This document shows positions 1-64,000 of a DNA stretch of 64,000 bases, one piece after another. The position numbers were made by a program, and so were the translations under genes. The stretch is from Candidatus Bathyarchaeota archaeon (lineage in GTDB: Archaea > Thermoproteota > Bathyarchaeia > Bathyarchaeales > Bathycorpusculaceae), in NCBI GenBank assembly GCA_963717465.1, contig OY970340.1, forward strand, positions 32,001-96,000, given 5' to 3'. Under the pieces are notes generated by a model that saw only the letters and a list, made by a program, of their open reading frames with translations, did not search any database and was not told the DNA's origin. Numbering within the stretch: the first letter of the stretch is position 1; each line of letters opens with the position of its first letter.

Positions 1-429
1 GGCTACCCTTATCCGACTAGTCCGCTTGTTGAAGCAGTGATTGATTCGGCTATAAACGCGTCAACTGAGGATCCAAGGTTCAATCCGTTAACGATAAATG
101 AGCTTGGCAAAGTGGTTTTTGAAGTAAGTGTTCTTACGCCTCCAGAAAAAATCGAAGTTAAAAACCCTCAGGAATACGTAAACAAGATAAAAGTTGGGGA
201 AGACGGCTTAATCGTTGAAAAAGGCTTCTACAAGGGATTGCTTCTACCGCAGGTACCTGTTGAATGGGGATGGGGTGAAGAAGAGTTTTTGTGCCAATGC
301 TGCCTTAAAGCAGGAGTTCCAGTTGATACTTGGTTGACCAAAGAAGCTAAGATCTACAAGTTTAAAGGAATTGTTTTTGAAGAAGAATCTCCATTGGGCG
401 AAATTAAGCGCATGAAGCTTGCTAAATAA
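1..429 (+). CDS. AMMECR1-domain protein (AmmeMemoRadiSam protein A / TIGR00296-like), 5'-truncated by window edge
   Basis: Frame 1 is open from base 1 (GYPYPTSPLVEAVIDSAINASTEDPRF); contains EVSVLT, GLLLPQV and CxKAG motifs. Confidence 0.9.
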   Translation, partial: GYPYPTSPLVEAVIDSAINASTEDPRFNPLTINELGKVVFEVSVLTPPEKIEVKNPQEYVNKIKVGEDGLIVEKGFYKGLLLPQVPVEWGWGEEEFLCQCCLKAGVPVDTWLTKEAKIYKFKGIVFEEESPLGEIKRMKLAK

Positions 430-432
430 TTC

Positions 433-1569
433 TTAGTTTAGGTTTTCAATGATTTGCACTGCTCTATCTAAGCCTTTTCTTTCACTCGAAAATTTGTTTA
501 GTAAGCTCATATTCTTTTTAAAGTAATCTTGCTCGTTTTCGATTCTTTTTATAGCTTGAGCTAATTCTTTCTTGTTCTTAACAGTGATTGAGCAACCTAA
601 GTCTTCAAGCTTCCGAGCGTTAGCCAATTGCTCAGGTTGTGTTGGAATGCATATGCTTGGTTTTGCATACTTTATAGTTTCAAAACATGCGTTATGTCCA
701 CCGCTGAAAATTACGAACTTAGCGTTTTTCATACAGTTTTGGCGTTCAATTGAAGATAACCAAGTGTGGATTTCAGTGTTCCCAATTTCCACTTTGGTTT
801 TTTTTCCAGGCAAACCCAAGCTTATTACGCTTTTCGTTTTTAATTCTTGAATAACTGGAAAGACGATTTTTTGAAGCCTTGATCTCGTTCCGAGAGGTCC
901 GCTTATTGGAACAAAAATGTGCTCACTTGAACCTTCCACGAGATTTGTGTCAAGAAAATTTCCGACAAACTCGGTTTTTTCTCCTAAACCTATTTTGTCT
1001 AAGTCGCCAATGTTATATTCTGAAATTGTGTAAGGGGGCGGGTTATCTGGAATGATTATTTTTGAACTTCGTTTTACATAACGCTCTACTAATCGTTCAC
1101 CAGGACTCAACAGAGCAGAAAAACCGCAGCTTGGTCTAATCATGTTAGCAATATAAACTGAAGGAATTTTCCATCTAAGAGCCAAACGAAGAGCGTTAAT
1201 ATCCCCGTCGGAAACGAGTACGTCTGGCGCAATATCCTTGAGATTTTCTCTTAAGTCATAGTAATGGTGGATTGTCTCCATAGCACTTGAACTTTTCATT
1301 TCAACTCTGCCTGTTTCAACATTAAAAAATGGCAAAGGAAATAGTATATTAATCATTGATAATGAGGTGATTATGCCTTGACTATTTTCATACCATGCTA
1401 CCGGAGTGCAGTGATAGACGTTTTTGAATTCTTTTTGCAGCAATTCAAAAGCTTTGCCTCCGGAGAAAAAAAACATTTCATGATTCTTTTTCCCAAGTTC
1501 TTTCCCCAATGCCAAAATACGGGAAACATGACCAAGGCCAAGCTCTGTACAACTAATCAACAGGCGCAC
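433..1569 (-). CDS. GT-B fold glycosyltransferase (MurG/MJ1255-like)
   Basis: N-terminal GLGHVSR motif; C-terminal SGGHN...E...KP...IP..QPEQ..NA nucleotide-sugar binding motif. Confidence 0.8.
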   Translation of the reverse strand: MRLLISCTELGLGHVSRILALGKELGKKNHEMFFFSGGKAFELLQKEFKNVYHCTPVAWYENSQGIITSLSMINILFPLPFFNVETGRVEMKSSSAMETIHHYYDLRENLKDIAPDVLVSDGDINALRLALRWKIPSVYIANMIRPSCGFSALLSPGERLVERYVKRSSKIIIPDNPPPYTISEYNIGDLDKIGLGEKTEFVGNFLDTNLVEGSSEHIFVPISGPLGTRSRLQKIVFPVIQELKTKSVISLGLPGKKTKVEIGNTEIHTWLSSIERQNCMKNAKFVIFSGGHNACFETIKYAKPSICIPTQPEQLANARKLEDLGCSITVKNKKELAQAIKRIENEQDYFKKNMSLLNKFSSERKGLDRAVQIIENLN

Positions 1570-1657
1570 TTAATCACCAGTCACGAATTCTCCAATCATT
1601 TACTTTAAGATTGTAAAAAAGCAAGTGATTTAAACCTTTAACACTAAAATAAAGGAT

Positions 1658-2510
1658 ATGTTTATTCCACGAAGAATAATCGAAGAAAAACTCCATCAAC
1701 TTCTTGCTGAAGACGTCGGCCAGGGTGACGTTTCTGCTGCAATCGTTCCTCCTGGATTAAAGGTGAACGCGGTTATTATTGCTAAAGATGATGGTGTGTT
1801 AGCTGGAATTCAAGAAACAGCCATTTTTGCTGAATATTTAGGATTGAATGTAAAGACTCTGGTTGCAGATGGAGAAAAAATAGGGAATAGCACGGTTTTG
1901 ATGAAAATTTCTGGAGATGCCCAGACTATATTGTCTGCTGAAAGGACGATGTTGAACATGCTTTCTCGCATGAGTGGCATTGCGACAGCAACAAGAAGGT
2001 TAACGGAGAAAATTCGACAAAAGAATTCTAAAGCGAGAATTGCTGCTACTCGTAAGACTTGTCCGGGTTTTCGTTTTTTTGATAAAAAAGCAGTCATGAT
2101 TGGCGGCGGCGACCCTCATAGACTTCATTTGGATGACATGATACTGATAAAAGATAATCATATTGCAATTGTTGGAAGTGTTGAGGAAGCAGTTGAAAAA
2201 GCTAAGCGTGTCGCTTCTTTTAGCAAAAAAATTGAGGTTGAAGTTACTAAATCAGCGGATGCTTTAAAGGCGGCAGCATCGTGGCGCTGATGTAGTCATG
2301 CTGGATAATTTTTCTCCCAAGCAGATTGATCAGACAGTGGAATTGTTGAAGAAAAATGGTTTTTCTGGCAAGGTTTTGTTGGAGGCAAGTGGCGGAATTT
2401 CAGAGAAAAACATTCTTGAATACGCAGAAACGCAAGTGGATATTTTAAGTTTAGGAGAACTCACACATAGCGTTAAAGCGCTCGATATCAGTTTAGAAAT
2501 AACCAAATAA
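1658..2510 (+). CDS. nadC: Quinolinate phosphoribosyltransferase, split by a frameshift near 2280 (probable sequencing indel)
   Basis: ED..GD, ERT.LN, TRKT.PG, HR..L.D..LIKDNH and KIEVEV in 1658..2290; MLDNF, EASGGI and S.G.LTHS in 2298..2510. Confidence 0.92.
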
Positions 2511-2536
2511 AATAATCGCTAACCATCATTTATTTG

Positions 2537-3088
2537 TTAATAGCCATTTATTATTAACCACGATTCAAGCAGAGCACTTAAAATAAGTATAATGCCACAG
2601 ACTCCTATTAGTATTACAGCATTCTTAAGTTCGCCATACTTTTGCTGAAGTATCCTACGCAAAAGCCATATGCCCTCTGCCAAAGCAATTGCATATGCAG
2701 AAAATTCTATCCATGTAACGGGTGAAGCGAGTAAGTTGATTATTTCCAGTATTACCGGGTAGCCTCTTACAGTGGCAATAGCGCCAAGTGCAATGCCAGT
2801 GTTTAAGATTGTTGCTAAACCCATTATTAGTCCAGCTAAAGGAACAAACATAACAAGACAAATGCGAAAATTATTCAGGAAAATTGATGCTGTTGCAAGA
2901 CCTAAATTCGTTCCGTAACTGCTAACTGTTTGATTCAAATCATTGTAAATAGAGTTAGCGTACTCACGATTTACAGGTATATAGCTACCGATTATAGTGA
3001 ACAAGAGAACAATTACGAACATAAAAAGTGTCAAGTAGATTCTTTTCTGCATGGATGAAGCGTTTTTCCAAAATAAGGGAAAATCCAT
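2537..3088 (-). CDS. SpoIIM-like (stage II sporulation protein M family) membrane protein
   Basis: IFLNNFRI, NTG..LG, IEF.AY and SALLE motifs; several transmembrane segments. Confidence 0.7.
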   Translation of the reverse strand: MDFPLFWKNASSMQKRIYLTLFMFVIVLLFTIIGSYIPVNREYANSIYNDLNQTVSSYGTNLGLATASIFLNNFRICLVMFVPLAGLIMGLATILNTGIALGAIATVRGYPVILEIINLLASPVTWIEFSAYAIALAEGIWLLRRILQQKYGELKNAVILIGVCGIILILSALLESWLIINGY

Positions 3089-3211
3089 TTTCTAAAGTGA
3101 CCTTCGTTTAGTTTAACGGTTCCATTTAAGGCATAAAATGCTGATATATAAGGATTTTAGCTTTTTTTAGTTAAATTAGCTTTCAACTAATTATCATGAA
3201 GAATCTTAGAT

Positions 3212-3828
3212 TTAACCTGATCGCTTCAAGCCTAAAGCTAAAACGTACATTTCTGAGCTTTTAGCTCGGCTTGCTTTTGGTTTAACGATTCTTACATCTT
3301 CAAAATGCATTTTTAATGTTTGCAAATAATCGTTAAGCATGTCGCCTTCGAATACTTTTACAAAAAAGTCTCCGCCCCAATCAAGAACGCATAAGGCAAT
3401 GTCTAAGGCTTTAGTTGCTAAATCAATTTGTCTGGCATGATCAACTTCCCAGATGCCTGAAATATTTGGTGCAGCATCCGAAATTACTACGTCAGCTTTA
3501 TGCGGCAGAAAAGAGAGGATTTGCTGGGCTGTTTCAGGTTCAGTTATGTCAGCTATGATTGTTCTAATGTATTCTTGAGTGAAAGGTTCAATTGGTTGCA
3601 GGTCTACGCCTAAAACAAAGCCGTGTTTTCCCAGTCATTTTTCTTGCTGCTTGAATCCATCCTCCTGGAGCAGCGCCTAAATCAACTACAACATCTTTTA
3701 GTCTGAATGAACTGGTATTTTTCGTTTGCTTGGACAAGCTTGTACGTGGCTCTGGAACGGTAGTTTTCTGCTTTGGCTTTTTTGTAGTAGTATTCACGTT
3801 TTCTATCTTGAATCCAGGCTTTCGGCAT
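3212..3828 (-). CDS. rlmE: 23S rRNA 2'-O-methyltransferase RlmE/FtsJ, with two apparent frameshifts
   Basis: [47 protein letters not shown] and [13 protein letters not shown] found across three frames. Confidence 0.9.
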
Positions 3829-3875
3829 CAGAGTCATCCTCTTGCATGGTTGGAGCCTGAATCGCAGACGGTGCG

Positions 3876-4232
3876 TCAAGCCTGTTTGTCTAGGTTTAAT
3901 ATCCAGTCTGTGAGTCTTGGGCAAGTTTTAGGGGAAATTGCGGTTGTTGGGTCACATCTTGCGTTGTCGGGGCAGAGCAAGCATGGACAATCAACGATTG
4001 TTTCTATAGAAGCAGGAAGCCTTTTAGGGTAAAGCCTGTAGGTCCATCTGCCTTCTTGAAGTTCTTTTTCACGGCGGATTAACCCTTTTTCTTCCAGTTT
4101 GATTGATATGCGTGATCCTTCTCGGCTGCTTGCGCCAAGTTCACGCCATAAATCTGATTGAAGCACACCTTGATAGCCTGTATTTACAACGAAATGGAGT
4201 GCTTTCTGTTCAAGGTCATTACGTTTAGGCAT
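3876..4232 (-). CDS. tfeB: Transcription factor E beta subunit / RPC34 homolog (winged helix plus C-terminal Fe-S cysteines)
   Basis: Winged helix ([24 protein letters not shown]) followed by PCxxCPxxxxCxxxxxISPxxCxxLxxW, typical of RPC34/TFE-beta C-termini. Confidence 0.75.
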
Positions 4233-4317
4233 TTAGTACCAATCCAAATAATGCAATTAAATATAAGCGTTGATTCGAGATAAAAATATGTATCCCTCTG
4301 TATAGACGATAATTAAC

Positions 4318-5340
<1,023 letters not shown>

Positions 5341-5353
<13 letters not shown>

Positions 5354-6000
5354 CTGAACCATTGCTGCTGAAGAAGGGCGCGGAAGCCAGCCTCTTTGTT
5401 TTGGATTGGCATGGACGAAAAGCGATCATAAAGATGCGCCTGCCGAAAAGGTACAGGCCAGAGGCTTTGGATGCGCGGATACGAAGTTACAGAACTATAC
5501 ATGAACCACAGTTGATGCATGAAGCAAAAACTGCTGGAGTGCCAACGCCACTGATTTTTATGGTTAACGTTGCGGAATCCGCGATTACAATGGAGTTTGT
5601 AGAGGGCAAGCAGGTTAAGCATGTGCTAAACAGGGTTTCAAAAGCGAAAAGACGAAAAATATGCAGAGAAATTGGAGAATTAATCGGCAAACTCCATAAG
5701 CACGGGTTGATTCATGGCGACTTAACAACCTCCAACATGATTCTCACCGCTGAAGGCAAGATTTTCTTTGTAGATTTTGGTTTAGGTGAAAAAAACAGTG
5801 AGTTGGAAGCCCAAGGCGTGGATTTGCATTTGATGAAGCGGGCGTTGCAGAGTACGCATTTTATGTTTTGGGAAGAATGCTTTGAGCAGGTGCTTTATGG
5901 TTACTCAAAGGTTGTCGGTGAAGTTTTGGCGGAAAAGGTTTATGAGAAAATTAGGGAGATAGAAAGGCGAGGACGCTACATTGAAGAACGAAAGCTCTAA
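5341..6000 (+). CDS. bud32: KEOPS kinase Bud32
   Basis: KGAEA, HGDLTTSN, DFGL, VDLHL and RGRY motifs; adjacent to kae1. Confidence 0.95.
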
Positions 6001-6601
6001 AGGCAATTTTAAGCTAAGGGGTAGAGTGGTTTTTTTTGCGACTGGTAACGTTAACAAGTTTAATGAAGCCTGCAGTGTGCTTGGTTCGCGTGGTTTGGCT
6101 TTAGGTATGCTTCGTGTTAAAGATGTTGAAATTCAAAGTGACAGCCTAAAAGAAATTGCTTCGGCGAGTGTTGTTGAAGCGTTTAAGCGGTGTAATTTGC
6201 CAGTTTTCGTGGAGGATGCAGGATTGTTCATAGAAGCGCTTAATGGTTTTCCTGGACCATACGCGGCGTACGTGTATAAGACGATTAATAATGATGGCAT
6301 CTTAAAACTGCTAAATAATATGGAGAATAGGCGTGCCAAGTTCCAGTCGGCAATAGCTTACCTTGATGAAACACTCAGTGAACCATTATGTTTTAGGGTG
6401 AATCCAAGTGGCAAAATAACGTTAACTCAACGAAGGCAACAGGGAAAGCCAGGGTTTGGTTTTGACCCGATTTTTCAGCCAGATGGCAGCGAGAAATCTT
6501 TTGCGGAGATGACGATTGAGGAAAAAAATGGGTTCTCCCATAGAGCCGATGCACTGCACAAAGTTTGCTCAATACTACAAGAGTTTGAAGCTTTAGCCTA
6601 A
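5981..6601 (+). CDS. rdgB: Non-canonical purine NTP pyrophosphatase (RdgB/HAM1)
   Basis: ATGNVNKF, EDAGL, GFPGPY, GFGFDPIF and KN..SHR motifs. Confidence 0.93.
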   Translation: MKNESSKGNFKLRGRVVFFATGNVNKFNEACSVLGSRGLALGMLRVKDVEIQSDSLKEIASASVVEAFKRCNLPVFVEDAGLFIEALNGFPGPYAAYVYKTINNDGILKLLNNMENRRAKFQSAIAYLDETLSEPLCFRVNPSGKITLTQRRQQGKPGFGFDPIFQPDGSEKSFAEMTIEEKNGFSHRADALHKVCSILQEFEALA

Positions 6602-6609
6602 GGGATGCC

Positions 6610-7251
6610 TTGTTGGGTATGCAAGTGGAAGTGTGGTTTGATATTGCGTGCCCATATTGTTATGCAGGTGAACGTCATTTTGAAATGGCCTTAGAACAAT
6701 TTGAGCATAAAGATGAAGTGAATGTGGTTTTTCGGTGCTATCAGATTGATCCCGATGTTGAAAAAACGGTAAATCATAACATGCATGCCCATGTTGCAGA
6801 AAAATATGGAATATCTTATAAACTTGCTAAAGAGTGGAATGATCAATTAGCAGAAATCGCCTTGGAAGTAGGCTTGCGTTACGATTTTGAAAAAATGATT
6901 GTAACAAACTCTTACGATGCCTTGCGACTCTGCTATTTTGCGAAAGAGCATGGAAAAATGAAAGAAATGATTAACCGACTCCTGAAAGCCTACTTCAATG
7001 ATAACCTAAATATTAGTAACTTTGAAACGCTTGCTACACTTGCAGCCGAAATCGGGCTGGATTACAAAAAAGCTCTTTTAGCGTTATCCAATGGCTTGTA
7101 CGCCGAAAATATAATCGAGGATAAAGAAGATGGCGACAGATTAGACATTGAAAGTGTGCCATGCTTCATCTTCAATGGCAAAAACAGAATCTCTGGAGAC
7201 AACTCAAGCGAAGTATTCTTAGAAATGTTAGAAAATGCTTGGAAAAAATAG
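6610..7251 (+). CDS. DsbA/FrnE-family thiol oxidoreductase
   Basis: WFDIACPYCY (CxxC) and cis-Pro motif SVPCF. Confidence 0.88.
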   Translation: MLGMQVEVWFDIACPYCYAGERHFEMALEQFEHKDEVNVVFRCYQIDPDVEKTVNHNMHAHVAEKYGISYKLAKEWNDQLAEIALEVGLRYDFEKMIVTNSYDALRLCYFAKEHGKMKEMINRLLKAYFNDNLNISNFETLATLAAEIGLDYKKALLALSNGLYAENIIEDKEDGDRLDIESVPCFIFNGKNRISGDNSSEVFLEMLENAWKK

Positions 7252-7360
7252 ATTAATTCGCTTATTTTTTCTGATACTCTGAGAAGTGGATGTTGCACTT
7301 AAAGGGATTACTTTTAAATATTCGTGTTCCGTGGAAGTAATGCGAAAGTTAGGTGTAACG

Positions 7361-7801
7361 ATGCCCAAACAGGAAAAAGGAAAATCCCATTCAATAAGGC
7401 CTGTAAGCAGGCGGCCTCCAAGCTGGTGCAAGTATCAGCCTGAAGAAGTAGAAGCATTTGTCATAAAGTTAGCTAAGGAAGGTCATAATACCAGTAGTAT
7501 AGGCACGATTCTTAGGGATCAATATGCGATTCCATTAGTCAAGCACATAGTGGGAAAGAGTATTAGTGACATTCTTGAAGATGCAAACTTAGCTCCAACA
7601 ATGCCTGAGGATCTTACAAATTTGATGAAGAAAGCCCAAGGTCTTGCAGTTCACATGGAGAAGAACAAGAAGGATTTGCATAACAAGCGCAACATGCAGA
7701 TAATCGAGGCAAGGATTCACAAGCTTTCACGATATTACAAGCGTGAGGGCATTTTATCGAAGAACTGGAAGTACGAAGCAAAAATCGCTTCAGTAAGCTA
7801 A
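7361..7801 (+). CDS. rps15: 30S ribosomal protein S15 (uS15)
   Basis: GKSHS.RP, IG.ILRDQY.IP, PEDL..L, KDLHNKR and I.KL.RYYK motifs; ATG at 7361. Confidence 0.96.
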   Translation: MPKQEKGKSHSIRPVSRRPPSWCKYQPEEVEAFVIKLAKEGHNTSSIGTILRDQYAIPLVKHIVGKSISDILEDANLAPTMPEDLTNLMKKAQGLAVHMEKNKKDLHNKRNMQIIEARIHKLSRYYKREGILSKNWKYEAKIASVS

Positions 7802-7906
7802 AATAATCCTTTTCTTTAATTGTAACATTCTTTTTTAAGTCGCCAACTTTAGATCAGATTAATCATTCTATTTAAAAATCTTGAAAGGCTGAAGTACTTA
7901 GGCAAG

Positions 7907-9484
7907 TTAAATTTTGAGTTTTATCAAGAGTTTTTCTATTAAAGTCAGGACTATGTCGGCTAGTTTGCCTACGGGTCCTAAGCTGCTGGTCATTTCACGC
8001 AGATTACTCATGTCGAATCTAGCGACACTTCTTGTCAAAATTATCATTGCCACGTACGAAAACAAAAAGATCACTATGCCTATTATTAGCTGAATTACAG
8101 GGTGAAGAGGCAAATAAACCACAAAATAGGAGAGGAAAGCGGCTACGGCAGAGGAAAGAGTGATCTTTCCAGACGCAGCCCAATTGACTGTTGCATTGTA
8201 ACGTTTTTTTAAGAAAATTAAGCCGATAATAGTGCTTGGCACTCCGTCAAATATTAAGGTGATAAGCATGCCCAGAACACCATATCGCGAAATCGTCAAA
8301 AGTCCTAGCGGCACACCCATAGCGACTCCTACTAGGGCAAGCTCTATCTTTATTTTGACCTCGTCTTGACTGTTAATTAAACTGTTCATGCTGAACATGC
8401 CGAATGCTACAAATGCATAGTTAATGGCGAGAATCGATAGGTCAAATGGCGCTTGAGCATAACTATGACCAAAAATCGTTGATATCCCTGGTCCTGAAAG
8501 CGCCATCACGATTGCGATCACGGGCATAACAAATAAAGTCGAATATCTCACCGAAGACTGGAAAACACTCGCAAGCATCGTTCCATCTTTGCTGCCACCA
8601 AGTTTAGAAAACGCTGGGAACAACATAGTGCTAATCGGCGTGGCAACAAACCCTATTATAACAAGAAAATTTTGGGCTAAATTGTAGTTACCGATAATTG
8701 CATTGTTAGCAACGTAAATCGCAAGCAGAAAAAGATAAAACTGGCCAAGAAAACCGCTGATAATATCACCAAGAGATAAAGGCAACCCAAACCGTAATAG
8801 CACCCGAATGTTCTTTGCAAGATTTAATTTGTTTGAACCTAGACTTGGTAAGTTTTTGTAGATTGTCCACATAAGAAAGAGCCCAATTAAAGCACTGACT
8901 AAATAGGCTAATGTATACCCTGTGGTAGCGCCAAACAAGCCTAAGCCGATGATAGCAAGTGTGGGAGCAACCACAGCTCTAATTGTAGATTGACTTACAA
9001 CCATTATACTATTAAGATGCATTTTCTCGACCCCAGTAAAAGCGGCAGTTGCAGTGTTAGCAAGTGCTTGACCTAAAATGCTAAAGGAAACCACTTGAAT
9101 TAAGGGCTCAATATAGGGGCGATGAAAAATGTTTGCGGCTAAATATGGTGATAGCGCAAAACAGATAAGTGAAAGCGCCAGTCCCAGTAACGTTTTGACT
9201 ATTAGCCCAGATAGAAAGATGCTTCTTATTTCAGCTGCTCTGTTTTCAGTTTTGAGCCGTGCCGTATAACGAGTAATCGCATACGATACTCCTAAATCTT
9301 GAAGTAAACCGATAAGAGTAGGCGCGGCTAAAGCTACAGCGTACAAGCCATAATTGCCTTCACCAAGAACCGAAGCAAGGATAATTGCGCCGACTGCAGA
9401 AATCACTGTGGAAGCAAAAAGTCCCCACATAACATGGAAACTGCCCTTCACAAAAGTTTTACTAATATCCGTATCTTTACTCAT
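7907..9484 (-). CDS. MOP-superfamily polysaccharide flippase (Wzx-like)
   Basis: Many transmembrane segments; LG..NYGLY, DLGV..A.TRY, FGLPL, IGNYNLA and LFPAFS motifs. Confidence 0.82.
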   Translation of the reverse strand: MSKDTDISKTFVKGSFHVMWGLFASTVISAVGAIILASVLGEGNYGLYAVALAAPTLIGLLQDLGVSYAITRYTARLKTENRAAEIRSIFLSGLIVKTLLGLALSLICFALSPYLAANIFHRPYIEPLIQVVSFSILGQALANTATAAFTGVEKMHLNSIMVVSQSTIRAVVAPTLAIIGLGLFGATTGYTLAYLVSALIGLFLMWTIYKNLPSLGSNKLNLAKNIRVLLRFGLPLSLGDIISGFLGQFYLFLLAIYVANNAIIGNYNLAQNFLVIIGFVATPISTMLFPAFSKLGGSKDGTMLASVFQSSVRYSTLFVMPVIAIVMALSGPGISTIFGHSYAQAPFDLSILAINYAFVAFGMFSMNSLINSQDEVKIKIELALVGVAMGVPLGLLTISRYGVLGMLITLIFDGVPSTIIGLIFLKKRYNATVNWAASGKITLSSAVAAFLSYFVVYLPLHPVIQLIIGIVIFLFSYVAMIILTRSVARFDMSNLREMTSSLGPVGKLADIVLTLIEKLLIKLKI

Positions 9485-9689
9485 TAACCAGCCTGCTAAA
9501 GCAATTTTGTCAAAAAAAACAATGGAAACCCGCCACTTAATACTTTTGGTTCAACAAACTAAACCATCTAAAACAAGTTCCAAAACGGAGCAAGGATTAG
9601 TCGACTGTCATTTCAAGATATTACACATTCAATCTAAAAACTCTTTAATAATTAGATTAAACCCTATTTTGGCAAACAGTGACCAATGA

Positions 9690-11156
9690 ATGGCTACAAC
9701 CCAAACGCCGGCGGAAGAATTCTTAGCATCAGCTCAAACAGCAGCAAGAACAATATGCAAGATCGTTGAGGAAGATGGTTTCATCGATGTTTTTTCGCAC
9801 TTAGACGCCGACGGGATTGCAGCTGCAGGAATAATTGGAAAAGCCCTCTACAGGATGGACGCAAAATTCCGGATACGAATTACTCAATGGGTTGACGAGA
9901 AAATCATCGGTGACATAATAGCGGATAAACCGCAACTTGTAATTCTAACGGATTTTGGAAGCGGTTACCTTGACCTGTTAAACGAGAAAGTCCCAGATTT
10001 CCGCATAGTAATTCTTGATCACCATCAAATAGCTGGCACGCTGGACAGCGAAAACATTGTGCAGGTTAACCCGCACGTTTACGGAATCGATGGAGCAACC
10101 GACATTAGCGGTTCAGGAGTAGCATATCTCACTGCAAGGGCATTAGATCCTAAGAATGTTGATTTGGCGCCCATAGCCTTAGTTGGCGCGCTTGGTGACA
10201 TGCAGGATAGGACTGAGCAGCGGGAACTGCGGGGTTTAAACCAGATAATTGTTAAAGACGCGGTTGAGTCAGGTTTAGTTAAAGTTGAGAAGGATTTAAC
10301 TTTTTTTGGGAGAGAAACAAGACCAATCCACAAAACACTCGCCACGACGACGAACCCGTTCATTCCAGGCTTAAGCGGAGAGGAAGACAAAAGCTTGGCT
10401 TTTCTTGCGAGTTTAAACATTAAGATTAGAAACGGAGAAAAATGGCGGGCGCTGCGTGACCTCTCGGAGGAGGAGAAGAAGCGGTTATGCACTGGATTGG
10501 CGGAGCACTTGTTGTCAAAAGGGTTGCATTTGGAAGTTGCAAACCTAATCGGCAACATTTACGTTTTAACCCGTGAGGAACCTTGGACGGCTCTGCGGGA
10601 TGCAAGGGAATTCGCCGTAGTTTTAAACTCGGCTGGACGCATGGACCGCCCAAGCCTAGGCATAGCCATTTGCATGGGTGATCGTGGAGCAGCACTTGAA
10701 GAAGCCAACATGATACTTGAGGATTACCGAAAAAACATAAACAAGTACCTTAGCTGGGTAATGGAAAAACCAGAACGAATGAGAGAACACGACAACATCT
10801 ACGTGATCTATGGAGAAAACTTCATAAACGAAAAAATCGTCGGCACCGTCTCATCCATAATAGTCTCAAGCTTACCAAACCCGCAAAAACCGCTAATTGC
10901 CTTCGCAAACGTCGAGAAAGAAGCAGCCGCAAAATTCTCAGCAAGAACAACCGATGCAGCGGTCAGCATGGGAGTTAATTTGGGAGTGGTTATGCGGTAT
11001 GGATCTGAAAAGCACGGTGGAAAAGGAGGAGGACACAACATAGCCGCCGGAGCACAGGTGCCGCTGGATAAGATTGATGATTTCGTTAAAACCGTAAATG
11101 AACTGGTTGGCAAGCAATTAAAAGGTGAAACGATTGGAAGCAACAATAACGCTTGA
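9690..11156 (+). CDS. DHH-family phosphoesterase (archaeal RecJ/GAN-like)
   Basis: HLDADG, TDFG, LDHH, GALGD and GGGH motifs; usual position next to rps15 and pcc1. Confidence 0.9.
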   Translation: MATTQTPAEEFLASAQTAARTICKIVEEDGFIDVFSHLDADGIAAAGIIGKALYRMDAKFRIRITQWVDEKIIGDIIADKPQLVILTDFGSGYLDLLNEKVPDFRIVILDHHQIAGTLDSENIVQVNPHVYGIDGATDISGSGVAYLTARALDPKNVDLAPIALVGALGDMQDRTEQRELRGLNQIIVKDAVESGLVKVEKDLTFFGRETRPIHKTLATTTNPFIPGLSGEEDKSLAFLASLNIKIRNGEKWRALRDLSEEEKKRLCTGLAEHLLSKGLHLEVANLIGNIYVLTREEPWTALRDAREFAVVLNSAGRMDRPSLGIAICMGDRGAALEEANMILEDYRKNINKYLSWVMEKPERMREHDNIYVIYGENFINEKIVGTVSSIIVSSLPNPQKPLIAFANVEKEAAAKFSARTTDAAVSMGVNLGVVMRYGSEKHGGKGGGHNIAAGAQVPLDKIDDFVKTVNELVGKQLKGETIGSNNNA

Positions 11157-11391
11157 GTACGTCGACGTAAAGACGGCAGAAGCCATAGCCAAGGCGGTTT
11201 CTCCAGATAACTTTAAAACGCCAGCTGGATTAACGGTGAAAACCGCCATAGAAAACAACAAGGTAATTACTGAAATAAAATGCGAAGGAAAAATAGCCAC
11301 CTTAAACGCAACCATCGACGATTTACTATTTTGCGTTTCAACAGCAGAAAAAACCCTAAAAACAATAGATAAAACAAAAAGCAGACACTAA
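11125..11391 (+). CDS. pcc1: KEOPS subunit Pcc1
   Basis: AI.KAVSPDN and TL.ATIDDLL motifs; directly follows the DHH gene. Confidence 0.85.
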   Translation: MKRLEATITLEYVDVKTAEAIAKAVSPDNFKTPAGLTVKTAIENNKVITEIKCEGKIATLNATIDDLLFCVSTAEKTLKTIDKTKSRH

Positions 11392-11524
11392 CTCTCAACA
11401 ATTGTTCACTTTTTAAGCGGCCACGAAAGGTACAAGTTGGCGATTTCACTAAGTGGTTAGGATAACATTTTTAGGCTTACACAACAGTTTCTTACCAAAA
11501 ATAGTTAACGAGGAAAATTAACTC

Positions 11525-13988
11525 ATGCAGCCTTTGCCAAAAGAGTATAATTTCACATTAATTGAACAGAAATGGCAGAAAAAATGGGAAGAAATGGGAA
11601 TTAACCGCTACGACTGGAACGATAAAGTACGCCTTCCGTTCAGCATCGATACCCCCCCACCTTACCCATCGGGCGAATTGCACATGGGCAACGTTCTAAA
11701 CTGGACGTACTTTGATATGGTTGCCCGATACAAGCGAATGCAAGGTTACAACGTGCTTTTCCCGCAGGGTTGGGATTGCCATGGTTTAGGAATTGAAATT
11801 CAAGTTGAAAAAGCTCATAACATCCAAAAACGTGATGTGCCAACAGAGCAGTTTCGCGAGTGGTGCATGCAACTTGTTGAAAAATACATTGGCATGATGA
11901 AAGAAGGCATTCTTAAACTCGGCTGCAGCATCGATTGGACCACCGAGTATAAGACAATGAACCCGGATTATTGGCGTCGCACACAACTCAGCTTCGTACT
12001 TCTGCATAAAAAAGGTTACATGTACCAAGGCACGCATCCGGTAAATTGGTGTCCACGGGATGAAACAGCGATTGCAGATGCAGAAGTAGATTATGTAAAA
12101 CGCGAGGGCATTTTGCATTACATTCGCTTTCCGTTTGAGGGCAAAAGCGAATATGCGCTTATTGCAACTTCAAGACCAGAGTTTATTCCAGCGTGTGTGG
12201 CGATTGAGGTGAACCCGGAAGATGAACGATACAAAAAATACATCGGCAAAACAATAATCGTCCCGGTTATTAATCGCGCAGTCAAAGTGATCGCGGATGA
12301 ATGCGTTGACCCGAAATTTGGCACAGGCGTTGTGATGATTTGCACCTATGGCGATAAAGAAGACGTGAAAACAGTCATAAAACACAAGCTGCCAGTAATC
12401 ATGCTTCTAACAGAAAACGGGAGAATCAACGAAAACGGAGGAAAATATCAAGGCTTAACCATCAATCAAGCAAGAGCAGCAATAGTGCAAGACCTATCAA
12501 ACGCTGGATTGCTTGAAAAAACAGAGAAAATCATGCAGGAAGTCGGAGTCTGTGACCGCTGCAAGACACATGTGGAAATTCTTGAACGCAAACAATGGTT
12601 CATGAACACACGCAAATTAACTCAAATAGTGGAGGAAACAGCTAATCAAATCGTTTGGTACCCTGACTACATGAAAAACCGTTTAATCGACTGGGCAAAA
12701 TCTCTTGATTGGGATTGGGTTATAAGCAGACAACGGCTTTTCGCCACGCCGATTCCCGTCTGGTACTGCAAAAAATGCGGCGAACTGATACTGGCACATG
12801 AAGATTGGGTGCCGATTGATCCAAAACTTGAAAATCCAAAAATTGACAAATGCCCAAAATGCGGCTGCAAAGAATTCACCGGTGAAAACGACGTTTTTGA
12901 CACGTGGATGGATTCCTCAATCACCTGTGCAGTACATGCTGGTTGGCCAGACCGTGCTGATTGGAAGCATCTTTTCCCAGCAAGCATGCATCCTTCTGGA
13001 ACTGACATCATCAGAACATGGGCATACTACCTAATGGTTAGGCACTTAGCCCTGTTTAACAGTTCTCCGTTCAACAGTGTCCTAATTAACGGCATGGTTT
13101 TAGGCTCTGACGGCAGAAAAATGAGCAAATCTCTCAAAAACTATGCTGCTGCACCCGAAGTTCTAAACAAGTACGGCGCAGACGCCACACGTCAATGGGC
13201 TGCAGGCGGCGGAGCAACAGGCTCAGATATTCCTTATCGTTCACAGGATGTCGAGTATGGAAGACGCTTCCTTGTGAAGCTGTGGAATGTTTCGGCATTT
13301 GCATGCAAACTTCTTGAGGATTACAAGCCGCAAGCAAAAGCGCCAAATGAGCTGGAATTATTGGATAAGTGGATTCTCAGCAAGGCTGAAAATTTGACTT
13401 TGAAGGTTACTGATGCTCTCGATAAATGCCAGTTTAATATTGCCGTTGAAGATATTCGAAATTTCACATGGCATGTATTCTGTGACTTTTACGTGGAGGC
13501 AGTGAAGGATCGGCTTTATCAACCCCAAGTTCACGGTCAACAAAAAAGGTTAGCAGCGCAATACACACTTTACGAGGTATTGTATCGTGTTTTGCAGTTG
13601 CTTAGCTCCTGTAGTGCCGCATTTAACTGAAGAGATTTACCAGTGCATGTATGCTGACTTCAAGAGTTTTGCAAGCTTGCAGGTTTCAAAGTGGCCACAA
13701 TTCCAGTCTAACCTTGTGAATGAAAACGTGGAAAAGAATGGCGATCTCATTATGGCAGTTATCAGCGAGGTCAGACGCGACAAGGCAGAAAAGAAACTGC
13801 CGCTAAATGCACCAATCAAAAAGTTAACAGTTTACTCGGAAAACGCAGAAAACATAGAGGTTATCAAGTCTACACGAGCAGATATTGCTGGAACCCTAAA
13901 AATAGCGGAAATGCAAGTTCTTAATGAGAAAAAGTCAGAAGGCAGAAAAGTCGGTTCTTCCGACGTATACATAGTGATCAATTATTGA
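11525..13988 (+). CDS. valS: Valyl-tRNA synthetase, with an apparent frameshift near 13600
   Basis: PPPYPSGELHMGN (HIGH), DWVISRQR and KMSKS; C-terminal LAPVVPHLTEEI continues in the next frame. Confidence 0.95.
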
Positions 13989-14002
13989 GGCCTTGATAAG
14001 GG

Positions 14003-14755
14003 TTGGTTAACAACAAAAAAACAAGAAAGGTCGGGTTAATAGGCTGCGGCGCAATCGGCACTGTTCTCGCTCAAGCTATAAAGCGTAAAATTGTAGCATG
14101 CGATGAACTGATCGTTTTTGATGTTGATGCTGAAAAAGCAAAAAAGCTTAAGAAAGAACTCGACTTTCCAGTTGCAATCGCCAATAGTGTAGACGAGTTG
14201 CTTTCAGCTAAGCCTAATGTTGTTGTTGAAGCGGCATCTCAACAAGCTGTTAAAGACTACTTGGATAAGATAATTTCAGGCAGCGATGCGGAATTAATTG
14301 TAATGAGCACTGGAGCTCTACTTGGACTTGACATTTCAAACCGAGTGCATGTGCCATCCGGAGCTATCGGTGGATTGGATGCCCTTTCAAGCGCAGCTAA
14401 CGCTGGAATTGAAGAAGTTGTCTTAATTTCGCGTAAAAACCCAAAAGCTTTAGGGAAAGACAACGTGGAAGAAAAAATTATTTATGAAGGGTTCGCTGAG
14501 GAAGCAGCAAAGCAGTTTCCCCGTGAAATGAATGTCGCTGCAACGTTAGCTTTAACTGTGAAGCCTGCCAGAGTACGTGTTCAAGTGGTTTCTGACCCAA
14601 AAGTTAAACGCAACACTCATGAAATTCGCGTAAAGTGGAGTTTTGGCGAGATGCTTTTGCGTTTTGCTAATGATCCTCATCCAGAAAATCCGCATACAAG
14701 CGCATTGGCAGCTTGGTCAGCGATTAACCTGCTAAAATCTCTATTAAAAGATTAA
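14003..14755 (+). CDS. nadX: L-aspartate dehydrogenase
   Basis: GCGAIG, VEAASQ, PSGAIGGLD, FP..MNVAA and ENP.TS.LAA motifs. Confidence 0.9.
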   Translation: MVNNKKTRKVGLIGCGAIGTVLAQAIKRKIVACDELIVFDVDAEKAKKLKKELDFPVAIANSVDELLSAKPNVVVEAASQQAVKDYLDKIISGSDAELIVMSTGALLGLDISNRVHVPSGAIGGLDALSSAANAGIEEVVLISRKNPKALGKDNVEEKIIYEGFAEEAAKQFPREMNVAATLALTVKPARVRVQVVSDPKVKRNTHEIRVKWSFGEMLLRFANDPHPENPHTSALAAWSAINLLKSLLKD

Positions 14756-14778
14756 AAATTGGACACAGTCAAAGTTTA

Positions 14779-15688
14779 CTACTCGGGCTCTTTTTCAAGT
14801 TCTTTTTTAGCATCTTCGATTGCTCTTTGTTTTTGCTCGTTCAAGACTGGATATTTTAAACCTAAAGACTTTATGCTTGCAGTTATGATGTCTGCTACTA
14901 GTGATCGAGATAGCCACTTGTAGTCTGCAGGAATAACGTACCATGGCGCCCATTTTGTGCTTGTTTTATTTAACATGTCCTCGTAAGCTTTCATGTAATC
15001 ATCCCAGTAATCTCTTTCTTTAAGGTCTGCATCCGAAAACTTCCAGTGCTTACTAGGATCGCTTAAGCGTTCAATAAACCGTTTTTTCTGTTCGTTTTTT
15101 GAAATGTGCAAGAAGAATTTTAGTATTAATGTTCCGTTTCGGGTCAAGATGATGCTCAAAATTCTCGATGTCTTCATAGCGGTTTTTCCAAAACTTGTTG
15201 TTATATTTTCTTTTTGGAAGATTTTGGTTATCTAAAAGGTTTTGGTGAACCTTAACAACCAAGACTTCTTCGTAGTAGGATCGGTTGAAAATGCCAATCA
15301 TGCCCTTTTCAGGCAAAGCCACAACTTGTCGCCACAAAAAATCATGCTCCAACTCTGTAACAGAAGGCTGCTTAAAACTTGTTACAAAACAACCCTGCGG
15401 GTTAACACCTGACATCACATGCTTGATTGTACTATCTTTTCCAGCTGCGTCCATGCCCTGCAAAATCACAAGCACCGCGTAAGTATTGTTTGCGTAAAGC
15501 AACTCCTGTGCTTTCGCGAGTTCCTGCCGGTTTTCCTCCAGCAGTTTGTTAGCCCTATTTCTTTTCCCAGAAATTTTGCTTCCTCATTTTGCGCCCACCC
15601 AGTCTCGAAATCTTTCAGTTTTATTTTTTTCCCTAGGCTTAACTATTGTTAAATCCATGAATCTTTTTGTGCGTTCAACTCGTTCCAT
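14779..15688 (-). CDS. ppk2: PPK2-family polyphosphate:nucleotide phosphotransferase, with apparent frameshifts near 15630 and 15140
   Basis: QGMDAAGKDSTIKHV, FKQPS..EL.HDFLW, FNRSYYEEVL, KFFLHISK, WKFS..D and APWYVIPAD motifs. Confidence 0.9.
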
Positions 15689-15717
15689 TTTTCATTTTTC
15701 CTTGCATTTTTTATTTT

Positions 15718-15963
15718 TCAAGTGAGGGCAGAATTTCTGAGACTTTTCCTTCGTACTGGTTCATAAATAGTTGGTAATGCATTCCACGCATAGCCAGGAG
15801 TTTCTCGTATTTTGCCTCTTTTAATTATTTCTCCGTTGTTTATATAAAGAAATAGGTCTACATTCCGAACGGTGCTGAATCTGTGGGCGATAACAAAGTT
15901 TGTTCTGTCTTCTTGCAGTTTACTTAACGCTTGCTTCTCTAGAAAAACAAACAACTGTTTCAA
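15718..15963 (-). pseudogene. C-terminal remnant of an ABC exporter ATPase
   Basis: Only QAL..L...RT.FVIAHR.STVRN.D...INNGEII is present; no Walker A/B upstream. Confidence 0.65.
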
Positions 15964-16145
15964 AAATGGTCAATAATGCCTGCTTAAACGACGCAAATTC
16001 TCTGTAAAGCTATGCCTTTAACGTCTTAAATTGAATAATGAATTTTTACAATCATTAAACTGCTTGAAAACTTGGCTTGGTATTCAATTATTTCAGAGAT
16101 GACTTGAATATTAAAACTTAGCTAACTCGATTACTAGCAAATTAA

Positions 16146-16191
16146 GCTATTGTGTGGGTTGCAAGTCGTCTTTTTGCTGTTTAGCAGTTCT
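16146..16191. repeat. Highly degenerate copy of the rnpB 3'-end/att-like repeat
   Basis: gctattgtgtgggttgcaagtcgtctttttgctgtttagcagttct resembles 28142 gctgatgtgtggttgtaacccgtctttggtcttagtatttct. Confidence 0.4.
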
Positions 16192-16334
16192 TTATAATTT
16201 TTTATTATACAATAACTTTTTTTATGGTAACACAAGATTTTGCTAAACATTGATAGAATCTTGATTTTAACATAGTGCATACTTATATGAACCTAATAGC
16301 AGATTATACGTAAATCTGCAATAGGTGTAAATCT

Positions 16335-17053
16335 ATGTCTGCATTTGTAAGGCCCGGAGCATATGACTACACGGCGACGGTCTTTTCGCCTGATGGGCGA
16401 CTGTTCCAAGTTGAATATGCCATGGAATTAGTGAATCGAGGAGCAACTATACTAGGGATAAAATGCCCTGAAGGCGTAGTTTTAGGTTCAGAGGAGAACA
16501 ATGAAGTTCTTGAAAGAGCGGATAATTCATGGAAAATCTTCAAGATTGATGAACACATCGGGCAGCTATAGTCGGCTTGAGTTCAGATGCGAGAGTTTTG
16601 ATCGACAAATCCCGAGTTGATGCCCAAAGCAACAAACTAACGTACGATGAACCTATTGACTTAGAAATCGTCACAAAACACGTCTGCGATCTTCAACAAG
16701 TCTACACGCAGCATGGTGGGGGACGACCTTTCGGAGCTGCTCTAATCTTCGGAGGCGTGGATAAAACGGGTCCTCGAATCTTTGATACACACCCAAGCGG
16801 AACATACAGAAGACAAAAAGCCACCGCGATAGGCGCAGGAAGAGAAACAGCTCTATCAATCTTGCAAGAAGAGTACAAAGAAGACATGACCATTGAAAAA
16901 AGCATCAAACTTGCAGTCAAATGTTTGAAAAAAGCCTTAGAAGCAAGGCAACTGCCATTTAGAATAAAGATTGCAGTAATACCAGTTACCACAAAAAAAA
17001 TGGAAATGCTAACTGACGAAGAAATAGAAGGCTTCATAAAAAAAGCTTCTTAA
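16335..17053 (+). CDS. psmA: Proteasome alpha subunit (probable paralog), with an apparent frameshift near 16560
   Basis: AYD...[38 protein letters not shown] and AIGAG motifs. Confidence 0.9.
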
Positions 17054-17142
17054 CATCTTATTTAGAAATAATCTTGCATTTTGTTGCAACAATACTGCAA
17101 TTACAGTTGCTAATTCCTCGGAATTGTAGTTTTGCCCCGAGC

Positions 17143-17652
17143 TTAACCCATCCTGCTACGCATTTGCAGCAGTGACATGCCCACGCCATAAGTGTATATA
17201 ATCGAGTCGGGGGTAACCATGATGAAACATAGTTCTCTATCTTTTTCTACATTCATTTTTTGCATCATGTTAAGCATCATTCGTCCTATTCGGGTTGACT
17301 TTAGCGATTTTGTTGCTCCCTCGTCATCTGATTTGAGAACGTCAGCTTTTCCTTGGAATTGTATGCAACTCATAGGCGCAGATGTAAGCAGTGGTCTGGG
17401 GATAGGAACAACGAATGACACATTAGGATCACGAAGTATATTCCTTACTTTTTTTGTTCCAGTATCGCTCATAATGTATAGGGCAAGCGGTTTTCCCAAA
17501 ATAGACATACTATATGAAACACCTGTAGCGTGCGGTCTACCATCCTTTGAAACGGTGCCGATTATACCAAAACTATGCTTTCTCAGTTCCGACATAATCT
17601 TCTCAAGAGACACACTTGTTCCTATAGTAGTGTCAACAGACGTGCACACCAA
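17143..17652 (-). CDS. Pyridoxamine 5'-phosphate oxidase-like FMN/F420-binding protein
   Basis: GTVSKDGRPH, T.KVRNI..DPNVS and IQFQGKA motifs. Confidence 0.75.
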   Translation of the reverse strand: MVCTSVDTTIGTSVSLEKIMSELRKHSFGIIGTVSKDGRPHATGVSYSMSILGKPLALYIMSDTGTKKVRNILRDPNVSFVVPIPRPLLTSAPMSCIQFQGKADVLKSDDEGATKSLKSTRIGRMMLNMMQKMNVEKDRELCFIMVTPDSIIYTYGVGMSLLQMRSRMG

Positions 17653-17712
17653 CCATCCTTAACCGAGAGTATTTTGAACAATACTTAAGATTTTTGATTT
17701 TAAAAAGCCATT

Positions 17713-17746
17713 GTGCTGCAAAAAAATCGCAATCGAAATCATTAAT
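17713..17746 (+). repeat. Dispersed direct repeat, copy 1 (copy 2 at 24227-24258)
   Basis: gtgctgcaaaaaaatcgcaatcgaaatcattaat vs gtgctgcaaaaatcgcaattgaaatcaataat. Confidence 0.7.
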
Positions 17747-17817
17747 ATCATGACATTTGCAAAACTTGTTTTAAAACAAAGAAATTACAAAAGTTAAAGT
17801 TCGGTTGGCGAAAACGA

Positions 17818-19314
17818 TTAATTAACTTGCCCATATTTTTTAAGAAGGTCAGCGATTGTTGCCTTACGTTGCTCTATGCGAGATTTAAGTTCTTTTTCAG
17901 CTTTTTCTGTATTTTCAGCTATTTCCAAAGCTACTCCCGTGATAGCCAAATTTGCTTCACTTGTTCTTTCAACAGATTCTCTAATTTCTTGTGATTTTTT
18001 CTCGATTAATTCGGCATCTTTTCCCATGTTAGCCGATATTTTCGATGTTTCCTTAGCGTCATTAACAACATTCTCGCTCAATTTCTCAACATTTTTCGCG
18101 ATAGCTGCAACTTCTTTAGCGATTTTCTCCAGATCTTTTGCAGCTGATGTCTGCTCTTCCACTGTGGCTGCTACTTCTTCAGAAGCAGAAGAACTCTCCT
18201 CAGAAATACTAGCAACCTCACTAATTGTCGTTACAACGCTACTTAGTGAGTTAAGACCTCGATCAACGCCCATCGTTAAGTAGCCTACTTTACTAGTCAT
18301 GGTCTCCATGATTTTGGTAATACCCTCAGCTTCCTTAATCGCTTCCAAAACCACCTTCGTACCTTCAGCCGCATTAGTCTGAGACTGAGTAGCAATAGCA
18401 TTCGTCGAAGTCCCAGCATCCTTAATCCCCTTCACAAGGCTGATTGCTGAGCCAGCAGCAACCTTAGACTGACCTGCTAAGCCTTTTACCGCATCAGCAA
18501 CAACCGCAAAACCTCTTCCAGCCTCACCAGCCCTAGCCGCCTCAATCGCCGCGTTCAAAGCCAACATATTAGTCTGACCAGCAATATCCGAGACAGAGTT
18601 AGCCATCTGACCAACCTGCTCAACACTATTAACCATCGAAACCACCGCATCAGACACCTTAGTAATATTAGTCTTAATATCCTCAATAGCATGCAAACCC
18701 TGCTGACCCTTCTCATTAGCATACTTAGACTTCCTCAAAGCCTCATCAGTAACCAAAGAAGCCTCCTTAGCAATACCACCAGCCTCATCCATAACCCTCT
18801 TCAAAGCCTCAGTACTCTTAGCAGCCTCCTGAGAAAGCTCAGCCAACTTCTGAGAACCAGTAGAAACCTGCTGCACCGCGGTACTGACCTGCTGCATACC
18901 TAAAGACATCAAATTAGACGTCTTCTCAACCTGCTTGCCTACATTCTCAGCGCTGATACCAGCCTTAGATACATCTTCTGCGCTTATGACAACTTTTTCT
19001 GCATGGTTACCAGCTTCCTTTGCGGAAGTTGCGAAGTTGCCGACTATATTTGAAGTTTCGATTGCAAGATCGGCAGTTACGACTGTCGTCTGTGCATGCG
19101 TCATAATATCGTCATTAATCTTTTTGGCAGACGTAATAGTAACTTCGTTATTCTTTATCGTTTTTTCAACAAATTGGATATCTTCTTCAAGCTCTTTCAC
19201 ATACATATTCAGTATCTCTTGGTTTTGAGCTCGAAGTTTACTGTTCTCCTCTTCAAGTTGCTCAAACTGCTTTTCATAATGTGAAACTTTCTTCTCTCGA
19301 GGCATAGCTGTCAC
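17818..19314 (-). CDS. Soluble methyl-accepting chemotaxis protein
   Basis: [33 protein letters not shown] hairpin tip; coiled coil throughout; no transmembrane segment. Confidence 0.92.
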
Positions 19315-19680
19315 TTGATCAAATCCTTATCCAGATTGTTAATGATTTTTCAATATCTAACTTGCGAATTCACAATACATAGTGTCAGGTTTTTAATTGA
19401 AAACAAATTTATTAACAAATATTTTTTCTTAAGCCACAATATCTTAATTACGCACTATTTAAGTAACATTAGCAAACTAATTATGTTCTATTTAAAAATC
19501 CAACACGACTAAACTTTTAAACCTGTTACAAACAGCCCTAATGAAAAGAAGCAACGTTGCCATAAGGCTTGCAATAAGTGTATGTTCTCTCAGGGTGCTT
19601 GCTGCATTAGTTGTAATATGCCAACACATTATTTTCCGTGCTTTCCTCTCTTCAGAGTGGCTGAGGTGACGAGACGCTCT

Positions 19681-20766
19681 TTATTGACTATCAGATTCTT
19701 TTGGAACATTTTTTTTCTTTGACCTAATATGAATTGGCTTGCTGAAAGCAGAAGAAATAGAATGGAACAGCTTACCAAAAACGGCACCAATACCATGAAA
19801 AACCTTACTAAAATCAATAGATCGCCTAGCTTTTCCCTTAACAGCCTCCTTCGGAACACTCTCCTTCTTCGACTTATGACCTAACTTCCCAAGAGCTGAA
19901 GAAGCAAGATGAAATAGCTTCCCGAAAGCAGCAGTAACAAAATTGAATGCCTTCCCGGGATCAAGGGATCTAACATGCATCTTTCCAGTAGTTTTTGCTT
20001 TCTTTGTTCGAGTTTTAAGAGCAGCAGTTTTAGATTGCAATCGTAGAAAAGAACTCATACCCTTTGAAAATTGCATCATAATTTCATCATGCAGAGAAGG
20101 TTTATCAGATTCTTTTGGAACATTTTTTTTCTTTGACCTAATATGAATTGGCTTGCTGAAAGCAGAAGAAATAGAATGGAACAGCTTACCAAAAACGGCA
20201 CCAATACCATGAAAAACCTTACTAAAATCAATAGATCGCCTAGCTTTTCCCTTAACAGCCTCCTTCGGAACACTCTCCTTCTTCGACTTATGACCTAACT
20301 TCCCAAGAGCTGAAGAAGCAAGATGAAATAGCTTCCCGAAAGCAGCAGTAACAAAATTGAATGCCTTCCCGGGATCAAGGGATCTAACATGCATCTTTCC
20401 AGTAGTTTTTGCTTTCTTTGTTCGAGTTTTAAGAGCAGCAGTTTTAGATTGCAATCGTAGAAAAGAACTCATACCCTTTGAAAATTGCATCATAATTTCA
20501 TCATGCAGAGAAGGTTCAGTAGGAATACTTGAATATCCATGCAGAGTGACAAGGGCATCTACGCTTCCAATTTCAGCTAACGCCTTAACAACCTCGATGC
20601 GTACTTCTAATTTCTTCGATGCGTCAAATATTTTTGATAAACCTTTGACGTTCGCTCTAATCTTCAAGAGATTAATTTTATCAGAATCAGATTTTTTTGA
20701 CTTAAAAAATGGCAACTTCAACTTAATCTTGCTCAAATTTAATTTTGGCAAATTGAAAAATCGCAA
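19681..20766 (-). CDS. Very basic repeat protein: HEAT-like motif plus amphipathic-helix repeats, with an internal 138-aa duplication
   Basis: ORF track; EVRIEVVKALAEIG HEAT-like segment; repeated FGKLFHxxSSA. Confidence 0.55.
   Translation of the reverse strand: MRFFNLPKLNLSKIKLKLPFFKSKKSDSDKINLLKIRANVKGLSKIFDASKKLEVRIEVVKALAEIGSVDALVTLHGYSSIPTEPSLHDEIMMQFSKGMSSFLRLQSKTAALKTRTKKAKTTGKMHVRSLDPGKAFNFVTAAFGKLFHLASSALGKLGHKSKKESVPKEAVKGKARRSIDFSKVFHGIGAVFGKLFHSISSAFSKPIHIRSKKKNVPKESDKPSLHDEIMMQFSKGMSSFLRLQSKTAALKTRTKKAKTTGKMHVRSLDPGKAFNFVTAAFGKLFHLASSALGKLGHKSKKESVPKEAVKGKARRSIDFSKVFHGIGAVFGKLFHSISSAFSKPIHIRSKKKNVPKESDSQ
19689..20516. repeat. Perfect 414-bp tandem duplication (19689-20102 and 20103-20516)
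   Basis: The two copies read identically; period 414 bp = 138 codons. Confidence 0.95.
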
Positions 20767-21191
20767 GCTCCCACTCTCGATTTTTCTTACCTCTATTATA
20801 TATTTAAGACTTACGATTTGCCCCTATTAAGTCAGATTCAAGGCTTTTTTGCGGAATGGACCTCTTATTATCCATGCTTTAGTAGGCTACCTTGAGCTTG
20901 TTTGTTAACCAAGAAACAAGACATAATTATAATCATTAGGCTAAAAACCTAAGCTGACAAACAAGGAACCCCGCAAATGTCTTCCATAAGTGCATTAATC
21001 GCAGATGTTGAAGCCATTCGAAGGATTCTACATACTCCAAATCACACGTTCGTCCAATTGCAAGAAAGTTAACCATTTGGTAAAACAAACGAGCGTTTGG
21101 CTCATTCTGAGGGAGTTCTGTTTATATTTACTTTTGAGAAGATAATTGATCGGGTCTTGAAATCAGATTATATGTTTGACGTGGATAATGG

Positions 21192-21890
21192 ATGCAGGGA
21201 AAAAGTGTTGATAGTCCAGCGATGACTGAGGAAAATGTTGTTGCAAAGGTATCAGAACTACTGGAGACCCTCGATAACATAAAGAAGTATAATGCCTTAA
21301 CCAAGTCTCTCAAAAAATTTTCGTTAATCGTTATTGGTTCAATTGCAATATTTCTTGCAGTTGGCGCATCAATAGGCTTGCTAAACTTGGTCGCGACACT
21401 AGATAAGCCCCAAATACTTATAACTTCAATATTATGGCTCCTCGTTCCAATATGCGGTGTAATTTCAGGCGTTCTCTTCATTAGAAGAAGAGTAAACGCA
21501 ATCAAAATAGGAGAATGGAAGGATGAACTTTCACATGGATTTCCATCAGCATTAAAGATACTACTTGAACTGAATTGGGACGAGACATTTGATGAAATTT
21601 CATCAGGGAGAATTAGCTACGCCATCTATGGTTTGCTGAAAGTAGCTGCGTATTGGATTATAAGTTTCTTTGCGCTGGGACTTCTGGGTAATATTATTGC
21701 CTTCATAATCCTGCATGTGGGAAACCTTTTTGGCGGCCCAATTTGGGCTTTAATATCACTTTTGATAGTTTATCTGTTTTTAAGAAAGGATCTGACAAGA
21801 CGGTATAATGAAATTCGTGCATTGGATAAACTCCTTTGGGAGTTACGGTGGTTTAGCGTTGAGCTTAAGAGAGCCGAGTTCAAAACTTGA
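21192..21890 (+). CDS. Membrane protein (about four transmembrane segments), first gene of the wHTH/ABC operon
   Basis: Hydrophobic segments; overlaps the next gene. Confidence 0.7.
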   Translation: MQGKSVDSPAMTEENVVAKVSELLETLDNIKKYNALTKSLKKFSLIVIGSIAIFLAVGASIGLLNLVATLDKPQILITSILWLLVPICGVISGVLFIRRRVNAIKIGEWKDELSHGFPSALKILLELNWDETFDEISSGRISYAIYGLLKVAAYWIISFFALGLLGNIIAFIILHVGNLFGGPIWALISLLIVYLFLRKDLTRRYNEIRALDKLLWELRWFSVELKRAEFKT

Positions 21891-22152
21891 CCTATACGTC
21901 ATCGCCCGTATTATTAAGGCGTTGAAAGAGAAAGGCAAGATGAATAAAACAACCCTAGCCACATCTACAGGTTTGGCATACGATAAGCTGGTTAGATACT
22001 TGTCATGGATGTCGGAGAAAGGCTTCATAGTAATCGACGATAGCAGTGTACATTTGACTAAGGAAGGCTCAGAGGCATACGATGATCTAGTAAAGTGGAT
22101 AATGAAATACATTGGCCAACTAAAGTTTCCACGCTTAGGACCAAAAGCATAG
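21859..22152 (+). CDS. Winged-helix transcriptional regulator (archaeal HTH_45/ArsR-like)
   Basis: KTTLATSTGLAYDKLVRYLSWM.EKGFI...LT.EG; TTG start inferred. Confidence 0.8.
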   Translation: MSLREPSSKLDLYVIARIIKALKEKGKMNKTTLATSTGLAYDKLVRYLSWMSEKGFIVIDDSSVHLTKEGSEAYDDLVKWIMKYIGQLKFPRLGPKA

Positions 22153-22238
22153 TCAGAGTTTTTTTTATCCATACTCCCTCCGAGTGAGTTCGCCTTTTAA
22201 GAACGCGTAGCAACTTGGCTTTTTTAAGGTGCACTAAA

Positions 22239-23180
22239 ATGGTATCAATTGAAGCAATAAACCTTACAAAGCAATACGGTGAATTCGCAGCTCTCATCGA
22301 TTTAAACCTGAAAATTGAGGGCGCTAAATGTGTAGGTTTCCTCGGACCTAACGGATCAGGAAAAACAACAACCCTAAAAATGTTCACTGACCTGATTAGG
22401 CCAACCAAGGGAGAGGCATTAATCAATGGTCTCAACGTTCACAAACAAAAGAAAAAAGCCTTAGAATCTGTAGGCACACTTATCGAAACACCTGAAATCT
22501 ACTCGTCACTAACACCAAGAGAAGCATTGACGATGATAGCGGAAATTCGCGGAGTACCAGGTGGCGAACGAAAAAAGCAAGTGGAAGAAGCCATGGCTGA
22601 AGTGCATATGGAAGAGTGGATTGATAAGCGAGTAGGCAAGTTTTCAAAGGGCATGAAACAAAGAGTGGACATCGCTTCAGCATTACTTAGTAATCCAGAT
22701 ATTGTCTTCTTAGATGAACCAACGACTGGACTGGACCCCAGAGGCATGAGCGAAGTCAGAAGTATAATCAAGACGCTTAAGAGCAAAAACAGGCTCATCT
22801 TTATGAGTTCTCATATTCTGAGCGAAGTTTCAGATGTGTGCGACGAAGTTGCGATGATAAATCATGGAAAACTGATCGTTTATGATTCGATTTCTAAAGT
22901 AACCGCAAGGTTCTCAGGTGGAAACAACGTTGTGGAGGTTGGGCTTCAGCATCCAATTGATGACAAGATTTTGACCAAATCAATTTCAGTATTTTCAGGT
23001 GTAGTTAGTACTGAAAAAATAGATGACAAAAGCCTCAAGATAGGGTTTAGCGGAGGATTGAATGAGCAAGAGCAACTCCTCAATTACCTTGTTAAATTGA
23101 ATATCGGCGTCATCAGCTACAAACCTGCAACTTCGGAACTCGAGGATGTATACCTAAAATTAATAACTGCTACGCTGTGA
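22239..23180 (+). CDS. ABC-2 type transporter ATP-binding protein
   Basis: GPNGSGKTT, FSKGMKQR, LDEPTTGLDP and SSH motifs. Confidence 0.95.
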   Translation: MVSIEAINLTKQYGEFAALIDLNLKIEGAKCVGFLGPNGSGKTTTLKMFTDLIRPTKGEALINGLNVHKQKKKALESVGTLIETPEIYSSLTPREALTMIAEIRGVPGGERKKQVEEAMAEVHMEEWIDKRVGKFSKGMKQRVDIASALLSNPDIVFLDEPTTGLDPRGMSEVRSIIKTLKSKNRLIFMSSHILSEVSDVCDEVAMINHGKLIVYDSISKVTARFSGGNNVVEVGLQHPIDDKILTKSISVFSGVVSTEKIDDKSLKIGFSGGLNEQEQLLNYLVKLNIGVISYKPATSELEDVYLKLITATL

Positions 23181-24043
23181 TAAAAATGAATGAAAAACAA
23201 GTTGAGTCTAAAAATACTGTACCTGATAGCATAAAACAAGTAGGCGTAACGTTGAAGTACTCACTTCTTGATTACGTTAGATCTCGCAGATTCTTCATAA
23301 TGCTTGCAATAACTGTTCTGATAAGCGTTCTTCTCACCATCCTTGTTGCGTACTATCGACCAGACAGCTTTGTTTCAAGCGAGTTATCTTTCTATAACAG
23401 TTGGTGGGGAACCTCAGTTACATACATAATAATTCTTTCAGGAATATTCTTCGGAGGAGACGCCATTTCAAGCGAATTTCAAAACAAAACAGGCTACTTT
23501 GGAGTCCCAAACCCAATCAGAAGATCATCAATCTACATAGGAAAATGGCTAGGTGCTTTTATCGCGTCCGCCGTAATACTAGGCGTTTTCACGGCGATCA
23601 CATTAGGAAACGGCCTATACTACTTCTCAGGTGTTCCATATCAATTTGCTGAGTCATTCATGTTTGCGCTGTTCTATTTAGTTGCGGTTCTTGGATTCAC
23701 ATTCTTCTTCAGCTCGCTTTTCAAAAGCAGTACATATTCAATAATAGTTACAGCGATACTGTTCTTATTCGCTTTTGCACTTATCCAAGACCTCGTAACA
23801 TCGCTAGTCAACGTTGAACCATGGTTCATCCTAACTTATGGTTCAGGAATCATTAGCAACGTATTAACAGCCACCTACCCAGCTAACATCGTCAAAACCA
23901 TCATGCAAAGAGGACCAGGAGTAAGTGTTACTATGACAAGTTACAATGCAACGATCCCTGAAGGACTTGCAATCATAGCGATATACTTCATCGTCACAGT
24001 TGTTATAGGCTTGATACTGTTCGAAAGAAAAGAATTCAACTAG
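23177..24043 (+). CDS. ABC-2 type transporter permease
   Basis: GDAISSEF..KT..F..PNPI.R..IY.GK motif; about six transmembrane segments. Confidence 0.88.
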   Translation: MIKMNEKQVESKNTVPDSIKQVGVTLKYSLLDYVRSRRFFIMLAITVLISVLLTILVAYYRPDSFVSSELSFYNSWWGTSVTYIIILSGIFFGGDAISSEFQNKTGYFGVPNPIRRSSIYIGKWLGAFIASAVILGVFTAITLGNGLYYFSGVPYQFAESFMFALFYLVAVLGFTFFFSSLFKSSTYSIIVTAILFLFAFALIQDLVTSLVNVEPWFILTYGSGIISNVLTATYPANIVKTIMQRGPGVSVTMTSYNATIPEGLAIIAIYFIVTVVIGLILFERKEFN

Positions 24044-24226
24044 AAACGAAGCACATAACAACCCGCGTTTTCCCTTATTTTTTTCAAGGTAATTTTTTCA
24101 AGTTAACTGTACAAGCATAACTCATTCACCAGTCTGAAGATCCATTAAACACGTGCATGCCAAACTATTGCTCTTGTTTTATTTCGCTTTCTAAATGAAA
24201 ACGATGTAGAAACCGGTGTACTATAG

Positions 24227-24258
24227 GTGCTGCAAAAATCGCAATTGAAATCAATAAT
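24227..24258 (+). repeat. Dispersed direct repeat, copy 2 (copy 1 at 17713-17746)
   Basis: Near-identical to 17713-17746. Confidence 0.7.
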
Positions 24259-24310
24259 GTTAGATTTTCTAAAAGAATTCTGAAGCAACAAAAAAGACAT
24301 CCCTTTTATC

Positions 24311-25262
24311 TTGTTTACGGAAAAAGGCTGGGAAGATGTAATAGTTAGCGCTCTAAATTGGGCGTATACAAGTATTTTATCAAGAATGGTTCACAAGAAT
24401 CAGTTTATAACGAATTGTCAAATGCGATTATTAAAGCTGCGGAAAGCAAAAAAAGCCAAGCAATTGCTTAGCGAATCCGAGCTGAAATATCGCACTGTGG
24501 TCGAAAAATCATCTCAAGGAGTCTTGATTGCTTTAGCTAATCCTCTAAGGATAGTTTTTGTAAATATGGCTTTTTCTGAAAGCGTGGGTTACACAATTGA
24601 AGAATTGCTTTCTATGTCACCAGAAGCGATTACAGGACTTATCTTCAAAGAGGATAGAGCGATTTTTTTTGATCGATTGCAAAAGAGGTTTCAAGGCGAA
24701 ACTGAAAAAAAAGTCCTCGAGTTTAGGGCAGTTCGTAAGGATGGTTCTATTATGTGGGTTGAAGCCTTCTCAAATCCGATAGAATATGAAGGGCAGCGAG
24801 CTGTATTAGGCATGTTCTCAGATATCAGTGAAAACAAGAAGGCTTATCAGGCTCTAAAAGCAAGTGAAGAACAGTTTGGAGAGCTATCGAATTTTCTTCC
24901 TGAAATGATTTTTGAGGATGATTTAACTGGGAAGGTCACTTTCGTTAACCAAAAAGTTTTTGATTTCTCAGGCTTCACTAAAATATGGGAAGACAATATC
25001 ACACATTTATCTACATTATGTCGCTGAAGGAAACGTAATCAAGCTTTTCTACGAGGATGATGGAGCAGGCATATCACAAGCTAACAAGCCCAAGCTATTT
25101 ACGGAAGGTTTCTCGACAGGTAAAGGAACAGGTCATGGTCTTTACATTGTAAAAAGAACCATGAAAGTCTACGGTTGGGAAATAGAAGAAATTGGATCAG
25201 AAGGAAAAGGAGTAAAATTCCAAATCACAATATCCAAACCAATCGAAGTTGGAGCATCGTGA
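24311..25262 (+). pseudogene. PAS-domain histidine kinase remnant with an internal deletion
   Basis: One complete PAS/PAC and the start of a second PAS join out of frame near 24975 to the HATPase tail (SLKYG, EDDGAGI, GFSTGKGTGHGL); no HisKA segment. Confidence 0.75.
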
Positions 25263-25358
25263 TTTTAGGTTCTTTACTTATCAAATCCCATGTTTAAACA
25301 ATGGTATGGTTGCAAGCTTTTGGATGATCATGGCATTCAATATTCTATGTTTTTTGGG

Positions 25359-26087
25359 CTAGAAGTGTATGTTTATGGATTTTGAGAAGTATCCTAGTGG
25401 AGTTTTTACGCGTTCGCCGTAAACTTGTTTCAGCAGTTTTATGTAATCGTTGTTTTGGTCGATTGTAAACTCGTATTTTCCGTTAGTTGAATGTATTTGC
25501 ACTTCAAATTCGTAAATCTGCTGATCTTGTCTTACGAGCCTATCTTTAAGCTTGATTTCGCTTATCGTGTTATTGTTTATGGCAAAGTTTCCTTGTGTTT
25601 CAAAAAATATTGCTGCTGGCGGCATGCTCAGGTACTTTCTTGTGTATCCATAAGTTGTTTTTAATTGGTCGGACCATTGACCCCAAAAGCCTTTGCCTTC
25701 AGCTTTGGCTTGGTCTCGCGCTTGCTGAACAGCATCCTTTAACATTTCATTTGTCAACTGCGCAAAAATTAACCGCTCATTAGTCAACACGCCAGTGTAA
25801 GTATCCCATCGACCAAACGATTTAGATTTTTTAAAAATCATTGCTCCAATTACTACTTCGGAGCCAGATTGAGTTAACGGTGCTGAAGGGGCCATAGGCG
25901 GTGATTGTGCAGCTTGAATTATTTGGGGTGGTGGAGGCGGCGGAGGAGGCGCAGCGTTTGGCATTTGAGCAGGACTCTGCTGTGCGTTATCCATTTCCAT
26001 ATTTACTGGCTTTCCACAGTTGCGACAAAACTTTGCGTTTGGGTTGATCTGTGAACCACAGTTCTCACAATAGGGCATACGGGGCAT
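25359..26087 (-). CDS. Zinc-ribbon domain protein with Pro-rich linker
   Basis: YCENCG...AKFCRNCG followed by a poly-Pro linker. Confidence 0.8.
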   Translation of the reverse strand: MPRMPYCENCGSQINPNAKFCRNCGKPVNMEMDNAQQSPAQMPNAAPPPPPPPPQIIQAAQSPPMAPSAPLTQSGSEVVIGAMIFKKSKSFGRWDTYTGVLTNERLIFAQLTNEMLKDAVQQARDQAKAEGKGFWGQWSDQLKTTYGYTRKYLSMPPAAIFFETQGNFAINNNTISEIKLKDRLVRQDQQIYEFEVQIHSTNGKYEFTIDQNNDYIKLLKQVYGERVKTPLGYFSKSINIHF

Positions 26088-26418
26088 CTCTCATCCTTCG
26101 ATGAGACCTTAACAAATTTAAGGCTATCTTGATTAAAGTTGTTTTTACTAACGCGGACTTCCTGACCAAATCGCTCATGTTTAAGTTTTTTCAGTTTGGT
26201 TTTGAATGTTTTCTCTTCTCCGGTTTAGTTAGGTTTTGCTTTTGCTAATAAATGTGTCTTCTTTGAGGTTTATTGTGTGGCCTTTTGTTGTTGTTTCCAT
26301 TAGATTAGGACAATCAAAAATGGCTTAGACTTAATTAACTTGCGGCATTGTGGCAAATGTTTTCAAAAGCTTTGGTTGTGAAAGAGATAATAAGTACTAG
26401 TGATTAAGGGAACGGAAT

Positions 26419-27366
26419 ATGGCTCTTAATCAACAAGGGGAAGAAGAAAAACCGAAGCCAAAAGCAGAGCACGATTATGTGCGGATCTTTTTTATAATTT
26501 TGTCAGTAGTGTTTGTTATAGCCCTAGCTGTAGTGTACGTTTATTATGATTTAATGCCTGGATTAGAATTCTTAGTCTTTGTTGTGTTAATTTATGCAGC
26601 GTACAACAAGAAGACCTGGAAATTTGTGAAAGATTGGGTTCCGTTTGTTTTAGTTTTCGCTTCCTACGAAAGCATGAATGATCTTGTGGGCGCAACTGCT
26701 GCGTTACACTTACATGATGGACCGTATAATCTTGATAATATTCTTTTTTTTGGAAATAATCTAACTTTAATTTTTCAACATTATTTGGGATCGCCAGTTT
26801 TGGATTATTTCGGCGCCTTTTTCTACACAATTTACCTTTTTGTTCCAACCGTGTTTGCCTTTTTCGTTTGGAGAAAAGACTATGAAGTCTACAAGAGTTA
26901 TGTTATTGCTTTTGGCGTGTTGGTTTATAGTGCCTTATTGACCTTTCTTGTTTATCCTGTTGCGCCACCATGGCTTAACCCAGCTTTAACAGATCAAGGT
27001 CTTGTTCATCTTTTGACAGCATCAGTTGACAAAAGCATAGGATTTCCTGTGTATACAACACTTTATGGATATTTCGGATCAAATGCGTATGCAGCGTTTC
27101 CAAGTCTTCACTCAGCAATACCTTGGCTAGTTTTTCTTTTCGCATACAAAATATGGGGAAAAAAAGCTTTGCCCTTGGTGATTATTCCTGTTGGAACCTG
27201 GTTTAGTGCAATCTATTTAGGTGAACATTACTTAACGGACGTTCTGGGTGGAATTCTTTATGCTACCTTAGCCTACCTATTTGTTGTGAAACTTTTGCCG
27301 TTTTTGTCAAAACGATTCAGTCCTCCACCAAAACTTCAACATTTTTTGAATCGACTAAACAGTTAG
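26419..27366 (+). CDS. PAP2-superfamily membrane enzyme (Aur1/inositol-phosphotransferase-like)
   Basis: YPVAPPW, AAFPSLH and YLGEHY.TDVLGG motifs. Confidence 0.85.
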   Translation: MALNQQGEEEKPKPKAEHDYVRIFFIILSVVFVIALAVVYVYYDLMPGLEFLVFVVLIYAAYNKKTWKFVKDWVPFVLVFASYESMNDLVGATAALHLHDGPYNLDNILFFGNNLTLIFQHYLGSPVLDYFGAFFYTIYLFVPTVFAFFVWRKDYEVYKSYVIAFGVLVYSALLTFLVYPVAPPWLNPALTDQGLVHLLTASVDKSIGFPVYTTLYGYFGSNAYAAFPSLHSAIPWLVFLFAYKIWGKKALPLVIIPVGTWFSAIYLGEHYLTDVLGGILYATLAYLFVVKLLPFLSKRFSPPPKLQHFLNRLNS

Positions 27367-27429
27367 GCTTGCTTGCTGCAAGAAAAGGCCTTTGTGTCAG
27401 TCATAATTTAACGTAAGAAAGTCTATTTG

Positions 27430-27455
27430 TCAGATGATTATTAATAATTATCTGA
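27430..27455. promoter_or_regulatory. 26-bp near-perfect palindrome, probable toxin-antitoxin operator
   Basis: tcagatgattatt|aataattatctga, one mismatch, ending 8 bp before the antitoxin ATG. Confidence 0.7.
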
Positions 27456-27463
27456 TAATAAAT

Positions 27464-27698
27464 ATGTCTGAAAAAGTTAAAGTTGGAATGCGGGGTCAGT
27501 TAGTTATTCCAAAAAAGTTCCGTAAAAAAATACAACATAGAAAGCGGAATAGTAGTTGAAATTGATGACACAGGGAAAGGCTTACTTTTGAAACCTTTCA
27601 ATCCAGTTGCCGAACTGAAAGGAATAGGTAAAGGTTTCTATGGAGACCCAGTTAGGTATCAGAAAAAGATGCGTGAAGAATGGGAAAGCCAACAATGA
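27464..27698 (+). CDS. AbrB/MazE-type antitoxin, frameshifted in the poly-A near 27525 (missed by the ORF track)
   Basis: MSEKVKVGMRGQLVIPKKFRKK then KYNIESG...LLLKP...REEWE in the next frame; its TGA overlaps the vapC ATG. Confidence 0.8.
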
Positions 27699-28104
27699 AA
27701 ATATGTTTGGACACAAATGTCCTAATTTATTTCTTGGAAGGAATCGAACCGCAAACAAGCAAAGTAGAAAATATACTGAACAGTTTTATGAAAGCTCAGC
27801 ATGAAGGAGTAGTTTCAACCATAACAGTTGCACAAATCTTAACCCGGCGCCTACAGGTCGAACGAAGCCAAAGCTGGCGAGGTTAAGAAGCTGCTAAATG
27901 ATTTGACCATTAATAGTTTCAAAATAGTGCCTTTTACGTTTGAAATTGCCGATTTGGCTGCCAACCTGCGAGCAAAGAGAAGTGGAAGATTACCTGGACG
28001 CTTTAATCGTAGCCACAGCACTTAGCCAAAAATCCGATTGCCTCTACTCCGAAGATAAGGATTTGCAACGTTTCAACCAAGAAATCAAAATATCCAAGTT
28101 ATAG
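27695..28104 (+). CDS. VapC/PIN-domain toxin with several frameshifts (error or decay)
   Basis: MKICLDTNVLIYF, STIT, EIADLAANLRA, DALIVATA and DKDLQRF found across frames. Confidence 0.78.
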
Positions 28105-28141
28105 AAAACAATTTCTTAAAATATTGCTTAAAGACGGGCGA

Positions 28142-28183
28142 GCTGATGTGTGGTTGTAACCCGTCTTTGGTCTTAGTATTTCT
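28142..28183. repeat. Degenerate copy of the rnpB 3' end plus shared flanking arm (att-like)
   Basis: gctgatgtgtggttgtaacccgtcttt vs rnpB gctggtgtgttggccgtaacccgtcttt; the tail ggtcttagtatttct is shared with the 33.6-kb copy. Confidence 0.65.
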
Positions 28184-28336
28184 GTCAGGTTTCACACATT
28201 CAACACAACAATGAACAGTTATTATATAAATTTTAAATTAAGAAGATGCGTAACTTAAATTATTTAATGCTTTTTGAACATTAAGAAGTATTAAATATAA
28301 CTTGAACATAAGGGACAAAGACATGAGGTTTGCTAA

Positions 28337-28846
28337 ATGAGAAAGAAAATTGCAATTATTGGAATAATTCTGTTAGTTATAGGAGTTGCGATGCTTGCCG
28401 TAGGAGTGTATGGCGCAAGCGGTTCAATTACGACTATAAGTACGTTTAATCAGCCGAATACTGGTGAATATGTCTCCACTCAGTTCGCCGCTGATTCTTC
28501 TGAGACGCTAGTGGTTAGCTCGCCGTCATCTATCGGGGGACTGGTTCCTGCTCAAGATGTCAACACAGTGAGCTCAACCAACATTAACTCCTACGCAGCA
28601 TCATATAATGCAACAGCCGGAGGAACAGAGGTGTACTACGGGCTCAGCGGCACCTACTGCTACGTAGCTTTCTCTTCAACGTCTCCTAACTCAACAATAA
28701 TCATTCTGAACACTGCTGTCGCTACTGAGTATGGTGTACTGGCGATAGGAGGTATAGCATTCGCTATTATCGGGATTATTATTGCCATTGTAGGTGCGGT
28801 ACTTAAGGTGAAAAAGGTAGAAAATAGCGGCGTAAGTCAAAACTAG
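28337..28846 (+). CDS. Secreted or membrane-anchored hypothetical protein
   Basis: N-terminal signal/TM segment, Ser/Thr-rich middle, C-terminal TM segment. Confidence 0.7.
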   Translation: MRKKIAIIGIILLVIGVAMLAVGVYGASGSITTISTFNQPNTGEYVSTQFAADSSETLVVSSPSSIGGLVPAQDVNTVSSTNINSYAASYNATAGGTEVYYGLSGTYCYVAFSSTSPNSTIIILNTAVATEYGVLAIGGIAFAIIGIIIAIVGAVLKVKKVENSGVSQN

Positions 28847-29055
28847 AATGCTGATGTTGGTTCCAACGAACGGCTACAGAGTCCAAACGACATATTCAAT
28901 TTCACTTTTCTACTTTAGTTGCCAATCTCAGGTAAGAATGCAATGCAACCGCTTTTCTGGTTTTGAGCCGAGGCATTTTGGCAAAATCTTTTATTAATTC
29001 TTAACAAATGTCTAACCGAGATAAGCGCACGCTTACGTAATTGGAGGAATTAAGT

Positions 29056-29997
29056 ATGAACTTTGAAGACAGACTGCATCCTGATTTTGTTCCAGATATA
29101 TCGAGTCTACCTGCGTTGGAGTTTTTGCCTGAAATTATACCTGATTTGCAGCAACTTACAAGAGAACATTTTTTAGAAGCTGGAATGCCTCAAGATGACA
29201 AAATTTCGGTGTATAATCGAAATATTCCAGGTCGAAATGGAGCACCAGATGTTCGTGTCAGAATATATGAGCCTAAAGAAAAAACAGGTTTAATTCCTGC
29301 AGTTGAATGGATGCATGGGGGAGCATTCGTTATAGGATTGCCTGAAATGAATGATGATGTATGTATTCGTATAGCCAAAGAGATTAACTGTATAGTTATT
29401 TCCCCCGATTACCGTTTAGCACCTCAGAACCCTTATCCTTGCGCCTTAAACGATTGTTACACAACATTATTGTGGCTCGCAAATAATTCAGAAGAGCTAA
29501 AAGTTGATACTTCTAGAATCGCAGTGGCTGGAGTAAGCGCTGGTGGCGGTCTAGCGGCAGCAGTATGTTTATTGGCAAGAGACAAAAATGATCTCAAAAT
29601 TAAATTTCAAATGCCGCTCTACCCAATGATAGACGATCGGTTCATTACACAATCAAGCAGTGAAATTCAAGATGAGAGAGTGTGGAACACTGCGAACAAT
29701 GTCTCCAGCTGGAATATGTACTTAGGCGGAAAAAAAGATGACGTTTCTCAATATGCTGCACCTGCAAGAGCTACTGATTTATCAGGCCTGCCACCCGCGT
29801 ACACATGCGTGGGTGATCTTGAACCGTTCCGCGATGAAACAATAGAGTACGTCTCTAAATTAACCAAAGCTGGAGTACCCGTGGAATTTCATCTTAACCC
29901 CGGGTGCTTTCATGGATGCGAACTTATAATCACTGACGCAGAAATAAGCAAACGAATAGTTACAGAGTATGTTCAAGCATTAAAAAGAAGCTTATAA
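29056..29997 (+). CDS. HSL-family alpha/beta hydrolase (esterase)
   Basis: HGGAF, DYRLAP, GVSAGG nucleophile, RDE and HG motifs; ggagg RBS before the ATG at 29056. Confidence 0.92.
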   Translation: MNFEDRLHPDFVPDISSLPALEFLPEIIPDLQQLTREHFLEAGMPQDDKISVYNRNIPGRNGAPDVRVRIYEPKEKTGLIPAVEWMHGGAFVIGLPEMNDDVCIRIAKEINCIVISPDYRLAPQNPYPCALNDCYTTLLWLANNSEELKVDTSRIAVAGVSAGGGLAAAVCLLARDKNDLKIKFQMPLYPMIDDRFITQSSSEIQDERVWNTANNVSSWNMYLGGKKDDVSQYAAPARATDLSGLPPAYTCVGDLEPFRDETIEYVSKLTKAGVPVEFHLNPGCFHGCELIITDAEISKRIVTEYVQALKRSL

Positions 29998-30132
29998 GTA
30001 AGCAATAGTTCGCTTTTAGAAGGAAGAGCAGTACCCCGTTGAGGAAGTGCCTTTAGACGTTTGTTGGTATTGCTATGAAGCCACAAATCGTTAAGTCGTC
30101 ATCTTCCTTGTTAAATAAGGAGGAGTTGTTTT

Positions 30133-30813
30133 TTGGGGCTCTCTGATTATTTCGGTCGCTTTTGGTTCGCTGCAGAACCTATTTTCGGGATTGTGATGAC
30201 TCTTGTCTTTCTGGGTATTCTTAGAAATCAAATCATTTACGCTTATCCATTTCTGCTTGAGCGGATCTTAGCATTTGTTTTCAGCGCTGCAATTTCGTGT
30301 TGCATTGCTTGGGGAATAGTTGATGGTATCTTCTATGCTTGGGAAAATCACGCTTTAGCAACAAGAAAGAACCTTGTAGCAAACAATGCGAAGAACCAGA
30401 AAAAGAGGGATGAGAGCCTCAAAATGGTTGAGGAAGACCTCCAAGATACATATGTAAACATCCTAGATGAAGAGGATAAGAAGAAAATCTATGAAATGGT
30501 CATAGCCAATCTAGCCAAAATTGAAGAAAAAGAGAAAGTGCCCTTAAAAAACGACCTAATAACAATCTTTTTGGATTTGTGCCTGAACTTTGGTGCTTGC
30601 ATAGTGATAATTCTTCCGCTTATATTGCTGCAGAACATACTAGAAATCCGTGAATTAGTAAGTTTAGCAGTTATAATAGCGATTATTCTGATGTTTATAA
30701 TCGGCGTCTGGACTGAAACACGCAAAAGTCTAGTGTTCAAAGTAAAGAAGGGAATTACGTATGCTGTGCTAGGCATAATTATTACTGTATTAACATATTT
30801 CCTAGGTGGGTAA
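30133..30813 (+). CDS. VIT1/CCC1-like membrane protein
   Basis: EPIFGIVM, CCIAWGIVDG; two N-terminal and three C-terminal transmembrane segments around a soluble loop. Confidence 0.6.
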   Translation: MGLSDYFGRFWFAAEPIFGIVMTLVFLGILRNQIIYAYPFLLERILAFVFSAAISCCIAWGIVDGIFYAWENHALATRKNLVANNAKNQKKRDESLKMVEEDLQDTYVNILDEEDKKKIYEMVIANLAKIEEKEKVPLKNDLITIFLDLCLNFGACIVIILPLILLQNILEIRELVSLAVIIAIILMFIIGVWTETRKSLVFKVKKGITYAVLGIIITVLTYFLGG

Positions 30814-31000
30814 CCAAGTGCAAGGCAGAGCCCTTGTCTGTGGGGAGGTATCCTTTGGGAAAGGGTCATCCGCTATGGAGGAGTACAAGGTTTACTTAGC
30901 AGGCGAATCGCATGAAGGTAAGGTCTTCGTTAGACTTTCTCATCTTTGGTGTTATAGTTGCTGTGGTTATTTGATGCAATAAACTTAAATAATTAAGTCC

Positions 31001-31030
31001 AATGCATATCGCTATGCATTAAAATGCATA
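31001..31030. promoter_or_regulatory. Inverted-repeat operator upstream of the ABC operon
   Basis: aatgcata-tcgc-tatgcatt plus an extra aatgcata half-site at 31023-31030. Confidence 0.6.
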
Positions 31031-31040
31031 AGGGAAAAGC

Positions 31041-31592
31041 ATGAACAAAACATCCAAAGTAGCCATCGTAATTATGCTTGTTGTTTTAGTTGTCGCGGTA
31101 TTCGTCCCAGTCTACTATTTGTACTTAGCACCAAAACCAAGCAATAATAGTCAAATAGATATCGGAGATGTTGTAGAAAACATCAATGGATCCATATCCG
31201 TCATGGGCAATGTAGCTAAACCTGAGAATCTAACAATTCAGCAACTATATGCTCTTGGTGTAATTGATCTTAAAGTGGACATTACAACTACTTGCTGTCC
31301 TGGAAGTGGTACATATACTTATACTGGCATAAGCCTAAGAAGTCTGCTTCAAGAAGTTCAAGCTAACAGCAATGCTACAGGCATCGTTTTCTCAGCCTCT
31401 GATGGGTGTTCAGGGAACGTGACGATGAGCGATGTATACGGAAGCAACCAAATGATTCTGGCTTATCTTAAAGATGACTCAGCTATGGCACCGCTGTCTA
31501 ACGACGGCGAAGGACCAATTAGGCTAGTTATCGGCAATCAAACTTCGCCACAGTACTGGTTAAAAGGCATTATTACTGTAGATGTGGTCTAA
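31041..31592 (+). CDS. Membrane-anchored molybdopterin-oxidoreductase-like domain protein
   Basis: N-terminal TM; YTGISLRSLL, ASDG, LAY, GPIRLV and WLKGI motifs; TTCCP. Confidence 0.7.
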   Translation: MNKTSKVAIVIMLVVLVVAVFVPVYYLYLAPKPSNNSQIDIGDVVENINGSISVMGNVAKPENLTIQQLYALGVIDLKVDITTTCCPGSGTYTYTGISLRSLLQEVQANSNATGIVFSASDGCSGNVTMSDVYGSNQMILAYLKDDSAMAPLSNDGEGPIRLVIGNQTSPQYWLKGIITVDVV

Positions 31593-31661
31593 TTTTCCTG
31601 CGCGATCTGTTAAGCTGCAGATTTATGGATCCTTCCGCTGTGACTTGGGGAAACTGGAGCG

Positions 31662-32816
31662 ATGCCAATGAATGCATTTACGTTAGTCTTTAAAAATCTT
31701 TCAAGGCGAAAAGGACGCGCAATTATCAGTTCAACAGGTTTGGTACTGTCCGTTGCCATTATTGTCTCAACTTTTGCAGTTTCAAGTACAATGCAAGCGC
31801 AAGTAGGTGATGAAATGGACAAGTATGGGCCAGACATAATCGTTACGCCTAATACTCAGTCGATTGATGTTGCTTATGGAAGCGTAATTATTGGAAATAA
31901 TTTTATTAATGAAACTGCTGTAAACGCTATCTACACTATCCCGAATTGTGCAAACATTCGTGTTGTATCACCAAAATTGTATGATCAAGTTTCCTATGAA
32001 AATAATACCATTCTAGTTATCGGTTCGTTTCCGGATAAAGAGGCTAAGCTTAAGAAATGGTGGAGTATTACAGGTTCGTTGCCTAACGATAGTGCTAGCG
32101 AGATTCTTATTGGTTCAGCGCTTGCGGCATCGCTTAACCTGACGTTAGGTTCTAACATTCCAATTAACAATGCTTCATTCAAAATTACTGGAATCCTATC
32201 TGAAACAGGCTCTACAGATGATTATTCGATTTTTATGCCATTGCCTATTGCACAAGCACTTTTCAACCAAGAAGGAAAAGTTAGTGAGATAGATGTTAGC
32301 GCATTGTGCAATTATTGTCCTGTAGATGCGATGGCGACGCAAATTATGAATGTAGTGGCAGATGTAAAGGCTGTTCCGGTAAAACAGACAGTCGAAACTA
32401 GAATGCAGGCTGTAGAAACAACATCAAACTATTTGTTGCTTTTAGCATTAATAGTTCTTGTCGTTGGCATTGCTGGAATAATGAATACAATGCTGGCTTC
32501 CGTTCATGAGCGCACAAAAGAACTTGGTGTTTTTATGTCTCTTGGCGCGGATAGTACATATCTTTACAAGGTATTTTTGTTGGAATCAGTAATTATTGGG
32601 TTGATTGGGGGCATACTGGGAACTCTTGTTGGCATAATTTCATCAGTGATACTTGGGCCTTTGATAGTAAATAATTCAATCAGCCTTGCGGAGTTACCCA
32701 TCTACGTTATTCCGCTTGCCATAGGTTTGTCAGTTCTTACAAGCATGGCTGCAAGTCTTTATCCTATTTGGATAGCAAGCAAAACAGATCCGGTTAAAGC
32801 ACTTAGGACAGTTTAG
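31662..32816 (+). CDS. FtsX/MacB-family ABC permease with CxxC motif
   Basis: KNLSRRKGR, NTMLASVHERTKELGV and A.KTDPV.ALR motifs; ALCNYCP in the extracellular domain. Confidence 0.9.
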   Translation: MPMNAFTLVFKNLSRRKGRAIISSTGLVLSVAIIVSTFAVSSTMQAQVGDEMDKYGPDIIVTPNTQSIDVAYGSVIIGNNFINETAVNAIYTIPNCANIRVVSPKLYDQVSYENNTILVIGSFPDKEAKLKKWWSITGSLPNDSASEILIGSALAASLNLTLGSNIPINNASFKITGILSETGSTDDYSIFMPLPIAQALFNQEGKVSEIDVSALCNYCPVDAMATQIMNVVADVKAVPVKQTVETRMQAVETTSNYLLLLALIVLVVGIAGIMNTMLASVHERTKELGVFMSLGADSTYLYKVFLLESVIIGLIGGILGTLVGIISSVILGPLIVNNSISLAELPIYVIPLAIGLSVLTSMAASLYPIWIASKTDPVKALRTV

Positions 32817-32820
32817 ACGA

Positions 32821-33495
32821 ATGCTAGAACTAAAAGAGATAACTAAAATTTACGAAATTGGAAAAAACCAAGTTATTTCTCTTAACAATGTTAGTCTAAA
32901 GGTTAACGAAGGCGAATTTGTCTCAGTAATGGGTCCAAGCGGCAGCGGAAAATCTACTCTGCTCTACACAATTGGGGGACTGTTAACGCCAACAAAAGGG
33001 GAAGTTACAATTGGAGAAAACTCTATTTACCGCATGACTACTAAAAAACGCGGACAATTTAGACGCAAAAACGTGGGTTTCATCTTTCAAACCTTTGAAT
33101 TGCTTCCTTACTTAACGGCACTTGAGAATGTCATGCTTCCACTCCACTTAGCAGGCGAAAACTCAGCGAAACAAAAAAAAGCCGCCACAGAAGCTTTAGA
33201 GAAAGTAGGTTTAGGCAAGCGAGCAAATCATAAACCAACTGAACTAAGCGGAGGCGAACAACAAAGAGTTGCCATAGCAAGAGGAATAGTGAACAAACCA
33301 TCGATTCTCCTTGCTGATGAACCAACAGGAAACTTGGATCAAAAAACTGGCAATGAGATTATGCATTTACTGTGCGATTTGCATAAAAGCGAAAAACTTA
33401 CCTTAATCTTTGTTTCACATGACCCGGCAAAAGCTCAACTCGCTGACAGGATTATTCAAATGCTTGACGGACACACATTAACGAATGTCAACTGA
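32821..33495 (+). CDS. LolD/MacB-type ABC ATP-binding protein
   Basis: GPSGSGKST, LSGGEQQRVAIAR and LADEPTGNLD motifs. Confidence 0.95.
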   Translation: MLELKEITKIYEIGKNQVISLNNVSLKVNEGEFVSVMGPSGSGKSTLLYTIGGLLTPTKGEVTIGENSIYRMTTKKRGQFRRKNVGFIFQTFELLPYLTALENVMLPLHLAGENSAKQKKAATEALEKVGLGKRANHKPTELSGGEQQRVAIARGIVNKPSILLADEPTGNLDQKTGNEIMHLLCDLHKSEKLTLIFVSHDPAKAQLADRIIQMLDGHTLTNVN

Positions 33496-33598
33496 AATAA
33501 AAGTGCCAGCCACAGAATAATCGCTCATTATGTCAGTAACTTTATCTTTTACTTGCTCTGCCTGCTGCAATTCCCAGTTGAAGCTGCCAAAAACAGGT

Positions 33599-33660
33599 GG
33601 TGTACAGTTGAAATAGGCTGGTGTGTTGGCCGTAACCCGCCTTAGGGCTTAGTAACTTCT
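33599..33660. repeat. Direct-repeat copy of the rnpB 3' end (att-like)
   Basis: 33616-33639 ggctggtgtgttggccgtaacccg is identical to 34337-34360; similarity extends to ggtgt(a/g)cagttga. Confidence 0.88.
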
Positions 33661-33749
33661 TATTGTTTTATTAAAATCATTTTCAATCAATCCCTTTTTC
33701 TCTGCATGAAAAACTAAATTAAGCTATCTTTTCTCTATTCAGCTACACC

Positions 33750-34280
33750 TTGAACTATTCGAATGTTATATTCCCTCATTCTGTTGGTTTTAGTTGTAAA
33801 AAGTGTGGTGTTTGCTGTAAGATGCAACCGCCCGATGTTAGTATAGTGGAACAAAAGCTTATTGAAAAGAAAGGTTTTAGGAATTTTATTGATTTTATCG
33901 ATGAATCGGGGATTCGGTGGGTTAAAAGAAAAAACGGTGGCAGTTGTTTCTTTCTTACAAAGGAAAATAAGTGTTCAATTTACGATGTTAGGCCGTCTGT
34001 TTGTATGCTTGAGCCTTTTACCATAATTGATTACGACCCTGAAAAAAACAAAATAGCGTTAGCGTTAGACTTTCCTTTTAGTTGCTGCTGTGAAGGCGTA
34101 TGTACTGAAGGCGCTTTGCCGATTGAAATGATTGGAAAGGCTGCCCAAGTTGTTATGAACAAGATTTTGGAGTTAACGGCTAAAGAAATGGGTTTGCCTG
34201 TTAATGATAAAAAAGTTCGTTTTGCAGCTCGTGCAAAGTTGCTTCGCAGAATGATTGAGATAGCTGACCTCCAAGTATAA
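33750..34280 (+). CDS. YkgJ-family cysteine-cluster (CxxCxxCC) protein
   Basis: CKKCGVCC, CFFL, CSIYDVRP.VC..EPF motifs. Confidence 0.88.
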   Translation: MNYSNVIFPHSVGFSCKKCGVCCKMQPPDVSIVEQKLIEKKGFRNFIDFIDESGIRWVKRKNGGSCFFLTKENKCSIYDVRPSVCMLEPFTIIDYDPEKNKIALALDFPFSCCCEGVCTEGALPIEMIGKAAQVVMNKILELTAKEMGLPVNDKKVRFAARAKLLRRMIEIADLQV

Positions 34281-34335
34281 TTTCAGTTATGCAAGACAGA
34301 GCCCATGCCGGGGGAGTAGCGGTGTGCAGTTGAGT

Positions 34336-34660
34336 GGGCTGGTGTGTTGGCCGTAACCCGTCTTTTGTTGTTTGTGGCATTCGGCTAATCGGGCTACCCG
34401 CGCTTTCAGGTAGAGACTTCATCAGCGACTGTTTGCCCTTTCCACTTGCAGGACGGCCGTTTCACCGTTTCCAGATGGCATCTTCAGCAACTTAGCATGC
34501 TTCATTTTCACGCGCCAAGTGGACGTTTCGTTTCTGCTCCGTTGCCAAGGCTCTCGCCTTTCCCCGCAGTTAACAGGGATGCAATTCTACACGTGGACGG
34601 AGTTTCCTCAGACCCATCAAACTTTCTGGGTCCGAAAGCCACACACCAACTCGCCAGCCC
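34336..34660 (-). ncRNA. rnpB: Archaeal RNase P RNA
   Basis: Minus strand reads GAGGAAACUCC, GCAGAAACGAAAC, GGUGAAACGGCC and ACAAAAGACGGGUUAC in the canonical order; the ends GGGCUGG and CCAGCCC pair as P1; GC-rich. Confidence 0.93.
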
Positions 34661-34789
34661 AAATAAAAATGCACGGTTCAAAGCAATAAGAATTTCTAGG
34701 CACTTGACAATTACGTCCCAAAGAACCAAGCTTCCACACGAAAGATACATCAAAGGCATTCTTTCAAAAAAGCCGCTTAAATTATAAAT

Positions 34790-35683
34790 TTAGGCAAGCT
34801 CGCCTTTGGCAACAAGAAAAACTTTGCCGCCGACTAAAACCTCAAAACTTTCGCCTGCTTTTCTTGCTTTAAGCATGAGCAAGGATGACCGATTGATTTC
34901 GATGCCCTGCTCCACACAGATATTTACGTTATCGTTGCCAAAGTACTTGTAGTAAGACAGATAGCCTGCCAAGCAACCGTTGCCTGAACCTGTAGCTGGG
35001 TCTTCAGGTATGCCAAGCAGATCCACGAACACGCGCACATGCAAATCATTGCTCTGCTGAATGGTTTGGGGGCAAAAAACTAGTATGCCTAATTGATTTT
35101 TACAAGCGATTTCGGCAAGGTGCTTGATGTTTACTTGAGCACGCTTAGCAGCATCTAAAGTTTTCAAGGGTACGATGATAAAGGGTAAACCTGTAGATAC
35201 TTCTTGAATTGGAAATCGCTCATCAAAATCAGCACTTTGAAGCTGCAAAACCTTTGCTAACTGCGAAACTTCAAATTTCCTGCCGAACGCGGGTGGAAGC
35301 TGCTTCATCCATAAGACTTCCTCACTAGCTGGGGTCTCTTCGAATTTTACGGTTATTTGTCCCACTTTCAGGTTAAGTCTAACTTGATTTACGCTATTGC
35401 CAAGGACAAAATGCTTGATTACGTACGCAGTGCCTAAAGTTGGATGACCTGCAAATGGCACTTCTGCAGCAGGCGTAAAAATACGCACGTCATATCCACC
35501 TTCTCGCGCGTTATCTGAAAGAATGAAAGTTGTTTCTGAAAAATGCATTTCATTAGCTATCTTCTGCATGTCAACAGTAGACAGGCCCTCCGCATTCAAG
35601 TAAACAGCTAGTTGATTTCCCCCATACTTCTCCTGCGCAAACACATCAACCAAATAAAAAACCAGTTTATTCAACAAATTCAC
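34790..35683 (-). CDS. PhzF-family isomerase
   Basis: VDVF...GGNQLAV, SETTF, RIFTP..E.PFAGHPT and EDPATGSG motifs. Confidence 0.93.
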   Translation of the reverse strand: MNLLNKLVFYLVDVFAQEKYGGNQLAVYLNAEGLSTVDMQKIANEMHFSETTFILSDNAREGGYDVRIFTPAAEVPFAGHPTLGTAYVIKHFVLGNSVNQVRLNLKVGQITVKFEETPASEEVLWMKQLPPAFGRKFEVSQLAKVLQLQSADFDERFPIQEVSTGLPFIIVPLKTLDAAKRAQVNIKHLAEIACKNQLGILVFCPQTIQQSNDLHVRVFVDLLGIPEDPATGSGNGCLAGYLSYYKYFGNDNVNICVEQGIEINRSSLLMLKARKAGESFEVLVGGKVFLVAKGELA

Positions 35684-35752
35684 CGTTCAGCTAGTGCGCT
35701 TATCGGTTGAGCATCGGAATAGATAAAACTTTCTTCAAACAACACACTTGTC

Positions 35753-36344
35753 ATGAAGCAACGCATTATTCTCATAACGGGGACGCCGTGCATCGGAAAA
35801 ACAACAGTCGCTACAGCATTGGCAACCGAGCTTAATGCGGAATACATAAACCTTACCGACTACGCCAAGACGTACAATTTAATACTTGGCGAAGATAAAG
35901 AGCGAGACACCACTATAATCGATGAGAAAAAAATGCAGCAAAAACTCTCCGAAACCATAAAAGCATCAAAAAATGCCAACATAATCATCGACGGGCACTA
36001 CGCCAGCGCAGTTACACCTAAGGAGCATGTGGCTAACGTTTTTGTTTTGCGCCGAGACCCACGTGAACTAAAACAGTTCATGGAAAAACGGGGTTATTCA
36101 GGCAATAAACTCTGGGAGAATCTACAAGCGGAAATCATCGACGTTTGCCTCGGCGAGGCGGTTGAAGTGCACGCGGGCAGAGTCTGTGAACTTGGATGTT
36201 ACCGGCAAAATGGCTGAGCAAGTGGTTAACGACATTTTGGATGTTTTGGAGAAACGTAAAAACTGTTTCGTGGGCAGAGTAGACTGGTTGGGCATGCTGG
36301 AACGCGAAGGCTTAACTGACTCGTACTTGCGCGAATTAGAATAG
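35753..36344 (+). CDS. Adenylate kinase AK6/Fap7-type, with an apparent frameshift near 36190
   Basis: ITGTPCIGKTT, IIDGH, RGYS..K..EN..AEI; C-terminal LDVTG...VDW in the next frame. Confidence 0.88.
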
Positions 36345-36352
36345 TTATGAAT

Positions 36353-36715
36353 TTACCTGTATCCGTACCCGATCTTTTGTTTAGTCAAAAGCGTGACCTT
36401 GCGTCTATTCGAGTAAGATTTTGCGTGATCGCTAAATTTGTCTCCAATCATTATGGGATTAGACAATCCTACATCTTCAGTGGCAGTATCTAAATTAATA
36501 ATTACGTTAACGCCGATTGTTCGATTCCAATCCCTAACCCAAACAGGCTGTTCTATGCGTCCTTTTTGAACAATAAGGTCAAAATTGCGGGTTATACCGC
36601 TGAAGCCATCAAGAGCCGTGTTTTCACTGTTCACCTTGAACCCTTCCTTCTTAAAAAAGGAAATAGCAAGATCCAGTAACCCTGACCTAGGCTTAGCCTG
36701 CTCGCTTGTGCTCAT
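36353..36715 (-). CDS. Mrr-like PD-(D/E)xK-fold small protein
   Basis: FF.KEGF.V, GFSG...FDL, W.R.IGV.V and FS..AK motifs. Confidence 0.6.
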   Translation of the reverse strand: MSTSEQAKPRSGLLDLAISFFKKEGFKVNSENTALDGFSGITRNFDLIVQKGRIEQPVWVRDWNRTIGVNVIINLDTATEDVGLSNPIMIGDKFSDHAKSYSNRRKVTLLTKQKIGYGYR

Positions 36716-36782
36716 TTATATCGCTCTTCCCTAAACTGTTATCTATCTGTGTGTGGAAAAGGTTTTCGGAAGGCAACAACAA

Positions 36783-36989
36783 TTGGGCAAGACTGCGATA
36801 TTAAAATGCACCAAATGTGCCGGTTTAATGTTGGCACAAATAGGTTTGAAAACTAAAACTTGTCCGTACTGCGGCGAGCGTGTTGATTTAAGTCGAGCAC
36901 AAACACTAGCCAGAGCAGCAGACGCGTTTGAAGCCTCAAACATTCTTAAGAAACTGAAAAGTCAACAGCGCCAAAACCCAAAGAATTAA
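36783..36989 (+). CDS. DUF1922-like zinc-ribbon protein
   Basis: CTKC...KTKTCPYCG. Confidence 0.7.
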   Translation: MGKTAILKCTKCAGLMLAQIGLKTKTCPYCGERVDLSRAQTLARAADAFEASNILKKLKSQQRQNPKN

Positions 36990-37926
36990 CGAACGTGCTT
37001 TAGCAGCTCGCAGGTTTTGCATAGGTCCTGAGCGGATGGTTCGCCGCATTCTCTGCAAATTGTAAAATCTTCTTTGGCAACTGTTTCCTCAATGGCTGGC
37101 CTTAAGCGTTCCATAGTTTTTAGAATCGTGAACTTTGTCCCAGCATGTTTTTCCTCCATCCGATTAAGCATAGCTCTGAGGTCATTGCGCAAAGCCTCTG
37201 AAGCGTATGGGCAAGGCGTGTCTTGAAAAGGAATTTTTTTAACGTAGGCGTAAAGGGCGCTTTCTTTCTCAGGAATTTCGCAAAAAGGCTTTATCTTTTG
37301 AACAAGTAAGGGGTGAACCTCGCTCGTGAGGGGTTTCTCCTTGAATAAACGTGTGATGTCGCCTCGGAAAATATTCATAAGAATCGTTTGCGCTTCATCA
37401 TCCAAAGTGTGGGCAGTAGCAATCTTATTTGCCTTCACTTGCCTGAGCCGCAAGGTTTAAGGCTCTTCGCCGTAACACTCCGCAGTAAGCACAGGAAGTT
37501 AATTCCATCATGCCTCTTTCTCGTGCCCTGGCAATTATCTCATCCAATGTGAAACCGAAAAGCTCCTTAAAAGACACGATGGTGTGTGGAATCTCGAAGT
37601 TTAATGCAGTTTTCTTCTGCGATCTTTAAGGCTTCTTTTCGATAGCCTTTGATGCCTTCATCTACGGTGACCGCCATCAGCGTGGTTTTAGGTCGAAACC
37701 GCTTAATTTTTGCCATTATATGCAGCAGGCTAACGCTGTCTTTTCCGCCTGAAACCGCTACAGCTAACCTATCATCGAAACGAAGCATATGATACCTTGT
37801 AATCGTCGCTCTAACTTTTGCCTCAATCGATTGGGTAAAGCATTTTTTGCACAGTGTTTCACCTGAATATGGTCTATGAAAGAAAGCCTCATTCGTTTTA
37901 CAGGCAGAGCACACCGAAGCGTTCAT
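36986..37926 (-). CDS. tRNA 2-thiolation protein (TIGR00269/NcsA/TtuA), with apparent frameshifts near 37590 and 37450
   Basis: N-terminal CxxC pairs, AVSGGKDS PP-loop, CAYCGVLRR, TAHTLDDEAQT, CPYA and C-terminal CxxC...CxxC. Confidence 0.9.
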
Positions 37927-38003
37927 TTAAACAGTCACATATTAAATTTCCATCAAACCTAATTAAACAATTCACCAATATTTTCCTTTATCAGATGATA
38001 AAA

Positions 38004-38716
38004 ATGGCAATTAAACCCAAACGACACGCTGAATACAAAGAAGTAACATACAACGATGCACACTGGACATTACTTGCCGAGTTTCGGAAAAAAGCAATCA
38101 GCTTAATGGCATCTCTTGAGAATTTTCATTTGCCCGTTATTGTCCATGGAAGCATCGCAAGAGGCGACGTGAAAAAAGACAGCGACATCGACATTTTCAT
38201 AGCTGAACCACAAAATAGTTTTCTTGTTGAAACAGCCCTCCAAAAATCGAACGTGCCCATTAACGCTCGACTGTTAGTGCAAGCCACACCTTCCTACGCG
38301 ATAAAAGCGCATATTGAGGTTGACGAGAAAACAAGCGTTTCCTTTCCCCTTACGCCCCTACGAAGGGTGGAACGAGAGTTTTACAGGTTCGGCGGCGAAG
38401 TCAACATACATCAGCTTAAGGCTAATGCGATGTTCGTGTTGCAGGCGTAGATAAACGGCTAATGCTGATTGAACCAACAGAGAAGGGGCATAATGAAAGC
38501 AGCATAATAGGCAAAGAAGAGTACGCAGCTAAAACCCTGAAAATATCCACTGAAACAGTGCTTGACAGGGTTCATGCATTACTAAAAAGAGACACAGTTG
38601 GGAGGACAGGAGTTTTCCTAAAAAAGGAGCTAGATGAAAACGAAACTTTTGAATATGCGTTAAAAAAACTTTCGGAGGAAAACCCAGCAGTGCGCAGAAG
38701 AGTTAAAAGTTCTTAG
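38004..38716 (+). CDS. Archaeal nucleotidyltransferase-domain protein (COG2413-like), with a frameshift near 38430
   Basis: HGSIARGDV..DSDIDI, EFYRFGG, GVDKRL and R...GRTGVF motifs. Confidence 0.82.
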
Positions 38717-38722
38717 AAGTTT

Positions 38723-39292
38723 TTAAGATGGGGTGGGGTAGTAAATGAGCTCTTTTTCTTCAAGAAGCTTTTGTATTTTGTCAACTGCTTCGTAAACCTG
38801 TTCTTCTTTCTTTGCGCCGACGCAGACAAGTTTTCCAGCTGAAAAGATCAAGAACACAACTTTAGGTTCATCCATGCGGAACACTGCACCAGGAAACTGT
38901 TCAGGCTCATACATAACCCGACTGAGCTTATATACGAGACTTTCCAAATCGATTTCTCCGCCTAACTCTGCTGAAGCAACAATATTTTGAATATTCACAA
39001 TCGGCTTTTCAGTTATCTGTATGCCCTCGCCCCGCAGTTCTTTCACGACTTTTTCAACTGCACTGCGTGATTCTTTTTCTGATTTAGCACCTGTGCAAAC
39101 CATTTTGCCTGTGCCGAAAATCAAAGTAGCGGTTTTAGGTTTTTTAAGCCTGAAAACTAATCCTGGAAACACACTTGGATTATATTCTGTTTGAGGAAAC
39201 TTTTCCACGATTTTCTGAAGATCAATTTTTTGATTAAGTGACACAGAAGCAACGATGTTCTGTATTGAAATAATTGGTTTTCTGGTACTCAT
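38723..39292 (-). CDS. tbp: TATA-box binding protein
   Basis: Two repeats: IQNIVAS...YNP..FPGLVFR...LIFGTGKMVCTGAK and YEPEQFPG...LIFSAGKLVCVGAK. Confidence 0.98.
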   Translation of the reverse strand: MSTRKPIISIQNIVASVSLNQKIDLQKIVEKFPQTEYNPSVFPGLVFRLKKPKTATLIFGTGKMVCTGAKSEKESRSAVEKVVKELRGEGIQITEKPIVNIQNIVASAELGGEIDLESLVYKLSRVMYEPEQFPGAVFRMDEPKVVFLIFSAGKLVCVGAKKEEQVYEAVDKIQKLLEEKELIYYPTPS

Positions 39293-39465
39293 TTCACTTC
39301 ACATGTCTTAGGGTATTTAAATACTAAAGGAAGTATATATATAATGCCTTTATAAAGGAGATCTAAATTAGCTTCCTGCAAGGTATTAATTACGTTTTTA
39401 TATGTAAACCGAGAAAAAAATAAGTCAAAGATAGCAGTTCTCTTTGATTTTAAACAAGCGAAATA

Positions 39466-40356
39466 GTGGTTATAATGCTTCCTTTATATAACTTGACAGA
39501 TAAACACGAAGCGTGGTATAACATATCGCAGGATGGTATTACTACTGTAACTGTCAGAAGTAAAACCCGTCTTAAGCCAAGAGCAATCTATGCAGGTTTG
39601 GGTACATTATCGCTATATTTATCTTCACTTGGCAGAAGAGAAAATTGGAAATTTACCCCATCCCTTCCCATTCCGACAAAAGTACAGTATAACGAGAGAA
39701 CCGATGAGGGACAAAACCAAATAATCAATGTTTCAGTAAAAAACATGCTATTTCCAGCCACTGGATTAATCAAATCCAATGTCACAGGCGAAATCACGGC
39801 ACCGGCGGTTCATTTTGATTTACCCCACGCAAACGATCTATGGTTATTTATCCTAAGGTCTCCTTGGTTCCCAATTAGAATACAAGCCGAAAAATCCTCT
39901 CTCACTATCTCTCATGGATCAGCACAAGCCACCGCTCAAATTGAAAGCATTAACGCTGACCAAGATAAAAACCAAATTCTGAGGGCAAATGTAAGCGTTC
40001 ACGGCGAAGGCTTCAAGCACGTTCAACTAGTCATGGAAAGAACCGTTGGCATTATTTCGATGCAAGAAACAATTGGAAGCTTGAACCAAGAAATAGGTAC
40101 CTTCGTTTGGAAACCATCTCTGAGAGCATTTAATACTATGCTTTTAACCTTTTCTAACATGGGCTTGCCTGAATGTCTCGATTTCTTGAAAGCGTTAGGC
40201 GCTCAGACAAATCAAAGATCCTTTTCAGGAAGTGTTCTAGAGAACGATTTCCTCTTAAGTGATGGCCCAACCATAAATTATACGTTACAGTTGATAGGCG
40301 AGAAGCACATATTAGGGCACGAAAAAAGCGAAACCAAAATAATACTCAAACCCTAA
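39466..40356 (+). CDS. Hypothetical protein
   Basis: 296-aa ORF with no recognised motif. Confidence 0.55.
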   Translation: MVIMLPLYNLTDKHEAWYNISQDGITTVTVRSKTRLKPRAIYAGLGTLSLYLSSLGRRENWKFTPSLPIPTKVQYNERTDEGQNQIINVSVKNMLFPATGLIKSNVTGEITAPAVHFDLPHANDLWLFILRSPWFPIRIQAEKSSLTISHGSAQATAQIESINADQDKNQILRANVSVHGEGFKHVQLVMERTVGIISMQETIGSLNQEIGTFVWKPSLRAFNTMLLTFSNMGLPECLDFLKALGAQTNQRSFSGSVLENDFLLSDGPTINYTLQLIGEKHILGHEKSETKIILKP

Positions 40357-40542
40357 CATTTCATACGAACAAGTACATTTTTACAATAGTAAAATGATTG
40401 ATCTATAAGTTGTGCACTATTTTTTATGAAAGGAAAACAGTATTAACAAAACCAGTAAGGAAAAGCAACTGGCAATTTGAACAGGGAAGGCTATATTGAT
40501 TTGGTTTTGCGATGAGAAATGGTTTATTTCTTGTGTTTTTGT

Positions 40543-41664
40543 TTAGGTTACTGCTAAGTGTTGTCCGTTGAAAGTGATTGATTCAATTGTGTTCTCATCG
40601 ATTTGAACAACGTTTGACGGGAGAGGCACGTATTCTTCGCTTGGTGCAAGCTTTTGTCCATCATGCACGACCCACCAGAGAAACTGAACTTCTGCTGTAG
40701 CCATGGCTTGAGTCATGCCTGGAATAACGTTCAGTTCCTTGTAGACTAGCAGGTATGTGAAGCTTACTATGGGGTATGCTTGTGAATCGTTTGCGTTAAG
40801 CAGGCTGACAGTTGCCCAGCTCTCATCACCAGTTGGTAAGCCATTTGAAGAGGCGGATTGAACAGCATCCTGGAATGCGCTGAGACTTGGCAAAATCCAA
40901 TTGCCTGAAGGATTTTGAATAGCAGCTACGGTCATATTGTTCTGTAAAACATAAGATAGCTCGACATATCCAATAGCATAAGGCTGCCCCTGCACGACAT
41001 AAGCGACGCCAGAGTTTCCTTGGGCACCGATTGTTGAGGCTGGCCAAGTTACGGTTTTGCCTTGACCTATTGAATTGTTCCAGCTAGTGCTCATTTTGCT
41101 GAGATAACCTGTGAATATGTAGGTTGTTCCTGAGCTGTCTGCTCGATGCACTACTCGAATAGCCTGATCTGGAAGCGTAACGTTCTGGTTTAAGCTTTGA
41201 ATTTCAGAGTCATTCCACATCGTTACTTTACACTGGAAAATGTCTGCAATGACTGTGCCGTTTAGATGCAGGCCGCTATAGATTCCTGGTAGATTGTATG
41301 CAACTGTTACCCCGCCTATAGTTTCTGGAATATGAAGAACATTAGGAGCCTTAGCCATATCGGAAGCACCTAAGGGAGCATCAGAGGCGTCAAAATCATT
41401 TACCTTATTTTCTAAGTCGGTTATTCCAGTGCCGCTTCCGACTCCGTCGTAATTAATTTGGACGCTCGGATTAACATCAGTGGTATAATTCGATATCATA
41501 GCGGCAAGTAATGGCTGTGGGAAGGTAGCGCCTGCCCCATTTAGAGTTATGGATTTTTGAGTAGGACTGCTTGGTCGATTAAGGAATGCTCCTACGAGTA
41601 CGCCAGCAACAAGTGCAACAACAATTACTATACTGATAATAATAAGAATTGCATGTTTGTTCAT
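40543..41664 (-). CDS. pstS: Phosphate ABC transporter substrate-binding protein
   Basis: GAGATFP.P, GSGTG, ASDAPL, HRADSSGTT..FT, IGYVE and YPI..FTY motifs. Confidence 0.95.
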   Translation of the reverse strand: MNKHAILIIISIVIVVALVAGVLVGAFLNRPSSPTQKSITLNGAGATFPQPLLAAMISNYTTDVNPSVQINYDGVGSGTGITDLENKVNDFDASDAPLGASDMAKAPNVLHIPETIGGVTVAYNLPGIYSGLHLNGTVIADIFQCKVTMWNDSEIQSLNQNVTLPDQAIRVVHRADSSGTTYIFTGYLSKMSTSWNNSIGQGKTVTWPASTIGAQGNSGVAYVVQGQPYAIGYVELSYVLQNNMTVAAIQNPSGNWILPSLSAFQDAVQSASSNGLPTGDESWATVSLLNANDSQAYPIVSFTYLLVYKELNVIPGMTQAMATAEVQFLWWVVHDGQKLAPSEEYVPLPSNVVQIDENTIESITFNGQHLAVT

Positions 41665-41880
41665 ATTTTAGTCTATCCTGAAACTTAATACGCGATACAC
41701 TTGATTCAATACATGCATAAGTAGATTCCGCATATAAAATATATAAAACCCATGTTTTTAAAATAAAATTTCTTATTAAAAATTAACAATTCAGTTGCTT
41801 GAGGCATAAGCGGTTAATATGTGTTTTCTTATTCATTGGCACAAATGAACTTCATCGCAAAATTTGATGGTTGAAACCAC

Positions 41881-43683
41881 ATGAGAATTCGCATAAAAAC
41901 TCTAATTGCTCTAATGGTAACTACTCTTTTCCTATTCTTGGTTATACAATTCTTTTCGAGTTCATTTGTTCAAAGTGAATTTTCAGGCATCGAACAGAAC
42001 GATGTGGATCAAACGATTAGCAGAATTCAGGTAGCAACTATAAACCGATTGACACAAATAGACAGCGAACTAGTCAGCTGGTCCCAACTTAACAGCACAT
42101 ACGAATTCATGCAAAATCCACAGAACGACACTGAATTCGAAGAAACTTACCTGACGGCAGCTTCCTTGTCCAACTTGGGAATAAATTTTGTCATTTTTCT
42201 AGACCCTCAAGGCAATTACATGACAAGTATGGGTGTGAATTTGATCGATTTAACCCAGGTGCCTGTTCCTCAAGATATATTAACCAAAGTATCTAACGAC
42301 AGCACAATTTGGAACTTAGGTAGCGCCATAGATAACCCTAATTACGGCTTCATCTGGTCCTTGGAGGGACCTGTTATGGTGGCTTCTAGCCCTGTGTTGA
42401 TGACTGGCGGAGAAGGTCCCTCAGCAGGGGTTTTAATTTTTGCCCGTTATTTCGATTCGGGCAGCGAGGGAACAGGGGCTGGAGCAAGTGAAACAGAAAA
42501 ACTCCAAAATGTTTTGGGTTATCCAATAACGATGTTATCCATTGCCGACTGGGAAAAGGAAAATTCAATTCAAGACGATCCTCCTTCAACATACATTAAA
42601 CCGTTAAATCAGCAATACATCATAGGCTACGATATAATTGACGGAATCGACGGTCAGCCAATTTTAGTCATTGGAGCAACCATGCCCAGAACAGTCTATG
42701 ACCAAGGTTTACAAATAACTGAATACATCAATGAAATATTGATATCTGCTGGAATAACGTTTAGCTTAATCATCAGTTTACTAGTGGAATTTTCAGTTCT
42801 CAGAAAATTAAGCAATCTCACTTCATCTGTAATTAAAATCATGGCCAGCCCAGACCAATTCCAGAAGCTATCGGTTTCTGGAAACGATGAAATAACTTGG
42901 TTAACACGTTCAATCAACGGAATGATTGAACAAATTCACAAACAAAACGTTAAAATACAAAAAACAGAGCGCATGTCAGCCATCGGGGAACTCGCAAGGC
43001 AAGTTGGCCATGACCTTCGCAATCCCTTAGCAAGCATGAAGAACGCTGCATTTTATTTAAAGCGAAAAGGGAGTAAATGCACGGATGCAGATAGGGATAA
43101 AATGCTTTCGATTATCGAGGATGATATTAATCGTTCAAATAAAATTATAAACGATCTCATCGAATACTCAACCGAATTATATTTAAATGTTAGACAATGC
43201 TCAGCCAAAACACTTCTTAAAGATGCCTTACTTCAACTGCAAATTCCGAGCACTATCCAAATTGTGGATAACATTTCTGAGGAACCCAAAATTTTAGTGG
43301 ATATTGACAGAATGCAGCGAGTTTTCGCATCTATACTAGAGAATGCAGTTGAAGCCATGCCGCATGGAGGAACAATAGAGGTTCAAAGCAGCCAAGAAGA
43401 TTCCAACGTGAAAATATCGTTCAGTGATACTGGAGAAGGTATAGATATAGACATAAGGCCAAAAATTTTCTCGCCGCTGATTACAACAAAAGCTCGGGGC
43501 ATGGGGTTAAGTTTAGCAATTTGCAAACGCATTGTGGATAGTCATGGTGGCAAAATAGAGTTTGAAAGCGCCGTGGGCAAGGGCACGACGTTCAGAATAA
43601 TTTTGCCGCTTAAACCAAAAATTAAACGACGCGAAAAAGCTGAGTCGCCTAAACCTGACCCATTGCTTCATTACAAGAATTAA
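41881..43683 (+). CDS. Membrane sensor histidine kinase (CHASE4-like, HAMP, HisKA, HATPase)
   Basis: Two transmembrane segments; GNDEI..L HAMP; HDLRNPL, ENAVEA, DTGEG and GMGLSL motifs. Confidence 0.92.
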   Translation: MRIRIKTLIALMVTTLFLFLVIQFFSSSFVQSEFSGIEQNDVDQTISRIQVATINRLTQIDSELVSWSQLNSTYEFMQNPQNDTEFEETYLTAASLSNLGINFVIFLDPQGNYMTSMGVNLIDLTQVPVPQDILTKVSNDSTIWNLGSAIDNPNYGFIWSLEGPVMVASSPVLMTGGEGPSAGVLIFARYFDSGSEGTGAGASETEKLQNVLGYPITMLSIADWEKENSIQDDPPSTYIKPLNQQYIIGYDIIDGIDGQPILVIGATMPRTVYDQGLQITEYINEILISAGITFSLIISLLVEFSVLRKLSNLTSSVIKIMASPDQFQKLSVSGNDEITWLTRSINGMIEQIHKQNVKIQKTERMSAIGELARQVGHDLRNPLASMKNAAFYLKRKGSKCTDADRDKMLSIIEDDINRSNKIINDLIEYSTELYLNVRQCSAKTLLKDALLQLQIPSTIQIVDNISEEPKILVDIDRMQRVFASILENAVEAMPHGGTIEVQSSQEDSNVKISFSDTGEGIDIDIRPKIFSPLITTKARGMGLSLAICKRIVDSHGGKIEFESAVGKGTTFRIILPLKPKIKRREKAESPKPDPLLHYKN

Positions 43684-44053
43684 GACAATTTTCAAATATT
43701 TGACAATCAAGCGAATATGCAATTGAACGCTACTTCACAAATTGTGCGTTTACAAGTAATTGTATGTTCAATATCATTTAATCACAGAAATCAAGAAATT
43801 ATTCTTTAATTGAATCTTGAAAAATAATGCGCAATTTGCCTAAAACAGGAAATCCCATTCCTTTCCTGCTCCTTTACTTGCTAGCCTGTTAATATGACTG
43901 CATTGAAAAGAAGATCTATCTTTAATCCCGCACGGCATTACACAAAATCTGTAGCTTCAATTAATAACGCTTTATAATAACATGTTAAGAAACGAGTTTT
44001 AGGTCCAATTATGACCAAGGGCATTACAAGAAACCAGTCAAACCGTTTAGAAG

Positions 44054-44695
44054 TTGAAGCATATTCTTAGCAAGAGAATAGGAGGCCTACTTTTCATCAT
44101 TGGCGCAGTTCAGTTTGTCATAGCAGTCTTTATTTCCCAAGCGATCTATCCTAGCTACGATGTCTTGCAGCAAGTTACAAGTGACTTAGGTAACTGGAGC
44201 TTATCAACCAACTCCGCAATAGTCTTCAACATATCGCTTTGCCTGCTGGGGGCATTCATGATTGCTGGGGCCTATTTTATCCAAAAAGGACTCAACAATA
44301 GAACTTTTACCTCCCTATTTGTTATCGCTGGAATTAGCATTATTGTGACAGGCTTTATTACTGAGAACATTTTCTTGCCAGTGCATTTATTTTTCTCTGT
44401 GGTGACCTTTGTCTTTATAGCGGCTTGCTCCTTGACGGGCTATAAGTTTGAGAAGTCACCTGTTTCATATCTATCAGCTTCTTTGGGGGCTGTCGCTTTT
44501 TTGGCAATGATCTTGTTTGTTTTGGGCTTAGCATTTGGAAATAGCAATTTCGACTTGGGCTTAGGTAAAGGCGGAATGGAACGCCTCATAATATATCCAT
44601 GTTTGCTTGCGTTGTTTGCCTGTGGCGCATGCTTAATTACAGGTTTCATTAAAACTCTCCCGGCCGAAATAAATCGGACAGCGATTCACCATTGA
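44054..44695 (+). CDS. DUF998-family membrane protein
   Basis: YPSY...SDLG, FN, H, and GGMERL..YP motifs. Confidence 0.8.
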   Translation: MKHILSKRIGGLLFIIGAVQFVIAVFISQAIYPSYDVLQQVTSDLGNWSLSTNSAIVFNISLCLLGAFMIAGAYFIQKGLNNRTFTSLFVIAGISIIVTGFITENIFLPVHLFFSVVTFVFIAACSLTGYKFEKSPVSYLSASLGAVAFLAMILFVLGLAFGNSNFDLGLGKGGMERLIIYPCLLALFACGACLITGFIKTLPAEINRTAIHH

Positions 44696-44799
44696 GAGAA
44701 GCTTGGATTTCCAGATTCCCGACAAATTGATTAGATTATTAAAACAGGCTTAAAATCAGTCGACATAAGTTTAAATATTGAATTATTTAAGCAGTTTCC

Positions 44800-45084
44800 A
44801 TGGAAGTCAAACGAATTCAAAACATCGATTCACTAAAAAAACTACATGAAACAAACAAAAAATAACACTCAAAAATACTGAAGATACTTGACAAAGAACT
44901 AAAAAAGCAAATCACCGTCCCTTTGGGAGAAAAACTCGAAACACGCATAAGCATTAAAACCGCACTCTATCACAGGGTTATGGAAGACATGATACACTAC
45001 GGAGAATTGTCTGCAGCACTTTGGCAAATGAACCTTGAAGCTCCATACAGCGGCTTTTGGCATCACAAATATCAAAATCCCTAA
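44800..45084 (+). pseudogene. DinB-like remnant with an in-frame TAA
   Basis: ATG at 44800, TAA at 44863-44865; the frame resumes to LYHRVMEDMIHYGELSAALWQMNLEAP, a DinB-like C-terminal helix. Confidence 0.5.
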
Positions 45085-45171
45085 GCAACAAGTCGAACAC
45101 TCATCAGCGAATGGAAAGATTGACAGCTTTACTTCGGTAATCTGTGGGAAAATGAAAAATTTGTGTGGGAC

Positions 45172-45687
45172 TTACTCTAATTTCTTGCTTAGAGTTAAGG
45201 ATTTTAGTTGAAGTGGCTTAAACACCGTGTTTGTTCCAAGGTTGACGATGAAACTTTCGCTTCCCACTATCCAATCGGACAATTCGGATTCTACCGACTT
45301 TCTAAAGTCAGTATAACCCGTGAAGTTTTCGTGAACTGAAAAGCACGCTAAATCCCAGCCCATTCCCAGCCCCTCCAATACCAAGACAACGCCTGGGAGT
45401 TTCATATACCAATCTTTTAGTTTCTTTACTGATTCTTCTTTTGTTTGCCCTCTTTGGCTTCTTACGTTAGTTTTAAGAAATGTTATTGCAAAAATTTCGA
45501 AACCGATTTCAAAGAATTTCGGTATAACTGTGTAGCCTAACATGTAATTCTCTTCAAGCATTGCTCTTCTTCGAGTTATGGTAGGCTGAGAAACACCCAA
45601 GACTTTAGCCAGTTGCCTATCACTCCTATGCGAGTCCTTCATTAATTCAAACAATAATTTATAATCAATCGATTTCAACTCTTTCAT
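45172..45687 (-). CDS. Lrp/AsnC-family transcriptional regulator
   Basis: IDYKLL.EL.KDS.RSDRQLAK.LGVSQPT.TRR helix-turn-helix. Confidence 0.9.
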   Translation of the reverse strand: MKELKSIDYKLLFELMKDSHRSDRQLAKVLGVSQPTITRRRAMLEENYMLGYTVIPKFFEIGFEIFAITFLKTNVRSQRGQTKEESVKKLKDWYMKLPGVVLVLEGLGMGWDLACFSVHENFTGYTDFRKSVESELSDWIVGSESFIVNLGTNTVFKPLQLKSLTLSKKLE

Positions 45688-45873
45688 AGTTATCATCTTT
45701 TTTAATATCATGAATTTTTTGCCAAAATATAAACTTAATTGTTTAATATAAAGAAACATATCAAGAAATCACTGATTAACTTTAGAGATTATAAAAACAA
45801 AACATTGAAAAACGGATGCTATACAAAAAGCCTATTCACTCATGTAAGAATAAAAAAAGAGGGGGTTTTCAGT

Positions 45874-46542
45874 TTAAACTGATGTTGGCGGTTGTGCTGG
45901 TGCTCCTGTATCTGCTGGGGTTGGCAAAGGTTTTAGCGTTAAGAATGCTATTGCTAGGAAGATTATTGAAATCCAAATTATTATGTACCCAATGCCGACA
46001 ATCGTTAGAATTGCGCCGATAAGCAAAAGTGTTCCTGTAGTTGCGAATAACCCTTGACCTGCTTTTTGGGAAAGCATGTTTAATGATCTTCTCATTAGGA
46101 GAGCCGCGATCACAAAGAAGACAAGCAGAATGACTAGAACTGCTACAATGCCTCCGGCTGTGGATCTAACTATGGATGCAGCGAAAGAAGCTATTTGATC
46201 TGGAGTGGTTGGAGTTTGTGCAGTCATAGTTGAAAGTGCTGACCAATCACCGAATGTCCAACCTGGATAAATCGTCGTCAAAACAGTCGGTAGAATTAAG
46301 TAGAAAGCAGCTGTCACTGCAGCTATGACCCCGATTATCCCCGCGACTAAGCCGTATAAAAAGTCGTAAAATATGCCTGAATTTTTGTAATAATCTGCTA
46401 AACCCTTCAAGCCTATAAGCAAAAGTATTAGACCTATCAAGGATAACCCTGAGGCAGGCGGGGATATTCTAGGAACCAAAAAGCCAATCAAAAGCAGTAT
46501 TGCACCTATGCCACCTAAATACTTGCTTGTATCAAGATTCAA
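45874..46542 (-). CDS. DUF996-family membrane protein
   Basis: SK.LGGIGAIL, GL.GL.DYY, LF.T.G.LL.IGA.LTI..IG motifs; TTG start after ggagga. Confidence 0.82.
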   Translation of the reverse strand: MNLDTSKYLGGIGAILLLIGFLVPRISPPASGLSLIGLILLLIGLKGLADYYKNSGIFYDFLYGLVAGIIGVIAAVTAAFYLILPTVLTTIYPGWTFGDWSALSTMTAQTPTTPDQIASFAASIVRSTAGGIVAVLVILLVFFVIAALLMRRSLNMLSQKAGQGLFATTGTLLLIGAILTIVGIGYIIIWISIIFLAIAFLTLKPLPTPADTGAPAQPPTSV

Positions 46543-46821
46543 TTTTATTCTCCTCCATTTTCTTGAAAAACATAGATATTGCATGAGTGATATAGCCCTA
46601 ACATTTAGATCATCAACTCTAACAGTTAGAGACCCAAACAGGCGGATTATTCAAGCCGAAAACATGCAAAAAGATAAGCAGGCAAGCAGTTTAAGCTGAA
46701 CAAACCTCTCTCGTCCATTATATCTAAAGAGAACCAGCTAAGCCAAGTGTTAAACCAAATATTAGTTATGCTGCGCCTGAATTTTTTTGACCGAGGCGAA
46801 GAGTATCATACGTTCAAATAA

Positions 46822-47232
46822 TCATTTGAATTTTTCAAGCGTCAATTCAAGCTGATCAAAGTCTTTCAGGATTGTATCTGAATGTGCCATAATCCATGGG
46901 CTTAAGCAATCCATTGCTGATACAACGATAACCTTCTTGCCTTTACGTTTAGCATAAAATAGTTCCATGCATGCTCCTGCTGACAGCTTTGGCAAATAAA
47001 CAATCATAATATCGCATCTGTCAGCATCATCTAAATCTCGCTGTACAAAGTCAAACGTTTTATAAGTATTCCACCAACATTCTTCATTTCCCGTGTAGAG
47101 TACCTTTTCACGTTGCCAAGGGTCAATAACATCAAAACCTATTTTTGCACAGACCTTGGTAATTGCTTCCCTATACACTTGGTTATTTTCCATTCCTAAA
47201 ATAGGACCCGAAATGAACACTGCTTTCTTCAT
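46822..47232 (-). CDS. Nucleoside 2-deoxyribosyltransferase-like protein
   Basis: VFISGPI, IDP, RDL..ADRCD and SAGACMEL.YA...GK motifs. Confidence 0.78.
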   Translation of the reverse strand: MKKAVFISGPILGMENNQVYREAITKVCAKIGFDVIDPWQREKVLYTGNEECWWNTYKTFDFVQRDLDDADRCDIMIVYLPKLSAGACMELFYAKRKGKKVIVVSAMDCLSPWIMAHSDTILKDFDQLELTLEKFK

Positions 47233-47496
47233 AGCCTAATTAACCATAAAATCATAAAAATAAGTTTTTGGTGCACGCATATGCTTTAAGAAAGAAGTAA
47301 GTTCCAGATTTGAACTAGAGCCTATAGCGCGTGGGAAGCATAGTTTATCGGTGCTCTTTTTATGTGAGCATTAATTATTTTTTGAAGTCCAGCATTTTCT
47401 TTTTCGACTCTATTAGAGCACAATACAACATGAGAAAATACATTATCAAAAAAGAATCATTCAGATTAAATAGAAAAAAGGTAGGAGTTTTTGTAT

Positions 47497-48864
47497 TTAA
47501 CCCCAAGTTGGGTAGTCAAAACCCATATCTTTGAACTCTTTTGTCATCTTGTTATAATGGTCTATGTACCATTTGTTGGGTCGAAGAGTTTCTTTGTCGT
47601 AGAATTCGTATAGGTCCTTCGGTGGAGGTTGGCCGCCCATGGGCACAATAGTCGGCTCATATTTTTTGATAAGATCTTTAATCACCTTGATTCCTTCGCT
47701 TACCTTCATTCCAGCTGCTGCTCTTGTCACTTCACTTCCAAATCTTATGTCCAAAGCAGGCATACCGCCGACCATCCACATTCCCTCCATTCCTGATATG
47801 CAAGAAGTTATGCAGGCGGCTGCTGTAGCCAAATAATTGGTTTCAGTGGCAAATTGGCCAACTGCGCCTAATCCGCTGGAAATCCATGGATTTCTTGTGT
47901 TTCTTTCTGCGGCTAAAGCCATGGCTGAATTGCACCAAAAGACATCTGTTCCTTCGTAACGATTATCGAGCGTGTTGCTCATTGCCTGTGTGAATGAGCC
48001 ATCGGCGTAAGCCATCTGACCCAGCGAATGAGCCATCCCTTCAAGAACCGCTTCTTCAGGACAACTGATATACGCATATAGAGTAGGGCTAGTACTCTGC
48101 CATGGAACAATCCCATGCTGCATAGCAAAATAGGCAAGATTAAGCCTATCAATGACTACCCTCATGTCCTGCAGTATATGCACTGGCATCATACAGTTTT
48201 TAGGCGTATAGTAGCCAGGATCAAAAGCCTGCATTAACGCAACCATGCTCGTACCAGTTTCTGGGAATCCGAGTAACATGCCAGGTCTTCCAGCAGCGCG
48301 TGTGCCTGCAGTCATCAGTTCACATTCGGCGTGAACTGCTAGTGACTCAGTAGGCGTTGCATACGTTGATTTCTGACCAAAAGACGCCTCCATTATTGCA
48401 GTCATCATTCCATCCGTAGTCGGTTCACGAGCAGTAAGATAAACGGCGTCCCTCCACTGTTGTATGTCACTTCCCATCCATCCGCCCGCATTTAGACAGT
48501 ATGGATGCTGCTTATCCTCAGGACCCCTAATATGCATCCTCAGAATATCTCTGCCTGATCCCCATTCAACCTCATGCTTTCTTGTTTTAGCAACCTCTCT
48601 AAGTTCATTTTCACTAAACTTAACTATGTGCTTAGTATCTTTACAGTACAACCCGCACTGAACAAGCAACTGTATGCTGCCTTCAAAAATAGCATCAGCC
48701 ATCTGCGGATCTGACATTATTGGTTCGCCTGGTTCCCATTTGATCTTGTAGTCTTGGACGAGTTTCTTTAGTATTGTTGGAAAATACGTGTTCTCAAATT
48801 CATCTTCTTTCATTATTGGACCCGTTCTTGTTCTTTCTAAAACTTCCCACAAAAGATGTCCCAT
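47497..48864 (-). CDS. Monomethylamine:corrinoid methyltransferase (MtmB) homolog lacking pyrrolysine
   Basis: ER..TG, CGLYC.DT..IVKF.E.E, G.GRD, AGRPGM...PET, EV.RAAAG and YD.ETL.P match MtmB throughout; no in-frame TAG. Confidence 0.85.
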   Translation of the reverse strand: MGHLLWEVLERTRTGPIMKEDEFENTYFPTILKKLVQDYKIKWEPGEPIMSDPQMADAIFEGSIQLLVQCGLYCKDTKHIVKFSENELREVAKTRKHEVEWGSGRDILRMHIRGPEDKQHPYCLNAGGWMGSDIQQWRDAVYLTAREPTTDGMMTAIMEASFGQKSTYATPTESLAVHAECELMTAGTRAAGRPGMLLGFPETGTSMVALMQAFDPGYYTPKNCMMPVHILQDMRVVIDRLNLAYFAMQHGIVPWQSTSPTLYAYISCPEEAVLEGMAHSLGQMAYADGSFTQAMSNTLDNRYEGTDVFWCNSAMALAAERNTRNPWISSGLGAVGQFATETNYLATAAACITSCISGMEGMWMVGGMPALDIRFGSEVTRAAAGMKVSEGIKVIKDLIKKYEPTIVPMGGQPPPKDLYEFYDKETLRPNKWYIDHYNKMTKEFKDMGFDYPTWG

Positions 48865-49013
48865 ATTTCTTTCTCCTTTTTCGGGATTAAAATCCCAAAT
48901 TAATATGGGTTAATTAATCATTTAATGCTTGTGCAACCGAGCTATTTTTCAATCGCTAAGCATGGACGCGGGCTTAAAGAAACATTAATTTATAATGCTT
49001 GTTTTTTCAAAAA

Positions 49014-49910
49014 CTATACTTTCTGGATTTTGTTCATTGGGCGAGGCAAGATGGGATCTGTGCCGTCAATAGCTCGATCAAGGGCTTGCAGAAGCTTTTC
49101 CTTGTTTTCCGGCAGCATCCCTTCCAAGTGTAGGCAGTTGGATGGGTGAATTGACGTGAAGCCGCAATGTTTCAGCTCCAGGTCCTTAATTATGATGCGC
49201 ATTTCCTGTAGTATTTCCATATCGGTCGGGATCTCGAATTCACCATTTTGAACTTTCTTATGCAATTCTGTTCCGGGGATTACCATAATCGTTAATGCGC
49301 CGATGTAATCGGGTTGGATTTCGTTACAAATACGTGCGGTGCTTTTAGCGTGCTCCAGAGCCTGGGGTGTTCTTCCAGCTAGTCCTAAGATAACGGTGAT
49401 AAACAGCTGAATGCCAGATTCATGCACCTTTTTTCCGGCTTCAACCATTTGATCATAAGTCACGCCTTTGCGTACTTCACGAAGCACTTTTTCGTCCCCG
49501 CTCTCAACGCCCAGATGAGCCTCAACGAGTCCATGTCCGCGTAGTTGCTTCAGTTCAAGTGGTGCCTTGTTTAGGATACTTGCAGGGCTGGCATAGGTCC
49601 CTACATAGAAGAGGCTTGGAAAGGTATCATACAGGCGACCCAAAATCTTTACCAAGCTTGAAGTAGGCATAGTTAGAGCATCCCCGTCTCCCAGAAACAC
49701 CTTCTTGACATCTCCATAGTATTCTTTTGCCAGCTTGATATCCTCAAGAATTTCATCCAAATTGCGGATCCGGTAGCGTTTGTCTTTATACATTGAACAA
49801 AATGTGCATTGGTTATGACTGCAACCGATGGTGCACTGAAGAATGTAGTCGTCTCCTGCAATGTGCGGGCTATAAATATCCCCTTCATAACGCATAATAA
49901 AACCGCCCAT
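49014..49910 (-). CDS. Radical SAM protein
   Basis: MRYEG.IY, QCTIGCSHNQCTFC (CxxxCxxC), FLGDGDAL and LGVESGD motifs. Confidence 0.9.
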   Translation of the reverse strand: MGGFIMRYEGDIYSPHIAGDDYILQCTIGCSHNQCTFCSMYKDKRYRIRNLDEILEDIKLAKEYYGDVKKVFLGDGDALTMPTSSLVKILGRLYDTFPSLFYVGTYASPASILNKAPLELKQLRGHGLVEAHLGVESGDEKVLREVRKGVTYDQMVEAGKKVHESGIQLFITVILGLAGRTPQALEHAKSTARICNEIQPDYIGALTIMVIPGTELHKKVQNGEFEIPTDMEILQEMRIIIKDLELKHCGFTSIHPSNCLHLEGMLPENKEKLLQALDRAIDGTDPILPRPMNKIQKV

Positions 49911-50065
49911 TTGAGGCGCCGCACAAATTGTTTATAATGTTAATGCCCCATTGAGTAATTGTAAACGTTTATCTTAAGTTTATTTGAAAAGCTGACTTCG
50001 GTAAACATAAAACCATGCACTTAACGGAAGCAAAGCTGAAATATGGGCAATTGACGAATATTTTT

Positions 50066-50458
50066 ATGCGTTGTAAAAACTGCGGCGTCTGCTGCATAAA
50101 CACAGAAATGCTGCTTAGCAACCAAGATATAAAACGCCTAACGGAAAAAGGCCACCTAAAAGAAAACTTCATGCAAATCGATCAAGATGGCTATGCACAA
50201 CTGAAAAACATAAACGGTCACTGTGTGTTCTACAATATCGCGAAAAGCAAGTGTAATATCTATGAAGATAGGCCGGAAGGATGCCAAATCTACCCAATAA
50301 TTCTTGACGAAGAAAAAGGCATCGTATTTGACGAGGGTTGTAGCGCAACAGAAACAATAACGGATGAGGAAAAACAGGCGAAAGGCAAAAAAGTAATCAC
50401 ACTTCTGCAAAAAATGGATCAACAGGCAAAATCACGAGCCTCCAACAGTCTTAAATAA
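50066..50458 (+). CDS. YkgJ-family cysteine-cluster protein
   Basis: CKNCGVCC, CVF, CNIYEDRPEGCQIYP motifs. Confidence 0.88.
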   Translation: MRCKNCGVCCINTEMLLSNQDIKRLTEKGHLKENFMQIDQDGYAQLKNINGHCVFYNIAKSKCNIYEDRPEGCQIYPIILDEEKGIVFDEGCSATETITDEEKQAKGKKVITLLQKMDQQAKSRASNSLK

Positions 50459-50844
50459 ATGATTTTGTAAAAAAGAAAGTCGTCAACAAAGTCAAAAGAA
50501 AAAATGGCGCTATTAGAGCAATGAAAAATAGAAATTTAGAAAATATCCTACGGTTTCACATTTAGATTGTGATTTTTAAGAAAAAATAGATTTTTGAATG
50601 CGTTCGCAGTCCATGAATTGTCCTCCAGCTACAGCGCTACCCTTTATCTACACGCGCTATTGCTCTCATTAATTGTCGCTTTGTTTGTCTGTCTCTGTTT
50701 TTGTCCGTTGTTCAATGAAGGTTTTGTTTCAAGGGTTTCAGGCATCTCATCAATTTTCAGGAAATGAGTTACACAGGAGTTGTATCTGATTAAACGAGCT
50801 AGTCTTTAAGAGTTCACATATTTATTCTCAAAAGGAGGGATTAT

Positions 50845-51474
50845 ATGGAAGTAGGTAAGCTGAAAAAGGACCTCGAAGATTTAAGCAGTTTTGCTTCGAA
50901 AAATGGTGCAACTGAAGTAAAAGTGATAGAATCCAGCAAAGTGGTTGTTGACGAACGAGTTCAACTGAAATGTGCATATCCTCCTTGTATTTACTATGGA
51001 AAAAGTCTTATGTGTCCACCTTATACGCCCAAAGCTAAAGATTTTCGAGAAATTGTTAAAAAATATGATTTTGCCATCGCCGCACAAATAACCCGTGCTT
51101 ATGATGACGAATTAAAAAAATACCTTAATGTAAATGGAGCAAAATTTCAAGATGTTATAAATAATCCTGAATTTCAAAAAGAAATGAAAGTTGTTATGGA
51201 TGATGTAACTAAAAGGCTTAGAAACCTCATTGCTTCCATAGAGAGAGAAGCTTTTAGCAGAGGGTATTATCTATCAATTGGACTTGGATCAGGCACCTGC
51301 TTATTATGCGAAACATGCGAATTAAAATATCCATGTAAACATCCATGGGAGGCTAGACCAAGCATGGAAGCTATGGGGATCGATATTACTAGAACTATGA
51401 GGAATGCGGGGCTACAGTTGACTTGGAATTCAGGAGAGAAAATCACCTTAAATTGTCTTGTTTTAATTGGTTAA
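50845..51474 (+). CDS. DUF2284-family predicted metal-binding protein
   Basis: VDERV.LKC...C..YG..LMCPP, ERE.F..GYY, G.C.LC..C and C.HP..ARPSMEAMGID motifs. Confidence 0.85.
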   Translation: MEVGKLKKDLEDLSSFASKNGATEVKVIESSKVVVDERVQLKCAYPPCIYYGKSLMCPPYTPKAKDFREIVKKYDFAIAAQITRAYDDELKKYLNVNGAKFQDVINNPEFQKEMKVVMDDVTKRLRNLIASIEREAFSRGYYLSIGLGSGTCLLCETCELKYPCKHPWEARPSMEAMGIDITRTMRNAGLQLTWNSGEKITLNCLVLIG

Positions 51475-51757
51475 ATTATGCGCGCTTAATAGCGCGCTAA
51501 AAAAATAGAGCTCTTTTAGCTTATTGTAAAGAATGGTTGCAATTGAAGCATAGTACCCAGTCCGCGATAGTATACGTACAATATTTTAGACATAGACATA
51601 CATAAATAGAGACAGACATCACACAGAGATAGAGATACATATCACACATATCTCTCAAATAAAAGATAAAAGTAGAAAAAAATAGCGCGCTGTTGATTCA
51701 ACTCTATCCCTAACTCTATTGAAGAATCCTAAACTCTTGTGTAACTAACAATTACGA

Positions 51758-52834
51758 TTAACCTTCATAGCCCCAATAATAATTAGTTCCTCCATCGATT
51801 GCGGAAGCTCGAACTTCTTTGCCAGAGTAGCACTTGCCAACAATAAGTAGTTTTGAACCGCATTTAGGGCAGGCGTACTCCGAAGTCAAGTTGTAAGTCA
51901 AATGGAACACATGTTTCCCACATCGACTAATCAACTGCTCGCCGCAGCTTGGGCAATTTGTGTCTCTTTCATACCTGTTATAAACGTACTTAAGCCCTAA
52001 ACGTCTAAGGTCATTGGATAGTTTTATTACGTTTACCTCAGTATTACTTTGTTCCCTTTGTTCCATTAAGCACTGCGCTCTAAACGGCAGTAAATGCAAC
52101 GGTGTTTCAGGACCTAAATTATCCAATATCCATTTGCCAAGTTTATGCAACTCTTGATTCGAATCACCGTGTTCAAGCATCACTAAATTTGTTAATTCGA
52201 CATGAACTTTTTTATCCCTAAATGTTTTAACACATTCAAATATAGGCTGAACATTGTGCACATCGCAGAGTTCTCTATAAAACTGACTGTTTCCTGAACC
52301 TTTAAAATCTACAGTTACTGCATCAATATAGGGCGAAATCATGTTTACAGCCTCAGGAGTCATGTAACCGTTGGTTACTATCGTGGAGTATAAGCCGTTT
52401 TTGTGTGCAAGTTTGGCTGTGTCATATGCGTATTCAAAGAAAATTGTTGGTTCATTATATGTGAAGCTTATCCCCTGGCAGTCATTTTTTAGGGCACTTT
52501 CAACAATTTCTAACGGCGAAAGCTTTTCAATTGCTACAAATTTTTTTTGGTTGCTCAATTCGTGGTTTATGCAGAATTTGCATCTGAAATTGCAGCTTGT
52601 TGTGCCAAAAGAAAATGTGGCAGACCCGGGGTTAAAGTGGTATTGCGCTTTTTTCTCTATATTATCAATAAATCTTAAACTTAAATAACCATAAATATCG
52701 GTTAATAACTTGGCGTTTTCATTTCTTCTCACATTACAATATCCGACTTTGCCCTCAGGAATAACACATCTTCTAGCGCAAAGGTCACAGCGCACGCCTA
52801 AGGTTGTTGGGGAGTAAAACATGGCTTCTTTCAA
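51758..52834 (-). CDS. AmmeMemoRadiSam-type (PFL-activase-like) radical SAM enzyme, paralog 1
   Basis: CDLCARRC..GYC.VR.N, IEKK..YHF.PG, CNFRCKFC, FTYNEPT, TNGY and C-terminal CPxCG pairs. Confidence 0.9.
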   Translation of the reverse strand: MKEAMFYSPTTLGVRCDLCARRCVIPEGKVGYCNVRRNENAKLLTDIYGYLSLRFIDNIEKKAQYHFNPGSATFSFGTTSCNFRCKFCINHELSNQKKFVAIEKLSPLEIVESALKNDCQGISFTYNEPTIFFEYAYDTAKLAHKNGLYSTIVTNGYMTPEAVNMISPYIDAVTVDFKGSGNSQFYRELCDVHNVQPIFECVKTFRDKKVHVELTNLVMLEHGDSNQELHKLGKWILDNLGPETPLHLLPFRAQCLMEQREQSNTEVNVIKLSNDLRRLGLKYVYNRYERDTNCPSCGEQLISRCGKHVFHLTYNLTSEYACPKCGSKLLIVGKCYSGKEVRASAIDGGTNYYWGYEG

Positions 52835-52880
52835 AAATTTACACCATTAGCCCCTAAAAATCTAAAAAAAATATTCTTCT

Positions 52881-53225
52881 TTAACTTATAGTAAAAAATG
52901 GCTGCAATTTCATCAAAAAGCCCATTTCTTTAACATCAAATTTGAATTCACCAGAGGGCATCATGTCTTTAAGAGACTTTTTTTTATCTAGCAACGCTTC
53001 AAGACAATCTGCTTTTGCAAAAATGAAGGCCAAATCATACTGACCTTTAGGTTTGATAGCCTTTTCATTTTTTTCTATTTTCCCGTCTGGAGCTATCTTC
53101 CACCACCATCCGATATTTTCGTCTGTAAAGACAAATTGTAGAGATTCGTCAACTCCAACAAGCAAAAAGGAATTTTCTTCAGCATATTCTAACATTCTTT
53201 TCATTACAACCTCAGCAGTGGTCAT
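52881..53225 (-). CDS. SCP2 (sterol-carrier/lipid-binding)-like protein
   Basis: LQFVFTDE...WW.I...G, D..F......L..LL.KK.S....M.SG.FK and LMKL pattern; 114 aa. Confidence 0.6.
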   Translation of the reverse strand: MTTAEVVMKRMLEYAEENSFLLVGVDESLQFVFTDENIGWWWKIAPDGKIEKNEKAIKPKGQYDLAFIFAKADCLEALLDKKKSLKDMMPSGEFKFDVKEMGFLMKLQPFFTIS

Positions 53226-53248
53226 TTAATTTCACCATTCACCAATAT

Positions 53249-53296
53249 AGGAATTGTTTGTTTATTAATTCTAGTATTTACAGAAAGTAAAAGCAG
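53249..53296 (-). promoter_or_regulatory. Shared promoter/operator element, copy 1 (upstream of the SCP2 gene)
   Basis: Aligns over about 48 bp with 56115-56162; the core attaattctagta begins 39 bp upstream of the start codon. Confidence 0.7.
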
Positions 53297-53418
53297 AGTA
53301 GATTCGCCAAGTAAATGTACTTTCTCAAGCAAAATCTTTTGAGCTCACGCGCTTTACTTTCTAAAAATAATTTTTTTTTAAATATAAAAAGGTAGGCTTC
53401 TCAGGAATTAACGCTCTG

Positions 53419-53892
53419 TTAGCCTGAGCCTCTTCCTTTTTGGTGTTCCTTAAAGACTACCAGCTCGTCAACTACTGGTTCGGCAGCCTCTTTAAACCAT
53501 GCAGCAGCACCTTCACCCTGCATAAGGGTTTTCAATTCTGCCGCAAGATTAGAAGGCTTCACAATAAACAGCCACCCCTTATCATAAGGATCCTCCATGT
53601 ACCCAGCGGCCCCAAGCTTAACAACTACCTCATTCACTTCCAAAATCTCCCCCGAAACTGGAGCAGGAATAGGCCCAGTATACTTGCGAGATTCCAAAAT
53701 CCCCATTTTCTGCTTTTGCGTCACTTTTGTTCCCTTAAATGAGAGCTTTAAATAAAAAACCTCATGAGCCCCCTTTGCTATGATATCATCAAAGCCAATC
53801 CTTACAGTTCCATCAGTTTCCAGCTTAATCCATAAATGGTCTTTACTATAGTATAGCTCTGGTCGAAACTCGAATCCTAAGATATCTGTCAT
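53419..53892 (-). CDS. Glycine-cleavage-H-like lipoyl-carrier protein (stand-alone)
   Basis: LYYSKDHLW, RIG, ESRK (lipoyl Lys kept), APVSGEILEVN and DPY..GW motifs. Confidence 0.88.
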   Translation of the reverse strand: MTDILGFEFRPELYYSKDHLWIKLETDGTVRIGFDDIIAKGAHEVFYLKLSFKGTKVTQKQKMGILESRKYTGPIPAPVSGEILEVNEVVVKLGAAGYMEDPYDKGWLFIVKPSNLAAELKTLMQGEGAAAWFKEAAEPVVDELVVFKEHQKGRGSG

Positions 53893-53948
53893 TGAAATTA
53901 TCCACTCTTATAGTCTTAATGCGATAAAACAAGAAAAAAAGATAAGGA

Positions 53949-55310
53949 TTAAGTCTCCGCCTCTTTCTCTAACCAACTGGGAACCTTCACTGGAAACTTA
54001 TATACCTCTAAGGCTATTCTGTCCAATTCCTCCAAGTTCGCCAACGGAGTCTGAATATCAACATTACCGCCACCGCCACCGCCTGTCATTCTCAGGCCTT
54101 TCTGTTCAGTACTTGCAGTCCCACGCGCAGATCTTAATAAGCCTTTACGCATCGCTTCTCCACCCATCAACACTTCTTGTGTACCAAATGCAGCAGCCCA
54201 AAGGATTGATTGGTTTTTTGTTTTGTCGCGATTCTCAAACATGCGAATAGCGTCCTCATAAGCCGGGAGACCGACATCAGCACAAAGCCCTCCTCCTATA
54301 TGCTCATCAAAGTATTTAATGAACAACTCAGCGGTCTTTGCGTTGCAAAGTGGAGCAACAAAAGGAGGAATGTCCTTCTCTGTACAGAAATCTAAAATTG
54401 GTCCAAAGTGATAATCATAGGTTCTTGTGAACTCTTCAAAAGTTAAGTAAGCGCCTCCACCATCACAGTAAAACATCATGTTGCCTTTCGGATTCCCCTT
54501 AGTCATCATCGGTGCAGAAACAGTCAGCACTTCGTGTAATCTATCAATCTTCCTACAGACGTATTTCGAAACGGCTTTTAAAGCCAACTCTGCCAGTGGC
54601 GGATTCTTTCGCACATCCATCAAGAATTCTTTTGGTCCTCTAAGAAAAGTAGCAGAAGCAATTGGACCAGTACAGGCAGAACCAAGCGTTGGAAACTCCG
54701 GATTTATCTTACTAATTTGTTTTACAAGCCAGAGATAATATGGGTAATACCCTCTCAGGGCGGGGTCAGGTATGTTATCCATGAAAAATTCCAGCCTTGC
54801 CTTGGCTTCTGCTGGGTCTTTAGTTTGTGCGAAGCCTTCAACAGCCAAAGGCGGTCCATGCTCAACGTTCCTGAATTTACTGGTCAGCACTTCTTCTCCA
54901 AAGCTGACAGCACTGCAAAAGTGATAATCACCAACAAACTTTGAAGTTCTCAGCTCAAAACAAATTAAATGTAGCTCTGGATATTCACGAAAGTCATTGG
55001 CGTGGATTACTGAGGGCGTTTCAGCATAGCTGTCAAGTATCCTTCCATTATAGGCTGCACCTAATGATACACCAAATGGAAGGCGGTCAAGGCCAAGGCT
55101 ATTGAGGTCAGCTGGGGCGTCATCATACCAACATTTCATTATTCTTTCGCGTGGCATCAGTTTCTCCCTTTGAGCCTTCTCCACTGCTTTCTGGTGGCAT
55201 CTCTCAATTATGAGTTCTTCATAACCTGTCCACTCATGAGAAAAACCTGCCGCGTTCCAAGTGCGGGGATATTGCCCCCTGATTTCTACACTATTATAGT
55301 CCTGATTCAT
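53949..55310 (-). CDS. Divergent UroD/MtaA-fold (corrinoid methyltransferase-like) protein A
   Basis: MPRER, PDP..RG, GP...A.FLRG..EFLMD...NP and TPL.NL motifs; adjacent to the corrinoid protein. Confidence 0.7.
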   Translation of the reverse strand: MNQDYNSVEIRGQYPRTWNAAGFSHEWTGYEELIIERCHQKAVEKAQREKLMPRERIMKCWYDDAPADLNSLGLDRLPFGVSLGAAYNGRILDSYAETPSVIHANDFREYPELHLICFELRTSKFVGDYHFCSAVSFGEEVLTSKFRNVEHGPPLAVEGFAQTKDPAEAKARLEFFMDNIPDPALRGYYPYYLWLVKQISKINPEFPTLGSACTGPIASATFLRGPKEFLMDVRKNPPLAELALKAVSKYVCRKIDRLHEVLTVSAPMMTKGNPKGNMMFYCDGGGAYLTFEEFTRTYDYHFGPILDFCTEKDIPPFVAPLCNAKTAELFIKYFDEHIGGGLCADVGLPAYEDAIRMFENRDKTKNQSILWAAAFGTQEVLMGGEAMRKGLLRSARGTASTEQKGLRMTGGGGGGNVDIQTPLANLEELDRIALEVYKFPVKVPSWLEKEAET

Positions 55311-55364
55311 TTTTTATACCTCTTTTTATTTTTTTATTTTAATTTAAAAAAACTTGATTTGGTT

Positions 55365-56090
55365 TTAACTACGTTTTTGTCGTTGTTCTTTGAGCACTCT
55401 CATCAGTTCATTGCAGTTGCTCAAACCCGCAGTGATACTGTTGCCATGTGCGTCTGTCCCGTACATTTTAACGTCGGTTTCAAAAGTTGCTTGACCTCCA
55501 GTTATAATTTTCACGTTGTCGCGCATGCCGAGTTTCTTTAGCTCATCAACGGTCTCTTTCATAACTAGCCTTGCCATTCCCATTGAGCAACTTAAAGCTA
55601 TGATATCAGCTTTAGAGTTCCTGGTTTTGTTTACGAATGTTTTGGCAGGGATATCATAACCTAAGTCTATCACTTCATATCCAGCTGCTGCCAAGATGTT
55701 GCCCACCAAGCTTTTTCCTATGTCATGAATGTCTCCTTCAACGGTTCCAATCACTACTTTGCCTGGAGATTCCACTTTTACCATCCTTTTGGCTAATTCA
55801 GGCTTTAAAACTCCAACAGCATTCGTTAGGCATTCAGCTATCATTACAAGCTCTGAGAGCATTACTTCCTTTTCAGGTTGCATTTTTTGCTTTTCGTAAT
55901 CAATTTCACGAGCTACATCATAGATACTTCTGCCGCAAATATCCTTTGTCCATACTAGCAGATGGTTCTCTAGAAGCTCTTGCGGATTGGCTCCTGCCTC
56001 TAAAGCTGCTTTAGTTAATTCAGCTACTTTTATGTCATCCTGTGCATAAAATGCATCCTTGAGGTCTTTTATCGCTATTTCTAAAGCCAT
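55365..56090 (-). CDS. Methyltransferase cognate corrinoid protein (MtmC/MtaC-like)
   Basis: N-terminal cap domain; GTVEGDIHDIGKSLV (DxHxxG), DLGYD, ALS and ITGG motifs. Confidence 0.93.
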   Translation of the reverse strand: MALEIAIKDLKDAFYAQDDIKVAELTKAALEAGANPQELLENHLLVWTKDICGRSIYDVAREIDYEKQKMQPEKEVMLSELVMIAECLTNAVGVLKPELAKRMVKVESPGKVVIGTVEGDIHDIGKSLVGNILAAAGYEVIDLGYDIPAKTFVNKTRNSKADIIALSCSMGMARLVMKETVDELKKLGMRDNVKIITGGQATFETDVKMYGTDAHGNSITAGLSNCNELMRVLKEQRQKRS

Positions 56091-56114
56091 ATTTTTGCCT
56101 CTTTGACAATTACA

Positions 56115-56162
56115 AGGATTGCATTGTTAATTAATTCTAGTAATTACAAAAATTAAATACAG
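56115..56162 (-). promoter_or_regulatory. Shared promoter/operator element, copy 2 (upstream of the corrinoid gene)
   Basis: Aligns with 53249-53296; the core begins 40 bp upstream of the start codon. Confidence 0.7.
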
Positions 56163-56295
56163 GAGAGGGAGCGCGGGTAATATTTTTTCTTTTCTCTTTA
56201 GAAGCGGACGACATGTATTGAATTAGCCTTCGCTTCTTTTTTGAACGATGTAGCTAACACAGCTTTCAGTAGTTCTTTCTATTAATCGCACATCC

Positions 56296-57573
56296 TTAAG
56301 ATCCGAGCGGATAGCTGCAGATCTTCTCATACGTCAATTCTTCATTACGTAGACGGTAGGCAACCTCAAGGTTCTCAAGAGGAGTCATAGCATCGCCAAT
56401 AACCCCAGCGTTTGTCCTATGACCCTTAGTTTGATATTTGCCGAAAACCTTAGCCATCCTAATCAACTCATCGCGAATCTTTTCAACAAGACCATTCAGT
56501 ATTATCTTGGTGTTAGTAGCCGTTATTGCGTAGACTTTGCTATATTTAATAGCTACTGGGTATCCTTGCTCAATCGGCGGATGCTCTTGCATACAACTAA
56601 CAGCTCCTCCTTTATTCTCTTCCAAAATCCTCGCAACTTCATTCATGTATTCAGGGGGAGCAACAGGTGCAATGTATGGCGCAAAACCTTTTCTTGCAGC
56701 ATAAGGAATACTATCACCATAATGAAGTGGCAGTGTCTGCTTAAACTCGTCCAGAGTCATATATGCAGCAGAATCACACCACATTAAGCGGTTACCTTTA
56801 CCGTCTGCACCTATTGATTGTTCAAGAATTTTAGTGGCAGAATCAATTTTTTTATTCTGATAAATCGTAGCGATCTCGAGGGCCAATTCAGCCACTTCAG
56901 GATTCGTACGTAAATCCAGCAAGAATTCATTAACACCCCGAATGAAGCAGGCTGTGGTTATGGCACCAGCGCATGTCGACATCGTTATTGGAAGCACATC
57001 ACCCATTATTTTTTTGCCTTCTGTGCACATCCAATTGTATGATGGTCTTAAACCCCTCAGGTTTGGATCAGGTAGATTATCCATCAGCCATTCTAAATCT
57101 TCCTTATTTTTAGCGAATGGTTCGACAACTAACGGTGGACCATGAGCAATAGAACGAAACTTTCTTGATAGCACTTCTTCCCCAAAGCTGGACGGCGTGA
57201 AAAAGAAATCATCCGCAGGAAATTTCACCATATGGTACATCCTTGCAAGAAAATCCAAGTTTGGAAAGTCCAGCAAGTCTCTGTAAGAAATAGCAGGGGG
57301 ATACGGTGTAGCGAACGATTCGAATATGGGGTTAACAAGACCTCCTGCGCTTGAAGCTTGCCCAAGTACCTGATCATACGGGTCATCAGTGAAAAGAGTT
57401 TTAGTCCATCTTTCGCGCGGCATCATCTTTTGATTCTTTAGTGTATTCAGGATCTTCTCTCGCGCTCTCTCAATCATCAATTCTTCAGTTTCTGTCCAAT
57501 GGTATCTGTAGAGAATATTCCAATTTTTTGGATAATCATTCTCTACTTCTTCAGATTCGAAATTCAGTCTCAT
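56296..57573 (-). CDS. Divergent UroD/MtaA-fold (corrinoid methyltransferase-like) protein B, paralog of 53949..55310
   Basis: MPRER, SFGEEVL..KFR...HGPPL.VE, PDP..RG, FIRG..EFL.D...NP and TPLENL motifs. Confidence 0.7.
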   Translation of the reverse strand: MRLNFESEEVENDYPKNWNILYRYHWTETEELMIERAREKILNTLKNQKMMPRERWTKTLFTDDPYDQVLGQASSAGGLVNPIFESFATPYPPAISYRDLLDFPNLDFLARMYHMVKFPADDFFFTPSSFGEEVLSRKFRSIAHGPPLVVEPFAKNKEDLEWLMDNLPDPNLRGLRPSYNWMCTEGKKIMGDVLPITMSTCAGAITTACFIRGVNEFLLDLRTNPEVAELALEIATIYQNKKIDSATKILEQSIGADGKGNRLMWCDSAAYMTLDEFKQTLPLHYGDSIPYAARKGFAPYIAPVAPPEYMNEVARILEENKGGAVSCMQEHPPIEQGYPVAIKYSKVYAITATNTKIILNGLVEKIRDELIRMAKVFGKYQTKGHRTNAGVIGDAMTPLENLEVAYRLRNEELTYEKICSYPLGS

Positions 57574-57656
57574 CTTTCAACTTCCCATTCCTTTTTGAAC
57601 ACGCATTAAAGAGAATTGAGCTTTCCTAAGTATCAACCATTCTAGTGTGTGCCTTT

Positions 57657-58622
57657 CTAATTATGACCATTCTCTAATGATAAATCAATATTGCCACATC
57701 GCATGAAAGGAGTAAACACCCAAGAGTTAATCTTGTAATCTGCAGAATAAAACTGCGGTTTTAGATCCGCGTTTAGATAACTATGTAATAAATTTATGTT
57801 TGTTGGCGCAACCGTGCGATCTCTCCACATGTTTTCGAAAATGAATTTAGCCTGAATTACCATCGCTCGATTATTGGTCACGATTGCCTTACTTATATGA
57901 CCATAATTGTCTTTTTCAACTGGAAGAATTAGCTCTCTTCCATCACCTAGTAAAAATGATGGGAGAACTTCGGGATCCGCCTCAATGAATTGCTCTTTGA
58001 AATTTCCGTATTTTATAAGGTTTTTTGCAAACTTTTCTAAAAAGTCCCTATTTGCTCGAGTATTGGCGGAAATTAATCTATATTTTGATCCTTTTTTAAT
58101 CGAGGTTCTTAGAGTTTTATAGAATTTTTCTAAGTCAGGTATTGCCTTCTGCCAATCATTTATCATTATTCTCAATTGCCCAAAATTCTTGTTAGGAAAG
58201 TCATTGATTAGTGAACATACGGTATTCACATTGTCTATGACCGAAAACTTATTAGCTTCCTCTGGAATATTGGGTTCAATCATTTTTAATGATGACATTA
58301 TTGCTTCCTTGCTGCGTTTGAGCAACATGACCTCAGAACTTTTGGACTCTATTAGAAGGTTGATTGCCTTTTCCAAAGAGATAGTGGAGAAAATAGCTGG
58401 ATGACCAAGTGATGAATCGACAAAACCTCTATTCTCTAGATTCTGAAGGTTGCGGTAAACTTGAACTTTGCTAAGTCGTATTGCTTTCGAAATATCCTTG
58501 GCTTTTTGAGGACCTGATCTAGCTAACATAACGTATATTTTTGCTTCTTGTTCTGCCAATCCTAATTCTACAAACTTTGCAACTATTTGATTTGGGTCCA
58601 ATCTTCCTTTGCACCAACTCAA
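57657..58622 (-). CDS. TrmB-family transcriptional regulator
   Basis: LGL..QEAKIY..L...GP..A..IS......QVYR.L..LE.RGFV helix-turn-helix; C-terminal effector domain ending IFE.MW. Confidence 0.88.
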   Translation of the reverse strand: MSWCKGRLDPNQIVAKFVELGLAEQEAKIYVMLARSGPQKAKDISKAIRLSKVQVYRNLQNLENRGFVDSSLGHPAIFSTISLEKAINLLIESKSSEVMLLKRSKEAIMSSLKMIEPNIPEEANKFSVIDNVNTVCSLINDFPNKNFGQLRIMINDWQKAIPDLEKFYKTLRTSIKKGSKYRLISANTRANRDFLEKFAKNLIKYGNFKEQFIEADPEVLPSFLLGDGRELILPVEKDNYGHISKAIVTNNRAMVIQAKFIFENMWRDRTVAPTNINLLHSYLNADLKPQFYSADYKINSWVFTPFMRCGNIDLSLENGHN

Positions 58623-58780
58623 CTTTGATAGTCGAAAGGTCTAAGGCATATAGCACAACTGCTACTTCAAGTTATTACTTAAGCCTTTTCAAAGGCCATT
58701 CGGTCAAACACACCCGCACATCATGAATTGACTCATATTTAATAAAATATCAACAGATTTTAAATTTTTGGTATTTTGAC

Positions 58781-58920
58781 CAATTTTTCTCTTAAAAATT
58801 CTTTGAGCAGCAGAGCAACCATTAAAATTTTAATCTCCCTCAAAATTCTCACCTTTTACTCTCCCTCATCTCTCTAAGACAAGTAAACAGATAATCAACC
58901 AGACAGACAAACAAACAAAA
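58781..58920. repeat. Left arm of an imperfect inverted repeat (partner at 60211-60309)
   Basis: ttctcaccttttactctccctcatctctct (58846-58875) is the reverse complement of 60246-60273 apart from a 2-nt insertion. Confidence 0.8.
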
Positions 58921-59084
58921 ACTGCTTCTTATAAGCGTTCAATGGAGCGCGCTAGTGCTTTTAGATGTTGAAACAAAAAATCTAAACAGGACATAATGAA
59001 AGACAACGAAAAACTTTTATCGATTCAGATTGGCAAGTTTAAATAAAAGTCCACTAATTTGGACATGGAGGTTGGCGTCATCTG

Positions 59085-60152
59085 ATGCCCTCAGTTGCGA
59101 TGTTGTACACACCACTTTCGTCGGCTGTGCGGTGTGATCTTTGCGCTAGAAGATGTGTTATTCCTGAAGGTAAAGTTGGGTTTTGCAATGTGCGAAGAAA
59201 CGTTGACGGTAGATTACTAACAGATATCTATGGCGCTTTAAGTTTACGTTTTATTGATAATATAGAAAAAAAAATGCTATATCATTTTAATCCCGGGTCT
59301 TCTACCTATTCGTTTGGGACAACTTGCTGCAATTTTAGATGTAAATTCTGCATAAACTTTGATTTGAGCGGAGTAAATGAATTTGTTCCAATAGTGAAAA
59401 TGCTGCCATCCGACATTGTGGAAAGCGCCATAAAGAATAACTGCCAAGGGATAAGCTTCACATATAATGAGCCGACCATTTTTTTCGAATACGCTTACGA
59501 TACCGCCAAGCTTGCCCATGAGCAGGGTCTTTATACAACAATAGTTACAAACGGTTATATGACGCCAGAGGCCGTGAAGATTATTTCCCCTTACATGGAT
59601 GCCGTAACTATAAATTTCAAAGGTTCAGGAAACAGTCAGTTTTACAAAGAAATATGCGCAGTATCTAATGTGCAGCCCATATTTGATTGCATTGAAATGT
59701 TTAGAGATAAAAGAGTTCATATCGAAATATCAAATTTAGTTATGCTTGAACATGGTGATTCGGATCAAGAAGTGCATAAACTTGGCAAATGGATATTGGA
59801 TAATTTAGGTCCTGAAACACCGTTGTATTTGCTGTCTTTTATTGATCAGTGTTTAATGGATAATAAGGTAGCTGGAAGGCACTTAATAGATTTATCCAGG
59901 GACATCAGAGGTTTAGGGCTTAAGTACGTATACAACGATTTTGAAAGAAACACCAATTGCCCAAGCTGCGGTGAAACGTTGATTAAGCGAGGAGGGAAAG
60001 TTCCATACTATTTGACATACAACTTGACATCGGATTACGCCTGCCCTAAATGCGGCATAAAACCGCCTATTATCGGCAAGTGCTACTCTGGCAGATTAGC
60101 TCAGCCAATCGAAGCTGAATGGGATGGCTATATATATGACTATGGAGGTTAA
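59085..60152 (+). CDS. AmmeMemoRadiSam-type radical SAM enzyme, paralog 2
   Basis: Same motifs as 51758..52834, with long identical peptide and DNA stretches. Confidence 0.9.
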   Translation: MPSVAMLYTPLSSAVRCDLCARRCVIPEGKVGFCNVRRNVDGRLLTDIYGALSLRFIDNIEKKMLYHFNPGSSTYSFGTTCCNFRCKFCINFDLSGVNEFVPIVKMLPSDIVESAIKNNCQGISFTYNEPTIFFEYAYDTAKLAHEQGLYTTIVTNGYMTPEAVKIISPYMDAVTINFKGSGNSQFYKEICAVSNVQPIFDCIEMFRDKRVHIEISNLVMLEHGDSDQEVHKLGKWILDNLGPETPLYLLSFIDQCLMDNKVAGRHLIDLSRDIRGLGLKYVYNDFERNTNCPSCGETLIKRGGKVPYYLTYNLTSDYACPKCGIKPPIIGKCYSGRLAQPIEAEWDGYIYDYGG

Positions 60153-60210
60153 GCGCTTGATGGGAATACGCGCACATAAGGATATTTTAGAAACACCCAC
60201 TATCACGCTT

Positions 60211-60309
60211 TTCTGTTTATTTGTCTTTGATTGTCTGTTTGTTTCAGAGAGATGAGAGAGTAAAAGGTGAGAAATTACAAGAATTAATTTTTGAGAGAAA
60301 AAAAATTGA
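60211..60309. repeat. Right arm of an imperfect inverted repeat (partner at 58781-58920)
   Basis: agagagatgagagagtaaaaggtgagaa core; flanking ttgattgtctgttt and gagaaaaa..ttg also mirror the left arm. Confidence 0.8.
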
Positions 60310-60329
60310 AATTTAATCGTAAATAAAGG

Positions 60330-60803
60330 CTAAGGCACTATCGATGCCTTGACAATGGTTACTTTTTGTAACGGTTTGTCTCTTGAGTCTCGTTTGACCA
60401 AAGAAATTTTGTCTACAACGTCCATTCCTGAAAGGACTGTGCCAAAAGCAGGGTGCTTGTCATCTAAGTAACTGTTATCTACTATGTTGATGAAGAATTG
60501 GCTGCTTCCAGTGTTTGGACCTGCATTTGCCATTGAGATTGAGCCTCGATTGTTGCGGTTTGTTTTTGTGAATTCATCTTTGATTTCTGGGATTGACGGA
60601 TCCCCGTAGCCTGTTCCTGTTGGGTCGCCGCCTTGAATCATAAATTTAGGAATAACCCGGTGAAATATAGTGTTGTTGTATGTGCCTTTTTCAACAAGAT
60701 TCTTGAAATTGCCAGTTGTAATAGGCATATCGTTTCGTAATTCAATGGTTATATTGCCCATTGTGGTTTCAAGCAAAACTTTGATTTTAGGTTGACTCGA
60801 CAT
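60330..60803 (-). CDS. ppiA: Cyclophilin-type peptidyl-prolyl isomerase
   Basis: FHRVIPKFMIQGGDPTGTG and SMANAGPNTGSSQFFI motifs. Confidence 0.95.
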   Translation of the reverse strand: MSSQPKIKVLLETTMGNITIELRNDMPITTGNFKNLVEKGTYNNTIFHRVIPKFMIQGGDPTGTGYGDPSIPEIKDEFTKTNRNNRGSISMANAGPNTGSSQFFINIVDNSYLDDKHPAFGTVLSGMDVVDKISLVKRDSRDKPLQKVTIVKASIVP

Positions 60804-60990
60804 AAATATATCCTTAAGAGAATGAAGGAGTTGAGTATTTCAACTTAATGATTGCAGATAATCACGTTGAAGCGTTCCTGAAGCGATATCACTCTTTAAT
60901 GAGGAATTTATGAACACAAGACTTATTCATTTTAAAATATATTTGTTGTTTACACTTGAGCAAGTTACTGTATTGGCGTGAGTATTCAAA

Positions 60991-61641
60991 ATGGAAAATG
61001 TTGAAAAAATTGCTGATGATCTCTACTTTGTAAAGTATGTTCATCGTATTGGGTCATTCGTTGGGATAACTGTTATCGCGGGTAGTCACACGATAGGTTT
61101 AGTTGATTCGGGTTTCGAGGCAACCGTTGCCGATAACCTGTTTCCTTTCATCAATGAATTGGGGCGTAGTCCAGAAGAGATTGATCTCGTAGTTAACACT
61201 CATAGTGATGTAGATCACGTTCAAGGAAATAAAATAATTAAGGAGAAAACCAAGGCTAAGATAGCTATTCACAATCTCGATGCAAAGGCATCAGAATTTG
61301 TAGATATCAAGCTGAACGATGGAGATCACGTTGAACTGGGTGATAGGAAATTTGAGATTATACATGCCCCAGGTCATACACCTGGAAACATATGCCTCTA
61401 TGAAAAGGAAAACCAACTTTTGATTACTGGAGATTCCCTTTGCGGAGACAGAGTCGATCTCATAAGGATGGGCAAAGACATGTACATAAACTCCATCAAA
61501 AAATTGCTAGAATTAAATGTGCGTCTTTTGATTCAAAGCCATCCTCGAAAACCAATTGAAAAGGCAGTTCTTAGGGGAGATGAACCTCGAAGAATGATGA
61601 TGGCAAGCATTTCTTTTGCAGACAAGTTATCGTCAAAATAG
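60991..61641 (+). CDS. Metallo-beta-lactamase-fold hydrolase
   Basis: THSDVDHVQG, PGHTPG, TGD and SH motifs. Confidence 0.88.
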   Translation: MENVEKIADDLYFVKYVHRIGSFVGITVIAGSHTIGLVDSGFEATVADNLFPFINELGRSPEEIDLVVNTHSDVDHVQGNKIIKEKTKAKIAIHNLDAKASEFVDIKLNDGDHVELGDRKFEIIHAPGHTPGNICLYEKENQLLITGDSLCGDRVDLIRMGKDMYINSIKKLLELNVRLLIQSHPRKPIEKAVLRGDEPRRMMMASISFADKLSSK

Positions 61642-61705
61642 AGAAAATATCAAGCTCTAAATCGAAGATGTTCTTTTGGAATCTTTAGTTTTTGTGATTT
61701 AGCGT

Positions 61706-62359
61706 TTATTTTTTTCCTTCGGTTTTTGCCCAGTCTTCTTTGAATTTCTTTATTCCGCTTTCAGTTAGTGGATGATTCCACATCTTTGCTAAAACGTCGG
61801 CTGGTATTGTTGCAACATGTGCTCCTGCTTTTGCTGCTTCTAGAACGTGAATTGGATGTCTGATGCTTGCAACAATAATTTTTGTTTTAAACCCGTAGTT
61901 CTTGTAAATTTGCATCATGTCTCGAATTAAGTTCATTCCATCTTCGGATATGTCATCTAGTCTTCCAACAAAAGGCGATACGTAGCTTGCACCTGCCTTT
62001 GCTGCAATTAATGCTTGACTTGCACTGAATACTAGCGTTACGTTTGTTTTGATTCCTTTCCCTTCGAGTATTTTTACAGCTTTAATTCCTTCTTGAGTAA
62101 ACGCAACTTTTACAACGATATTTTTTGCCCATTTTGAATATGCTTCTGCCTCGCGAACAATCTCATCGCACGTATCAGCATTTCCTTCAACTGAAATAGG
62201 TCCATTTATTACTTTTGCAATCTCAGCAATTATTTCTTGTTGACTTTTTCCGCCTTCTTTTGCAATAAGTGTTGGATTTGTTGTAACTCCGTCGACAACT
62301 CCAAGTGCAGCTGCTTTCTTAATCTGTTCAACATTTGCAGTATCTAAAAAGAATTCCAT
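61706..62359 (-). CDS. tal: Transaldolase (short FSA/TalC type)
   Basis: FFLDTAN, GVTTNPTL, NIVVK, TNVTL, YVSPFVGRLDD and ASIR motifs. Confidence 0.93.
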   Translation of the reverse strand: MEFFLDTANVEQIKKAAALGVVDGVTTNPTLIAKEGGKSQQEIIAEIAKVINGPISVEGNADTCDEIVREAEAYSKWAKNIVVKVAFTQEGIKAVKILEGKGIKTNVTLVFSASQALIAAKAGASYVSPFVGRLDDISEDGMNLIRDMMQIYKNYGFKTKIIVASIRHPIHVLEAAKAGAHVATIPADVLAKMWNHPLTESGIKKFKEDWAKTEGKK

Positions 62360-62393
62360 AATTTCCAGCCTCAATAAACAAACATTAATTTGA

Positions 62394-63431
62394 TCAATTA
62401 ACTCTCACTACTTCACTTATCGCTCGCAATTCTTTTTTGCAGTTCTCACGAACGAATTTTGCAATTCCCTCGGAATCAAGCCCATATATTTTCATAAGTT
62501 CAAGAGGCTCTCCTGATTCGCAGAACATATTTTTTATCCCATGCCGCTTTAACGTGCATGGGATCGACTTTCCTGATTCGCTTAAAACTTCTGCGATTGC
62601 TCCTCCGAGTCCACCTGTTATTTGATGGTCTTCAACACTGATTATCAGGCCAGTTTTTTTCGCCCAAAATCTGATCGCGTCCTCATCAATTGGCTTTATT
62701 GTATGACAATCAATTACTGCACATGAGATTCCTTCAGATTCAAGTTTCTCTGCTGCAATTATTGATTCATATACTTGTGGTCCACATGCAAAAATTGCAA
62801 CGTCTTTTCCATCTCGATAAACATTTGCCTTTCCAATTGCAAATGGTGTTGAATGCGTAGTAAATACCGGCATTTTCTCTCGGCATGATCTAATATAGAC
62901 TGGACTTTTTGTTTTACTTGCTTCAATTGTTGCTTTTCTTGCCTCTTCAACATCTGCTGGAACAATGACTGTCATATTCGGAATAACTCGAGTAATTGCA
63001 ATGTCTTCTAATGCTTGGTGAGATGCCCCATCCGGCCCAACTGTAACTCCAGTATGTGAACCATGTAATTTTACTGGTACATTATTGTAACAAAGTGAAA
63101 CACGAATCTGATCCCAATTTCTTCCAGGCGAGAAAGCCCCATATGCAGAGATAAAAACTGTTTTTCCCGAAGAAGCAATTCCTGCAGCAACTCCTGCCAA
63201 ATTTTGCTCAGATACTCCAACTTGAACAAATCGATCTGGATATTTTTCCGCAAACCAATGCGTTCTCGTACTCTCAGAAACATCAGCAGTCATTACCCAT
63301 AGGTTTGGATTTTCAGCTCCAATCTCAACTAATGCTTTTCCAAATCCATCTCGACTTGGTTTCTTATTCTGGGGTGCATCAATATTTTCGATAAGCCCCA
63401 TTTCTTTGTTTATTTTTGATGAATTTACCAT
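62394..63431 (-). CDS. Transketolase, C-terminal subunit
   Basis: RDGFG, ADV..ST, GVSEQN, GPDGASHQALED and EDH...GGLG motifs. Confidence 0.93.
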   Translation of the reverse strand: MVNSSKINKEMGLIENIDAPQNKKPSRDGFGKALVEIGAENPNLWVMTADVSESTRTHWFAEKYPDRFVQVGVSEQNLAGVAAGIASSGKTVFISAYGAFSPGRNWDQIRVSLCYNNVPVKLHGSHTGVTVGPDGASHQALEDIAITRVIPNMTVIVPADVEEARKATIEASKTKSPVYIRSCREKMPVFTTHSTPFAIGKANVYRDGKDVAIFACGPQVYESIIAAEKLESEGISCAVIDCHTIKPIDEDAIRFWAKKTGLIISVEDHQITGGLGGAIAEVLSESGKSIPCTLKRHGIKNMFCESGEPLELMKIYGLDSEGIAKFVRENCKKELRAISEVVRVN

Positions 63432-63485
63432 ATCAACACCACAAAACCCGTTTCAGACTGTAGCAATAGTTGGTTTGACATAGGG

Positions 63486-64000
63486 CTACTTCTCCTCTTC
63501 ATCTCGATAGAATTTTCTCTCCTCTTCAAGATCTTCTAAGGCTGTTGTTGCTTCTTTATCACCCGGTGATTTTCCGTGCCATTCGGTAATAAATTCCATA
63601 AATGAGATATCTTTTCCAGGAACGGTATGTGCGATTATCATCGTTGGTTTATCGATTACCGTTTTCGCTTCGTTACATGCTGAAATTATTTGTTGAATAT
63701 TATGGCCATCGATATTAATTACGTGCCATCCGAATGCTCGATATTTTTCGTCAAGTGGTTCGAGTGGAAGAACATCTTCAGTAAATCCATCGATTTGAAT
63801 ATTATTTCTATCCATAATTGCAACTAAATTTCCAAGTTTAAATTTAGATGCTAAAAGTGCCGCTTCCCATACTTGTCCCTCGTTATGCTCACCATCTGAA
63901 CAAACACAGTAAACTCGCCAATTCTTTTTTTCTCTCTTTCCAACAAGTGCCATTCCAACTGCAATCGACAGTCCCTGACCGAGAGGACCTGAACTATTCT
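63486..64000 (-). CDS. Transketolase, N-terminal (TPP-binding) subunit, truncated by window edge
   Basis: SGPLGQGLS.A.GMA, SDGEHNEGQVWEA, DRNNIQIDG and WHGK motifs. Confidence 0.93.
   Translation of the reverse strand, partial: NSSGPLGQGLSIAVGMALVGKREKKNWRVYCVCSDGEHNEGQVWEAALLASKFKLGNLVAIMDRNNIQIDGFTEDVLPLEPLDEKYRAFGWHVINIDGHNIQQIISACNEAKTVIDKPTMIIAHTVPGKDISFMEFITEWHGKSPGDKEATTALEDLEEERKFYRDEEEK

Follow-up and report, generated by a model that had tools for sequence, protein, structure and literature searches.

The locus lies within a window of 64,000 nucleotides, the whole stretch of DNA that was analysed, and centres on minus-strand genes for two divergent enzymes of predicted UroD/MtaA fold, a corrinoid protein and a GcvH-like carrier:

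57657..58622, minus strand: TrmB-family regulator (PF01978), a usual cassette member
56296..57573, minus strand: UroB, divergent UroD/MtaA-fold enzyme (predicted model matches MtaA), core
56125..56147, minus strand: 23-nt upstream element, copy 1, shared with the SCP2 gene
55365..56090, minus strand: corrinoid protein (PF02310; DxHxxG as DIHDIG), core
53949..55310, minus strand: UroA, putative divergent UroD/MtaA-fold enzyme (conserved C213/C282/D283/D418), core
53419..53892, minus strand: cassette-type GcvH-like carrier (PF01597; K70 in ESRKYTGP), core
53259..53281, minus strand: 23-nt upstream element, copy 2, preceding the SCP2 gene
52881..53225, minus strand: lipid-binding protein of 114 aa with a predicted SCP2 fold (model, Foldseek), a usual cassette member
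51758..52834, minus strand: AmrS-type radical SAM copy 1 (TIGR04337), accessory, outside the core
59085..60152, plus strand: AmrS-type radical SAM copy 2 (TIGR04337), accessory, duplicate of copy 1
50845..51474, plus strand: DUF2284 metal-binding protein (PF10050), possible accessory
47497..50458, no strand assigned: non-pyrrolysine MtmB, radical SAM and YkgJ, neighbours outside the conserved unit

All of these open reading frames sit where the initial annotation had placed them and its gene descriptions hold, including the presence of DUF2284, YkgJ, a further radical SAM protein and MtmB near the cassette and the non-pyrrolysine nature of MtmB, in which glycine occupies the pyrrolysine position. 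The ORFs scanned in 44–61.6 kb included no activase, MtrH, GcvP/T/L or ligase, as had been reported; the window beyond this interval was checked for them by eye, not by profile. The 23-nt element has just two matches at ≤4 mismatches in the 3.05-Mb genome, both in the cassette, and is probably a regulator site or promoter. Because intergenic gaps in the window run from 46 to 205 nt, several of them containing T-runs, and gene order and orientation differ among cassette copies, transcription of the window genes as one unit is not established.

Neither UroA nor UroB has a Pfam match at E ≤ 0.1, and with TIGR01463/NF004889 UroB scores 15.7 bits (cut-off 235.4) and UroA gives no match. The top Foldseek match of the UroB AlphaFold model (pLDDT 89) is MtaA 4ay7 (E 3.5e-11; VIA Z 30.5, rmsd 2.8, 326 aligned), and the predicted structure is a UroD-type TIM barrel; for UroA, which is 35% identical to UroB, the nearest ESM Atlas clusters are URO-D. 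In the tree, the core clade and the MtaA-type rows are separate. In a sequence alignment, the columns of the MtaA His-x-Cys/Cys zinc site, taken as the HICG and PGCG motifs of the genome's own MtaA-type protein and mapped to 4ay7, read YIAP/FVAP and Gly/Asp in UroB/UroA. UroB retains C201 and C266-D267, and across the aligned members C213 (29/29), C282 (28/29), D283 (29/29) and D418 (28/29; UroA numbering) are invariant or nearly so. One paralog has in-frame TGA codons at both near-invariant cysteine positions and a tRNA-Sec at a distance of 5.4 kb, as expected if these residues were soft ligands or nucleophiles. The corrinoid protein combines DxHxxG with a B12-binding domain with cap. Its strand after DxHxxG reads SCSM, not SxL; S-C-S-[ML] is found in 17/17 core proteins examined, with SACL in the UGA copy and SAIL in all four sister-clade proteins.

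The lipoyl lysine of the GcvH-like carrier is kept, as originally noted: in an alignment with solved H proteins, K70 of the ESRK motif falls on the lysine of their ESTK, and ESxK is present in 14/14 aligned cassette GcvH proteins. These form a clade of their own (14/47 tree rows, support 99/96) with a basic patch ahead of the lysine and a higher pI, and eight of the 14, the window's included, are cysteine-free. No SCP2 Pfam profile matches the 114-aa ORF; its model (pLDDT 89.6), for which SCP2 domains are the top Foldseek matches, has the predicted SCP2 fold, and three own-genome paralogs pass PF02036. SCP2 also adjoins 4/4 GcvH-free sister cassettes and accompanies MttB-type corrinoid sets, which ties it to the transferase rather than to the lipoyl lysine.

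Conservation of the neighbourhood in other genomes, named beforehand as the main refutation test, was found. The conserved unit is a UroD/MtaA-fold enzyme, a corrinoid protein, the distinct GcvH clade and SCP2, usually with TrmB; the 13-kb system first described thus survives as this smaller core, and the rest of the 13 kb is not conserved. The cassette is present six times in the window's genome, which makes the gene set more than chance, and intact cassettes occur in four other genomes of three genera (G411, G433, G614 and G628). TrmB homologs lie at five of the six own-genome copies and at most foreign copies, none being seen at the UGA copy in the window's genome. Core or sister matches (E ≤ 1e-12) were found in 8 of 401 genomes of the order, a rarity that makes the weight of the family mechanistic, not global. 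Among 120 genomes of the genus, an intact core enzyme, a cassette-type GcvH (at least 247 bits) and a second intact LipS2 are each restricted to G000, G411 and G433; GcvH matches in the other 108 genus genomes with a match reach at most 120 bits. The cassette GcvH is duplicated together with its enzyme, and Uro and GcvH distances correlate (rho 0.39–0.63), while the corrinoid–GcvH correlation is lost once near-duplicates are removed (rho 0.09, p 0.31). One cassette-type GcvH has no enzyme within its 14-kb locus, and G478 has broken enzymes and no cassette-type GcvH. Since the G411 and G433 islands are 90–96% identical, the five carrier genomes are not independent. Our literature search found no paper describing the cassette.

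The initial annotation had regarded GcvH as a lone carrier, a view overturned by LplA and LipS1/S2 encoded elsewhere in the window's genome. There they are encoded in trans, whereas in 4/4 other genomes LplA, LipS1 and LipS2 share a contig with the cassette; the distance between LipS2 and the enzyme is 2 kb in G614 and 11 kb in G628, and the putatively dedicated LipS2 of the window's genome lies ~175 kb from the nearest cassette. Each island has two ligases and two LipS1 homologs, and a separate GcvH (ETIK type) sits inside its Lpl-LipS-Hdr block. From this gene content we infer an LplA and LipS1/LipS2 set dedicated to the cassette GcvH. GcvP and GcvT were each found in 0/5 genomes tested (64–100% complete, G614 and G628 not among them; controls positive in 10 and 11 of 14).

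HdrABC-MvhDGA lies on the cassette contig in 4/4 other genomes, and in these we found no McrA, no ComD above cut-off and no Pfam URO-D/MtaA-type enzyme. The window's genome encodes MCR, ComD and MtaA-type enzymes, so in this organism lipoyl would run beside CoM and not, as in the earlier idea, in place of it. Nor is an activase missing, since RACo is encoded elsewhere in the window's genome and RamA in three other islands. MtrH is present in 5/5 genomes tested, and none was seen in cis in the core-cassette loci read, own or foreign. At 4/4 loci of the sister clade MtrH and RACo are encoded in cis and GcvH is absent, which suggests that GcvH occupies the place of the acceptor enzyme; most sister-clade rows retain the two cysteines as well. 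A NifH-NifD fusion and a NifK-like gene are linked to the cassette in G000, G411, G433 and L031. The NifK-like gene occurs in 17/120 genus genomes, 14 of them without an intact cassette, and none was seen at either the G614 or the G628 loci; the NifK-like protein falls below every NCBIfam cut-off and matches NifE, nitrogenase and 9d9u/9fmg equally (E ~1e-16 to 1e-17). We take 9d9u/9fmg, named 'Nitrogenase' in the search output, to be Mar structures.

Our best explanation, held tentatively and at slightly less than even confidence, is that the cassette is a soluble corrinoid transferase in which a methyl or alkyl group is taken up by a protein-bound dihydrolipoyl arm, itself kept reduced by Hdr-Mvh. 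The folds, motifs, conservation and co-occurrence beneath it are established; lipoylation, transfer, donor, direction and the fate of S-methyl-lipoyl are what it proposes. The dedicated LplA and LipS1/LipS2 would lipoylate the cassette GcvH, and SCP2 would handle a hydrophobic donor whose methyl or larger alkyl group would pass to the Co(I) corrinoid protein. The UroD-fold enzyme would catalyse transfer via the new Cys/Cys(Sec)/Asp site, and, in a ping-pong manner like that of MtsA/MtsB, the group would move on from the corrinoid to the dihydrolipoyl thiol, the putative acceptor; two enzymes per corrinoid protein, as in the window, may divide the two half-reactions. RamA or RACo would reactivate the corrinoid and, judging from gene content, HdrABC-MvhDGA with H2 would reduce the lipoyl disulfide. 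Precedents come from the available text on MtsA, which performs both half-reactions (10.1101/548461), and on MtaA, which methylates non-native dithiols (PMC13618148). Several points count against this explanation. The His-Cys-Cys zinc site, by which UroD-fold S-methyltransferases are recognised (PMC10418091), is missing from UroA and UroB, and the sister clade, ordinary-MT1-like with MtrH, has the same cysteines, so that these do not single out thiol methylation. S-methyl-lipoyl would be a dead end unless the methyl were removed, and no source of lipoyl disulfide for Hdr was identified among the genes examined; MtrH, encoded in trans, could be the methyl acceptor instead. MtpA, bifunctional by prediction, is MT1 only in fact (10.1101/548461, available text). 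The CoM and MCR genes of the window's genome, its distant LipS2, the lost corrinoid correlation, the enzyme-free GcvH locus, G478 and the non-independence of the carrier genomes weigh in the same direction.

The next most probable reading, though rather unlikely, casts the UroD-fold enzymes as ordinary demethylases of the MT1 kind that act on hydrophobic methyl ethers or thioethers; from the corrinoid the methyl group would pass to MtrH in trans and on to a pterin, and the lipoyl protein would be only a redox or sulfur carrier linking HdrABC-Mvh to the released thiol or to the enzyme's Cys/Sec pair. The MT1-like architecture of the sister clade, with MtrH and SCP2, and MtrH in every genome tested agree with this; the basic patch and pI of the cassette GcvH recall LbpA, the redox/sulfur carrier of an Hdr-like complex (accessible parts of 10.64898/2026.10.01.755906 and PMC6067878), and a GcvH is proposed as Hdr disulfide in Culexarchaeia (PMC9723716, accessible part). 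It sits poorly with the joint duplication of GcvH and enzyme and their correlated distances, with an ETIK-type GcvH already in the Lpl-LipS-Hdr block, with the absence of MtrH from every foreign core-cassette locus read and with the two missing LbpA cysteines. We consider it very improbable that the full 13-kb set forms a single system in which the twin AmrS enzymes, MtmB, YkgJ and a third radical SAM protein take part. AmrS copy 1 starts 46 nt past SCP2, a 67–69% identical AmrS paralog lies ~8 kb from another own-genome cassette, and the G628 island holds AmrS and DUF2284 (a 55% DUF2284 homolog is found in one foreign island, L147). Both AmrS copies exceed the TIGR04337 cut-off of 220 (251.6 and 249.9 bits) and are 73.5% identical in protein and 78.7% in DNA. 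Yet such an AmrS is not near the G411, G433 or G614 cassettes: G411 and G433 have one AmrS each, distant from their cassettes, which speaks against the twin enzymes as system parts, and among 22 foreign cassette loci AmrS occurs only in the overlapping L026/L148, at 33–36% identity. The other claimed parts, YkgJ, MtmB and this third radical SAM protein, give no tblastn match in any of the 22, and at least five MtmB paralogs are encoded at other places in the genome.

We give little credence to a closed reductive cycle without MCR, in which R-X would pass via the corrinoid to R-S-lipoyl(SH) and yield R-H (methane if R is methyl) and lipoyl disulfide, R-H being released by the corrinoid/Cys-Cys enzyme or the linked nitrogenase-like reductase and HdrABC-MvhDGA re-reducing the disulfide with H2 to give reduced ferredoxin. 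Such a cycle would be a CoM/CoB-free, MCR-independent analogue of methyl-reducing methanogenesis, itself improbable, with S-methyl(alkyl)-dihydrolipoyl-GcvH giving methane or R-H and HdrABC-MvhDGA and H2 closing the cycle by electron bifurcation; one arm would be both thioether and free thiol, as against CH3-S-CoM and HS-CoB as two molecules. It would give Hdr-Mvh a disulfide in genomes without MCR or ComD, but we know of no enzyme precedent for releasing methane from a lipoyl thioether. The linkage of the NifH-NifD fusion and NifK-like gene fits, and is offset by the 14 genus genomes with NifK-like and no intact cassette, by the G614 and G628 loci and by the failure of the protein to pass any NCBIfam cut-off. 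MarHDK homologs are frequent in methyl-sulfur gene clusters (PMC10418091), again in its favour. Similarly improbable is acyl tailoring, in which an SCP2-bound fatty acid would be ligated to the GcvH lysine and its tethered chain methylated or modified in another way by the corrinoid enzyme, to make a variant cofactor or lipid and not for catabolism. Fatty acids are bound by SCP2, the top fold match, free octanoate is the starting point of sLpl ligases (10.64898/2026.10.01.755906, accessible part), and ligases and LipS1 homologs are doubled in each island; against this, SCP2 also occurs with the GcvH-free and MttB-type sets, and up to six diverged copies per genome fit a substrate range better than one biosynthetic step.

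Known lipoate roles are few, namely five characterised enzyme complexes and LbpA in sulfur oxidation (PMC6067878, available text), and the list would grow by one with a lipoyl protein devoted to a corrinoid transferase. If methylated, the carrier would be a protein-bound C1 carrier in CoM's place, and it is a concrete candidate for the thiol/disulfide that HdrABC-Mvh uses in archaea without CoM/CoB. Because the parts are small and soluble, the claim is open to direct testing.

Among known systems, MtaA/MtbA and MtsA/MtsB of Methanosarcina share the fold, a DxHxxG corrinoid partner and RamA/RACo activases, and MtsA/MtsB, like the cassette, is without a separate MT2 (10.1101/548461, available text). 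The cassette enzymes differ from MtaA/MtbA/MtsA in being 17–18% identical, 420–454 aa long and without the zinc site, other cysteines being conserved, and in having a lipoyl protein and SCP2, with CoM genes not found in 4/5 carrier genomes. Mto and the MtgBCA of Bathyarchaeia, the same archaeal class (MT1, corrinoid protein, activase and MtrH; PMC10989822, available text), have the layout of the sister clade, whereas in core cassettes GcvH is present and MtrH is not encoded in cis; MtgB, described there as ~300 aa and without homology to known MT1s, is set apart by that description. Type 1 mlp clusters (PMC10418091) resemble the cassette in combining several UroD-fold enzymes with a corrinoid protein and RACE and no pterin MT2, and share its selenium and MarHDK links. 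Mlps keep His-Cys-Cys and are ~30% identical to MtbA, a description that sets the cassette enzymes, which lack that site, apart, and the mlp text leaves GcvH, lipo- and SCP unmentioned. A close parallel for the carrier in the available text is sHdr-LbpA with sLpl(AB)-LipS1/S2 (PMC6067878, PMC10332631), a GcvH-like protein outside glycine cleavage that has a ligase and LipS1/S2 of its own, a neighbouring Hdr complex and, like the cassette GcvH, a basic surface near the lysine. The cassette GcvH differs in having no terminal cysteines (the two conserved in LbpA are missing from some archaeal LbpAs; PMC6067878, available text), an HdrABC with Mvh-type hydrogenase and a corrinoid transferase link, and TusA and DsrE sulfur transferases were not recognised in the cassette loci read. 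In Culexarchaeia, GcvH belongs to a membrane hydrogenase cluster, and the available part of PMC9723716 does not mention a corrinoid transferase link; that GcvH lies beside HdrA2B2C2, and its lipoyl disulfide is proposed there as an Hdr substrate without CoM/CoB.

The ORF positions of the initial annotation were borne out, as were its family assignments; the lipoyl lysine of the window's GcvH is present, and its MtmB is non-pyrrolysine, with glycine at the pyrrolysine position. The two large UroD-fold proteins, UroA and UroB, gave zero Pfam matches, and PDB sequence searches with UroA or the family profile returned nothing useful. Two structure searches with a predicted model of UroB (pLDDT 89) gave Methanosarcina mazei MtaA as the closest structure, and a model of a 114-aa ORF used in a structure search has an SCP2 fold. 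No tRNA genes were found in the window, and an Rfam scan of its 44-64 kb region gave 0 matches. The archaeal host genome (3.05 Mb, single contig) has numerous frameshifted genes; a 361-aa ORF at window:19681-20766 contains a long internal tandem repeat, ~130 residues in length, that could reflect duplication during assembly.

The 13-kb system first proposed turned out to contain a conserved unit that is smaller than drawn, with companion-gene support beyond what could be seen in the window. This unit, a cassette of UroD-fold enzyme, corrinoid protein, GcvH and SCP2, is real, conserved and rare. The window's own genome, G000, has six copies, five of them with TrmB; among the six enzyme genes three are frameshifted or truncated and one contains two in-frame TGA codons. 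The enzyme profile matched 8/120 genomes of the genus (E<=1e-12): core enzymes are intact in G000, G411 and G433 and broken in G478, and G016, G387, G432 and G435 carry members of a distant sister clade. A sample of 401 genomes from the order brought in two more carriers, G614 and G628, which belong to two further genera, and among 401 sampled from the class (E<=1e-20) three matched, all from the same genus; three genome loci from a homolog search were places already counted and gave no extra loci. Five of six metagenome loci have the cassette GcvH beside the corrinoid protein and enzyme, two of these being the same place; the sixth, a 2.7 kb contig, covers just the corrinoid protein and enzyme. 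The enzyme family is small (18 representatives among 1.84 billion at E<=1e-30). Gene order and orientation vary, two enzymes are sometimes served by one GcvH, and G411 carries four cassettes on a single 63 kb contig. Because the carriers are related and one pair of islands (cassettes with their linked genes) is 90-96% identical, these occurrences represent perhaps three or four independent events; absences rest on incomplete genomes, the four other carriers being 79-100% complete. At L072:7705-14686 in G478, two inverted, heavily frameshifted cassettes retain SCP2, TrmB, corrinoid protein and enzyme, and GcvH is not detectable.

The outer members of the proposed set fell away. MtmB, YkgJ and the third radical SAM matched none of 22 foreign cassette loci, and the twin AmrS-type radical SAM enzymes found a foreign match in the G628 island only (33-36% identity), as did DUF2284. 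G411 and G433 each have one AmrS, away from cassettes, and the window's twin genes are a local duplicate with 78.7% DNA identity. AmrS also stands beside a trio of ThiF, JAB and DUF7665 in two genomes (L148:762-3189 and G000:C1:2779469-2782777), the G000 AmrS being in pieces there and the G000 trio having been matched by eye.

Judged by its sequence, the cassette GcvH is a dedicated carrier. It forms a separate clade (14/47 rows, support 99/96) with the motif ESxKYTGP; the 12 residues preceding it carry a net charge of +2 to +4 and the pI is 5.2-8.0, compared with -2 to 0 and 4.4-5.0 in housekeeping GcvH. LbpA carriers are reported to be directed to their own ligases by a basic surface (10.64898/2026.10.01.755906). 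Any GcvH is found in 111/120 genus genomes, whereas the cassette type (at least 247 bits; next score 139, then <=120) turned up only in G000, G411 and G433, and recurs outside the genus in G614 and G628. One cassette-type GcvH in G433 has no enzyme within its 14 kb locus. Distances of enzyme and GcvH correlate across 14 hand-paired cassettes (rho 0.63, falling to 0.42 when the TGA copy is left out) and, with near-duplicates removed, across 11 sets (rho 0.39, p 0.006), while the correlation of corrinoid protein and GcvH is not robust (0.48 for all, 0.22 without the TGA copy, 0.09 without near-duplicates). These correlations speak to inheritance as a unit, not to binding; a complex prediction for UroA and GcvH, both given as alignments, scored 0.18 (mark 0.32), which counts neither for nor against an interaction. 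Housekeeping GcvH (111/120) and LipS2 (109/120) are kept in the genus despite the absence of GcvP and GcvT, each found in 0/5 genomes tested, and constitute a second orphan lipoyl system (L110:10371-12201, L111:8815-10592 and L007:8858-9274); beside the housekeeping GcvH of G411 and G433 the next ORF resembles, by eye, a pyridine-nucleotide disulfide oxidoreductase. A second GcvH ~11 kb from the G016 sister cassette has the ordinary ESVK form and neighbours a transposase-like ORF.

The carrier is accompanied by its own apparent supply genes. In G411, G433 and G614 a block abutting the cassette reads LplA, LipS1, LipS2, an uncharacterised ORF, ETIK-type GcvH, LipS1 and LplA, then HdrA-C-B and MvhD-G-A, and in G628 the corresponding lipoyl, Hdr and Mvh genes flank the cassette on both sides (loci L026 and L148 overlap). 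Lipoylation genes as such were rejected as a cassette marker, given the breadth of LipS2, and specificity is limited to the second copy: only five genus genomes have more than one match, and two of the five drop out since each has a single broken gene matched in halves, leaving a second LipS2 in G000, G411 and G433. The cassette contigs of G614 and G628 likewise carry a second LipS2; the extra copy in G000 lies ~175 kb from the nearest cassette, and Hdr genes flank one G000 cassette. RamA occurs in three islands at or about the cut-off (598.6, 621.7 and 499.4 against 500), and the G000 TGA copy is flanked by RACo and LplA. Other recurrent neighbours of the cassettes are additional thermosome genes, a MoxR AAA/VWA pair, and a NifK-like gene partnered with a NifH-NifD fusion. 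These and other linked genes lie at:

L002:9453-11120, L003:4922-6868, L005:9198-10823, L044:1873-5669, L026:9605-11386: thermosome (TCP-1) paralogs beside cassettes, with the MoxR AAA and VWA pair
L002:4728-8255, L043:18170-L044:1689, L069:8827-12346, L031:1-3112: NifH-NifD fusion and NifK-like partner, below every NCBIfam cut-off
L043:1749-2729, L043:5509-6201: proteins of ~320 and ~230 aa with no Pfam/NCBIfam match, recurring within the dedicated lipoyl-assembly block
L148:3702-4442, L032:1646-2338: degenerate corrinoid-protein homologs (weak B12-binding matches) adjoining cassette GcvH in two islands
L006:2947-18988: third lipoyl set (GcvH ESQK, OsmC, LipS2, LipS1, LplA) adjoining an MtaA-type enzyme with intact zinc motifs, with SCP2-like genes, an MttB-type enzyme, corrinoid proteins, MtrH and RACo

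The thermosome and MoxR/VWA genes are possibly dedicated folding or metal-loading helpers. A core role for the nitrogenase-like genes is weak, as the NifK-like gene, cassette-linked in four places, occurs in 17/120 genus genomes, 14 of them without an intact cassette. The L006 set is another pairing of GcvH with a methyltransferase.

The enzymes themselves depart from their structural relatives. In the alignment neither zinc motif of MtaA, HxC or PGCG, is retained; conserved instead across the family are C213 (29/29), C282 (28/29), D283 (29/29) and D418 (28/29), which the model places near the ends of predicted barrel strands. The basal paralog has an in-frame TGA at both conserved cysteines (L005:12988-14226, minus strand) and a tRNA-Sec 5.4 kb off (L005:19639-19724), and is probably a two-selenocysteine enzyme. 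Core clade and TGA copy form one branch (FastTree support 99). The sister clade is accompanied by corrinoid protein, TrmB, SCP2, RACo and MtrH, with GcvH absent in 4/4 loci of 16-20 kb, and its corrinoid protein reads SAIL in 4/4 copies where 17/17 core copies read S-C-S-[ML]. Since SCP2 is found with and without GcvH and also beside MttB-type sets, its most likely job is to handle a hydrophobic substrate on which the transferase acts; a role as lipoyl or octanoate chaperone is disfavoured because the sister cassettes have SCP2 without GcvH.

A 23-nt element shared by the upstream regions of the window's corrinoid and SCP2 genes has no other match in the genome when up to 4 mismatches are allowed, and points to their co-regulation from separate promoters. 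A palindrome, GTTAC-N4-GYAAC, occurs with <=1 mismatch in 9/40 cassette upstream regions against 16/1536 background regions, the motif having been derived from the tested sequences, which are related; in the window itself, the regions upstream of corrinoid protein, GcvH and SCP2 match it only at 3-4 mismatches. A sigma-70 promoter scan, a model unsuited to an archaeon, gave a chance result (32 versus 35.4 +/- 5.4).

A cassette that serves an alkyl-CoM reductase or requires MCR was rejected, as McrA (of TIGR03256/TIGR03259 type by score) turned up only in G000, in 1/120 genus genomes and 0/2 of G614/G628. G000 differs from the other carriers in having mcr genes, ComD and MtaA-type enzymes; the four others (79-100% complete) gave no McrA, no ComD above cut-off and no Pfam URO-D enzyme. 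The G000 region at G000:C1:1660000-1686600 (loci L107, L108 and L008) holds mcr genes, ComD, MtaA-type genes and ORFs resembling, by eye, methanogenesis markers, and mcrA and mcrB are apparently frameshift-split.

The contrast between core and sister cassettes makes it the simplest reading that the lipoyl carrier stands in the place of MtrH, or of CoM in methylotrophic methanogens, a proposal we favour tentatively, at slightly less than even odds. A methyl group would pass from donor to corrinoid to a dihydrolipoyl thiol, RamA/RACo would reactivate the corrinoid, and Hdr-Mvh would keep the lipoyl redox state. One UroD-fold enzyme, MtsA, performs both half-reactions, and MtpA exemplifies the failure of such a prediction of bifunctionality (10.1101/548461); MtaA accepts non-native dithiols, without mention of lipoate (PMC13618148). 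The main rival, judged less likely, is that the enzyme is an MT1, MtrH acts in trans, and the lipoyl group is limited to a redox or sulfur role. MtrH is present in 5/5 genomes tested, LbpA offers a precedent for that role (PMC6067878), and a comparable one has been proposed for Culexarchaeia (PMC9723716), but oxidation of the lipoyl arm is left unexplained, as it is with lipoyl as acceptor. Reductive release of the methyl group from the lipoyl arm would account for that oxidation, and we consider it improbable.

The gene combination is undescribed within the openly licensed literature searched; subscription papers or supplements could hold a description. Compared with MtaA and MtsA the enzymes lack the defining zinc site, and they fit neither signature of the fold, in which His-Cys-Cys marks S-methyltransferases and a carboxylate substitution O-methyltransferases (PMC10418091). 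Mto/Mtg operons (MtgB being ~300 aa, PMC10989822) differ in having MtrH in cis, glycine cleavage in its GcvP and GcvT, LbpA in its cysteines, which are missing from the cassette GcvH, and type 1 mlp clusters, compared by description, in that GcvH, lipo- and SCP are absent from the published text on them. The island genes for lipoate assembly match the LipS1/S2 route (PMC10332631). By analogy, the cassette would work most like a soluble corrinoid-to-thiol transferase.
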